A DNA stretch of 64,000 nucleotides from Oculina patagonica (lineage: Eukaryota), in the NCBI RefSeq assembly GCF_052425735.1, contig NC_135769.1:32240001-32304000 (forward strand), in the 5' to 3' direction. The first letter of the stretch is position 1, and every line of letters begins with the position of its first letter. Of this stretch, positions 1 to 64,000 are shown in pieces. Under the pieces are notes generated by a model. It was not told the DNA's origin and searched no databases. It saw only the letters and a list, made by a program, of their open reading frames with translations. Both the position numbers and the translations under genes were made by a program.

Positions 1-580
1 ATTTTACAATGTCTCTGCTACATATAGACTGGTCTTAAAAAAGGCACAAAATCTCTAATATTTTAATATTAATGGATTAAAGTGCCAGGAAAATTGTAGT
101 GTGTACCTATTAGTGGATGTCACTCATATTCTATTTCTGATTGTCTTCTTTATTGTTATAGTACTGTACCTGTGTTGGATTTGCCTCCATGTTCATCAGG
201 GCTTGGTTATGCAAAGTTACTGGGTCAAGTTCCTGTGAGATGTTGAGGAGGTACAAGTTAAAGTTTACATTGTTTTTCTAGCCAAAGTTAATGTCAATAC
301 ATAACGGGTAGTACATGCAGCTTTTGCGTGGTATTAACCTCATGAAGACAGCTTTTGTACGATGACCTAAGTAAGGCCTGTGAAGGACACCATTAGCTGT
401 GGTCACAGTGTCAAACATCGTTGAAAAACTAAGCTCTTTTTTTCAAGCAAATGTGTTATTCTCAAAAGGCAGGAAACCATAGTGACTATCAGAGCTTATA
501 CATGTGTAAGCAATAGACATGATTCCTGTTGGCTGTTAGATTAATGCAACGAACAATAAAAATATTTGATTTTTACTTAC

Positions 581-922
581 CTCTTCAGCTCTTGGAGGCA
601 TATCTGTAAGAGCTTCCTGAGCAGAATCAACTGCAATTTAAAAAAATAATAAATACCAGTAAGTCGTTAGGTAATTTCAGAGAAGTTATACACCATAATC
701 AAAGCTGTGCTCTTAGAATAATTGCAGGGTGCCCAAAGGCTCTTCTGTAAGAAATCTTGGGTGTCCAACTCTTAAAAACTTTCATAATAGCAAACTTGTA
801 CAAGTTGCCCAAAGGCAAAAGTCAGTCGCCTGTGGCACCTGGCCTAGAGTTCAGTTGTGATTAGCTCAGTTAGCTGGTAGAGCGCCGGACTGCTGTGCGG
901 GAGGTCGTGGGTTCGAACCCCA

Positions 923-963
<41 letters not shown>

Positions 964-3900
964 TGTGCTGCCTTTGTAATTACATCTGCAAATGGTTAGA
1001 CATTCTAGTCTTCTCGGAAAAGGACGATAAACCGTAGGTCCCGTCTCCTGTATCTTCAGTCTTGTAACAGGGGACGTTAAAGAACCCACACACTATTCGC
1101 AAAGAGTAGGGCACGAAGCTCCCGGTGTTGTGGTCTGGTGTGTAAAGCGCATTTGAGCGTATGGAAAATGCGCTATATAAATGCATTATCATTATCATTA
1201 TAATTTTAATTTCAAGACAAAATGAAATATTTTTTCACATAGTTGCACTGCGGTAGAAATTGATTCTGATATTTATTTATAAGTTGTTGTGGATCTACTC
1301 AAACAACATTTGTATTTGCTTACAGTTCTTCAGCTGGTATTCAATCCCTGCTTTAAGGTTGAATGCTTCAATCAGTGCAGTTTCATGTAACACCTGTGAG
1401 TGAAAGAACAAAGCTCTATAAATAATGTGTATTTTTTTGTAATTTAACACAACTCTGCAATAATTACTATCTATAACAAGTAAATATACTCATGCATGAC
1501 TAAATATAAACAACATACCTTGGTGTTGCCCACACTTCTGACCTCAATACCTTCTGTTGTCATTCCAACACTTAATTCTGAAATTCAAAACATTAAAAAT
1601 TTTATTCAACAGATACACAGTTAGTATTAACAAGTATTATTATATGGCTACGATAGTACGCGCGCTCTGATTGGCTGCTGAGCGGGCATTATTTTCTTGT
1701 AATGACGGGGCATTATGAAAATTTTTCTCGGCTCGACGGTTTTTTGAGTTGTGAGTAAAAGCTACTAGTGAGGGGGCAAAAACAACAAAAAATGCCGACA
1801 AAATATAGCTATCTTTTCAATAACTGAAAGAAAAATATAAGCATACCGTCCGATACTTCTTTAGTATGAGCGACAAAGAGAGCCACAGAGAGCGAGAGCG
1901 AGAGCGAAAGCGAGTTTTACCTCCAGTGTTTTTTTCCTTGATTTTTTTTAATAGTGCTTAAAGGCCATATAATAAATAACTTATTAACCTCGTCCGTTCG
2001 GTCATTACAGGGGAATCTCAGACCTCGACCTTGATGTATTCAAGACCTCGGTCTGAGATTCCCCTGTAATGACCTCACTCTCGGTTAATAAGTAGTATAT
2101 AATCTGCAAGTTTATTGTTTATTATGAGATGAATGTGTTTAAGTTAAACAAGATAATTCTCTTTTCAGAAATAATTATTAGACTTTAGCATGGCTGTGTC
2201 AAAAGAGTTATCATGGAGTCAATGTAGATGTACAAATGTCTGTAAATGTCAGAGCTCTGCACATGGTTTTTTATAGCTTTATAATAACATTAATAGTACT
2301 TATCTATTACTGTATTTTATTGGGCAAATTTCTTTATGCAAGATGTAAACAGTGATATCACACTACATAGAAAAGTCATGTTAACTTAATGACTGGTCTT
2401 GAAAAAATGCTGGGTCTCCAAAATGGAGTTGTAAATAGGCCCCTCGTGCTTAACAAGTTGTGGGTATATGGCAAGATTTGTCTACCAAAAATAATGAATT
2501 AAAACCCTTGCTTAAAAAACACCAGGCTCAAATAAACTACAGTAGTCAAATAAATGCCAGCTCCACCAGGCCAAGTTTGAAAATTACCGGTATAAATGCT
2601 GTGGATGTTTAATTGAGAAAATAACAGTAACCTTAGACAGTACGTAATGGAAAATGTTCCCAAAACGTATCTTCTCTAACCTGGGTGGTCTCTGATTCCT
2701 CTTTCAATAATATCAGCAATGTGCTTCAGTGCTGGTGCATACTGCTTCAAGCTGTAAAAACACAGCGCTATGTTGTAGGACAGATCTGAAAAAGGAATCA
2801 ATGTCTTTTAAGTTGACAGAACTGAAAAAACAACAACACACCAACATATGAAAGACTGAAATAAGATGTAAATTTATCTAGTAAACACATCTGATCAGTA
2901 ATTACTCACTTTACCCAAAAGTAAGCCTCTAGCCCACTGGAGACAGGTCCGGAGAAATATCCATTCCAGGGTGGCTACCCCCAGTACCACCTGATCTGTA
3001 CTCCCCCCAGGGGGGCTCCCCCTCCTGGTTCCCACAATCCCTCGGGACTGTGGGATATGGGCCTCACCCCTGGAGGCAAGTCCGGAACATTTAACCCAGG
3101 GTGGCTACCCCCGGTACCACCTGATCTGTACTCCCCCAGGAGGGCCCCCTCCTGGGCCCCTAGACCCAAGTCACGCTTCCCTGGCACCCTTATTTTACCC
3201 ACAACCATTGTGTCATTGTCATTTGTGTATTACTGTAGCAGCAACTCAACCAGCCCTTGAAAAGAGGATCATAAAATGTAACTTATTACTCAGTTGTTAT
3301 TGTTTTGCTTTTATTAATTTTATCACTTGTTACCTGGTTGATATCCAAGAATATTCATTGCAGTCTGGAATTTCTGACAGGCCTCAGCATATCTCCCCTC
3401 CTACAAAAAGAATTGAAAATAGCATAGCAAGATGCGTTCATTATACTGAAACACAGTCAAACGCTAGCTTTTTTATTTTTGATCCAAGTGTCTCAGCTGA
3501 TTTTGCCAGGACGTCAATAAGCCCAGACATGCCTTCAGACCCGAGGATGTCAGATAAAACTTTGTTCCCTCCAGTGTACTATCTATTTCTTGTAATAAGT
3601 TTATTATGTAACAAGCTAACAAATATTTTGCAGGTATAATTTTTTGCTACCTTGTAAAGAAGACATCCAAGATTGACTTCTGTATCAGGATCATCAGCAG
3701 GACACTGCTCCACCATACTCTACAAAAACAACAAACACATTTTACAGTAACTGTATTTGATAACGCACAAAAGCTAAACACTTTTCAATGATTCATATAT
3801 AAGGTAATTTATTATTTACTGCACCTTGGCTCCCTGTAAATCCTCTTCTCCATATTTTATGGCAGCTTGGAGTTTCAGCACCTTAGAATTACAGGAGGAA

Positions 3901-6421
3901 ATAGAAAATAGTGCTGTCATTTCAAAACACAAATGACTGTGCTTTAATGTCTACTATCCACGTTAAGATATGGATATTATATATGTTGTGGTTCAAATGT
4001 AACTTTGGTTTAAAATTTTTCAAACCAGTTTGATTTTCATTTCCCATTGTTTCAGATTATGTTAATGAATATGGGACAATGAAATATGAAAATCAAACTG
4101 GTTTAAAAAATTCAACCAAAGATAAATTTGAACCACAACATATATATCTTTTAAGTTGTTCTCCTGTACATAACAGGTTTGAAGTATTTTTATCCTTGTT
4201 TGTCCATTCTACATTTATCTTTTGTCGCTATAATTCTTATATCGGGGTACATTTTACTTTTGGGCTTATGAAACATGTTCGTCATAACCAGGATTTCGTT
4301 ATGTCCAGGTTTGTTACATCGAGGTTCTGTTCCAAACATTTTACTGTAATTAATTTTTGGCCAAGCTGAGGAATATGGTTCGTTATTCCGAGGACTTTGT
4401 TGTAAAGAGGTTCCTTAAATTGAGGTTCCAGGCACGGCAGAGCCGGGGGGCTGGGGGGGGGGGGGCTTTAGCCCCCCCCCCCCAAATTTCCAAAAAAATA
4501 AAGACTTACTAAGAGAAAAGTCTTTTAAGCCCCCCCACTTCAAGTCACTAGTCAGCCCCCCACTTGGAAAATTGCTCCGCCGTCCCTGGGTGAAGCTGCT
4601 TAGCATAAGTTAAAGATTTCTAACCTTTGATTGGTATATAGGATTTTCAATCTGAAATGTTGCCTTCATTGCTTCTGGATACATGAATGCTTTGTACAAA
4701 GACTGCAGAGGAAATAATAAAATTATTTATTAATTTTTTATCAGAATTACTAAAAACAATTTATTAGTCAAGAATGTTCTTGCTGCCCGTTTAAAAAGTT
4801 TGACTTCATAAAAAAAATGTGGTCCATTCAAACAGTTCAACAAACACACTCAAACACTTTTAAATCACTGCTCTTTATCATCTACATGTACACATTAAGT
4901 TGAAGTTTGTGCATTGTTCAGTCATGTTTAGTTCATGTACTAAGCAACTGTACTAGAAGCAAATGTACTAGAAAAAGTTTAGCAAACCAGCAAACCTGAG
5001 CATAGGCCAACTTGTATTCATCAACTTCTGGATGTATCTGTGTTAGCTGTCCATAGCTAGAAAAACAAGATACATAACTATTATACAAACTTTAACTGCT
5101 GCAAACAAGTTTAACAGCTGCTTTCTATAAGAAAGGTCATACACAAAAGTTTCTCAGTACCCCCCTCTTTTTACACTGCAGCACTGCAGCAATGTTTAAT
5201 CCCATCTTTCAAAACAGATGTTTTTTTTTCTTTGATTTTTTAATTTTGCTCTGGCTTATGAAACAATCCCTTCTCCATATGCTAGGGAGGGCATATAACA
5301 TGACATAATTTTCAGATTTAGTCTTCATAGCCCTGGACTAAGTACTTACCAGTCAGCTGCTGCATCAAAGCTTTGAACCTGAAAATAGCAGTAACCTAAA
5401 AGCGAGAGCGCTGCTCTTGACTGAAACAAAAAAAGACAAAACGATCATTTAACACATTGATTAATGGTACAGTCATCAGTGACTAAGCTAGTGAAGTCAG
5501 TAGCTATCAGAGTCTACTTACAGAACTAAGCAATAAAACTAAATAAATTATCCCCAATGGCAAATGATTAATATTATTATGTACCTTAGAATGATTTTCC
5601 AGCTCCTGTGATAGGATTTGAATAGCTTCATGGAACTTCTGATTCTTGATCTGTGAGATAATACAATATGATTTCAAGCAGAGTAAATCTTTTTGGATAT
5701 AAATTCATTTCTTTTTTACCAACATCAGGGCTTGGAATAACCTGAACACCAAGTCACTCTCAAATTTTGCTTGCCTACATGATGGTTGCACGCTTGTCTT
5801 ACCGGTAGTTTACTTTTCAGTATGATTTAGTTAGCAGATGACTTGCAAGCCAGGACCATTTCCCACTGGGCAAGTTAGAATGAAAAGCAAACATCAAACT
5901 AATACTTAAAATTAGCAGTGAAAATCCTAGATCAGCTGTATTCTGCCTCATAGCTACTTGCCCAAAATTTTAAGGTTGGCGTATTTTGAAGTGGTCAGGT
6001 GTGTTCCAGTTAAGCAGATTCATGTACTCTTCACTCCTCTCCACACTTCGTATTGCTGCAAATATCTTTTTTTCATCCACAAACACTGCACGCACCTCCC
6101 CTTCCCCCTACCAACCCCAACCCCCTTCATCCCTCCTAACAATATCACAAGCATATACACAATGAAAATGCTTCTTAACCAAACGCTTGCTGCATTCTAG
6201 GATCGATAACTCAGATACAATTAAAAAAAATTCATTTTGCGACTGATTTATTGCAGGATTTTTTGGTTTTAGCACGATGTTTACAGAGTTCATTTTGTTC
6301 CCGAGCAACCGATGTCAACAATAGGCAATCATTTTAACACGATAAGTTTAACGTAAAAATCACTTACCATTGCATAAACTGTTGTTGTATATTCTCCCTC
6401 TTTGACTTGCACACCCGCCAT
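581..6421 (-). CDS. TTC30: Tetratricopeptide repeat protein 30 / IFT70 (fleer, DYF-1), first 12 coding exons (269 aa); 3' part continues off the window
   Basis: GT-AG exons 6368-6421, 5585-5650, 5350-5420, 4996-5056, 4625-4702, 3825-3881, 3651-3719, 3334-3400, 2681-2785, 1519-1577, 1324-1393 and 581-630 splice in frame. Product: MAGVQVKEGEYTTTVYAMIKNQKFHEAIQIL...SRAALSLLGYCYF...DLSYNIALCFYSLKQYAPALKHIADIIERGIRDHPELSVGMTTEGIEVRSVGNT..LHETALIEAFNLKAGIEYQLKN..AQEALTDMPPRAEE, hallmark TTC30 sequence. Confidence 0.96.
861..1203 (+). mobile_element. tRNA-derived SINE with Deu/Nin-like central domain and LINE (L2-type) 3' tail
   Basis: Pol III A box (TAGCTCAGTTAGCTGG) and B box (GGTTCGAACCC). Central GTCTTCTCGG..GACGATAAACCGTAGGTCCCGTC..GGACGTTAAAGAACCCAC..CACTATTCG..CCCGGTGT resembles the DeuSINE/Nin domain. 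Tail TGTAAAGCGC..GCGCTATATAAAT followed by (CATTAT)n. Confidence 0.85.
1635..2098. mobile_element. Non-autonomous repeat with short inverted repeat and long terminal hairpin (HINE/Helentron-like architecture, family uncertain)
   Basis: TTATTATATGGC (~1637) is inverted as GCCATATAATAA (~1964). Imperfect hairpin ~1978-2093 (ACTTATTAACC..GGTCATTACAGGGGAATCTCAGACC / GGTCTGAGATTCCCCTGTAATGACC..GGTTAATAAGT). Internal (GAGAGC)n. Confidence 0.55.
2967..3160. repeat. GC-rich ~60-bp direct repeat, two copies ~129 bp apart, in a TTC30 intron
   Basis: CCAGGGTGGCTACCCCC(A/G)GTACCACCTGATCTGTACTCCCCC..CCCCCTCCTGG at ~2967 and ~3096. Confidence 0.8.
3978..4146. mobile_element. Palindromic MITE
   Basis: TATATGTTGTGGTTCAAAT..TTTGGTT..AAACCAGTTTGATTTTCAT mirrored by ATGAAAATCAAACTGGTTT..AACCAAAG..ATTTGAACCACAACATATA; flanked by TA. 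Confidence 0.8.
4429..4587. mobile_element. Short CAGG-terminal MITE (hAT-like) abutting a decayed repeat
   Basis: 15-bp TIR CAGGCACGGCAGAGC / GCTCCGCCGTCCCTG (2 mismatches); internal polyG/polyC; no clear TSD. Confidence 0.6.
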
Positions 6422-6659
6422 CACGAAAATCAAGCGTAAAAATGGAAGAAATGTTCGTAAAATTTTAACCCATGAACACAAAATATTGGAGAAAAATATT
6501 GTCGAGATCCCGGATAACAGACTTGTAACTAGGTCCCAGTACCTCGCCAAGGTACATGGAAGGCCTGGCAAATTTTGTTTCTAGTTCATTCTTTTAATTA
6601 ATTTGATTGTCACTTCGTCCCGCTCGCACCGGCTTGCAGCTGTGATAAACTTCATTCAG
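6297..6659. promoter_or_regulatory. Bidirectional promoter region (TTC30 / Canopy-like) with candidate RFX X-box
   Basis: TTC30 ATG at 6421 (-) and a + strand donor CAG|GTAATG at 6659/6660 are under 250 bp apart. X-box-like GTTCCCGAGCAAC at 6297-6309 lies in TTC30 intron 1. Confidence 0.5.
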
Positions 6660-8227
6660 GTAATGTAAGAATTCTATTTTGCTGTGTTTCTACATTTCTC
6701 TTCTTCGATTTATGTAATTGCTCGAAACAAGTTCTTGAGTTGGTGACCCAGGGCTAAAAATTCTCGATCGTGTGCAGCAGTTTCAGATTTCAAGCCCAGA
6801 GTGTCTAAGCTACCTACTTCGAATTGATTCCTACGTGTATAGTAGTGATAGAACGAATTAGTTGCGGGCCATTGGCGATTCTTGTTTTTAGACAAAGCGC
6901 TTTGAGACCTGAAAGTTATCTTTTTGTTAATTTTTTTGCGTTCAACTCCCGCAAGTAAGCCATCAATTTAAGCTTACGTTCTTGTTCTTTTTAGGAAAGA
7001 TTTTATCTTTGTTGGATTATTTTACACACTTTGACTCGTCGGCAGACAAATCCTAGTGAGAGGTTATACATAAATTAGTTATCTTATGGGTGGGTAAACA
7101 AATATTTGGGATATGGACTGATGAAATCACATTACTAAACCGTTAATCTCTGAACTTTTTTGCTGTAACTTTATATAGGTGACTGGATTTTGTTTTCATT
7201 TTGTACTAAAAGTCTATAACCTCAAGTTTTGAATTATTTATCACTTGAAAATGCTTTGTTGAATCAGTTCACTGCAATTAACGCAAGAGCAGAAATAAAT
7301 AGATTAGTGAAATTTAAGAAAAAACTTATTCAAACATGCTATATTTTCAATCTCAGTTAACTCAATTATTTTACAAAATAAATTTTAAATTACCAGATTC
7401 AATTAAAATTATGTATTTTACTGTAAAATAGACTCTGTCAGGATTTTGGTAGCCATTTCAAAATGCATTGTTTCTATGAGAATCCAATTTTGCATGTATT
7501 TTCTTTATAGGAAATAATTTCCCAGCAGTTTACACAAACCCTGCAGTCATAAAAAAATCTATAAAACCTGAACTGGATTTATGTTCACCAAAAGTATCAA
7601 AATATTGGACAGTAAAACTGGAGGCAAATAACAGTTATTGTGAAAACTTTGTTATCATTATTTTTTTAAGCTAAACACAATATATAATTATTATAACTTT
7701 TGATACAGATTTATAGATAAATATAAAATAGTAGATATACTATTTAGTAAAAATGAAATATATTTATTTACAAATCTCCATAGAAATTCACAGTAAGGTA
7801 GTGACTGAACAAATTCAGGCAGGCAGAGAAAGCACTATATCAAACAATATTTATACTGACACCAAAAAAAAAAATTCTTTGGTAACAAACAGAAAAATAG
7901 TGCCTACAAATATATTAACTGAAAGCGACCCTTGGCTTTTTTTTTAACTGAGAAACAATCTACTGTAAGTTTATTGCAAACTCTATACTCTAAATGAAAA
8001 TCCACATAAATCAGAACCTGTTTGACCTGATAAATGTCATTTTTAACTCATTAGTTCTACCAGCCAATTGAAATAAGCCAAGTTTAAAATATGGAAAAAC
8101 TAATGAGAGAAAACTGATTGAATTGTTTTATACAAGATTGAGATGTGAAGGAGCTGCTGCTTCTTGGGAACATTCAAGTCAAATATAATTATATCTAAAT
8201 TTTGTCAATTCCTTTTCAGTTTTAAAA

Positions 8228-10511
8228 ATGGACATTTTACTAAGAATTGCAATGGCTCTGGCACTTTGTCTTCCTATATCTGGTAACATACCAATGCCAC
8301 CTGATATGGCACAAGGTTTGTAAAACTGCAATCTCCGTAGTTTATATATATTTTCCATTTAAATTTTTCAAACCAGTTCGAATTTTATTTTATTTATATT
8401 TTTTAGTTTGTGTTTATAATAAATTTAAGACAAAAGAAGATAAACTCGTACTGTTTTTTTTTACATATAATACATGGTGAAAGATTTGTATAAGAAATAA
8501 GGCAGCCTGTTTATTGTTTCTCTCAAGAAATGTTTTGCTTTGAATTTATACTTTTTTCGGAAATTTTAGAACTTTTAATTTTCTGCGAGAGTTGTAGTAC
8601 TGTTTTGAAAGGTACACTTTATACATAGAGCTATTATTTTAATACATTAAATTATTCTGTGTCTTTCTTTTTAGGGCTTTACTGTGCATGTTGTGTTAGT
8701 GTGGTGAAAGGTAAAATATCACATTTTACTTTTATGTAGTCACTCGTTCTATGGATAATTTTGGTTCTTTGTACTGATCAAGACAGTATAAGTTTGTCTT
8801 TTTTATATTTCTGTCTTTTTGTGTATGGATTTGCTCCATATTTGCAATTGTTGTAAAGTTTTCTTAACAAAGATAATGATTCAGTCAGATATGTCTTAAA
8901 ATAATAGAAAACAGTCTATTACAGTCTTATACCTACCAGGTTATTAGAGCCATTCCCTAGTTTGTCTTTTCAATGCAATGCCTCCCCTCCCTCTTCTCTC
9001 CATGTCAAGTAACCAGCTGTATTTACAGTATACCGGTATTATTTTTTGCTTTAGAACTAGACAAGTTATTAGCCAAGAAAACCTCAGATCCGAGGGAGCT
9101 CCAAGTGGTCGAGGCTATGGAGGACATTTGCCAGTCAACATATTATAGAACATATGATTTTTCACCGCCAACTAATGTTAAAGTTTGCAAATTTATAATG
9201 GGTGAGTTATCAGTCATTGCACTTATTAAAAGTTTGTAAATTGATTAGTGTGAACAATTCGCCCACTAAAGAGGGTACTTGCATGAAAATCGAAGGGGTA
9301 TTGCCCGTGTCAGACTTGCATTCCATCCAAAGAGGAAAACTCCTAGTCACCGTCATGGGACTGAAATCAGGGATAAACTTTGATCAAAACGTAGACTGGA
9401 TTGTTTTAATGATGATTTATGGCAATTTAAGAGCCAATCCTCAGGATGGGCCAACATTTGAACTTATTATTGCATAGATATTTGAAATCTCTAATTTTCT
9501 ACAAGTCTGCTATATTAGACATTCTCTTCAATGGGAGATTGCTGTTAAGGAGCCAATCAAACAGGTAGCCAAATGGTTTTGCTTGACTCGATGTTCATAG
9601 TTTATGAGGTCAGCTTTGTCTGGGTCTCTCATGATGTGTTCTTGAGCAAGATAGGAACTGTAAAAGCTCCAAAGCCCCCTTTCTCCAATAAGCCCCCTCT
9701 CTATTAAGCCCAGCTCAAAAGGTCTTTAAAACGAATGAGCCCCCTCTCCTACCCCCCACCCTACCCCCCGCCCTGGTTTTATGGCAACTTTTGTGAGGGC
9801 CCTTTCCATTTGGCTGTATGTTAAAGTGAGTATCAGCAAATAATTCAGTGTAGGGTCAACCTGGAAATGCTCAATGCTGTGGAGGACGATGGATGATGGA
9901 CTTGTAAGCATCCCATATAGGGAGGAGTAGCAATACTTATTAGGCGTAAATCTGGAAACATCATCACATCTGCTGTTTGGGGTGACAAGGGGTGGGTCTT
10001 TTAATGCATGTGTTCCCAGCCCTTCCTCACTGTGCTCTCATTCATAGTACAACATTCAACCATAATCTGTGTTCTGCTTGTTTACACAGAGAAATATGAT
10101 GAAGACTTAGAAGAGTTATTGATTAAGAAGGTAAAGGATACAGAACAGGAGGTTTGCTACAAACTGACCAGAGCATGTGAAGGTGTGGATAGGAGTGTCA
10201 AAGCAAAAGAGCCATTTGAGTACAGCTTCAACAACCAGAAACAAGAAATCAAAACAGAACCAGTGCCTCCAAAGGAAGATGATGGTATCCAGCGCATGAA
10301 TGTGGATATAAATGATCCTGGTGCAGCAGAGAGGCTGGCAGAACAGATTAAATCCCAGCTGGGACAACAGCAGATGGGCGGCGGAGATGAGGATGATGAT
10401 GACGAGGAGGAGGAGGAAGAGGAGGAGGAGGAAGGTGAAGGTGCAGGGGAGGAAGATGGCGCCGGAGAAGAAGATGATACACAATCTTTTAAGGAGAAAA
10501 CTGAACTGTAG
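8228..10511 (+). CDS. ER-resident saposin-B-like (Canopy/CNPY-like) protein, 230 aa, with signal peptide, acidic tail and KTEL
   Basis: Exons 8228-8315, 8675-8710, 9055-9201 and 10090-10511 join in frame: MDILLRIAMALALCLPISG-NIPMPPDMAQGLYCACCVSVVKELDKLL..VVEAMEDIC..KVCKFIMEKYDEDLEELL..EQEVCYKLTRAC..(D/E)n..KTEL*. Saposin six-Cys spacing. Acceptor at 8219 and an upstream non-coding exon ending at 6659. AATAAA at ~10856. Confidence 0.85.
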
Positions 10512-10575
10512 TCTAACATAACAAATTATTAGCTTGAGCAAACACAGCTTTTTCTTCGATTGTCGCACTTCGACC

Positions 10576-10705
10576 TGAAAAATTCCATTCTGATGACGTA
10601 GCTCTACGGTGATTGGCTGTTGCCTGGTTTTAAATTTCGCACACAAGTAATAACCAATCAGAGACACTGTACGGATCTCTGACGTCATCAGAATGGAATT
10701 TTTCA
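10576..10705. repeat. Inverted-repeat (MITE-like) element in the 3' UTR of the Canopy-like gene
   Basis: Perfect 24-bp IR TGAAAAATTCCATTCTGATGACGT / ACGTCATCAGAATGGAATTTTTCA with inner GATTGG/CCAATC. Confidence 0.75.
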
Positions 10706-10921
10706 CTCGAATCTGAGACGTCTTCAAAGAGAGGCGGCCGTTTGCCACAAATATACAAATATTTAGAATTGTTTTCAGTCATTTTAAAAATACAATGTCA
10801 AGTACCATGAAGTCTTTATTAACTGTATTTTTATAGCAGTTGCAAATTGGGCTTGAATAAATGTTTCCTTTACAAAAGTTGCAGATTGTTGCCTTCTCTC
10901 CTTCGTAACTTACGACAACTA

Positions 10922-11337
10922 CCGTATTTACTCGAATAAGCGCCGCGGCGCTTATTTAATTTTTCGCGCGTCAAGTGCGGCGCTTATTTAAAATTTGGTC
11001 GCCAAAGAGAATCTTATATTTTACAGTAATTGGAAATAGCATCTTTTGGTTGTCAGTATTCGTCTCTTGCTGAAGAGAAAGGTGGCGCTACGTACTACGT
11101 ATTGTAAGAATATTGGATAGAAAAACTAATGGGCGAGCGGTGAACTGCAAAACATCGCTTTTGCTGGAAAGACATGTCAAAGTATGTTTTAGAGTTGTTG
11201 TTTCTTTAAGGTAAACGGAATTCACCAAACAAGCGCCGCATCGGGACTGCGGCGCTTATTCGGGGGCGGCGCTTATTAATTTTTTTGGCCTAAATGCGGC
11301 GCTTATTCGGGGGCGGCGCTTATTCGAGTAAATACGG
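10922..11337. mobile_element. Tc1/mariner(pogo)-type MITE, TA TSD
   Basis: TA|CCGTATTTACTCGAATAAGCGCCGC ... GCGGCGCTTATTCGAGTAAATACGG|TA perfect TIR, with repeated GCGGCGCTTATT subterminal motifs. Confidence 0.9.
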
Positions 11338-11892
11338 TATGATGCAGAATAAACCTTAATACTTTTTTTAAAAACTTTTAAGGGTGGACAGTGACAAGGC
11401 AAAAATTCGCCAGATCGCAGGCCAATTGAAGATACGCAAATATAATGCCTGACGCTTTGACAATAGGTTGAACAGGTACAACGAACTGCTAAATGTAGTC
11501 GATTTAAATTTAATACATATCGTCAACATTACACGTTAGTTGAAACTCGATTAATTAAATTTTTTCTTCATTTGAAGTTTATTTTACTACTTTTCAGCTC
11601 GAAATAATTTCCAGCAGTCGCAGATGTTTTAAAAACTACACTGAGGACACAGAGCGTACGTGTCTGAATTTCATTCCTCATTATGCAGATTAGAAGAGCG
11701 GATTAGCCCACGTAAACTTTGCTCAGGTGAATAAAAGACCCCATTAGCCATCCGCACGCTTCTAAACCAAAAAACCTAATTCCTGCCACGAATTTTTATT
11801 CTAGTTTTGTTTATAAAGGTGATGTCGGCAAAGAGCGGATACAAGAATTGTTAATTGTTACCGCTGTCAGTTGCAATGTCGGTAATTGTTTA

Positions 11893-12126
11893 GGGACGGA
11901 CCATTATTTTCTTGGAGGGGGGGATGAAAAATTTTCCTCTGCAAACTTTTTTTTTTTTAGTTTATGCACCTCTGCAAACCTTTTTTTTCCAAATTCTTAC
12001 TATTTTTTGTTATACATATCGTTTTTGCAAACAATTTATTTTGTCTTTCCAGGCCCTGCAAACAATTTTTTTCAATATTTTTCATTCCCCCCCCCCCCCC
12101 CCTCCAAAAAAATAATGGTCCGTCCC
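11893..12126. mobile_element. PIF/Harbinger (Tourist-like) MITE, TTA TSD
   Basis: TTA|GGGACGGACCATTATT ... AATAATGGTCCGTCCC|TTA. Confidence 0.85.
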
Positions 12127-12744
12127 TTAGTGTGGGTTGGGTTATTGTTATGGCAATGCCAAATTTTGTTTTTAAAATTCTAGAAATTATAATCTATTTT
12201 GACCAGCAGATGTTTCCGTCTGGCCTTTGAACTCGTCAGTTGAAAGGGAAACGAAAGATCAATGCCGAAGGTCATAGGTTCAATTTTTCGCAGCGATATC
12301 AAAACCTCTCTCGTGTGGTGTCATTTCCATACTTAACGGCTCGCTCAATTGCACTTTACCATTTAGACAGATAGATAAAACTTAATTTTGACACGAAATT
12401 TAACTCTTCTGTCAGTCTTTTACAATATGCAACTGGTGAGCAAAATAATGTTTCCTTTTTTTCAGTCCGTGGCGTGCCTGTAATCTACCATGTCTATTCC
12501 TCCTTTTTTGCGGGACTTAGTTTTTGCGATTTTCGCGATTGCAAAAAAATGCGGAAAAAGCGAGATAAAGTTCCCGCGAAAATTAATGACGCAAAATTTA
12601 AAATCCTGCTGTTGCAACCATTTACACGATTAACAATGTTCACGCTCTCTTTTTACCGAAACGTACAGTAAGAAAACACATCGCAAATGCTGAGCTGACA
12701 AGGTATGCAAACGTTGTCCGTTGTCGCCAGCGAACATACCAACC

Positions 12745-12897
12745 TGAAGGGAAACGAAAAACAGTTTGAGTTAGCGGGGTTTTTTGAGTTAACCAAGTAA
12801 AAATGACTGAAAAGTGGGTCCAAGGGAAATAGAAGTAAGTTTGAGTTAGCAGGGTTGTTCGAGTTATCCGAGTTTGAGTTACATGGGTTCTACTGTA
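12745..12897. mobile_element. Truncated copy of the MITE family at 37007-37389
   Basis: Shares TGAAGGGAAACGAAAAACAGTTTGAGTTAGC and the GAGTTA..CTACTGTA end with 37007-37389. Confidence 0.7.
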
Positions 12898-14637
12898 CCT
12901 CCAACTTAAATCACCAATATTGTCCACTATACAATACATTTTTGAAAAATACTGCATTATATGGCATTATACAGCAATGAAGATATAAAAGAACAAGCGA
13001 ATTGTAAAGAGTGCCCCTAGTTAGCACTCAAAGTACTGTGTCAAAAGCATTCTGCAATCGGAAATCATGTAGAATACAGAACTACTTAAGCTGGAAGAAT
13101 GATTCTGTCCTGTTTTATTCAGCAACATAAGTAGGGGTGTCGAATGGTAAATGCGAGACTTTGCGAGACAGCGAGACTGATATCTTTTCTGCGAGCCCGA
13201 GACCTTTTTAGCCTTGCAAAAGAAATCGAGACTGCGAGAAGGCGTAAAAGAAAAATTCGAGACGACGAGACTCCTGAAATTTGGCTAAAATTTTGCGAGA
13301 CACGCAGTTTTTGATCTTTCAATTTGTTATCATTTGTTGCTATAGCAATATTATAAAGAGTTATGCTAAATTCAAGGAAATGATCTATTTTTAGTACATG
13401 ATAAAGACTGAAGCCGGAGGGCAAATGACAATGCCATTCAGATCAAGAGTGATTTATTGCCGGTCAAATATTTTCTTGCACGTATTATATTAGACCGGGT
13501 AAAGTTTCTACAGCTCTCATTTAATCATTAAATCGTGTAATAAATCTCTTTTTATTCAAGCTTACCACCTTGTGTTCGCGCTCGGCGCTTTTTACCGCTA
13601 AATCGTCTGTACTGCAAACTGGAAAAGTATTGTTCAGTACCAGACCCTCACCATCGCAGACATTATACCAGTACGGTCCTTGCACTTGCGGGCAAACAAA
13701 CGAAAAACTAGTTATTCCTACGCCTATAGATGACGCTTTTGTTTTCCTTTTTGTTTGCTTTTTTGTCTTTTAACAGAGGATAATTTAATAGATGTAGGTT
13801 TACGCGTTTCGCTGTTGAGTTTCTGACATGTAAATTTGAACTACACATACATTGACTGAAACTGCAATAAGTTTAAAACTAGCGATGTTAAAATTGATAT
13901 ATCTACAGACTTAACTCGACTATGTTTGTTTTTCAGCCTTGATGGGAACCAAAACCACATGCATTGCTTGTTATTTCAGGATAAAACTAAGTCTGATTAA
14001 ATTATTTAAAATTAACCCTATTTGCAAATCAAACCATCTGTGCATTTTAATAAAAAAAAACTGAGCGAATTGAGTTCAGGAAAATCGTTTAGCACTTAGC
14101 AAAGCAATATCTTTAATGCATTTTAATCTTTAAAATTTCCTTTATTATATTATATAACTTAATTTTCGGTTTAAAGTATTCAACAGTAAGGCCGCGAAAC
14201 TGATAAAGTGATAAAGCTCCAACAAAGCTTTCGACTATATGAACAATGGGTCAACGTTGCACATAAATTTGCAATCGATTGCCTAACTATCGGCGGGTTG
14301 TTTACAATTCATAACACACGATGGTTCGAAGAAAGTTCAAATCCATATTCCAATGAAGTAAAATAAACAAAAATCGAATGTAGGAAAACAGACTTCTGTA
14401 TATACATGTTAACGATGCGAGAACATCAATAACTACTCTTTTAAAATAGATCGTACACAACAGATTTCGCGGAATTAAGCCGCAGAATCTGAAGGCTCCA
14501 TACTTAACCATTGTCAGTTAATGCTGTCCGCTCAGGCTAAATTTAACAACTTCTCAATAACAACCAGATTGTCAAAATTTTGTCCATTTTTATGAGAAAG
14601 ACCTCTGCTTCCCTCTCCGCGACTTGCTTGCCTATAG

Positions 14638-15600
14638 TCAAAGAATAGTACATTTCTGCTTCTCCGCAAAGGGATTTTCTCGTCTTTCGGGTGGGTGAAT
14701 AAGAGGATCTCTTGTGCCATTTTGTGTACAATACTCCTTCAACCTGAATGGAATAATCAAAGAAAATAATTTCAATCACTATATCGCCGCTACCGTACAA
14801 GCGGTGAATTTTAACCGACTTTATCTGGATTAACCCAGAGCGCGGTACGACATTTTGGGAGCGCGATTTAAACGCGCCGAATGAATTTAAGGCCCCCTGA
14901 AATTTTAAAGCACATCTAATAAATTTACGCTTCAGTTCATAAAGATTTTAACATCTTGTAGTTTTAGTTTATATGAGGAAAACTCGCAGTTTTAAGCGGA
15001 AACGCGATTCATGTGTAAACGGCTTTGTTTATGGTTTGAATACGGTTTGTGGGATTCTAGTTCAAACTTATATCGATTCGCGGTCCATGTTTGTCTTTAT
15101 ACCGTATAGGGAAATCAGGGAATTGCCCTTAAAATTAACTGATTTCTGTAACAACAGATCTACAGTTTCGATTAAATCTCCGAGCTACTGTGATTTTCGT
15201 TGAACCATTTTTTTTTCGATAGAAAAGATTACAGCCGCTTTCGCTTGGTTGCGTTGAAGCCATTTAAAAAACCGCCCATAAATCGCTTATTCCTATAAAA
15301 CACAACACTTAGCAAACAGTCCAAGTCGCTTAAAATTCAAATCTAGCTGCAGATATTCTAAGCGCGGAAAAACTGACGTTTTTCGGCGTAAATTCGCTCG
15401 GAAGAGACTCCTCGATTTGCAGTGAATTGTGTGTCTCCCACATTAATAATCGCTGCATGTTATAAACCTACAAGTTTACACGTTTAAATGACAAGATCGC
15501 CGCGGACTTACTCGTTACTGCATATAGAAACAGGCAGTCTTGAAATTCGCAACTGATCCCTCAAGCTTTCAACAGTTTTAAGCATCTGTGCTCTGTCCAT
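14638..15600 (-). CDS. Heterotrimeric G-protein gamma subunit, GNG13-like, 64 aa
   Basis: Exon 1 15512-15600 (ATG in AATATGG context, in-frame TGA upstream, donor GA|GTAAGT) plus exon 2 14638-14743 (acceptor TTCCATTCAG). Product: MDRAQMLKTVESLRDQLRISRLPVSICSNELKEYCTQNGTRDPLIHPPERRENPFAEKQKCTIL*. GGL motifs DPL and NPF, CaaX CTIL. CCAAT boxes at ~15697, 15741 and 15796. Confidence 0.93.
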
Positions 15601-18415
15601 ATTTCAACTGGAAAGCCGACTTTAGACCTTACTGAAGCTCTCCTTTCGTTTCAAGCTTCCGAATTACTTACACGGTCGCTCTCTGTTATCCCTTTATTGG
15701 CGAGAATGATCATGCAAAGGTTTTAGTTTGAAGTAAATTCATTGGACGGCGGGAACAAAGTCAACGAAAGTGAGCAATTAACATGAAAAATGGACCAATC
15801 ACAGACACGAACAAGCACAGCCGAATGGTAATATTAAACTACAGGTGGAAAGATCTTAAGCCGCTGCAGTTAACCCCAGTGAAAAAGCTTCAAAATATAT
15901 TGCCATTTTCTAACAATTGTTTCAAGCTAAAATCTATTCGATAGCAATTTTTTTTCTTCGCATTTTAAGCAGCAACCGTTTAACGAAAAACATTTCTCGA
16001 GTCTACTGTTTAAGGTTTATATTTAATCAGTCTGTTTGCCTCCTTTTTAGGAAGGTTTTGAGAATCTAGCTTCTCGAGCGTTTCCGGTTTATTTGGTTTT
16101 GGTGTCAAAAAGATAATACTCTTCCTAAAGATGTATAAATATATGTAAATCCATCATTTTTATTTCCTGATGTAACGACGGTATGTTTGTAACTTGTCGT
16201 ACATAGTCTTTAAAATTATTTTGTTCCCTTTTAACCATGTACCCGAAATAATTGATTCGGCTTTTTAAACGTAGCTAAATATCGCTATTTTTTAATTGAA
16301 TCAACGCTAAGGGCAAAGAGAAAAAAACAAGAATAAATCTGGTTACAACCCAAACATCAACGCATTTTAATAAATTTAAGAGGCAGTTTTTTCGGGCTTT
16401 TCAGTAAAGTGCTGTTAGTGTAATGAGACCGGCGCATTTCACCGTTTGAAATACACGGGAAAATACTCATAACTCGATCATTATTGCTAGCGAGTTTTCT
16501 AGCTGTATGTGATTTAGGTTTCTCAGTGTGTCCAGCGGTTTTAAAGATTACTTTTGTAAGCCATTAACGGTTCTCAAAACACTGCTGATGTAAAATGTGA
16601 CAAATATATGAACGGTAACTAGTAAAAAGAAAAGAAAAGAGAAAAAATCCTTCTTTGTTTTCAAGTTGTTTTTTGTCATCTGTACAACTGCTAAAAAGAT
16701 GGTTGATAATATAAAAAAACAGTTATAACGTTTCTCGCGTCACTGACGTCCGAGATAAATAATAAAAAATAACACTGGCGACAGCTCAATGTTTTCGATT
16801 GCCATTTAATTAGACTCGATTATTTTATGTCACAAGCGGAGTGAATAAACTGTTGACAAATCTGCGGGCTTCTGTAACAGAATACCGCGTTATGTCGATA
16901 AAAGTTTTCAAGCTTCGCGATCATTTTTACCAGGAAAACTATCCCGTAAAGCAAGAGGAGATTATCTCCTTGAGAAAATAAACTTCACTTGTACATGTTG
17001 ACGGTAGTTCTGGTTTTGTAGCAGGTGTATTTCTGGTCAAAGTCGTAACATGTAAATTGTAATTTAGGTAAAACTATCACCGTCATAAGACCACGGAAAT
17101 TGCAAGTACAACTACCAATAAATAAGTAAAAACTGCAATTATCCAACATAAATCAAACTTAATTTTGTTGATTTGATCAATACAACTTTTCATTCACAAC
17201 AAAATCAGTGTTATTTAGGGTAAAAACGAGACTGTAACATATGAATAATAAATTCTATTTTTGCTCGGGTTGTCAATCATTTGATCAAAACCACTCGAAA
17301 TCACTGCAGGTTAGTTTCAAAAGGTTCATTTTCAATTCTTGCTTCACGTTTTTATTATTATTGTTTTTTTTTTTTAATTTCGTCCCAGCTAAGACAGCTA
17401 ACCTTCAATCAGGCAATATAAAAAGATTTACTCTATCTTTACTTGGATGCGCGAAAACGCCAGAGGACGGGACGGGAAAAATTTGGCCTTAATCCAGGAA
17501 TACTTTTTCCTCGCATTGTTTAGCAGTGTTCCGTTTCAGAAATATTATTTCTTCTCGATCAGTATTTGTAATAAACAGTTTATCTTTTTACATTAAATTA
17601 TTCACCCAAGTAACTTTTGCCCTTGCCGTTCCACGAACAAACTAGACTCACAGGGTCACAGCGCGGAAGATTTTATAACTAAAAAAAAAATGATGATGCC
17701 TTCTCTATGCGATTAATTCATTGGAAAAAGTAAACAAATGAATTAATCCTTAGAGACAGTATTTCAGCTATTTTACGACATATTTTCTGGTATATTTACC
17801 AAGAATGTTTTTACGACCTTATTCAAGTTCCAGAAAAGGATAAAAGATTACAGTGTAAACACCAAATCACAGCAAAATACGTAACTAGCGAAGCGCGGGA
17901 AATGCTCGTAGCTAAATAAGTCGATTTCCGGTTTAATTTACATTAGCTAGGTCCTCTAGATCTATTGCCCTCTTGTTCTACTTACTTCTGTTGATGATAA
18001 CGGGATTTCATAATATACGTCTTACGCATGTGCTGAGAAGTTAGCGTGTTCCAGGCTCTCGGTAGTTGAAGGCGATCGAAGGTAAACGAGGCGGACTAGC
18101 CCTAGTTTTTCCCTCACTTGACCGCTTTGTTCGCTCATGCGATCACCCCCCAACTACCGCGAGCCAGGATGGAACAGGCTAACCTTTGTAGGATCCACTT
18201 CAGAGCTCTTCGGAAATTAGCGGTAGTAGTCGTTTGATTGTTGGGATGTACTCTGCGTTCGTGATATCACGGAAGAGATCGGACTGCACACGAACGTTTT
18301 TCAGAAATCTTCGATAGTAGTTGACAAGCTTTACACAATAAGACGTTGCGTGGTTGAAAACGTGCATACTGAAAGTCAAAACCTTTCATTTTATCTGCGC
18401 GCGTATGAAAGACGA

Positions 18416-19180
18416 GAAGCAAAATTTGTTTCTACCACACGGCAGAGACATTCCGTTTTTCCCTTGTGGCATGGAACGAGGAAACACTTATGGAAACACG
18501 TCTTTCAATTATGCATGAAAGACTTTTATTGATCAAGAAGTGTGTTTTGTAGCCTGCATAGAAGGTACCTGTGTAATTCATGAGCGCGCATTTGGGAAAC
18601 GTGTCTCTCGCCTTTTGCGTTTTCCAAAACGCGCCCAAAACTTAACAGGAAAACGCAAAAGGCAAAGACGCGTTTCCCAAATGCTCTCCCTGTCGAAAGA
18701 AACTCTGAATTTAATTTACACTTTCACACCAGTACGCAAGGCCATTATCTTGTCGAACACATGATAGTTTGAAGCCGAAAGGCCTCCTGGAAATAAAAAA
18801 AAACTCGGGTGATACTTGATAAGTAGTCCCTCCCCCCCCCCCCCCCCCCCCCCCCCCAGCGGATAGCCATAGTTCCAACAAATCGCCTACTAGTAACGTT
18901 TCTGTCTGGATCAAATTAAAGTCATAAATTTAAAATTTATTTTTAATCTCTTTGAAAAATGTTTCTTATTCATGAATCTTGTTGGGAAACGTGGAAATGT
19001 GTCTCAAAAGGATCATAGTATCTTTGCTATGAACCCCATTGTGTCTAATTTTCGCTATACAGGAAGCATTGTTTCCAGCGTCAATTTTGTCTGCAAGAAG
19101 CAAAATTTATTTCTACCACACGGCAGAGACATTCCGTTTTTCCCTTGCGGCATGGAACGAGGAAACACTTATGGAAACAT
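18416..19180. repeat. Two near-identical ~80-bp copies of a dispersed repeat, with intervening MITE remnants and a polyC tract
   Basis: AAGCAAAATTT(G/A)TTTCTACCACACGGCAGAGACATTCCGTTTTTCCCTTG(T/C)GGCATGGAACGAGGAAACACTTATGGAAACA at ~18416 and ~19097. Confidence 0.8.
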
Positions 19181-21553
19181 GTTTACAAAAAATTGTTTCC
19201 TGTTGTTACTCCTTGTTCCCAACCTTTCTTTAGTGTTTCCCGCCTCTGTGCTATTTCTACTACACATGATATTAAAGTAACGTTCCGCAGCTTTTCTCAT
19301 TTTCTCTCAGTTTCCGCCCTTTCTTCTCCCGCTTCCCGCCTTCTACGAGTCTTCTATTCTCCCGGGCTCCTGGCCCCCTGTCCCCCTCCACTCCTCACTT
19401 CCTTCAAGTCTGATATTTGATTTATTTTTTTGCTTATCCTTCTTTAGAGTAGGGACAGTAAGAGTAGTTAAGTAAGAGTAAGAGTAATGATATGTTTTGA
19501 GTCACTTTTTTGGCCATAAAATTTAAAACTGGTCGGAAACATTGCACAAAACAGCACGGTGTTTGTCAACTTCATAAGATCATGATCTAGAGCAATTTGA
19601 CTGGCACTGGCAGTTTTAATTTTTTTGTGTAGACCTATATGAAGTATCAGTCTACTAAATGTCGCGTGAGCCGAGTCAAAGTAGTCGGGAAATGTTTTTG
19701 ACAAATGTAGGAAGAAATTTAAAGGAAACAACGCGTTCTCCACCTGCAGAGTATACAGACTGCGAAATTGTATTTTAGCAATCAGCTGATGATTATTTGG
19801 AATTATTATAAAGTTATCTGATATCGTATCCCATAAAAAAACAAATGTTTCCTTCCGCGTGGTTGACATGACTGACATATGCTTCTCGGAATAATAAATG
19901 AGTGTTTTCTGAAGCACTGCGATTCCTGTTATGGGAAACAGTTGTTTCCGCAAAAACGTTTCCTCTTGGCCGGGCTCGAGAAACACCTTTTGTTTTTAGC
20001 CATGTTTGTATTCTCAGTTTTCTAAATGACAGAACACTCTATGTTTTCAGTGAAAATGTAGCGAGTCTGCGATAGGGGAGCCGGGCCAACCCCTTTTCAT
20101 TTAAAGAATGTGAGCAGAACCGAATACATACCCACCCCACCCCCTGTTCTAGGTAAGAAAAGGCCCTTCTACACTCTATTCCTACCTCCCCCTCCCCCAC
20201 CCCTTTATTTTGAGCACATCTGACCCGGGGCGGTCTTGATCAGGGTATGCCCTTGCATAGTTGATACTGTGTTTAATTGAATAATTTAAAAGCTCTCAAG
20301 ACCAATTAGAAGTTTACAACTGTCGTGACTTTGCAGCTTCACGTAATTCAAATTTCTCAAAGTGTCAAAAACTCGAACCGAGCTTACGAACCAATCCTAT
20401 TAAATGGGTTATATAAATGTCGAAGGACTGAGTTTTCATTGTCTTCCCACAGTTGAAAGAAAAATTCTCGTATCTTCAATTTCTACTCAGAACTGATCCT
20501 TTCCCGGCTTGCAGGTCTTGGGAGTAGATGATCGTGTATACACCTTTAAAAATGTTTTAAAATTTAGTCCATTACCGTATAGAAGTATACTCTTGCCGCC
20601 CCCCTTGCGTTATGAATTTGAGTCTGAAATTCACCCGAAAAGTAGTCAAATACATGAAGTAAGAGAAGATGGCAGTACTGTAGGGTTTTTCTGAAAAGCA
20701 GAATTAAAATTGGTAGAATATTAACAATTTTCCAACAAATTTGTCCAAAAAGTCTAACAACGGGGAAACGCGATATTATAAAATAAGCTCCGGCCCGGTA
20801 TGTTATATGACATGTTACACGGAAATACACTGAGCTATTGATTCGCTTCACAAAAGTTTGACCGGCATTTCAGTCGGTTTATTATGCCGAGTGGTCGCTT
20901 ACCAAGGCTCAAAGCTGATTCAAAACATTTTTTTTATATATAGTTTGTAGAAGACTCAGTGAAAACGTGTTCTCTCACAAAGATGACCAAAGTTCCTTAG
21001 CTAATACGTGGTACTGCCGCCTGCCTGTTGTTTGATAACATTTTAACGAAATTTACTAATGATCAAACTGAACTTAGCAGCATTTAACAGCTGTGTTTAT
21101 CGTTTCTCCAAACAAAGAGCTAGTTAAGTGGAGTTTTATGAAAGAGTTTGTCATGGAGTCATGACTTTGTTTCATGTTTTATGTTTCACTTTGAGTGATG
21201 TGCACTTAAAACCTGTTTCCTCTGTGTGAATATACCCTCTGAACGGCAAATGCTGTGTTGTTGGTTGCTTTTCTAAAAATATAACCAAAGCGTTAATGAT
21301 ATATATTTAAATAAATATGTGGTCCAAAAGGATATCTTTAATATCACATCCTTCATTCTTGGAAGACTTAAAAATAATAAAATATATAATGATTTTTTAT
21401 AATGACTATACCCAGAAGGCTTGTCCATTGCTAAGGTTACCATTTCGTTTTAAGGAATTCTTTTGTTTCTTTTTATTTCGGTCTTGACTGCCTTTTTTCG
21501 CATGTTCTAAGTGAATTCAGCTGGTAGAAAATAAATTAGTGATATGTTTTCGC

Positions 21554-21678
21554 GGACGTGTCACTAAGCAATTCGGTCAGACTTCCGTGACTGCAGTTCG
21601 CGGGCTCTGTTATGTCAGCCAATCACAGCAAGACACGACGGGTACGTAAAACAATTTCCGGTTTGTGGTTCCACGTCT
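21554..21678 (+). promoter_or_regulatory. PDI proximal promoter with ERSE-like and UPRE-like elements
   Basis: CCAAT-N9-ACACG at 21619-21637 (ERSE consensus CCAAT-N9-CCACG, 1 mismatch); GACGTGTCA at ~21555; CCACGTC at 21671. Confidence 0.6.
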
Positions 21679-21750
21679 TGGTCCTCTTTCGTCGTCGTCT
21701 TCTAAGTTGAACAGTCGAACATTTCGGTGTGCACGATAAAGAATTTCACG

Positions 21751-24700
21751 ATGAAGATTTATCTCACGTTGTTACTTAGTTTAGTAGCCCTCGCGTTTGG
21801 AGAAGACATCAAAGAAGAGGAAGATGTCTTAGTCTTAACCGAGGCTGTTTTTGAACAAGCTATCAGCGACAATGAGCATATTCTGGTCGAGTTTTGTAAG
21901 TAACTGTACACGTTGTGACCCTTTTATAAAGTCACTTTATACAATAGCAAGACACGTTTTTGGTTATAATTTGTGAATGTATCTCTCCGTTTTAGATGCC
22001 CCATGGTGTGGACATTGCAAAGCTCTGGCCCCAGAATATGCGAAAGCTGCTGGAAAGCTCAAAGAACAGGGTTCTGCCATCAAGCTTGCAAAAGTAGACG
22101 CCACTGCCGAAACCAAACTTGGTGAAAAATACGAAGTTCACGGTTATCCAACGATCAAGTTCTTCAGATCAGGAAAGCCGGTAGAATACGGAGGTTAGTT
22201 TAAAAATCGAGTGGCTCTTTTTAGATCTAATGAAAACTCGTGTGCTTCGTCACGAATCACCTTTACTACACGTGCAACTTGCTGTTGTACAAAGTTGTGA
22301 AATATTCATTGTTGAGATGCGAGATATTCATTGTTGAGACTTCGTTGTTTTCTATAAACTGGACATTTTGTTTGGGAAAATTGGCAGCAATTAAAACTAT
22401 AATCTTTCATTAGTCTTATAAATCGTGTTTTTCTTTGATAAAGTTTTTTCCGGTAACTCTATACAAGGTTAAATTTTTGGGAAAGCAAACGTGGTCCTTT
22501 GTCTTGGAAGAAATATAGAATCTTTATATTGGCAATACAAAAGATGCTTGTTTTAGCTGAGCAAATCAGATGTTTATTTTAAATAGTGTGAACACGATCC
22601 TACTTGTAAAGTGTCTTTGTTCAGTTTCCTAAATTCAACTTATGCGAAATTAACTTGGAAAAATAATATCCTTTTTGTGATAGCAGCTGTTGATATGACC
22701 AAACTTTTTAACTGGCTTCAGTTTGTTGAACAAATCAACCGTGCAATGTGGGTTGATATGTATCTTCTCAATAATCAGAAAAGCTTTTTTTATCTGTCTA
22801 CACCGGTTCACTAGCTTTGCGTTGCACAATGTTTAAACAGGAAACTCTTGATAATGAAAGAACACATTTTAGTCAGAAACATTTTAGACATAAACAAATT
22901 TTGATATGATGGCAAAAAAACCGTTAAACGATGAATCATCATTGCTAAAAACAAAAAACAAGTCCATCGTCACTTGCTGATGATTCATCATATCTTTGTT
23001 CCTCAATCTTAAAATTTAATAAATGCAAATTATATTCTGCCATTGATCTTTTTTTCTTGGCGACCAATCACAAGAATACAACTCCATCCTTATACATTTT
23101 GGAAATTTTCAAGTTCTGCTTGTAATAATTATTATAATACTAATAATAATGCTTTGCCCACATCATTTTATAATTTATTTGTTTGTTGTTGTTGTTTTTT
23201 TTTTGCTTAAATATTAAGGCTGTAAATTCTGTTTAGTGAATGCTTGCTTAACCTGTATTTTGCCAACAGGTGGCCGTACAGCTGATGAGATTATCACTTG
23301 GTTGGAGAAGAAGACAGGCCCTCCAGCTAAAGATCTGAAAACCGCTGATGAAATCAAGGAATTCACTGAAAAGAAAGATGTCGTCGTTGTTGGCTTCTAC
23401 AAAGATAAAGAATCTGATGCTGCAAAAGCTTTCATCGAGGCCGCTCAGGGTGTTGATGATATCGAGTTTGGACTCGTAAATGATGAGGCTCTTGCTAAAG
23501 AACACAAAGTAGAAGGAGATAACCTTGTCCTTTTCAAAAAGGTATGTTTGTGATTTGTGCTATTCTAAGAAATCCTCACACTTCTTCTCTTGCTCCCCAC
23601 CACAAACTCTTTAACATGCTGAGGGTGTAAATTACACCATATTTATCCTTCAGCCTCCATGATGAGAGATTTATACCTGTCTATCTTTTGATCATAAATA
23701 GTCATGTTTTGAGAAGGAGAATAAAAAAACTTGATCATGTTATGGGAAAAAACTTGATTTAAAACCATTTCTCCCAACATGGGTTACAGGAAATGTATGA
23801 AAAGCACAGCAGATGGGAGTATTTAGATACATGAGATTTGGACCATAAGATTTTAAGACATATTAGATGAGTTAGGGTTTTATCCCATGTACATGTAAGT
23901 CTTAAGTGTGAATTACCAAACCTTTGAAATAATTTAAAGTTTCTCTGTGACCTCTTTTCTTTGTTTTTCACACTTTTTTCCTGTGAAGTGCAAAGTACTT
24001 GGAAACACAGTCTTGTCAAGATAATTATTGTTGCATTGCATTTAGAAGGCTTTGTTTTTATTCAACAAAGAGCTGATAGAGCAGTATCTAGGTAGTTTAA
24101 AGCCCACATTTCTTGTTAGAACTGTTAAATAAATAAAATAATGTAGGTCAGTTCACATAGTTTCCAAACTCTGTAAGCTACAATAAATATTATTAAGAAT
24201 CTTTGTTAAGTTTGCATTGTTGATGTCCTGATTTTAGTTTGATGAAGGACGTAATGACTACGATGGAGAACACAACTCTGAAGAAATTGTCAAGTTTATC
24301 AAAGCCAACCAACTTCCTCTCGTGACGGAATTCAATGATGAGGTATGAAATCAATATTGATGATAGCCAGTCCTTAATATATGATCCAAGGTATTCTAAC
24401 ACACGCACAAGTCTACATGAAACTTGATGTTATTCCCGCCCTCTTCAGCTCCTGTCGTAACTGCTTTTAGATTTCCCTTGGCAGTTTTTAGGTAGACAAC
24501 TTGGTTGTTCTTACAATAGGGATTGTTCCAAGTCTTTATAATATCTTAATTGTCTGTTTATCAGAATCACAAGAGGTGCATTGGCCTTACTGTTAATGTA
24601 GCACTTTCAAGGGCCAGTGGTTATAAAATTACTGTCCTCAAGAAGCACACTTTAATCTTGCTACCTAGGTCTATAAAATATGTAGCACTTTACAAATTGT

Positions 24701-26954
24701 TAATGTAGCCAAAATACACAAAGAAGTCACCTGTGATAGAATAGAAAATGCTCCTAGGAGAATACCAATTTCTCTAGTTGCTTCATGCTTCTCGCATTGG
24801 AATTTAACACTGACATTCTTTTCTTCTCAGAATGCACCCAAGATTTTTGGTGGTGAAATAAAGAAACATGTTCTGCTTTTCGCCAGCAAAAAGGCAGATG
24901 AATTCCAGGGTATCCACGATGGATTCTCTGCAGCCGCCAAGGATTTTAAAGGACAAGTTCTCTTTGTTCTCGTTGACTCTGATGTAGAAGACAACAGCCG
25001 TATCTCAGAATTCTTTGGAATTGACGCTAAGGAGATCCCAACTGTCCGTCTGATCAACTTGGCAGATGATGACATGACGAAATATAAGCCAGAAACTACA
25101 GAACTAACCACTGAAAATGTCAAGACTTTTGTCAATGATGTTCTTAGTGGAAAAATGAAGGTAACTATTTGAGTCTTAGTGACATGATAAGCTGTTGGAA
25201 TGTAAAAATAAACCCTAGAAGTATAAGACTGATATTTCTCTGTACAGTCAACTCTCGTTATAGCAGACACGCATGGGGCATCGTTTTGTGTCCATTATAG
25301 TGAGAGTCCATAATAGCGGGAGTCATTTCAAGTCAAACCTCTTTCACGGGGGATTTGGATTTTGTCCGTAATAGCGAGTGTCCGCAATAGCGGGGTGTCC
25401 GCAAGGCAAGAGTTTACTGTACACAAGGCATGCCAATGTTTTGAACCAGTTGTTTTCAAAAGTCAACTTTTTCACCAACAATAATATGACCTAAGACATT
25501 TCCTGTTTTCTAGGACAGTACAGTAGTTCTTATTATCTGTGTGATTGTTTCTTATTTTATTGCTTTTGATTTCCAGGCTCATTTGCTTAGTCAAGATATC
25601 CCTGAAGACTGGGATGCTAAACCTGTGAAGGTTCTCGTAGGAAAGAACTTTGATGAAGTAGTTAAGGACAAAACCAAGGCTGCTTTTGTTGAATTCTGTG
25701 AGTATGTTGATAATCCATTTGGGCATGGGAGGAAAGTGGTTAGTTTGCATATGTTCAATCAGACTTGGGGGATGTCTTGCAATTAAGAAAGTTTGGTCTA
25801 ACGAGAACAATGCCCTCAGAAGGAGAATGGTGGCATGCCGCAGTGGTGATCCAGTGCTGATACAATTACCAAATAAAATTTGAGATCAAATCTCAGATGT
25901 TCTTGGTTTTTTTTGTTTTTAGTAGCATAGTACAAGACAAGGTACATGAGGCTTCAAATGTTTGCTTTGTATGCTCATTTGTCTCGTTTTTTTTTTCTCT
26001 GTTAGATGCACCATGGTGCGGTCATTGTAAGAAGTTAGCTCCAATCTGGGATGAACTTGGAGAGAAGTTCAAGGACCGTGAAGATATTGTTATTGCTAAG
26101 ATGGACTCCACTGCCAATGAAGTAGAAAGTGTGAAGATCCAAAGCTTCCCTACCCTTAAATATTTCCCCAAAGATAGTGATGAGGTAAGTATCGCAACCA
26201 GAGCAGATAAAATAAGGCATTACTATTTCTTGTTTTTTGTTTCTTGCATAAATTCACTGCCATTGGTGGTTTTTCAACCAGTTGTTACAGGGCTGCAAAT
26301 AATTTTTTTCACTTGAAAGGACATTTGTCCTAACAAGACACCATCTTGGTCAGACAAAACAAAATTTTGGTTGGACATCACTAAAAACAAAAGTTTTAAT
26401 TTTATTCATTGTTGCCATAAAATAATTTACTATGAAAAATGGTCCAGACATCATGTCTGACCACACTTGGGCTTTCGTCGGACATGAACAAATTTTTGTC
26501 GGCCAATGTCTGATGACCGACTGTTATTTGCAGCCCTGATGTTATGTCACTCTGTACAAGATCCTTAACACTGTTCAAAGTGATTAGAATGCTTGTCTTG
26601 GATAACACTTAATATTTGGCTCTGATGGTTTATCGTGGGGTGGGCTGAGGGATATCTTCTGAGAATGAGTGTACAATATATAGTTTGGGATTTCAAGATA
26701 GCTGGTGAATGTATAATAGTAGTTAATGGTTCCTTGTTTCTCTTCAGATCGTAGATTACAAAGGTGGAAGAACCTTGGACGATCTAGTCAAGTTTATTGA
26801 AAGTGATGGTAAAGTTGAAGAACCTAAGGAAGGCGAGGAACCAGCCCCAGATTTGGAAGAAGGTGAAGGTACAGAGGGTGAAGTAGAGCCAGAGGAGGGA
26901 ACTGACGCCACTGACGAAACTGATGCAACAGAAGCAACCAAGGATGAGCTGTAA
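21751..26954 (+). CDS. P4HB: Protein disulfide-isomerase (PDIA1/P4HB), 518 aa
   Basis: Exons 21751-21895, 21996-22193, 23270-23541, 24238-24342, 24831-25160, 25577-25697, 26006-26184 and 26748-26954. Signal peptide, two [11 protein letters not shown] active sites (a-b-b'-a'), [23 protein letters not shown], acidic tail, KDEL*. Confidence 0.97.
25245..25419. mobile_element. pogo/Tigger-type MITE in PDI intron 5
   Basis: TA|CAGTCAACTCTCG..GACAC ... GTGTCCGC..AGAGTTTACTG|TA. Confidence 0.75.
26288..26538. mobile_element. hAT-like MITE in PDI intron 7
   Basis: Perfect 15-bp TIR CAGGGCTGCAAATAA / TTATTTGCAGCCCTG. Confidence 0.75.
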
Positions 26955-27033
26955 AATGGCACATCTACTGTTTAATTCAAGCTCCAGAGGATTTCTTACA
27001 TGAATAAGAATTAAATGAAACACTTTGCGAAAG

Positions 27034-27138
27034 CAGGGGTGTAGCTAAATCAATACTCCAACTAGTGATTGATATCTTCGCAAGGTTAATGCCATAGGCT
27101 TGAAATTTTCCAGTAACTGACACTTAGCTACACCCCTG
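27034..27138. repeat. Short TIR element in the PDI 3' UTR
   Basis: Perfect 15-bp IR CAGGGGTGTAGCTAA / TTAGCTACACCCCTG, upstream of AATAAA at ~27406. Confidence 0.7.
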
Positions 27139-28148
27139 TAAGAGTGCATCACTTCTCTTAATCAGTACAAGGACATTCTTTAGCCACTTCTCAATGACGC
27201 TAGTTAGGGTAAAATGTTTTAAACTTTTCATGTCTGTGTTACTACTGTTTATAGGTTTTCAAAGTTTTTTTTGCAAGTGTGTCCACATCCACACTCAAAA
27301 TTAACCATCCACCACGAGGCTTATAAATCTTTCCATTTTATTTATGGCATTTATAGGTGTGAAGGTTTAATTTAAAAAAAAAATCTGAAAAAGAAAAAGC
27401 TTTCAAATAAAATTCTTATCATTAAAATTATTTCTTGCTGTGATGTTTTTACAAGCAGTAATTATTGTTGTCAAAGTCTTTGTTAAAGTTACATGGGAGC
27501 AACTACAGAATGCAGGACCACTTCGGTCCACCATGTAGGAGTCCATAAAATTATAGCTTAGGGAAGTTATGGTTGAATGAATTCAAAAATCAAAACCTCT
27601 GACATTCTTGCAAGTCCTTCAGGAGAAAGGTTAATTAACGGAAAACAGTTATGACAGGCGCACTAGGAAGTAGCAAGATTTGTCTTGACGAGCCCTGGGT
27701 CCTTTTGTCACGCAATACCATAAAGCGTCGCGTGACAGGGCTAACAAGGAAAAGTTTGCAATCCGTCTCAGTTGCCCCCAGACTCCTCTTGCCGTATTAC
27801 GTCTAAGGACTTTTTTCTGCTTTAGTAAGTTTTCTGTTTGGGGTAGCCTGCGGGCAGGTTCACGTTTGCGACATGTAACTCGGGTGAAATGGACAAACGA
27901 TTTTAAAATGTCGTGACTATAAATTCCCTCTTGCTCAGGTTTCGACAAAGAAAACCCCTCCCCTCCAGGATGATCGAATGGGAACAAAAACCAAGACCCA
28001 AAAAAATCCCTAGGGCTGCCAACTTAACCCAAAAAAATCCCTGGATAAAAATTGACCCATTAAAAATCAAGAGTAAAACACGTTTGTTTGTTCGCAGAAC
28101 AAAGCACCCAAGGCCAAGGCACTACACAAATCTTCAGATTGTTTTTAA

Positions 28149-29097
28149 GGTCGCGGGGGATACCAACAGCATGAATAAATTCATGAAGGGAAATTTTGCT
28201 TGACCTGCATCTTTTAAAACGCTTATTTCTCGGCTGTTATGGGTGCGATTAAGCTCAAATTTTACAGAGATATAAAGAAATGATGAAAGATTGTGAATGT
28301 CATCTTTTATTTGGTAGATTGCATTTAACGGCGATGTTATAGCCTCGTTAGTGCCAAATTGGGAAAAACATGATTTTGTGGCAGAGTTTGCGGAACGAGT
28401 AGGAGACAGCACACTGTGATCTTGTCAAAAACTTATCAGTCAATACCTCTAGAGTGTCATAACAGAAGCGGATTTTTTAATTTAAAGTGTGCCAGCAAGT
28501 TATGGCGGTTTAAGTGCGCAAATTTGAATTTAATGTCTTCTACCTCTTTCTAAAAGCGCTCTTTTAAAATTCCGCTTCTGTTATGACACACTACAGTATT
28601 CATAGTTTACCTATCTGCAGTGGCAAGTAATAAAGTTCTGTATCCGTGCTGTATTCTCTGCCACAAAATTGTCGGATAAGTCCAAACTTTGAGATTTCCG
28701 AAGGTGTCCCGACCTAAATACGATCATTTTGCCAAGGAGAGATGTAATTATGGTAATTATATTCCACGCTTTTATGGTGAGAACAATGCGTTTTTAAAAA
28801 GGACACGATTGTTTATGCCGAATATTTTTGTGATTACTCTGAGTTGCAGAAATATTCAAATTTAAATAAAAATAAGCTCGAAGACTTCTTACAATCTATA
28901 TGAACGTACATCGCTAAGTGTTGTTTTAAATTGGTTAAAATATCAAAGAAACAGGGATTTTTTACAAATCACGCGCACGCGCCCATATTTTTGTCCAGTC
29001 ATAAATATCTCGTAAAGTTGTCGATGTCAGTCGTTGTACTTCGTGCATACGCTTTAAATAAATGCATAATGATGAGCCTAAGGTGTCCCCCGCGACC
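28149..29097. mobile_element. Non-autonomous Kolobok-like DNA transposon (TTAA TSD), nested in another MITE between PDI and RhoGDI
   Basis: TTAA|GGTCGCGGGGGATACC ... GGTGTCCCCCGCGACC|TTAA. Host repeat spans ~27890-29205 and ends GAGTACCCCC. Confidence 0.8.
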
Positions 29098-29918
29098 TTA
29101 ATACCCAAATACATCATACTTGAATAAAAACATCCCGGAATCGAAACTTTCAAACCCCCAAAAATCCTTCGATCATCCCCGTCACTTTAAATCCGAGTAC
29201 CCCCATTGCCCCCCCCCCCCCCATCTCCCCCTTCAGATTGAGTTTGAAAAGGCCAAACTTAGAGCATGTCAAAATTGGCAATCTATAAATAAAAAGGATA
29301 GATTATACTGATAGACCTGCGACAGTCAATACACCTCGCACACCAAGTAAAATATATTTGGACTTTGACCACAGTACTGGCAAGCCCTAGCTGGGAACTC
29401 CTGCTTTGGTAAAACTTCAGTTCAAAGGCAGGAAGACTGCGCGGAAACCCAAACTAAACCACGAAATAGAGTTTTATCAGATAGCAAGCAGCGCTTACAA
29501 TTTATTCCTCAAGCATTTTTTCCTCCTATCCTACGCAGACTCGTCACGCAATCTTTCCGTAGTGGGTTGGGTTCCCTGTTCGTCAGTAGTGGTCACATTG
29601 TATCATAAAGACTGTTTCGAAAAAATAATTGTTTTCGTTTGAAAACAAATTTCAATTACCCGTATTATAAGATATACGTAACCACGAATGCAATGTGCAC
29701 AGAAGTGCACAGATATCAGATCAGACTTCACATCGCTTCCTGTATAGTTAGAAAAACGTTTTTCATTGGTCACTTGGTATGCTCGATATATTGGGGTTTT
29801 TGATTGGTTTTGCTGATCATGCATCTGACGTCACGGGGTGGTACTACTTTGCAAAGAGCAAGGCAGTGTGAAGGCATCAGGAAACGTTCGCATTTTAGTT
29901 CGTGTATTAAAATTTACC

Positions 29919-32900
29919 ATGGCTGACCCAGCGGAAGAAGTTCCAGCTGCAGTGGAAGATGAAGAGCCAGAAGAGACTCCGGGTTATAAGCCACCAGCTC
30001 AAAAAAGCGTGGATGAAATTCAACAATTAGACGCCGATGATGAATCGCTGGTCAGATACAAGCAAGCTTTACTCGGCGACTTACCCGCCGGCAAGTTAAA
30101 AGTGATCAGTTCGCATTGTCCAATTAATATTTTTTTTGCTGATCCTTGCATCAAGACCTCATGTAAGGATATTTATTTCTTATTTTCAGGTGCTGATACT
30201 AGTGGCCCCAACGTGCAGGTTCTAAAAATGTCGGTGGTCGTCGAAGGTCGAGAAGATATCGAGCTCGATCTAACTGGTTTGTAACAAAATTTAGTTGAAC
30301 TTGAGTTGATCATCAAACTCCCGTCGTTTTGTTTGCCTTTCCTATCTCGTTACAACTTTGGCGTTTTGCTTTCTTGCTTTATATCATCTGTTCTCTCGAT
30401 CTTTTGTTCGTCTAATGAACTACACAGTGCGTGACAGAACGTTCGAATTTAAAGGTGTAAATTTCGATCGTTTCAATTCAGCTCTTGCATGATACACTGT
30501 ATTTCTCTTTTCATTTCACAGGAGATCTGAGTGTTCTTAAAGACAAACCTATGACTATCAAAGAAGGAGCAAGTTACAGAATTAAAATAACGTTTAAGGT
30601 AAATGTCGAGTACTTGACGGTATGTGATAATGTGAATGTAAATTATTTTAAGTTTTTGTTTCCCATTTGAATATTGTATAATAAGAAAGGAAAATTCACC
30701 TTTGCAATTAGTCTTTTATTTTGAAGTTAGCTCCTTTCCAATGTTATTGTTGTTGTTTTGTCTTTCGCTTCGTCCTTCCTAATATATTATCCTTTATAAG
30801 AATCTGACTGGAGTGGCCATATTTATTTGCTTTGTTAGTTATAAGTTGAATGTTGGTAGTAAGCTCAAATTGACATACGATTGTTTTATAAGGAGAATTT
30901 GGAATTCAATTTTGCTCTACCTTGTGTTGAAAACGAAACAAGTTTAAAATAATAGTTTTAATTTTAAGTTGTTATGCTTGAAAAAGTGTTCAAAAGTCTA
31001 GATTGTACACAAAGTTCCTGAAGTTGATATACCCAAAAGCAAACATGAACTAGGGATTTGCATTAAAAACTTCAGTTTTTATTTATTCAAACAGACTGAG
31101 TAATCTGATAAATAATTATTAGGTCTAGTGTGAGAGACAGATACTGAGTATTGGACAGTTTCACTAGCAGTGGTTTTCCAAAACCAACTTAACTGCATGT
31201 TGTCCTTTTTTTCCGGAACCACACATTCTGTGCTTAAATGCTACAGAGACTGGCATTAGCACTGAAACCAGTGAGCTGCCATGCTTATTAAAACTGACTT
31301 TAATATTTCTCAAAATTCAGTTTGATGATGTTAAGTGGTTGCTCTGTCTTACTTATTGTGCTTTTCAATAACACACAAACTCTGAAGTTCATTATACAGT
31401 GGAACCCCGTTAATACGGACACCAAAGGGACAAGCCAAATTGTCCGTATTAACGGGGTGTCCGTATTAAAGAATCCCGCCCACCCACTTTGCATTGCGCG
31501 CCTCTATTGTTGTTATTATCCGGGGACTCCTGATATCCGTTCCTTATATGGGCACAGATCTAAGACACCGTATCTGTGTACATGCAGAGAAAATATGAGG
31601 ATTTCAACACAAGAAAACAAGATCCAGTTCAGGAACGTCAACAAATGGACAAATGGCTTGAAAACAAACTTAAAACTAACAAAATTAATTACTGTTGCTC
31701 TCTAGACTGATGTGAAATATTTTAGTAGACTGGTTTAAACAAGGAATATTTCGCTCAGAACTTACTTGGAACGACTTCATCTTCATCTGCTTCGTATGAT
31801 CTGCACCGTTCACGAAGGTCTTCCAGGCTTTGGTGAAGTAATATTTCGGCAAACTGGCTATTACTAAGCCCTTTGATACCAAGGCTTTCCTTCCTTTGAA
31901 TCCAGAGGTCGAACGTTGATTGCCGCAGAATAATTTTCTTGGTTTGTTCCGTCTTCGGCCGACCGCGCTTTGGAACGCGAAATGCCATCCGACATACAAA
32001 CGAGTATTTAAATGACAAATTGAAAGAAACCAATAAAATAGACACTCGAAATAAACCACAGATAATTACTAAAGATTTTGACGGGAGTTAAAGTAGCGAA
32101 CACAGCGTGTACGCGAGGATGCGCTTGGATTGTTGACCACAATATTGAAATTATCCAAAACTAGATGTCATACAAAATGGCGGATTATGCTTTTGAGGCG
32201 CGCAATGCAAAGTGGGTGGGCGGGATTCTTTAAGTGGGGTCTCAGAAAAAGTCACGGATACAAGTTTTATCGACACAAAGACGGCAACAAAACGTTGTCT
32301 AATTGTGCAGTAACTGTAACAATTGAAAACTGTAAACTCTCTGACTAAAATTAATAGTTTTTTTGCGAACAACTTACGATCTAGTCAGATACTCGAACTT
32401 AACTTTGCTGAATAAACTCAACGGTGGAGTTATTTGAAAATGTCGCAACTTAACTATAAATTTAAATATAAAAGAAATAAAACGCATTTCGACAGCAACA
32501 GAACGTTTTCCATAAATTTTCCTTTGTAACTGAAAATCTGACCATAACTGTTCTTAAACTCTACAAACTCATTTGAAAAAGTCGGTAACTATACTTTGCA
32601 CGGAAGCTTTAGCTTGCCACACAACCAGGCGGACTGTAGAGTCGACAAAACTTTTGGAAGTTACGCTATTTAGCCCCTCTTTGTAATAAAATCGTTTTAA
32701 CTCGTCCAATTCTGTCATTATTCGACCAGGGCAAAGTTAGCAAATAATCGCGAAAATTAAAATTGACAGTGCACAGATAAACAGTGTCCATAAAGCGGGG
32801 TTGACAATGTATGACAGTGTGTCACTCGGGACATGGAAAAGTGTCCATTGTCCGTATTAACGGGTGTCCGTATTAAGCGGGTTAATTAAGAGAAAGTGTA

Positions 32901-34536
32901 TGAGGTTTTCGTTGGGACCATCCCGTAATACCGGGATGTCCGTATTAAGCGGGTGCTTGTAGAGCGGGGTTCCACTATAGTGTTAACCAATGAACCTTCA
33001 AAAACAGAAACAAAGAAAATGGATTGAAAGCTGCCAATCACAGCTGACAGCTTTTGACCCAGTTGAAGTGAACTTCTGTTTCCTGAGAGTTTGGCTTAGA
33101 TGATTGACAGCAGCAAAAACTGTAAACCGGTTAAACGGTTGATTGAACAGAGGTTGCATGTCTCTTAAGCACAACAATGTTGTCTTTTTGTTTAGGTTAA
33201 CCGTGAAATTGTGGCAGGTCTAAGGTATCATCAAGTGACCTACAGAAAAGGAATACGAGGTAAAACCAAAAAATCACAGACTGTAAAAAAATTATTGTAG
33301 TTGTACTAAGTATTGGTACAGTGTAGATGTGTAGTGACCTTGATTGGCCTTGAGAGGTCTGGGTTTAGGCCCAATCTCGTTCCCAGAGCCTGAGTTCCCC
33401 TTGACCAGCGGTCAGGAAACTTAACGGTTCTGGACGAATCCAAAACCGGAACCAGGAAATCCTGGTTCCGATTACATAGTGCGTGTGCGCCAGAGGTTGT
33501 GGTGAAATGAACAAGTTTTCAATAGCCAATCAGATTCAGACGTCTTTCAGAATAGCCCAGAGGTCCCAATCTCTGGCACAGACCAGAAGGATCGGGTTCA
33601 GGCCCTGCCTGTCCATGGACCATTGTGATACCTTTCTGGGGCAAGATGCTTTATTGCATCAGTTAAATCCAGCAGTGCCCTCCTTCCTTCATCCCCACTG
33701 ACCTGCATTAACAACAGGTTTAGTCCCAGAATCAGCGGGACAGATTTTAAATTCATACTTTACAATGGTATTAAACAGAACCACAGCAAAACAAAAACAT
33801 GACACAGACTTAACAAAGAAGTAAAATAGCAAATAATTGAAAATAACAAGCTTGTGCAATACAGTAAGAAACACTCTTAAAGTGGTTTGCACTTCTCAAG
33901 TGTTCTTAAAAATCCAAAAGTGCTTGACTTGTTGCATTTAACTCAACAATGCACAAGGACTAAGTTAACAACTTCCTTGAACAACTTCCCAGAACATTTT
34001 AAGGTGAATATTATTTTGGAAATTAATTTCAGGCTAATAATAGTCAGACCAATTTCTTGTATCAGATGCTACAATGCAGTGTAGATCATGGTAAAATGTG
34101 ATCTTTTTTCGCAAACACATTCATGTACTGGTAGGTTTCATTGTGAAATTGCACGCATGTTACAGGTTCATTATCATCAATTCTCCTCACGCCAGTAGGC
34201 GCATAAGGCCATATGTTACAGGTTACATGATCATTTTCATGGTCATTACACTCGTCATTACACTCACTCTGGACCAACAGGCATGCTTTTTTTTTCTTTC
34301 AAGACTTTTAATTGATGTATATGACATGTTACGTTTCAGTTGACAAGAGTTCCTTGATGGTGGGAAGCTATGGTCCCAAGGCTGAACCTCATCAATACCA
34401 AACCCCATTTGATGAGGCTCCCAAAGGAATGATTGCTCGTGGCCACTACACGCTAAAGAGCAAGTTTGTAGATGATGACAAGAATAGCTTCCTCGAATGG
34501 GAATGGGCATTTGACATTAAGAAAGACTGGGAGTAG
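29919..34536 (+). CDS. ARHGDIA: Rho GDP-dissociation inhibitor, 198 aa
   Basis: Exons 29919-30090, 30190-30276, 30522-30598, 33196-33259 and 34340-34536: YKPPAQKSVDEIQQLDADDESLVRYKQALLG..PNVQV..IELDLTGDL..IKEGASYRIKITFKVNREIVAGLRY..MVGSYGPK..EAPKGMIARGHY..KSKFVDDDK..WEWAFDIKKDWE*. Intron 1 is GC-AG. CRE (TGACGTCA at 29826) and ATTGG boxes upstream. Confidence 0.96.
31397..32977. mobile_element. pogo/Tigger-type MITE in RhoGDI intron 3 (host of the nested Kolobok-like element)
   Basis: TA|CAGTGGAACCCCG ... CGGGGTTCCACTA|TA, with repeated GTCCGTATTAA motifs at both ends. Confidence 0.85.
31470..32229 (-). mobile_element. Kolobok-like deletion derivative with 35-bp perfect TIRs, TTAA TSD and a residual first coding exon
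   Basis: TTAA|AGAATCCCGCCCACCCACTTTGCATTGCGCGCCTC ... exact reverse complement|TTAA. The - strand exon 31766-31988 encodes MAFRVPKRGRPKTEQTKKIILRQSTFDLW.. and ends at a GTAAGT donor. Confidence 0.85.
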
Positions 34537-35562
34537 CAACTTGTTTAGCACAATTGAAGATGTAGACTGTTAAATGTTTTCTGTAGCTGTATTGTAGGAA
34601 AATAAGTCTTTTAGGATTGATTGTGATGCTGTGCAATGTCCCCAAGGTGATAATGTATGAGTAATACTGATAACCCCCAAAAATTGTGAACTTAATATTA
34701 AATGACTGTATAAAGCTGTTTTCAATATATTGCATAGCTTGTTCATTGTTGTCCCTAGAATGGTAAAGGGGCTTTGTCATGGATTTTAACAGATTTTTGA
34801 ACAGCCAAAAAATATATATTTGTGTCGTAGGAAACCCTAAAATGATGGTCCATATTAGAGCACTGAAACTGTTAACAAGAGGCTGGCTGCGGATAGCTAG
34901 GATGGAAATGGATAACAACTTGAAAAATTAAGACTAAACTTTTCAAGTTGTTTCTGCATGTCTTCAAAAAAATCCATGTTTGTAGCCATGGTTTGATTTT
35001 TCCCTGTGAACACAGATGTATTTTCAGTCGTGCTTCTCTGTCGCGGAGGGAAGCGACGACAAACGGAAAAGAGTCAGGTCATCACTTTTCTCTCGCAAGG
35101 AGAAGCGACGACTGGAAACACATCTGTGCTCGCAGGCTACATAGTTAGTGACCTACCACTAATTTCAGAACAGTTAAGACCAAAAATCCACAAAATCCCT
35201 GTGACATAGCTCCTTGAATCTTAATGGCAGATGCTTGTTTCAATGATTGAATCCCAAAAGTGATCAAATTGTAATTTCTCCTTGCAGTATCAATACATTG
35301 CAAAGGATACATGTGACGAGAATAATGAAAGTGATAAACTAAACAATATTGCCTTGATGTACCACCATATCTTCAGAACTAGCATTAAAAGAATTCTGTG
35401 ATATTCAGAAAGGAGAATTTGATTGAGCTTGTGAGAAGTGCCATGTGCACATACTACTAGCAAGTCCATTTACAGCGAGTTGCAGTTATCTGCGAACTAC
35501 CAATTTTTAAACTCATCCAGGACTTTGCATTTACACTGCTATTGGTTGCCATGGTGATTATG

Positions 35563-35681
35563 CAGTGGCGGATCTAGGGGAGGGTGCAGGGGGTGTGCAC
35601 ACCCTACCCCCCTGAGATGACCTTTCTTACGCCATTTCTTAGTGTGGTGCACCCCTTCCTAAGAAAAATCCTCGGCCACTG
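35563..35681. mobile_element. Short CAGTGGC-terminal MITE
   Basis: CAGTGGCGG ... GGCCACTG termini with internal GGGG/CCCC runs. Confidence 0.6.
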
Positions 35682-36469
35682 TTATGACGGATGGCAGTGT
35701 AAAAGTCAAATGTCAGCTGGCTCTTGAAGACTTGGGAAAGTATGTGCGATCAAAAGAAAGTAAAAATTGCTGAGAAAAATTACAGGGTTGCCTGGTCGGG
35801 AGAATAATCCCCAGTTGATCAATATTGATTTTTTTCTGAAGAAATACCTCATGAAAATGGTGTTTTAGAGCTTCTTGATTTCAAAATTGTCTTGGGGAGA
35901 ATGTTCCCAGACTCCACTGGGGGCTCACGCCTTCGGTGCTCGCGACTTTTGCCTCATCTATGTCAAAAATCTGGTTACGGCCCTGACTGTCGTATCACAT
36001 ACTTAAGCCTTTTGGGTGTTTGTCAACACTAAAGAGGCTGGAAGTGGTGCTAGGTGGCTGTATTTGCAGGCTAAAGAAGTCAAGAAATTTTGCGTCAGGT
36101 CAGAAAAATTCCATATCACTTGCCATGGCCAATCATGTCAATGGAATGGTAATGGATTTTTCAGGCTGCTGCAAGTTTTGGCGACGTTTGTTGTTGATAA
36201 CGACCATCTTATTATGGTCAAAAACTGCAAAATAGTTTAAAGCAAATTTAAAGCATTATTTTGTTTAACTCAGGCTTTTCTAAAGAGGAAGGGAGGAAGA
36301 GAAAAGTGCTCAACTCGCGCTCGAACTCCCCTCCTCCTTCCCCTTTGAACGCCGGCCACGCAGGCTAGGAAGGCCTGAGCAAAAGTAAGGATACCAAACA
36401 AAAATGTTTTTATGGCTTGCTCAACACTGGCATAAATTTATGACACAAAAAAACTCTTGTGTATTGTGT

Positions 36470-36592
36470 AGTTTTTGAGGCGCGTTTGGGAAACGCGTAA
36501 GGCGCGAGACGGCCACGCGAGGGGAATAGTGAGATTTTTCCCGCACGAGGCTGTCGCTCGCCTTTCGCGTTTTCCAAATACGCGCGCAAAAC
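36470..36592. repeat. Hairpin repeat related to 18575-18690
   Basis: GCGCGTTTGGGAAACGCG..GGCG..GAGAC / GTCGCTCGCCTTTCGCGTTTTCCAAATACGCGC. Confidence 0.6.
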
Positions 36593-37006
36593 AACTCGGG
36601 CTTAGAAACTGGCCTCGTCCCCAGTTGCAACGCGGTGCGCATCGTGTTGTGCATGTGGGTTTTAAGTTGTGGACCTGGCCTGCTGCACTCGGAGCGCGTT
36701 TCGCCGCCTAACCATCAAGGCCGCGCTCCCTGTTCCCCTCGTTTCACCGGCCGACGAGATGCACCGGGGCCTGGAGATGAGCAGGACAGAAATCCAACCT
36801 TAGCTAGAAGTGTTGGCTGCATTTGCAGTCTGCAGGTCAGCGTTTGCTTATCTCTTTGTAGTCTATTAAAATGTATCCTATATACTAAATTCGTTTTGAG
36901 CTAAGCTGGTTTTCATTCTTTAACTCGCTTACCTGAAATATTTTTCTAACTGCAGTGTGTTTCCCAGATAAAAGTCTTTGACACCACTGCAATTTCCTAG
37001 GACGTA

Positions 37007-37389
37007 CGGTAGAACTCCGGTAACTCGAACTCTGAAGGGAAACGAAAAACAGTTTGAGTTAGCAGGGTTTCGAGTTAAAAATTAAGTTAATAACGATAAT
37101 TTACTGTTTTTTTCAGCACTTCAGCGATTAGTTCAGTGGAAATTTAACTTATCTCATCAGAAACTCTAACACGATCATAAATTCTTACAATAGGAGTGGC
37201 AAATGGCTGTCAAATAAGTGATCTGTTCGTTTCTCTACTCCGTCAATGGACATCCGTGGCGAGTTGCAAGAACCGGAATTCGAGTTATCGGGGTAAATTT
37301 GAGCCAACTTTTGATCAAGGGAAACGAAATTTTGTTCGAGTGAGCGGGGATGTTCGAGTTTTCCTAGTTCGAGTTACCGGGGTCTACTG
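37007..37389. mobile_element. TA-flanked MITE (Tc1/pogo type)
   Basis: TA|CGGTAGAACTCCGGTAACTCGAAC ... GTTCGAGTTACCGGGGTCTACTG|TA. Confidence 0.8.
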
Positions 37390-40300
37390 TATTTCCCTAC
37401 CGGACAAATGGCGGTAAAAACAGCAACGTGCTCAAGGCATACATTAAATCCCAAAAATTTAAGACAGAAAGAAACCCTGTTGCAAGTTTCTGGCGGTTCA
37501 TCTGATTTTGAACATTCAAAACTTAACGGAACCAAGGCTCCTGACAGAACTCATGACATGTAGCCCGGCCATGGGCATGTAGCAGGATATACACACACAA
37601 GAAAATGTATAACAATGTTGCAACCGTGGCTCTCTCTCCTCTGCAGAGGCTTTTGTTGAATAGCAAAGCACGGGAGGTCTAAAAATAGAATGCAAATGAA
37701 TGTAACCCCCACGACACAATGAACGAGGCTCATAAGCGTGTTCTGAGAAAAACAGAAGGAATCTAGGCGAAGTTTCCGTTTAAGGAAAGTGTTTAAGGAA
37801 CAACGTCTGTTTTAGAAAATGTTTAAGGAAAATCGTCCGCCATTTCGGTTTTTCTGAGTCGTGACGTCACTCGCGCGCTTTGCTGATTCGTAATCTAGCG
37901 CGCGTTGGAGACTAGGGAGAGGGAAACATAAGGCGCGCAGTGCACTCTGGAGCTCTGCTTAGAAGAGCTAGCGATCTTGTGTGACTTAAGTACAGTACCT
38001 CAAAGGGGCCGAAAGTAGCTGGAATAGACACAGAATGCATAAACTGGGACAAAATTGCGAATTGTATACACACAAAGAAAATGGAGCAAGGAAATGTTCA
38101 AGTGCAGCGACACGTCGTCTGAAAAGTATCCTTACATATTTGAAGGAGATGTGTCGCTGCAGTATGTCCCTGTTACATGTCTTGTGTGTGGACACGCGTT
38201 GTGAAACTGGTTTTGTTCCTGTTCATGCCTCTTAGCCTGAATTTGAAACGTCTTTTCTGTTCGCCTTTCCTGCAACATGACTTCTTGTGTCTTGTGAAGT
38301 AGACAAGAGCTATGACAGTTTATTTCGTGTCCATACACTTAGCACACTTTTTTAAAAACAGTTTATTGAATGCTTCACATTTCGAAGTCCTAAATGTCAT
38401 CTGTATCAAAAGGTTGTTATTGACGGTCGGAAGGTAATATACTGAATATATGCCAATAAGCTTACTGGCTTGTACAATCAGCCGGAATTGAGGACGCGAT
38501 TAACGATGAAATTGAGCCCGATTGACACTACAATGAACTTTTATTTTTTACCTCTTAAACATTATCTGTTTAATTCTTTCAAGTATCGTTTCCGGCTACT
38601 GAGTTCATATCTTGCCCTGACTTCTCTGTTGTTCGAAAAATTACGTCGAAACGCAAAGTTATTTTTCCGAAAGTTTTGGTGTTTTATGCATTTGTATATG
38701 TTTGCACTAGTCCCAAACTAAGAAAAATTTGCCTCTGTCGTTTTCTAGTTTTTGACAGTTCGTTTAGACATCGTGTCCATCAGTCCCCCTCCCTCCCTTC
38801 CACCCACCCCGCTGTTCCTCCATTGAATCGAATTGAACACTCAAATGATTGGGAGCAAAGTACGAGACGGCGAAGGGTGAAGGCGCCATGATTACTGCAC
38901 ACACAAAATATCCATATAATAATTGTAAACCCCCAAAATACCGCAAATTAAACATTGTAAAATATGTTAATCTACTTTAATAACTCCCCAAAATACCCTT
39001 GGAACACGCGACTTGTTTAAAAATACAGTAGGTGAATTTGCCAGAAAATACCATGTTGAAAGCTATTGAAGCTTTGATAAATCGATATCAATCGACTTGA
39101 ACACTGAATGTGAAAGTATTCATGAACATAACAAGTGAATACCGATCCTTTCGTGTGCAAATTTTGTTTATCTTTAAAGGGAGACGCCTGCTCATAAAAT
39201 TCTTAAATTAAATCAAACATTATTTTCTTTACTGAAACTGAGATTATAGGTTTAACACATGAGGCGTCTTTTTTCAGACAAAGCCGTTTTACAAAGAAAA
39301 CAGTTTTTCGTCTCTCCAACTATATGTAGACTCTCACTGATCATTATCAATTCACCTCATCAACTCCTTTAGATTTCTTTTAATGAGAAGATCGAGAATA
39401 TGGTTGTACATCAGGACTGAACTCAAATTGATGTTTTTTCTAATTCTCATTACTTAACTCCTTGATAATGTATTGACACAGTAAGGTGAAATTAGCTTTT
39501 GATCACCAAAGTAAGCGATAGCATTAGACTATCGCAATGAATGCACGGGTTTTTTTTTTTCTCACCTATATTTGGCAACCTTTTTTAAACACCAAAAAGA
39601 GCCTAAAATGGCAAGATAAAAGACATGGAGAAAAGACAAACATTAAAAAAGAAAAATTTCCGGCTAAATCCTTCATGGAAAACAAAAGTTGTCAAGAAAT
39701 CGTTTCCGGCTCAAGTCTAAAACGTCTACCAAGGCTACACGGCCAGAACGACGGTCCATACGTGGGTCTTTTTCGTGGACTTTTGTAAATTTTTTGTTCA
39801 ATGATGATTTGTTAAAACATTGATGACTTGTTGCACTTGAAGTTTCGGAATCTACTATCGTATATTATATGCAGGGCGCATGTAAGTGTTGAAATCGCGT
39901 GTCCCATATACAAGTAATCGAATAGTCTAAATACCTTTTTGACATTCCTACTGTCTGTATTTGCTTGTGTTAGCATGATGATCAGTCCTGACCAGCCCGA
40001 TATACGAAGATTACTGAAATAGGCTTAGGCAAGGAAATGTCATTTGTTAATTAAGCAATAAACCCTTTTCCGTTTGGCCTAAAATAGTTGAAGAACCCCA
40101 TTTTTATGGCCCATAGAAGCCCGATTTCCTAAATTCCGCCCTCAAATAAAAGTAATTGAACACCGTAGCTAATGGAACAATGTTTGCTGTGTAATTTGGA
40201 GTACTTGCGAGAATACCGGATAGTTGAACGGTAGTTCTTAAGTGGCTGAAAATTTGTAAACATTCAATTATCACCACAAACGGTTGAACTCGAAGATTCG

Positions 40301-42384
40301 AGCTAAGGATTAGGCAAAAATATCAAAAAATATCACCCGCATCGTTCTGGTCGCGTGCGGCTGTGTGTTGGTTGTGCAGAATTTCTTTCGCGGAAATACC
40401 TCACTCAGCGGATTTCCCGCGCAGATCGGCTATCAGAAGATTAGCTACGCCAGCCAATTAAAAGCCAGCGTTCCCACGCCTTGTCAAGTTTGATTGACCA
40501 ATAGAAACCTTATTCAAACAATTACAGATTGTCCATTGAGCTGTCAGATCAGACGCTATGTTATCCAGGGGTGCCGCAGATACCTCATCAAGTAATTTTT
40601 CTCTGAATGAATTAAATTCTAGCGAGTCTAGCTTGTGAGAACTACAGCGATTTTCTTATTCTTTAACCTAAGCCTACATCTGGATCTAGTTCTCTTTGAA
40701 TATCTTTTTGGTTGTCTTGTTTATTGGCGCCAAAAATCCATTCATCGGCTGGAATTTTTCCCGCGTTTAATTGAGGTAAGTCATTTACAAAACCAACTGT
40801 TCATTTGACTGTCTTCATGTTTGTCTAAGAATCTAGGAACGATTTGAACAAAACCGGCGTGATTTCGCCTCTTAATAACCTGTCCATAAATCGTATTGCT
40901 TTCATATTAAATTTTCAATTATTGTCCGATATACCTCTTCAATGCATCTCTAAACAGGACGATTTAAATTCAATTATCTGCTTCGAGTATGGCAAGAAAA
41001 AATGTTTAGTCTTCGGTGCACGCGAACCGGCCGCATGCATTTGTTATTGTTCATGTCAGTAGTCCTATTTATGTACGTATTGGATTTTTGAACACCGTCT
41101 CTATTCTCGAAAGTACTTAACATACACAGATGGAAGTGTCAACTTTATCTCGGGGTTTATATCGATTGGCAATGTTTTTTACACTTACGTTTTGTTCGCG
41201 ATAGGCAAATGATAAGCCGATAGTTTCACGAAAGAGTTAAGAAAGACCCTATGGATCCCGTCTATGAAATTTCTCCAGCCGGGTAGTGAGTGAATTAGTC
41301 CAGATTACTAAATGCATGCGCAATTTTTGTTTTGTCTCTAAAATATTTCTTCTTACATTCTGAGTGGAAACGTCTGGGGTCAATTTTAAAGGTTATTACA
41401 CCTTTAGCAGCTGTTTTTCAAAGACCACCCCAAAATCGTTTTGATAAACACAGCATCCTCGTACCCAGGGTCTTCGTTCCCTTTGACTCGAGGTACGAGA
41501 ATGTAAACACAGTTTAGGCAAAGGTTGCTATGGGTTGCTTGCAATAAATGGAAGGCGTTACGCGTGACCGGATTGCGTGACCTTAACAAAAATTGAGAAC
41601 GATGAAATGGGACAAAGAAAAGTTTTGAGTTTCCGACTCATTGTAATAATAAGAAAGCAGAAAAATGTGTTTTAGAGGAGATCAAGTTGTAAGGCAGACT
41701 TTACAGCTGCAAAAACAGATTGTACAGCGTTTAAGATAAGGCTTCGACGTGGGGGTTTTTTCAGTTTGAAGAACAATGTTTTCTACAACTTAGCGCCATA
41801 ATGGTGTTATTTTGGAAAATGCCAGAAAAATTCCTTTGGAACTTGATTTTAATCAGTTGTCATCACCACTATCAACACTCAATTAGCGCATATTTCCGTC
41901 CTTTTAATCCGGACAGATCAGGATTTATATCATGTTATAAGTTCATAAATCCTGTCTATAGCCGTAAAAAGTCCTGCCTTTCTTTGAAAAACAAAAATAT
42001 TGTTCTGTTTCTTTATAAACTGCGAGCAATCTGTTACTTTTCCTAGCGTGCGAGGCGAATACAAGAACGAACTTACTTGCGAAGGACCTTGCGCATTGAC
42101 AACGCTCCTGCCGCGAGAAGCGCGGGTAGAGCGAAGGAAAAAGAAAGGGACTGCAGAGAAGCCTCGCCCTATTTTCCACCTAGTTTTCCACTCATTTGCA
42201 TAATTATTTCCTTTCCGGTCACGCGGGGACTTGAGGAAAAAGACCGACTTCTCGCATTCTAGCTATTTTCTTCTCTCTACATAACATTGCACTATTCTTT
42301 GTGATATACCATTGCTAATTCATGGGTATTCTTGTTAGTCTTTGTGAACGATCAGACGAACTTCAACCAAGAGAAACATTCACA

Positions 42385-45300
42385 ATGAGTGACAACATTG
42401 GCCAAGCGCTCGCCTTCATTGCATCAGCTAATCAAGAGCTCAGGAAACAACGAACTGAGGAAGCAGTCATTCAGTTCTGCAAGGCGTATGCGTTGGAGCC
42501 TTGTCTTGTCAAGGATCACCTGGTCACCTTGCCGCAAAACCCGTTACAAACTGTACTTTGTACCCTGGAGGACTGGTGCATTTGTGGGGGCGACTCTGCG
42601 CACTTGTTGCTGAATTCAGGAGTAACGCTTACTCTTGAACAAATCTGCGATCTCATTACGTCTCCAGGACTACGCCCAGACAGCCGCGTTGCATGGTCGA
42701 CGAAACTCAGATTGCAGATGCGAAGTAAAAGTTATATGGAAGCCATAACAACATGCTCTGAGGCGGTGAAGGTATTTTCCAATCACAGCAATGTCGTTTT
42801 CTTCCTGGTTCATCGCGCTATGGTTTACCTGCTTCTGAACGAGAAAGGCTATGCAGTGAATGATTTCATCGCCGCGTGTGACAAAGATTTTGACGCTGGT
42901 TTAGCTTGCATCAAAGAAACAGGAGTTAAACTATTCCCTGCTATTTTAGAAGCGCTTTACGAGGCAATTGCCAGACTTGCCAAGAAGTCAATAAGCTTTA
43001 GCGTAGACGAGAGGTTCTTGCTAATCAAAATTGACCGCATCGTTGTAGGCTTGAACCCCGAGGATTCTGCCACCCTTGGAGACTGCGCAAGTCACATGAT
43101 TAAACTGAACCAGTTCAAGGAAGCGGTGGTCCTGCTGTCGGATGGAATAGATCACGTGACTTCATCCGGGAAAAAAGAGAGAGCGGAAGCAGTGGAGCTG
43201 ATTCTTCAGAGAGCGCAGTGTTACTTAGCTCTGAAGGAAACCGAGTCTGCTCTGAATGACTATCTCTGTGCTGCGGCCATTGATGAAGACGTTACTCAGA
43301 TCACCATACTTGCGTCACCACACCAACATCAAAATAGTATTGCTGCCCTTTCAAAGCAACTTTCCTCCGAGCTTCTCACTCACTACCGCCTCAAAGTCAA
43401 GCTGAACAGCGCATGCTCAGTTGACACTAAAATCACCGCTGACAGCCTTGATAGAGCAGCGCAGATGTACCGGCTGTTGTATCTTATGGACAGCAATAAT
43501 GTCGACGCTTTAGTGAACGCTGCAGAGTGCTTGAAGCTTCAAGACAAAGATGCCGATGCAATCAAAACACTTGATTTGGTGCTCACACTGCGCCCATTGT
43601 GTTCCAAAGCTTACTACACGCGCGCTTTTTGCCACATGAAAACCGCTGACATGACCAACGCTCTCGCAGACTTTAACATGACACTCGACATCCAGCCAAG
43701 CTTTGTTCAAGCACTTTGCGGCCGCGCGTTTGTTTGGCTCATGAGCGGGAAACTCGAGAAAGCAGCCAAAGACTTGACAGCTGCCAGTGGGATCTCGGTT
43801 GGTGCTACAGTTACCTGGATAACGGATCTGTCAGACTGTGAACAAGAGACAATGAAAAATCAAATAAAGGAATACTTGGTAACGGCCTCGAAGAAGCGTC
43901 AACAGAACGAGGATTCGCGCAAGGAAGCCTCGCTTGTTCCTTTAGGCGATATCTTAACCCGCGCGTTTGCCACGGACTTCGAGTGCCATCTCGTGTTCGC
44001 GGAGATTTTACAGTCGTTGTGTAAAATGGATGAAGCGCAGGCGATTCTTGTTCGCTTGATAACACACAATCCCGATGACTATTTAGCTACTTTGCATCTA
44101 GCTGCGTTGAAAATGAGAAGGAAAAGAACAGCTGACGCACTAGAAGACATTTGCGCTCTCCTGAAAACGATCGGCGAGGAAAAATTGTCGAGCGCTATGC
44201 TGAGATTAACTGATGACGATCGCGCGCGTTTAACGCGCGAGGCGCATTGCGAGGGAGTGCAGAGATTCAACACCCGTTCTGGAGATGCCTCGATAGAAGG
44301 ATATTTCTCCGTGGCAATCGCTGCTTCTCCAAACAAAGCGTTTGAATCTTACGTTTGGCGTGCAAAGTTGAAAGCTTTGAAGGGAGAAACTGACTTAGCC
44401 ATCAAGGACCTTACTTCAGTGCTTGCTAAGAAGCCAAATCACGTTGAAGTGTTATGCCAGCGAGGACTTTTGTTTACCCTTAAGAACAACCGGAAGGCAA
44501 GTTATCAAGACTTGTTGCAAGCTCTACTTCTCAATACTCAAGCACTGAAGATTTTCATTCTTTCACTTCCGGAAGATCGGAAACGTCTTATTTTAGCAAC
44601 TCTTGAAGACTGTGCTCAAACGCTGTTTTCTCATTACCTGTCAAGAGGCATTCGCTCCAAGTTCATCCTAAAGCTTTGTCATTTATTGGTTCAAATTGGC
44701 GGTGACGTGGTGTCTTACCACAGCATGTACGCCGACGGACTGATTATTTTCGAAGATTACCGAAGAGCTGCCGAAGAGCTCGACATCACTGAACGACTTT
44801 GTCCCGAAGATGTGTCGGTCCTAAGCCGAAGTGGCCTTGTCCATATAAAACTGAATGAAGTTGAAACTTCAGCATCGAAGTTTCAGAAAGTGGCTAAAAT
44901 CGATTCTGAAGCAGTAAACTTTGCGCTTAAAGCTTTGAATCCGGCACAGAAGCAAAGTCTCTTTCAAGAAGCTGTCGAGAAAGCTAATCAACATACCAAC
45001 TTGAACCAAAACGACCATGCCCTGGGATTTTTCTCGCTTTCTGTTGCCGCTTCTGATGGTCAGCGGCTAGAGATTTTGCGCATGCGATCTAAATGTTTTG
45101 AACGACTTCGACGCTTCCAGGAAGCCATTGAAGACATGACGTCTGTCATTACATCCGGGATACCCATTGTTGGCGATCTCGTGGCACGTGGTAATCTTCA
45201 CTTACTCAATGACAATTTCAATGACGCATGCCTAGACTTTGTTGTTGCCATGGATACACAAGAAGTGACGGCCATGACACTGATTTCGTCCTATCCCGGG

Positions 45301-45480
45301 AGAGAAGCTGCCATCAAAGTATTTATCAAGGCTGCAATCTCTAATCTTAACCATAAGAAATTCTCTGATGGCCTCACGGTTTGCACGTACGGACTGAAGT
45401 TCGACCCCAACAACATCGAACTGAAAACTCTCAAGCGAAAGTTTGAACTTGGAGTAAGCAACAAGTGTTTTATTCAGTAA
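42385..45480 (+). CDS. TTC34: Large TPR-repeat protein, TTC34-like, ~1031 aa, single coding exon, C-terminal CaaX (CFIQ)
   Basis: Uninterrupted ORF with many TPR helices (AYYTRAFCHM..ALADFN, ALCGRAFVWL, LCQRGLL, LVARGNLHL). The probable start is 42385, after acceptor TTGTTAG (42338) with an upstream donor GAG|GTAAGT (~40775); ATG 42322 is likely intronic. Gene name is from recalled size and architecture. Confidence 0.7.
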   Translation: MSDNIGQALAFIASANQELRKQRTEEAVIQFCKAYALEPCLVKDHLVTLPQNPLQTVLCTLEDWCICGGDSAHLLLNSGVTLTLEQICDLITSPGLRPDSRVAWSTKLRLQMRSKSYMEAITTCSEAVKVFSNHSNVVFFLVHRAMVYLLLNEKGYAVNDFIAACDKDFDAGLACIKETGVKLFPAILEALYEAIARLAKKSISFSVDERFLLIKIDRIVVGLNPEDSATLGDCASHMIKLNQFKEAVVLLSDGIDHVTSSGKKERAEAVELILQRAQCYLALKETESALNDYLCAAAIDEDVTQITILASPHQHQNSIAALSKQLSSELLTHYRLKVKLNSACSVDTKITADSLDRAAQMYRLLYLMDSNNVDALVNAAECLKLQDKDADAIKTLDLVLTLRPLCSKAYYTRAFCHMKTADMTNALADFNMTLDIQPSFVQALCGRAFVWLMSGKLEKAAKDLTAASGISVGATVTWITDLSDCEQETMKNQIKEYLVTASKKRQQNEDSRKEASLVPLGDILTRAFATDFECHLVFAEILQSLCKMDEAQAILVRLITHNPDDYLATLHLAALKMRRKRTADALEDICALLKTIGEEKLSSAMLRLTDDDRARLTREAHCEGVQRFNTRSGDASIEGYFSVAIAASPNKAFESYVWRAKLKALKGETDLAIKDLTSVLAKKPNHVEVLCQRGLLFTLKNNRKASYQDLLQALLLNTQALKIFILSLPEDRKRLILATLEDCAQTLFSHYLSRGIRSKFILKLCHLLVQIGGDVVSYHSMYADGLIIFEDYRRAAEELDITERLCPEDVSVLSRSGLVHIKLNEVETSASKFQKVAKIDSEAVNFALKALNPAQKQSLFQEAVEKANQHTNLNQNDHALGFFSLSVAASDGQRLEILRMRSKCFERLRRFQEAIEDMTSVITSGIPIVGDLVARGNLHLLNDNFNDACLDFVVAMDTQEVTAMTLISSYPGREAAIKVFIKAAISNLNHKKFSDGLTVCTYGLKFDPNNIELKTLKRKFELGVSNKCFIQ

Positions 45481-47871
45481 AAAAAGTTGAATTAGTTCAA
45501 TATACGAACTGACAGCCGCGTGCCTTTTTCGTAAACTGAAATTTGTTTTAGCCATAGGAAATGTGAACGTTTGCTACTGTCGAGGAAAAAGAACATAATG
45601 AATCATATATACAATGCCATTAGCAATTATCTTTTGAAGTGACAGGAAAAAATTTGTTTCGTCTTTATGTAAAACAACACGATTTACATCAACAATTTTT
45701 AACTCGAGAAATGTTTCTGCGTGGTAAGTCAGACAGCGTGTAAAAGCGCACTAAATATTTGTTGCAATTTCGGTAACACGTTAAAAGGTTTTTGAAATAG
45801 GTACCGTATATCGAAAATCCAAAAACAATGGGCCAAGTTGTTCAGTTTCAAAGGCGATTAAAACTAATCCAGGATTAAAAGATGATCTATCCTTTGTAAA
45901 AGTGTTTTTATTACTAATGTTTTGTGGAGTTGGCGGACAGAAAATATAGACAGCGAACCTCAATGAGAAGCTATAAAACTGAATCAGACAAAACCCAGGA
46001 TAAGCTCGATCGTGCTTTAACAACCGGGTCCGGCCGTGAATTGGTTTATTAAAGACGCTCTACATACAATATTGTTACAAAAAATTGGCGTCAAACTTTG
46101 TCTCGTATCATTAAGAGTCATAATCTAGTATTTTAATATCATGATAACGACAATAAAATTCCTTGTTTTGCATAACATTACCTTTATAACTGCTCCATGA
46201 ATCTCGCAAAACCAAAAGAATGTCTTTTTCCCAAGCTATGGGTTACCTTTTCCCGCCCTTTTTACTTAGGGCGCTCCTATGTCAACAAACCAACGTCAGT
46301 CACGTGACGCTTTCGGAGTACCTGTGCTACGATTTTCAAATCTTCCGATTACAGGAACGAGGCTATGCGAGACCAACACGGACAAATCGAGTGCAAAATG
46401 GGAAAATTATTTCACACAAAAACATAACTCAACTCTTCAAGCAAAACGTTTATTAGCCTAATAAAGGAAATAATTACAATATTTACACTCACTCTAAAAC
46501 TGGTACAGACATGAAATGAATATTTTACGTACGAATAAATAAAGTTTTGCCTAAACTTGAAATTTACAATTCAAGTGCAATGCAACGAAAATTATGTGCT
46601 CACAAAAAGAACTAATGGTTAATCATATTAGTTTTTAAAACTTGGTTGATGAGGCAAATATTACCGCCTTTTTAGATTAAAGCAGTTAGCTAACATTTCG
46701 AGCGTTTTCCATCAAAGGTAACCTTTGATCAAGCGCTCTTTTTGCTTTACTTCCGACGCCGCGAAAAAAAAGAACGCTTGATCAAAGGTTACAGTAAAAG
46801 GAGAAATCACACGGGAAAACTCTCAAAATATAAGCTATTTTTAAAATCCAACACGGTGGTAGATTTGATTTTCAACTGCGTTTCGAATTCCACGAAACAA
46901 CATTCACTGATAAACTTATCTTATAGTAGTAACTCAACTTATACTAACTTATAGTAGACTGAACTACGATATCTAGAACACTCATGTTTACTTAGAAGCC
47001 ACCACATACATAACATTTCTAAACACTTCGTACAAACTAAGTATATAACAAAGAAAAAAAAACAACAAACGAACCGAACATTTCTACATACTTCTTACAA
47101 ACTATTTATACACCTTATGTACAAAATAAAATAAAAAATCACTTAAATGCATACAGTTTGGTTCTTGGGTATGAAAATGATAGTACCGGTATTTACTTAG
47201 AAAGGAAGAACCAAAATGAAAAAAAAAAAACTCGGAGAAAAATAAAAACAATGAATGCGCTTGCAATATTTCAATTGTCTTCGTGAATAATTTTCAATTT
47301 ACTTCATTCTTCACTCGAGATTTTGGTTACTATTTTATACTCTAATTTGGGTTCCAATTTACCGTTACTAACAATAAATACCTGTCGAATCACAATCATT
47401 ACTATTTACACGAGCTTGGACAGTTTAAGTTTAAAATCGAGTACATTTATACCTGGCTATACCTCTACTAACTATGGATATGCAGCGGACATATGTAATC
47501 AATTCGAAAAAATTCCTTATGCTTTTCATTAAACAGTTTTTAAAAAAACTGTTTAATGAAGAACATTAGGAATTAATTCAAATTCTTCCAGGAAGATGCG
47601 TTGTTTTAGATCAGACATGATCAAATACGTCATTCTCATGACTTGTCATTTGTAATTTGTTATAAAATAGTAACTAGAGAAAATATAAGTTTAATATCAT
47701 GCTGGAAAACAACAAAGAGATTAATAACAACAGAAGAATATAGCCAAACGACCGAAGCAATCCACGCACATTCATGCTTCATGATGTATAACACTTCTAC
47801 TTTCTTCCACGCATCACGCGCACATTTCTTCTCAAGTCACGCGTTACGCAAAGGCCCTTCGTAAAGACATT

Positions 47872-48070
47872 AGGGACCTTCAGATTGAACTACGAGTACG
47901 AGAACGACTTTTGAATTTCGACACAATAACTTTCCCCTGTTGCTGACCAACATATAAATAAACGTTAGGGAAAAGGTTAGTATGATAAGTGATTATAGGA
48001 GGCACACGAATTTGGTTTGAAAACTTGTACTCGTACTCAATCTCGTACTCGTAGTCCAATCTGAAGGTCG
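47872..48070. mobile_element. MITE in the TMEM184 3' UTR region
   Basis: GACCTTCAGATTGAACTACGAGTACGAG / CTCGTACTCGTAGTCCAATCTGAAGGTC. Confidence 0.75.
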
Positions 48071-48145
48071 TTTTATGTAGTACTTACTACACGGCTCTGT
48101 TTTCTATACTAGCTAGAAATTGGTATAAATTGATTGTGAAAAAAA

Positions 48146-51892
<3,747 letters not shown>

Positions 51893-53346
51893 GGAAACAA
51901 AAACGTCCAGATCCTTCACAAAAACTGTCAAAGTACGTCTTCTTTCTATCCTTTCCACGTTAAATCAGAGAAAACCTATTCCAACAACGCAACTTATTTG
52001 GCAAAGTTATGAAATCTCTCTTTCCGCAAACAAACTTCGTCGATGCATGCTTCCAAAAATACCCACCGTCTCGCGAGAATCCGCTGGCCGGTTACACCCG
52101 AGCAGGTGCTTTGCACGTCGAGATTATATTGATAGTCTATGACGTCGAGATGAAAGAGATGAAAGATTCTTCAGTAAACTGTTTTTGCATGATTGATTAA
52201 GTTTACTTTTTGTATCTTGTCTGGGCCAAAAACTTTTATTTTATTGGTAGCCTAGTTTGGCGAAAGTCTAAACCTTGAATAATGACAATCAACTACACAC
52301 ACATGTATAAACTTACACGGTTACGTCACTCTTCAGCTATGTCAGTCTTGACGTCATTCGTTGATCTGGTCATCAGCGTGATATCAGGTGATGGCAAGGG
52401 TGATGGGGTCGCCTCCCTCGAATAAACGTACGCCACACGTTAGGAACAACTATTAATATACGCCGAAATAGTCAATGCAGTAATAATCAAGTTTTAACAA
52501 CCCTTAAAAAATATTTCCCTAGATTGAAACAATGTTTTAAAATATTGAAAATGACTTTTCAGACAAGCACTAAAAAGTATTGTTTAATAGCAAGAAATAA
52601 ATTGAATTTTAAATAAACGCCCTCGAATAAACGCCGCACTCGAATCACGAAAAATTTTATAAAAGCCGCGGCGTTTATACCAATGCGTGGTTACAAACAC
52701 TCGCGCATTTGCTTTTGGCTGTACCACGATTATTTGGCGCCTTCATTCAAAACCGCGTCAGCTTTCGAGCTCACTGATAAGCAACCTTTTCAGTGCATGC
52801 TTTCAGGAAAGTGCCTCCTATTTCAGTTTTTCATAAGACGTCATAAGCAGCCTCAATGAAGCCAACCACCTCCGCTAGTTAAAATGTAAGCCAAGAAATA
52901 CTACTTTGTCTATTTGCCGGTATTGCCAGCTAGTTTTGAAATTTATTTGGTTTGGAATACAAAAACTAGGCGACACTATAAACATAAAAATAAAAATAAA
53001 AACAATGTGAAATAAAAGCACAAGTGTTGATGAGCTAACAACAATTTTTGGGAATTGTATATTGATTAAGTAGTGGCCTTGGACATGAAAAGAAACCATT
53101 CTCAACTACTCGCCAATTTTCAAAGTCAATAGAATGGATGAGGTCCAAGCATGTTTTGCGACGCTAGAACCACTCGCGTAACTATAGATGTCTATGAATT
53201 TCTCAGAAGTCTTAACAGTCCTGCCATGTTCTTTCGTTGTTGCAAAAGATGTAATTTTCCGTTGCCAGGAGCATGGATCGGACATAAAAAACTATCTGAA
53301 TCGCCGATGAAACCCACAGAAGGCGAACCATGAACTCCCGTATTAA

Positions 53347-53606
53347 AGCCCGGGCCGAACAAGGATGAGAGTTGACGAGAGTTCAAACCGGCTCTCGCTC
53401 TCGTTTGCCCTGAAATTCTCATGCACTGTCATCGACTCTTATGCGCTCTCACCGCCTTTCATGCACTCTCATCGACTTTTAACGTATTCAAATGTTTTAT
53501 AAGAGTCGATAAATTTTCTCTCGTTTGGCCCGAGTTGGTGATAGTCGATGAGAGTTGACGAGCGGCTCTCATGAAAGTCAACTCTCATCCTCGTCTGGCC
53601 CGAGCT
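53347..53606. mobile_element. Harbinger-like MITE
   Basis: ~30-bp TIR AGCCCGGGCCGAACAAGGATGAGAGTTGAC / GTCAACTCTCATCCTCGTCTGGCCCGAGCT; internal CTCTCATCGAC repeats. Confidence 0.75.
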
Positions 53607-54272
53607 AAGGTACAGATAGACCCGTGGCCAGCTAGGCTCTTTATTTGGTTCATATATGTGACAAGTGTCCTGTATACAGCTATACTGCTAGAATCGATCC
53701 TGTATGCCGCTAGGATCGGTCGTGTCGAAAACGCAGCTGCATGCCAGTCACGTGTTTTAGCAACCAGGCGGCGGGAACTGACACTGTCATCTGGCAGTAT
53801 TTAACACCTCGTAAATATATTAAATATATTGGTTTAAAACCTAACACCTCATAAATATATTGGCTTTAAAGTTACACAGATCACTTTGGTGTTAAAGTAA
53901 TTTATGGTTTAACGACTTACAAGAGGGCAATATCAATTTAATTGAAATTTGCACCAAACCAAAGTCGATTAGCACAAGAATTCAGAGCTGTCAGACCCAG
54001 CATGGGTGAGGTGTTTTTATGTAAATTAGCGTCCCTAGAGATAGCAAACTATATAGAGTCCAGTGCTATGAGTTCACTAACGGAAACTTTGTCAGTTCTA
54101 TCTGTAATCTTTTGCAAAAAGGACCCTGCAATAGTCGACAAAGGTTTGTACGCAACAACTTTAAATATATTTTTGCTATATTCCTTCTTTGTTGCACTCG
54201 GAAAGTTCATTTAGTTTTCGCACATTTGTTACATATTTTAACAGGACGCCGTTGAACATTTGCATTTTTATC

Positions 54273-54310
54273 TTGCTGAAGAAGGCAACAGTAGTGGCCG
54301 AAACGTCCAA
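54273..54310 (+). ncRNA. Candidate minimal type I hammerhead ribozyme (Penelope-like element terminal-repeat type)
   Basis: TTG-CTGAAGA-A-GGCAAC-AGTA-GTGGCC-GAAA-CGTC-CAA: CUGANGA core, stem II (1 mismatch), GAAA, palindromic ACGU stem III, GUC cleavage triplet, and a short stem I (TTG/CAA). Confidence 0.5.
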
Positions 54311-56292
54311 AAACAATATTTTTAGCCAGTGTCAACTTATTAATTCGAATTTTTAACATGCCTGGCTACCAGACCCGAACATTTTTAATGATAATAAGGT
54401 GTATGAGCCTTTATGCGTCGCCTGCCGCTCAAAGGACAGATCATGATGATGTATATTTTTACAAAACAATATTTTTTTTCAATTTGTATGATTTTCAACT
54501 CATAATTTGAGAGCTCGGCTTATAACAAAAGATTTCACAATTCGTGTTATAATTCGAGATTCCGATAAAAAAGCGAGATAGCATATAGCACCAGATCTCA
54601 ATTTCGACAACTAGAAATTTCGACTAGTTCCTCCTGTTCCTGGCGTATCTTGACTTACAATACGAGATCTTGCATTATGTGGAAAGTTTGCATATCATCG
54701 CGGCGGAGATGTGAGTTATCTGAGGTGCTTGGACATTTTAGACCCTACCTGAGAACGTTCCACTTTTCCGCTCTTGTTTAAACATGTATTCATTGGCATA
54801 ATAAATTTTATCCTTCGGTCACAACTCTTTAAACTGTTTTTAACTTGCGCAAATTAAACCCTAGTGTGGATCATGCAGCTTCCGTAGTCTGTCTGTATCA
54901 GCTTCGTAAAAGAACGGTAAACCGTTCAGTTTTATCCGTTTAACAAACGCAGATAGATCATCGTTTAACAGTTTCTTTCTTGTTACCAATGATTGTCTTT
55001 CGGTAGGAGCTTTTCTTTTTTTGGAGAAGGACCAGAAAAGACGAATGGTAACCATTTTATATAGAGAGGGTTTTGGCGTCGGTGTTAATACCGTAATGAT
55101 TCGATTTAGTGTCCTCCTCCCAAAAAGCACTCCCTCAATCAAACGCCCCCATTTAGGGGTGTTCCTGTGATGTAAGCGTCGCTTTTCCAATAACCCCCCC
55201 TCCCCCCTATTCCAATATGTGCATGTTACAATATGCTCCCATCTCCCAAGATCTCGAATTATAAGTCCACATCATGGATTGCTAGAAAGATTGGTTGATG
55301 ACCCTTGCCTGTCACCGTAGAATCGAAGTACTCTACATGTAATGATCTTCGTGTCTCTGCCACAGGCATTGTTTAAGTCGTCACATAAAATAACGCCATG
55401 CTATCCAGAGGTTAAGCCAATCACAGCTTGGCTTCCATAAATCGGGATCAAAAACGACTACAGGCCATGCCTTATCGGTGACGCGCGGAACGAAAATAGC
55501 AAACACAAACCATGGAACAGAGAAAAGAAAAATAATAATGATGAAGCTTTTGCTAGGAATGAATGATAAGCCACTACTTCATCGAAAAAAGCCAATAAGG
55601 AAGAGAAAAAGGCCTTAAAATCGACGACGTTGACATTTTTACGCCAGCGGTGCGCGTCATTCTAGCAAGACAGCAAAGAAGTGAGTATCAAAAGTATTTA
55701 TGCCGCGTTTGATTTTAGACATTCCTGACAAAAAGATAAAAAAGCACGTTTTACTGATGTGCAAAATTGGCCAGACAACTACTCATTTTCGTCCTGAAAC
55801 ACTTAAATAAATTCAATTTGTCGGTAATCATTCGGTTTACAAAAGTGAAAGTTTAGCCCCCGGAAGTATTTCGTTACAGGTTATAACGGACCAAGCTAGG
55901 TAATTCCTTTCTTCCCCTTCCACTCGGTTTCTTAGAAAAATATTAACTAGCAAAACTCTAAAACTCCTTTATCAGCCCAGCTTAGCAAAATAAACGAGGC
56001 ATAACTAAGGATATAATTTTAATGTTAAAAGTTACTGATGATCGGCGCTGTTTTCCGGCATATTTTCATGGTTCAGTTCTGTCCATTCACTGATTTATAA
56101 GGAGGTCAACTCGAAAGCTGTCCTTCAGTGCCGGAAATGAGGGCAAAGGGGAGCCTAACGGTTCTCTCGGTTTGGAGGTCCTGCAACGTTTCTTTCTTTT
56201 AAATCATCACATAACCTGCGTGAAAGAATCGCGCAGTATAAAGTGATGCTATTTAAGCCTGCTTAAAAACTCTTTTTTCTTATCAAGGAATC

Positions 56293-59063
56293 ATGTCCCG
56301 AACAAGCTCGGTCTTCTTTGCTACCATGTGTGTGCTAATCATAAGCGTGACGTCATCGGCTGAGACAAAAAGGGAGGCAAAAGTTCTTATTCTCGGGGCA
56401 GGTCTGTCAGGAATTACCGCTGCTAAAACGCTCCTAGATAACAACATTACAGATTTCTATGTTCTGGAGGGTCAAGATTACATTGGTGGGAGAATTCACG
56501 CCATGCAGTTCGAAGGAATTACTATTGAGACAGGAGCTAACTGGCTTCATTTGCTGAACGATGAAGATACAGCGCCTCTTGCAGAACGGTTAATAAAAAC
56601 AGAGATGACTGGCGTTTGGTGCAATTATTCTGACATCATCATCAGGTTGGTTTGAAAACTTATTATAACTATGCTGAGACAAAGTTGCATTTGTATACTT
56701 GAATAAAATCATATCTTTCAAATCGACTGCAGAAATCAAACAATACAAACAGCAGCAACAAACATAACACATGGAATACGCATGGTTTGAAAAAGAATTC
56801 ATCAAAAATTAACTTGACGCTTCAAATCGAAGTAAACCTCAGAATAATATTTTACTAACGCGGTAGAAAAACACCAGGGAGGTATAAAGTATATTTGAAA
56901 AATTAGGTCAATACCTTCTACATGGGCCATCCATTACGTAGCTCTGAGTTTGTGATGCTTATTTCCCTGTTCCCCTTTTAAACACTTTCTTGAGGTTCGC
57001 TTCTTTACGGAGCCAGTCACAAATCGAAGTTAATAAGCAAAAACAAGCGACCGGCGCCAAGTGCATGGAGGAAACGTGTAGTTCACACTGATGCTTTCTT
57101 CTATTGCATGGTTCGTCTAAAAGAGCACATTGTAAAAATTTCTTAATTTGTACCAGTTGTAGAGCTCATGCTATGCAGGCAGAAAAGTAAAACTAGGACG
57201 CGATTTGCGCGGGACGATGGCGAGGACCTGAAAATGCGCGCGTGGGGAAGCTCCAAACTCAACTGACTCGCGGCCTGTCGCCGGCCGGGGTTACCTGTTG
57301 CGCCGTGCAAAGTAATTTACATGATTGCTGTACGGGAATCCGATATGTCAGAGATTTGGTTGACCTTTCATTTAAACTACCGAGAAGAGTTAGCATTTCT
57401 CAATCCTTGGGGCAATAAGAGCGCCCACTGTAAAACTTCGTTTTAGATAATCCATGCGTTTTATTGCTATGTTTTTAATCTTTCAGAGACGAAACTGGTG
57501 AAGACATCACAGACTGGGAAGTCATTCGCAAGTTTGACAAAGAAATTGAAGAAAAACTCGAAGAATTCCAGTTAGCCAGGAAAAGGAGACACGAGCCAGA
57601 CATTCCTGCTCGAGTTGGATTGCAGTTAATGGGATGGAAGAGTAATCAACCGATTGAAAAAGTGCTAGAGTATTTTAGACTTGACTTTGAGCATGCTAAA
57701 CAGCCTGATCTGGTCTCGTTTTATCAGCTATTCAGCCGGGGAAAAGACTTTTTTGTTTCAGATCTACAAGGTCTGTGGTCTCTTTATGAAGATTTGTACA
57801 AGCCTGTGATGGAGCGCACCATACTCCAGGAAACTGTTGAGAAAATAAGATACTCTGACCACTCAGTGGAGCTCCACACAAAAAGTAACGAAACTTTTGT
57901 AGCAGATTACGCCCTGTGTACTTTTAGCTCTGGGGTCTTAGCAAGTGACACGATAACCTTTGACCCACCCCTTCCTAAGTGGAAAAGAGAAGCCATTTAT
58001 AAAAACCCGATGTCTGTGTACACGAAAATTTTCTTGAAATTTCCAAGAAAATTCTGGGATGATAATGAATACATTTTGCACGCTTCCAAACGGCAAGGTT
58101 ATTTTTCAGTGTTCCAGGACTTGGACAGACCGGGGATTTTACCAAAAAGTGGTATTTTATTAATTACTGTCACTGGAGACGAAGGAAGAAGGATTGAAGA
58201 ACAAACAGACCACGAAACAAAGACTGAGATCATGAAAACTTTGAGGAAAATTTACGGCGAGAAAATTCCTGATCCTACAGGTATGTACGTATAAGTAAAA
58301 AAAAATGCTCCTTAAAAAACAAAATACGTTTAATGAAGCGCTTGAATAGCCTTGAATCACTGAGTAGTTACATAAATATATTTTGTATAGTTTTGCAGTC
58401 GGTACGTAGTCAGTCAGTCAGACAGTCAGCCAGAGAGACAGTCAGTCAGCCAGTCAGCCAGCCAGTCAGTCAGTCAGTTAGTCAGTCAGTCAGACAGTCA
58501 GACAGTCAGACAGTCAGACAGTCAGTCAGACAGTCAGACAGTCATACAGTCAGACANNNNNNNNNNNNNNNNNNNNNNNNNNNNNNNNNNNNNNNNNNNN
58601 NNNNNNNNNNNNNNNNNNNNNNNNNNNNNNNNNNNNNNNNNNNNNNNNNNNNNNNNNNNNNNNNNNNNNNNNNNNNNNNNNNNNNNNNNNNNNNNNNNNN
58701 NNNNNNNNNNNNNNNNNNNNNNNNNNNNNNNNNNNNNNNNNNNNNNNNNNNNNNNNNNNNNNNNNNNNNNNNNNNNNNNNNNNNNNNNNNNNNNNNNNNN
58801 NNNNNNNNNNNNNNNNNNNNNNNNNNNNNNNNNNNNNNNNNNNNNNNNNNNNNNNNNNNNNNNNNNNNNNNNNNNNNNNNNNNNNNNNNNNNNNNNNNNN
58901 NNNNNNNNNNNNNNNNNNNNNNNNNNNNNNNNNNNNNNNNNNNNNNNNNNNNNNNNNNNNNNNNNNNNNNNNNNNNNNNNNNNNNNNNNNNNNNNNNNNN
59001 NNNNNNNNNNNNNNNNNNNNNNNNNNNNNNNNNNNNNNNNNNNNTCTGTCTGTCTGTCTAGGT

Positions 59064-59133
<70 letters not shown>

Positions 59134-59532
59134 TTAGTCAGTCGGTCAGGCAGCCAGTCAGTCAGTCAGTCAGTTTGCTTTATTTCACTGTCAGACTTTG
59201 TTTATGCCGGCAGCGTATCTGTGATGCACTTCCTCACTTTTCTTTTCGCAGCGATATTCTATCATCGCTGGTCTAAAGATCCGTTAACACTAGGCGCCTA
59301 CAGCGAGCCAGTAGTGGGTACGACTCCACAGGATTTTGAAAACCTGGGGGAGAAACTGGGCCGACTTTATTTCGCTGGGGAAGCGACGAGCAAAGACTGG
59401 TACGGGTATATGCAAGGCGCTTACCTGACGGGTCAAGACAAAGGCCAAATGATCGCTGATGATTTAATGCAAATTGAAGAACAGAAAACTGGATATTGGT
59501 TTGATGAAACAGGCGTTCACGAGGAACTATAA
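56293..59532 (+). CDS. FAD-dependent polyamine oxidase-like amine oxidase, 475 aa, with signal peptide and C-terminal HEEL
   Basis: Exons 56293-56645, 57487-58280 and 59252-59532 are in frame. Motifs: VLILGAGLSGITAA (GxGxxG), LEGQDYIGGRI, GANW, VYTKIFLKFPRKFW, RRIEEQTD, RW..DP..GAYS, GRLYFAGEATS..YGYMQGAYLTG. Confidence 0.92.
58408..59175. repeat. Compound tetranucleotide microsatellite (CAGT/CAGA/CAGG) spanning an assembly gap (58557-59044)
   Basis: Directly visible repeats on both sides of the N run. Confidence 0.95.
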
Positions 59533-60408
59533 TTTGATTGCTTACATAGTGGAATGCAAGAAGTTACTAATTTCTTTTTATTTTATTATTTTTATTTTAT
59601 AAAACTCAGTGATGATCTATTAGGTTAATTAAATAAAAGGAATCAGTTTTTAAGATTTTGTTTCTCCACTTACTACGAAATTCTAGCTTTAATTGAGAAG
59701 ATCTAACAGAAGCATCCTCTTACAGTAGATTGAATAGTCACGTTCTCAGCCCTCTCTCATCATCGGAAAATTGTGAGAACTTGGACATAGTCAAGAAATG
59801 TGTGCAGCAATGTTAGTTATGTCCACAAACACTGACTCGTCCGCAATGATCCTGTCGTTTCCAAATACGAATGTGAAGCCAGAGAGTTAACTTAAGTATT
59901 TTTAAGTGCTAAAATAAACTCGTGAAAGGTAAGCAAATTGAAAAGATTCTAAAGATTTCACTTACTATACAGGGGAAATTTACTGTTTTCACCGCAATTT
60001 TATCCTTTCCATATATAATAATAATAATAATAATGCTAAAAAATAAAAATAATTTCCGTTAGTTTCTGTTAGTCAGAAGTTCTGCTTGTGGTAACATCAC
60101 AGGGCAAGAAAGCCGGACGTCGAATATTTTCAAATTTTAAAATCTCTTTTTTACATTTTCTGAGTGCTTTGGATGATTTAGACTATATTTTTCCTCCGGA
60201 AATTGTTGAAATTGGGTAGACTTTCTCAAAGACCGTTCCATGTGTTCAACTTCGTCACTTTTGTTAACAGTTGTTTACGTCCGGCTCGTAAGAGTCGACT
60301 CACAGTGTGGCAAGTCTAGATTGGGAGGATTTAATTTGTGGGATAAATGAACAAGTAAATGACAGCGTACCTCCAGGAGAACCTGATTGGTTAAAAATCA
60401 GTGTTTAA

Positions 60409-61055
60409 AGGAACAGTGTCACGACATTTTAAGCCATTTTTCTGATTTCTTCCATCAAAATAATAGTCTTCTAACATAAAAAACAACAAAGGAGTAATAA
60501 AAACATAAAAAATAACCAAGAATGCCTTCGACTGACGAAGATCAAGAGAGATTGTGAACAAAAAACTCAAAAAAACGTGCCAGTTTTTTAAGGTCATTGC
60601 CCTGAAATAGAACTGAACACAATTTTTTAACCAAACTTCGCCTACTGGTTTATTACTTCAAGGGACTTAAATTTGAAATAAAAAATGGGGGTCACCAGAT
60701 CGTTTAGGAGCAGGACGACCATGTATATTCCATATAATTCCTTTATAATTCCTCTGCGAGTACGGCAAAGTACACTTTAGCGATTTTTTTTCAAACACAT
60801 AAATTGATCTTTTTCTTTTACAGAAAGAATTGATCGCTACACCCAAAATATGAGAAAAATTGATAGGTCACCAGGCTCGTTTAGGAGAAAGTGACAATTT
60901 ACTTCTCCGCGGACTAAGCCGCATAGAAAAAAGCCGCCATTTTGTTGATGTGCCGCGCGCGCGCGGTAAACGCGTAAAATTCTGCGCAGTAAGGAGCGCA
61001 ATGCAAAACAGGGCAATGACCTTAAGATGCGTTCTTCGCGCACGACGTAGCTCCT
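60409..61055. mobile_element. Kolobok-like non-autonomous element (TTAA TSD, degenerate TIR)
   Basis: TTAA|AGGAACAGTGTCACG ... CACGACGTAGCTCCT|TTAA. Confidence 0.55.
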
Positions 61056-61320
61056 TTAAAATAAGCGCTGCTCTCCGATACAGTAAAACCCCGCGTATAA
61101 GAACCTAACATTTTAGAACCTGTTAGGCTAAAATTTCATTTTTAAGCACCATTCACATAAGAACCATTTTAGGCTAAAATTCTAAAACAGGTTCTTATTT
61201 TCAAAAAAGAAAAAATTAATCTCCCCAAAAATATAGAATTAAAAAATCTTCTAAAAAATATATTTATAACACAGTCTGTACACATTAAAGTTACAGCATA
61301 GTTACATAAAACTTGTCCTC

Positions 61321-62564
61321 TATGGGGTGCCATTACCTCGGCAAATTATTGTTTTATTATTATTAGACACAATGTTTTATTATTAGGCACCAGTTTATTA
61401 TTATTAGGCACAATGTTTTATTAGAGTGATTTTACTTCAACCGTGAAATAGTTACTACTCAAATAGAAACTATTAGTCACTAATTCCTTTGTTTTCTTTT
61501 GTTTAGTTTTCACTATTTAGCACTAATTGTTAGATGTTGTTTCACGGGTCAAATAAAATCACTCTATTAGTCACCAGTTTATTATTATTAGGCACAATGT
61601 TTTATTATTAGGCACCAGTTTATTATTATTAGGCACAATGTTTTATTATTAGGCACTTTATTTTATTATTATTTATTATTAAACGTTCGGGAAAAGCCGC
61701 TCCATTTCTGTTTTGAAACTAGTGCCAGCGCCCTGGTTCGTCGTGGAAGGAATTGGTTTAGCTGTTGAGGTTTCCCCTTCATCAGAGCTAGCAAGCCCTT
61801 CGATTACCTTAACGGCTTTTGAAAGCAGATCCTTTACCACGAAAACGTTCTTCTCCGCCATGTCATGTCAACCTTCGAAAAAAGGCGGGAAAATAATGAA
61901 AATCAATGCCTAATAATGCAACAAGGTGACTAATAATAAAACATTGTGCCTAATAATAATAAACTGGTGCCTAATACAGTCGAAGCTCTCTTAACGGACA
62001 CTCTCGTAAGCGGACAGCTCTACTTACGGTCGCCTTGTCTGAAACCCCGTTTTTACTCCCATACAAACTCTGTATTTTTACATTCTCGTAAGCGGACATT
62101 CCCGTAAGCGGCCGCGGACACTTTCAGAGATTACGATTTAGACTTTTTCTTTGTTTTTATTCTCCCGTAAGCGGACAGCCCAAAGAAAATCCTATTGACA
62201 ACCTCTGAATCTTGTTTTTATAAATCAACTTCACATCGCCATTCGTCACAATGATTTTAAAGTAATTACAGAACCATATTTCAGTGTTTGTTTTGTCGTC
62301 ATCCACGTTCGTCCGGTTATTGTTAGCTGGGCAAGCTCCCGTAAGCGGCCATCTTTCCCCTTCACTTTTAGTGGCCGCTTACGAGAACCCTTCTCGTAAG
62401 CGGCCAGCTCCAGTTACGGACACTTTTTTCGCGTCCCGAGGGTGTCCGCTTACGAGAGCTTCGACTGTAATAAAACTTTGTGGCTAATAATAATAAACTG
62501 GTGCCTAATAATAAAACATTGTGCCTAATAATAATAAAACAATAATTTTGGCGGTAATGGCATA
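61321..62564. mobile_element. Foldback-type element with long tandem-repeat TIRs and a TATGG terminus (IS3EU-like), with nested insertions
   Basis: Left TATGGGGTGCCATTACC then (TTATTATTAGGCACAATGTT/..GGCACCAGT)n. Right inverted copies end GGTAATGGCATA. An internal palindrome at ~61420-61570 and a 60-aa ORF at 61679-61861. Confidence 0.65.
61977..62467. mobile_element. pogo/Tigger-type MITE nested in the foldback arm
   Basis: TA|CAGTCGAAGCTCTC..CGGACAC ... GTGTCCG..GAGAGCTTCGACTG|TA, with CGTAAGCGG repeats. Confidence 0.9.
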
Positions 62565-62634
62565 ATAATTGCAATATTGTATTGAGCTGCCGTTCTTTCC
62601 TAGAACGGAAGCAAAATGCTCATTTCCGTTCTGG

Positions 62635-63170
62635 TGACGTCACTAAGAATGTACGAGTGCGGCTTCGCACTATTTAGTTCATCGTCGTTATGAAGTCGGC
62701 ATTTCCGAAAGCAAAGCAAGGTGAGTTCCTGTGAGCGCGAATTTTACGGAACTTGAAAGTACAATCTCATATTTTCCTGCTAGAGCACTTCAAGATACAG
62801 GCCAGTTTGTCCTTAAACGATTTGTTTATCAAATATAAACTCAAGAGTGAATATTTTGAAGACGTTTGGACTTCTCGTGTGATATCATTCGACCGCAGTT
62901 TGACAGGTCAAACATGACATTTGATATGATAATGGTCACGACGTCTTCAGATGAGTGTGTTGGTTCATGTATTCACGAATTTATTTGAACAATTGGGGAC
63001 GTTTGCCTTGGTAAAATACTCCACAAGTGTTAGTGCAAGTTTCTACAAAGCTAAAGTTGACGTTGGAGCGGTGCTTTTGCCATTTTGGCTGGAATAATCT
63101 TCTAGAAATCGCTGTGAAAGTAATACTTAAAGGCGATGGAAGAAGAAAGATTGGTTTCAGATGAATCAGG
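62635..63170 (+). other. Possible promoter and first exons of a downstream gene (unidentified)
   Basis: Palindromic CRE GTGACGTCAC (~62634); strong donors AAG|GTGAGT (62720) and AGG|GTAAGT (63170); short ORF MEEERLVSDESG from 63136. Confidence 0.3.
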
Positions 63171-64000
63171 GTAAGTGCATTATCTCTTGTAGTTATTGCG
63201 GTAAAATGCGTGTAACTTTAATTTCGAGTTATAAACAAGTTTTTAATTTAGAACGGTTAAATGTTTGCAACCTATTAAGCTTATAATTGCAAAAATACAA
63301 TGACCATTGTAGCTGGATTTTTCGAAAGTTTGAAAACCAGTGCATTTCAAATACAATAAGCTTACTGTGTTTATTGCGCTTTTGTCAGTGCTTAATAAAA
63401 ACATTTTAGCTCATAAGTTCTGCATAATGTAGTGCTATTTGAACGGTAATTAAATGAAGCTTATTAGACAGAAGCAAAATATCGGTTTAGTTCCCAGTGT
63501 TTACAAGGCGGCAAAACCTGATTAATGAACTTTTGCCTGCTAAAATTTTTTAACAATAGGTGTCGAAATGAAAACAAAATGGTTGTATTTACTGTATTTG
63601 GATTGTACCCTCAAGCTGGGCCCTCTATGTGAATTGGCGTTCAAAAGTGTCATTTTCCGTTACTGGCAGTGTTTGCAATAATTTGTAAGAAATATTTTTT
63701 TTGAGGCAGAATCTGCAAATACATCTTGTTGCTAACACCTGTTTTATCTGCTTTTAAAGGAGAGGTGTCTGCTGTCAGCTGATAATAGTACAGTGGAATT
63801 TTATTTTTCTCATACCCTAAATTTTTCAAACCTCTCGATAACTCAACCCAAAAGTTGTCTCTCTTACTTCCGTCGAACATTGCAATGTTACTCCTCCCCC
63901 TAAGTTTGTTTCCCTGGGAGGTTTGAAAATCGGGATTCCACTGTTATTACTGTTTGGGAATCTAGGTTTTATGCACGCCAAATAAGTAATAAACAATATT

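Follow-up and report, generated by a model that had tools for sequence, protein, structure and literature searches.

A maize-type amine oxidase of the coral Oculina patagonica carries a conserved KDEL-like tail and is a candidate resident of the ER lumen

The gene LOC144633196 of the coral Oculina patagonica encodes what we consider, with reasonable confidence, to be a soluble Clade I-type FAD amine oxidase that is retrieved through its C-terminal HEEL and accumulates in the lumen of the ER or early secretory pathway. Judged by its sequence, it is probably an H2O2-making amine oxidase inside the coral ER. ER-luminal retrieval is the best reading because the signal peptide and the xxEL ending are conserved, there is no membrane helix, the tail is predicted to be disordered, and the xEL proteins form a clade of their own. 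An ER-retained amine oxidase had been proposed in the initial annotation, and both in-silico tests of that proposal, conservation of xxEL and use of the same last exon, came out in its support. ER residence itself we infer, and likewise which substrate is used and what the H2O2 does physiologically.

The window, a stretch of 64,000 nucleotides of contig NC_135769.1, contains the gene as three exons on the forward strand, with GT/AG at all junctions (Table 1). The coding sequence of 1428 nt yields 475 residues that are identical to the NCBI entry "uncharacterized protein LOC144633196 [Oculina patagonica]" (P0151). Exon 1 opens with an ATG preceded by in-frame stops and ends at a GT donor at 56646. 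Both the spliced sequence and the RefSeq protein end in ...GVHEEL*, the C-terminus that the initial annotation had reported. A tblastn search of the window with four Oculina paralogs returned only the LOC144633196 gene; the Oculina polyamine oxidase (PAO) paralogs sit elsewhere on the same 33.5-Mb record.

Table 1. Features of the LOC144633196 gene, in positions of the window.
Feature	Position	Strand	Residues	Remarks
TATA-like TATAAAG	56237..56243	+		~50 nt 5' of the ATG; read off the sequence; possible core promoter
Exon 1	56293..56645	+	aa 1-117 + 2 nt	Signal peptide, start of FAD-binding Rossmann fold
Predicted cleavable signal peptide MSRTSSVFFATMCVLIISVTSSA	56293..56364	+	aa 1-24	
GAGLSG dinucleotide-binding motif	56395..56412	+	aa 35-40	
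His86 codon	56548..56550	+	aa 86	Equivalent to ZmPAO Glu62; ungapped GANWLH / GANWVE
Intron 1	56646..57486	+		GT..AG; missing from relatives' transcript contigs
Exon 2	57487..58280	+	aa 118-382	Substrate-binding domain; carries Glu186, Tyr296, Lys298
Lys298 codon	58025..58027	+	aa 298	Equivalent to catalytic Lys300 of ZmPAO
Intron 2	58281..59251	+		GT..AG; contains assembly gap 58557-59044
Exon 3	59252..59532	+	aa 383-475 + stop	End of FAD domain, C-terminal helix, flexible tail
HEEL, predicted KDEL-receptor retrieval signal	59518..59529	+	aa 472-475	TAA directly after
Poly(A) signals, AATAAA/ATTAAA-type	59628..59637	+		~100 nt past the stop; pattern scan

In a phmmer search against the PDB, P0151 matched maize PAO (ZmPAO) end to end with 271 bits, compared with 120 for LSD2, 101 for SMOX, 83 for PAOX and 63 for Fms1; the resemblance to ZmPAO1 that the initial annotation had pointed out is thus real and strong. 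The AF2 model (pLDDT 93.5) likewise found 1b37 as its best Foldseek match (TM 0.83-0.86, 35% identity). Matches to Pfam PF01593 occur in all three exons, at profile positions 1-60, 186-372 and 378-436, joined in exon 1 by NAD_binding_8. Exon 1 aligns to ZmPAO residues 6-71 and exon 3 to residues 390-455, while exon 2 matches ZmPAO with an E-value of 2.9e-44, as against 3.9e-4 for PAOX. All segments that the initial annotation had cited (VYTKIFLKFPRKFW, LLITVTGDEGRRIEEQTD, GRLYFAGEATS..YGY.QGAYL and GANWLH) are present in the protein, and VYTKIFLKFPRKFW is identical to ZmPAO over 14 residues around the catalytic Lys. G35, G37 and G40 of the GAGLSG motif are nearly invariant in an alignment of 77 sequences.

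We compared the active site with the residues that define Clades I and II in Table 1 of PMC7576179. ZmPAO E170, Y298, K300, F403 and Y439 correspond to E, Y, K, Y and Y in LOC144633196, the last two being Tyr399 and Tyr435 in exon 3, and an aromatic pair at 403/439 has been called characteristic of Clade I (PMC7576179). The catalytic Lys is retained as had been claimed, K298 aligning with Lys300; Lys occupies this position in 4/4 xEL members, and Y296, Y399 and Y435 are the same in all four. Where Clade II has N, T or V at 298, T at 439 and no signal peptide, the coral protein has Y296, Y435 and a signal peptide. By these criteria LOC144633196 is, at the level of sequence, a maize-PAO (Clade I) type FAD amine oxidase; the trees comprise ZmPAO-like relatives only.

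The residue equivalent to ZmPAO Glu62 is His, as the initial annotation had stated, H86 being aligned there; its further argument that His marks a back-conversion PAO is weak, because position 62 is variable within Clade I (E, Q, H or A; Table 1 of PMC7576179) and is H or Q across the whole animal family, non-ER paralogs included. His was found in 3/3 xEL members that cover the site and in 5/5 sister paralogs. The His at this position, together with a 5-residue alignment gap that removes part of the ZmPAO 174-182 region and with LSD2, which acts on proteins, as the second-best match, could be taken to mean that the enzyme resides in the ER but is no polyamine oxidase in vivo, using another amine or amine groups of ER cargo instead. 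We regard this as rather improbable, given that the protein retains all of the tunnel residues (E170, Y298, K300, F403, Y439) and that identity to ZmPAO peaks around them.

At the N-terminus, residues 4-25 are the sole hydrophobic stretch of P0151 above the membrane-segment threshold (Kyte-Doolittle >=1.6 in a 19-residue window), which bears out the hydrophobic signal peptide first noted there, and the protein has no membrane helix. The signal-peptide call is heuristic: small residues occupy -3 and -1, and with cleavage at a putative TSSA|ETK site the mature protein would begin where the crystallised ZmPAO chain has its residue 1. The region has a pLDDT of 64-69 in the AF2 model. A signal peptide is present in 4/4 xEL-clade members with an available N-terminus; P0157, L008 and L010 have N-termini comparable to that of P0151. 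One protein, P0154, appeared to lack it; here the gene caller had begun at an internal Met, and an upstream in-frame start, MPRANSIFLVSMCFLIMST, lies on the contig.

At the other end, HEEL fits the PROSITE pattern [KRHQSA][DENQ]EL (PMC2140024), in line with its first identification as a KDEL-receptor variant, and HDEL and HEEL on human FKBPs have been termed canonical (PMC8248988). In total, 32 coral sequences end in xxEL; beyond the named Oculina and Stylophora proteins they come from Logan SRR runs, TARA Pacific metagenomes and ENA assemblies, and the taxonomic breadth of the set rests on tree position. HEEL is the ending in 18 of them, followed by RNEL (5), RDEL (2) and QEEL (2), with HDEL, REEL, HKEL, KDEL and YDEL found once each. 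Two of these endings, QEEL and HKEL, are weaker variants or fall outside the PROSITE pattern. Across the 30 distinct tails, E and L at -2 and -1 are 100% kept, -3 is limited to E/N/D/K, and -4 is limited to H/R/Q/K/Y with H or R prevailing, while positions -5 to -20 are only 20-60% conserved. The expectation that orthologs keep a C-terminal xxEL was therefore upheld. Among family members of at least 400 aa, only 3/161 end in EL, and all three belong to the xEL clade. Experimentally, K, R, H, N and aromatics at -4 are equally effective and S and Q less so, and any residue except Pro is accepted at -3 (PMC2140024); all the xxEL variants found lie within this functional range. In the same study AQEEL gave more Golgi localisation, and many xDEL-like proteins stayed ER-resident when the motif was missing (PMC2140024). 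In the AF2 model a helix (436-463) gives way to coil, with residues 464-475 disordered (pLDDT 45-60), so the tail should be accessible. The Porites lobata protein P0216 was considered as an exception within the xEL clade and set aside: its model is cut off in mid exon 2 and aligns only to P0151 residue 340, so its ending says nothing.

The gene contains an assembly gap, and the motif [KRHQSA][DENQ]EL has a prior chance of ~3e-4 at a random C-terminus; HEEL might on these grounds be fortuitous or selectively neutral, or reflect a misannotation that stems from the gap or from a wrong last exon. The N gap is intronic, located between (AGTC)n-like and (AGGC)n microsatellites (tandem repeats at 58408-58553 and 59060-59173), and the protein lacks no residues there. 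In an ungapped alignment across the junction ("ipdptaifyhrw / vpdatdilvprw"), the end of exon 2 matches maize PAO residue 386, the split codon matches 387, and exon 3 continues from 388. Pfam positions run from 372 to 378 over the same junction, and relatives' intron-less transcript contigs read ...IPNPSAIFYHRW... uninterrupted across it. Because all three alignments are continuous, the gap costs no coding sequence, and a hidden exon inside it is excluded. In transcript-type contigs of two related corals, the same last exon is followed by HEEL, a stop and a 3'UTR, which supports the last exon of the original model. With the ending shared by 32 related sequences as well as these contigs, and with the xEL clade defined independently of the tail, we consider a chance or artefactual HEEL very improbable.

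This clade was recovered in a PAO tree built with the tail columns left out. The xEL proteins form one clade (support 100/99), whose sister is a stony-coral clade with a GPI-signal-like hydrophobic tail (98/94), and the two together are supported at 99/97. The sister paralogs, Oculina LOC144633953 and LOC144632113 and the Stylophora "Polyamine oxidases" P0215 and P0229, are 57-65% identical to the LOC144633196 protein. They share with it the three-exon layout, the signal peptide, H at position 62 and the remaining active-site residues, bar one member with a K300-to-T change. They differ in their ...KSEATFAARSAAGVLVFSILCSLLWM-type tails, in which small residues precede a hydrophobic stretch, GPI-signal-like rather than xxEL; P0269 has a hydrophobic C-terminal window at aa 473-497, and P0151 is without any such window. 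The xEL form was absent from the sampled anemones, octocorals and one jellyfish and was found only in stony corals of the sample, so it may be as old as this group itself. The tree, in part, suggests that the ER version goes back to a gene duplication on the stony-coral branch, later than its divergence from the sampled sea anemones; the ancestral tail was likely hydrophobic and GPI-signal-like and would later have been replaced by a retrieval signal. The plant/fungal-type (ZmPAO1-like) family is widespread in marine invertebrates, whereas the 2020 reference phylogeny had inferred that animals lost it; the animal ZmPAO1-type family corrects this published view of Clade I PAO loss.

The surface-anchor-like tails of the sister clade, and the extracellular ancestral state of Clade I (PMC7576179), also raise the possibility that the enzyme is mainly extracellular, like maize PAO and the sister paralogs, and that xxEL slows or gates its export, for example by holding an ER reserve that is released on saturated retrieval or ER stress. 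Such a function would agree with the observation that cells retained HDEL cargo less efficiently than cargo ending in KDEL or RDEL (PMC8248988) and with the weak variants QEEL and HKEL among the coral tails. We nevertheless regard it as unlikely, though deserving more weight than the other alternatives, since the strict E and L in all 30 distinct tails and the dominance of H/R at -4 point to selection for efficient receptor binding, and H at -4 binds ~10-fold tighter than K (PMC8248988).

For an enzyme residing in the ER lumen, we propose that the signal peptide would direct entry into the ER and then be cleaved, and that protein escaping to the Golgi would be bound by the KDEL receptor through its free C-terminal HEEL and returned. 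With its active site intact, it may oxidise a polyamine-like compound, for example spermine, spermidine or thermospermine, and release H2O2 and an aminoaldehyde. The known polyamine oxidases are, to our knowledge, cytosolic, nuclear, peroxisomal, apoplastic or vacuolar, and the ER is a compartment where the family has not been described. A literature search combining polyamine oxidase, endoplasmic reticulum and KDEL found no ER PAO, and one on GPI-anchored polyamine oxidase returned nothing relevant in animals. Since corals make thermospermine (PMC12803844), and AtPAO1, a plant enzyme of Clade I, accepts thermospermine as a substrate (PMC4923165), this polyamine is an obvious candidate substrate. 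If true, an ER-luminal PAO would bring polyamine catabolism and H2O2 production to where disulfides form, and would need polyamines to enter the early secretory pathway. Any connection with oxidative folding or redox signalling is speculative. In its fullest form, which we put forward as a long shot, stony corals retargeted a surface-anchored enzyme to become a dedicated ER-luminal polyamine/thermospermine oxidase whose H2O2 or aminoaldehyde feeds oxidative folding or cross-linking of the heavy secretory load (skeletal matrix, mucus); this would give the ER a second source of H2O2 that does not depend on Ero1 and is tied to polyamine levels.

Among known systems, ZmPAO1 (PDB 1B37; Clade I, Salvi & Tavladoraki 2020) shares with the coral protein the FAD amine-oxidase fold, a signal peptide and 35% identity end to end. 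It is a plant enzyme secreted to the apoplast without a retrieval signal, whereas the coral protein, from an animal host, ends in HEEL, has His in place of Glu62 and is partly shorter in the 174-182 region; the coral gene has 2 introns and plant genes reportedly 8 (PMC7576179). Vertebrate PAOX and SMOX (Clade II) resemble the coral protein as FAD polyamine oxidases in overall fold and in the His at the Glu62 position, but score far below ZmPAO (83 and 101 versus 271 bits). They lack a signal peptide and are peroxisomal or cytosolic. Their residue at position 298 is N or T, and that at 439 is T (PMC7576179 Table 1). The human FKBP family (HDEL/HEEL) and the ER flavoprotein FOXRED2 (KEEL) likewise have both a signal peptide and, at the C-terminus, a [HK][DE]EL motif that the KDEL receptor recognises (PMC2140024, PMC8248988). 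Their folds and chemistries are unrelated to those of the coral PAO, and none is an amine oxidase.

Barley HvPAO2 differs from HvPAO1 by a C-terminal extension. The two are close secretory-pathway PAO paralogs that reach different compartments, the vacuole and the apoplast, respectively (PMC4923165). In the coral, by comparison, the destination would be the ER, with a KDEL-receptor signal in place of a vacuolar one, and the paralog from which the enzyme diverged is GPI-like. Because the tail, GPI-like versus xxEL, is the main difference between sister paralogs of one genome, the coral PAO pair would be an unusually clean case of enzyme retargeting by a C-terminal swap.

Spliced across its three exons, the polyamine oxidase (PAO) gene of the window gave a coding sequence of 1428 nt and a 475-residue protein that starts MSRTSSVFFATMCVLIISVTSSA... 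and ends ...GVHEEL*, identical to the NCBI entry 'uncharacterized protein LOC144633196 [Oculina patagonica]' (P0151). Intron 2 is interrupted by an N gap, and the microsatellites flanking it are probably the cause of this break in the assembly. Coding sequence hidden in the gap was ruled out: the Pfam Amino_oxidase profile passes from position 372 at the exon 2 end to 378 at the exon 3 start; residue 386 of maize PAO (ZmPAO1, PDB 1B37) closes exon 2, 387 is the split codon, and 388 marks the resumption in exon 3; the full-length ZmPAO alignment is ungapped at the junction ('ipdptaifyhrw / vpdatdilvprw'); and intron-less transcript-type contigs of related corals cross it without a break (IPNPSAIFYHRW, IPEPTAIFYRRW). 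The PAO gene ending in HEEL proposed by the initial annotation is thus borne out, with three exons, by its splice junctions, its identity to P0151 and the purely intronic position of the gap. Elsewhere in the window, a 1052-aa ORF without interruption is rich in tetratricopeptide repeats and matches many Pfam TPR families; lying upstream of the PAO gene, it may represent a large gene with a single exon. An ORF piece corresponding to the C-terminal end of Pfam Solute_trans_a (organic solute transporter Ost-alpha; E 1.7e-13) probably belongs, as an exon, to a neighbouring opposite-strand gene.

Positions of the PAO gene, the elements of its second intron and neighbouring ORFs in the window
Feature	Position	Strand	Remarks
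PAO gene, three exons	56293-56645, 57487-58280, 59252-59532	+	all introns GT/AG
Intron 2	58281-59251	+	contains N gap
(AGTC/AGAC)n-type tetranucleotide microsatellite	58408-58553		intron 2, 5' side of N gap
N gap	58557-59044		intron 2
(AGGC)n microsatellite array	59060-59173		intron 2, 3' side of N gap
Tetratricopeptide-repeat ORF	42322-45480	+	uninterrupted
Solute_trans_a ORF piece	48146-48709	-	

Maize PAO was the best solved relative of every exon, with exon 2 reaching E 2.9e-44 against ZmPAO versus 3.9e-4 against mouse PAOX. Comparison of full-length P0151 with solved proteins scored ZmPAO at 271 bits (query 30-451, chain 6-455), followed by LSD2 (120), SMOX (101), PAOX (83) and Fms1 (63 bits). 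The AlphaFold2 model built from a 77-sequence alignment (mean pLDDT 93.5, pTM 0.89) had 1b37 as its top PDB fold match (TM 0.83-0.86, identity 35%). At the positions that make up the catalytic site of ZmPAO1 as defined in PMC7576179, E62, E170, Y298, K300, T402, F403 and Y439 correspond to H86, E186, Y296, K298, A398, Y399 and Y435 of P0151. An aromatic residue at 298 and an aromatic pair at 403 and 439 are typical of Clade I, the ZmPAO1/AtPAO1-like PAOs (PMC7576179). In contrast to animal PAOX and SMOX, which carry N, T or V at 298 and T at 439 (PMC7576179), P0151 has Y at both. The His anticipated at the Glu62 position is present, but the step from it to a 'back-conversion type' enzyme is weak, because position 62 varies inside Clade I (E, Q, H, A; PMC7576179) and is H or Q throughout the animal family retrieved. 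In the alignment column of K298, the equivalent of catalytic Lys300 is Thr in one of five scleractinian hydrophobic-tail paralogs, and Lys is absent from 8 of 58 other animal family members; some copies may be catalytically inactive.

Kyte-Doolittle hydropathy over 19 residues exceeded 1.6 in P0151 at aa 4-25 only, and a candidate cleavage site between TSSA and ETK would align the start of the mature protein with residue 1 of the crystallised ZmPAO chain. Equivalent signal-like N-termini occur in members of the coral clade with KDEL-type endings that include exon 1 or the 5' end: P0157, the exon-1 ORF of contig L008, and contig L010, whose true start is found upstream of the Met chosen by the gene call. 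The public gene call on L010 (P0154, L010:161-220, Logan SRR6255879 contig) starts at an internal Met and misses the upstream signal peptide. At the opposite terminus, the last 12 residues of the P0151 model form a low-confidence coil (pLDDT 45-60) after a long helix (436-463), so that in the model the HEEL tetrapeptide should be free to enter the receptor.

Searches with the exon-3 ORF and full-length searches yielded 32 related sequences ending in xxEL: HEEL (18), RNEL (5), RDEL (2), QEEL (2), and HDEL, REEL, HKEL, KDEL and YDEL (1 each). The ending is thus kept in orthologs, as the annotation had expected. Across 30 distinct tails, L at -1 and E at -2 are invariant, -3 is E, N, D or K, and -4 is H, R, Q, K or Y; positions -5 to -20 are conserved just 20-60%, and linker length is variable. 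The PROSITE pattern matches a random C-terminus with p about 3e-4, and of 161 members of the family with 400 aa or more, only three end in EL, all from this clade. In the reporter assay of Raykhel et al., K, R, H, N and aromatics at -4 were equally effective and S and Q weaker, while -3 accepted every residue except Pro (PMC2140024); all 32 endings lie inside the range that gave at least partial ER localisation of that reporter. The main rival reading, in which the enzyme is retained in part or conditionally and continues to act extracellularly, appears unlikely to us. According to Gerondopoulos et al., HDEL and HEEL are canonical signals of human FKBPs, and H at -4 binds roughly 10-fold tighter than K (PMC8248988).

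An ER-retained amine oxidase, the central proposal of the initial annotation, has the support that analysis of sequences can give, and it is from sequence features that we infer localisation, substrate and mode of oxidation. Entry of the protein into the ER would be co-translational, with removal of the signal peptide; FAD would then be loaded in the lumen, as assumed for secreted relatives; and escaped protein would be brought back by the KDEL receptor from the Golgi, allowing the enzyme to accumulate in the lumen and oxidise a polyamine to an aminoaldehyde and H2O2. Since corals produce thermospermine besides spermine (PMC12803844) and plant Clade I AtPAO1 accepts norspermine, thermospermine and spermine (PMC4923165), such polyamines are suggested as candidate substrates.

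In a maximum-likelihood tree (IQ-TREE, LG+C20, tail columns excluded), the xxEL proteins formed one clade (support 100/99) of Oculina, Stylophora P0196, two transcript-derived proteins, a truncated Porites lobata model, and one HDEL and one RNEL gene that we spliced from genomic contigs. The Porites lobata model (P0216) ends mid exon 2, its C-terminal third missing. The sister group (98/94) was a scleractinian clade with ...KSEATFAARSAAGVLVFSILCSLLWM-type tails, to which two more Oculina genes from the chromosome record of the window gene belong; the two clades together received 99/97, and the next branches outward were Actinia and Nematostella 'PAO7', whose tail is also hydrophobic. In Oculina P0269 and P0271, from the same 33.5-Mb record as the window gene, small residues precede a terminal 13-20-residue hydrophobic stretch, as in Stylophora P0215 and P0229, many exon-3 ORFs and many other animal family members. 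Such tails, typical of GPI-attachment signals, suggest cell-surface-anchored polyamine oxidases. On the simplest reading, the ER form goes back to a gene duplicated in the stony-coral lineage once this had separated from the sampled sea anemones, and a retrieval signal subsequently took the place of a GPI-signal-like tail. In the tree a Porites protein is grouped with the RNEL gene, and Oculina and Stylophora belong to the other main scleractinian lineage, so the ER form is probably older than the split of the two, most xEL sequences here coming from unlabelled assemblies.

The last-exon ORF P0363 (L009:4213-4629) combines the linker of the hydrophobic-tail group (ACQILPSDSECKA...) with the ending ...KSRDLKDEL, and may reflect either an ER signal gained independently a second time or an assembly/frameshift variant. 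On TARA Pacific coral metagenome scaffolds (L006:586-2445 and 4386-8085; also L005 and L007), two PAO paralogs lie head to tail, the RNEL gene on L006 ~2 kb upstream of a paralog whose short tail (...ADDLLSTK...) is neither xxEL nor hydrophobic; the family is therefore tandemly arrayed in that coral.

A 2020 PAO phylogeny inferred the loss of Clade I in animals (PMC7576179). Proteins with Clade I-type residues and with ZmPAO1 as closest solved relative, the latter as tested for the window protein, were found in Anthozoa (several paralogs per genome), the scyphozoan Sanderia, Branchiostoma, three hemichordates, the brittle star Amphiura and the abalone Haliotis, many of the animal genes lying on chromosome-scale records. 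A FastTree tree of ZmPAO-like relatives set one half, whose labelled members are all animal, apart from a plant and fungal half. Judged by these data, ZmPAO1-type PAOs are widespread in marine invertebrates, the opposite of the inferred loss, and would lie either inside Clade I or as its sister. Animal examples with a signal peptide include P0008, P0292, P0305, P0295, P0299, P0311, P0048 and P0031, among others. The NCBI pipeline already labels some animal members 'polyamine oxidase 1' or '7', and a secreted PAO of Anemonia (PMC3141003) and a Montipora protein called 'MPAO' (bioRxiv 2024.04.02.587798) are mentioned in omics papers; our literature search found no paper in which the animal members of this PAO family, their tails or an ER form are analysed. 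The coral protein is a known kind of enzyme in a new form, a variant with a predicted ER-retrieval signal.
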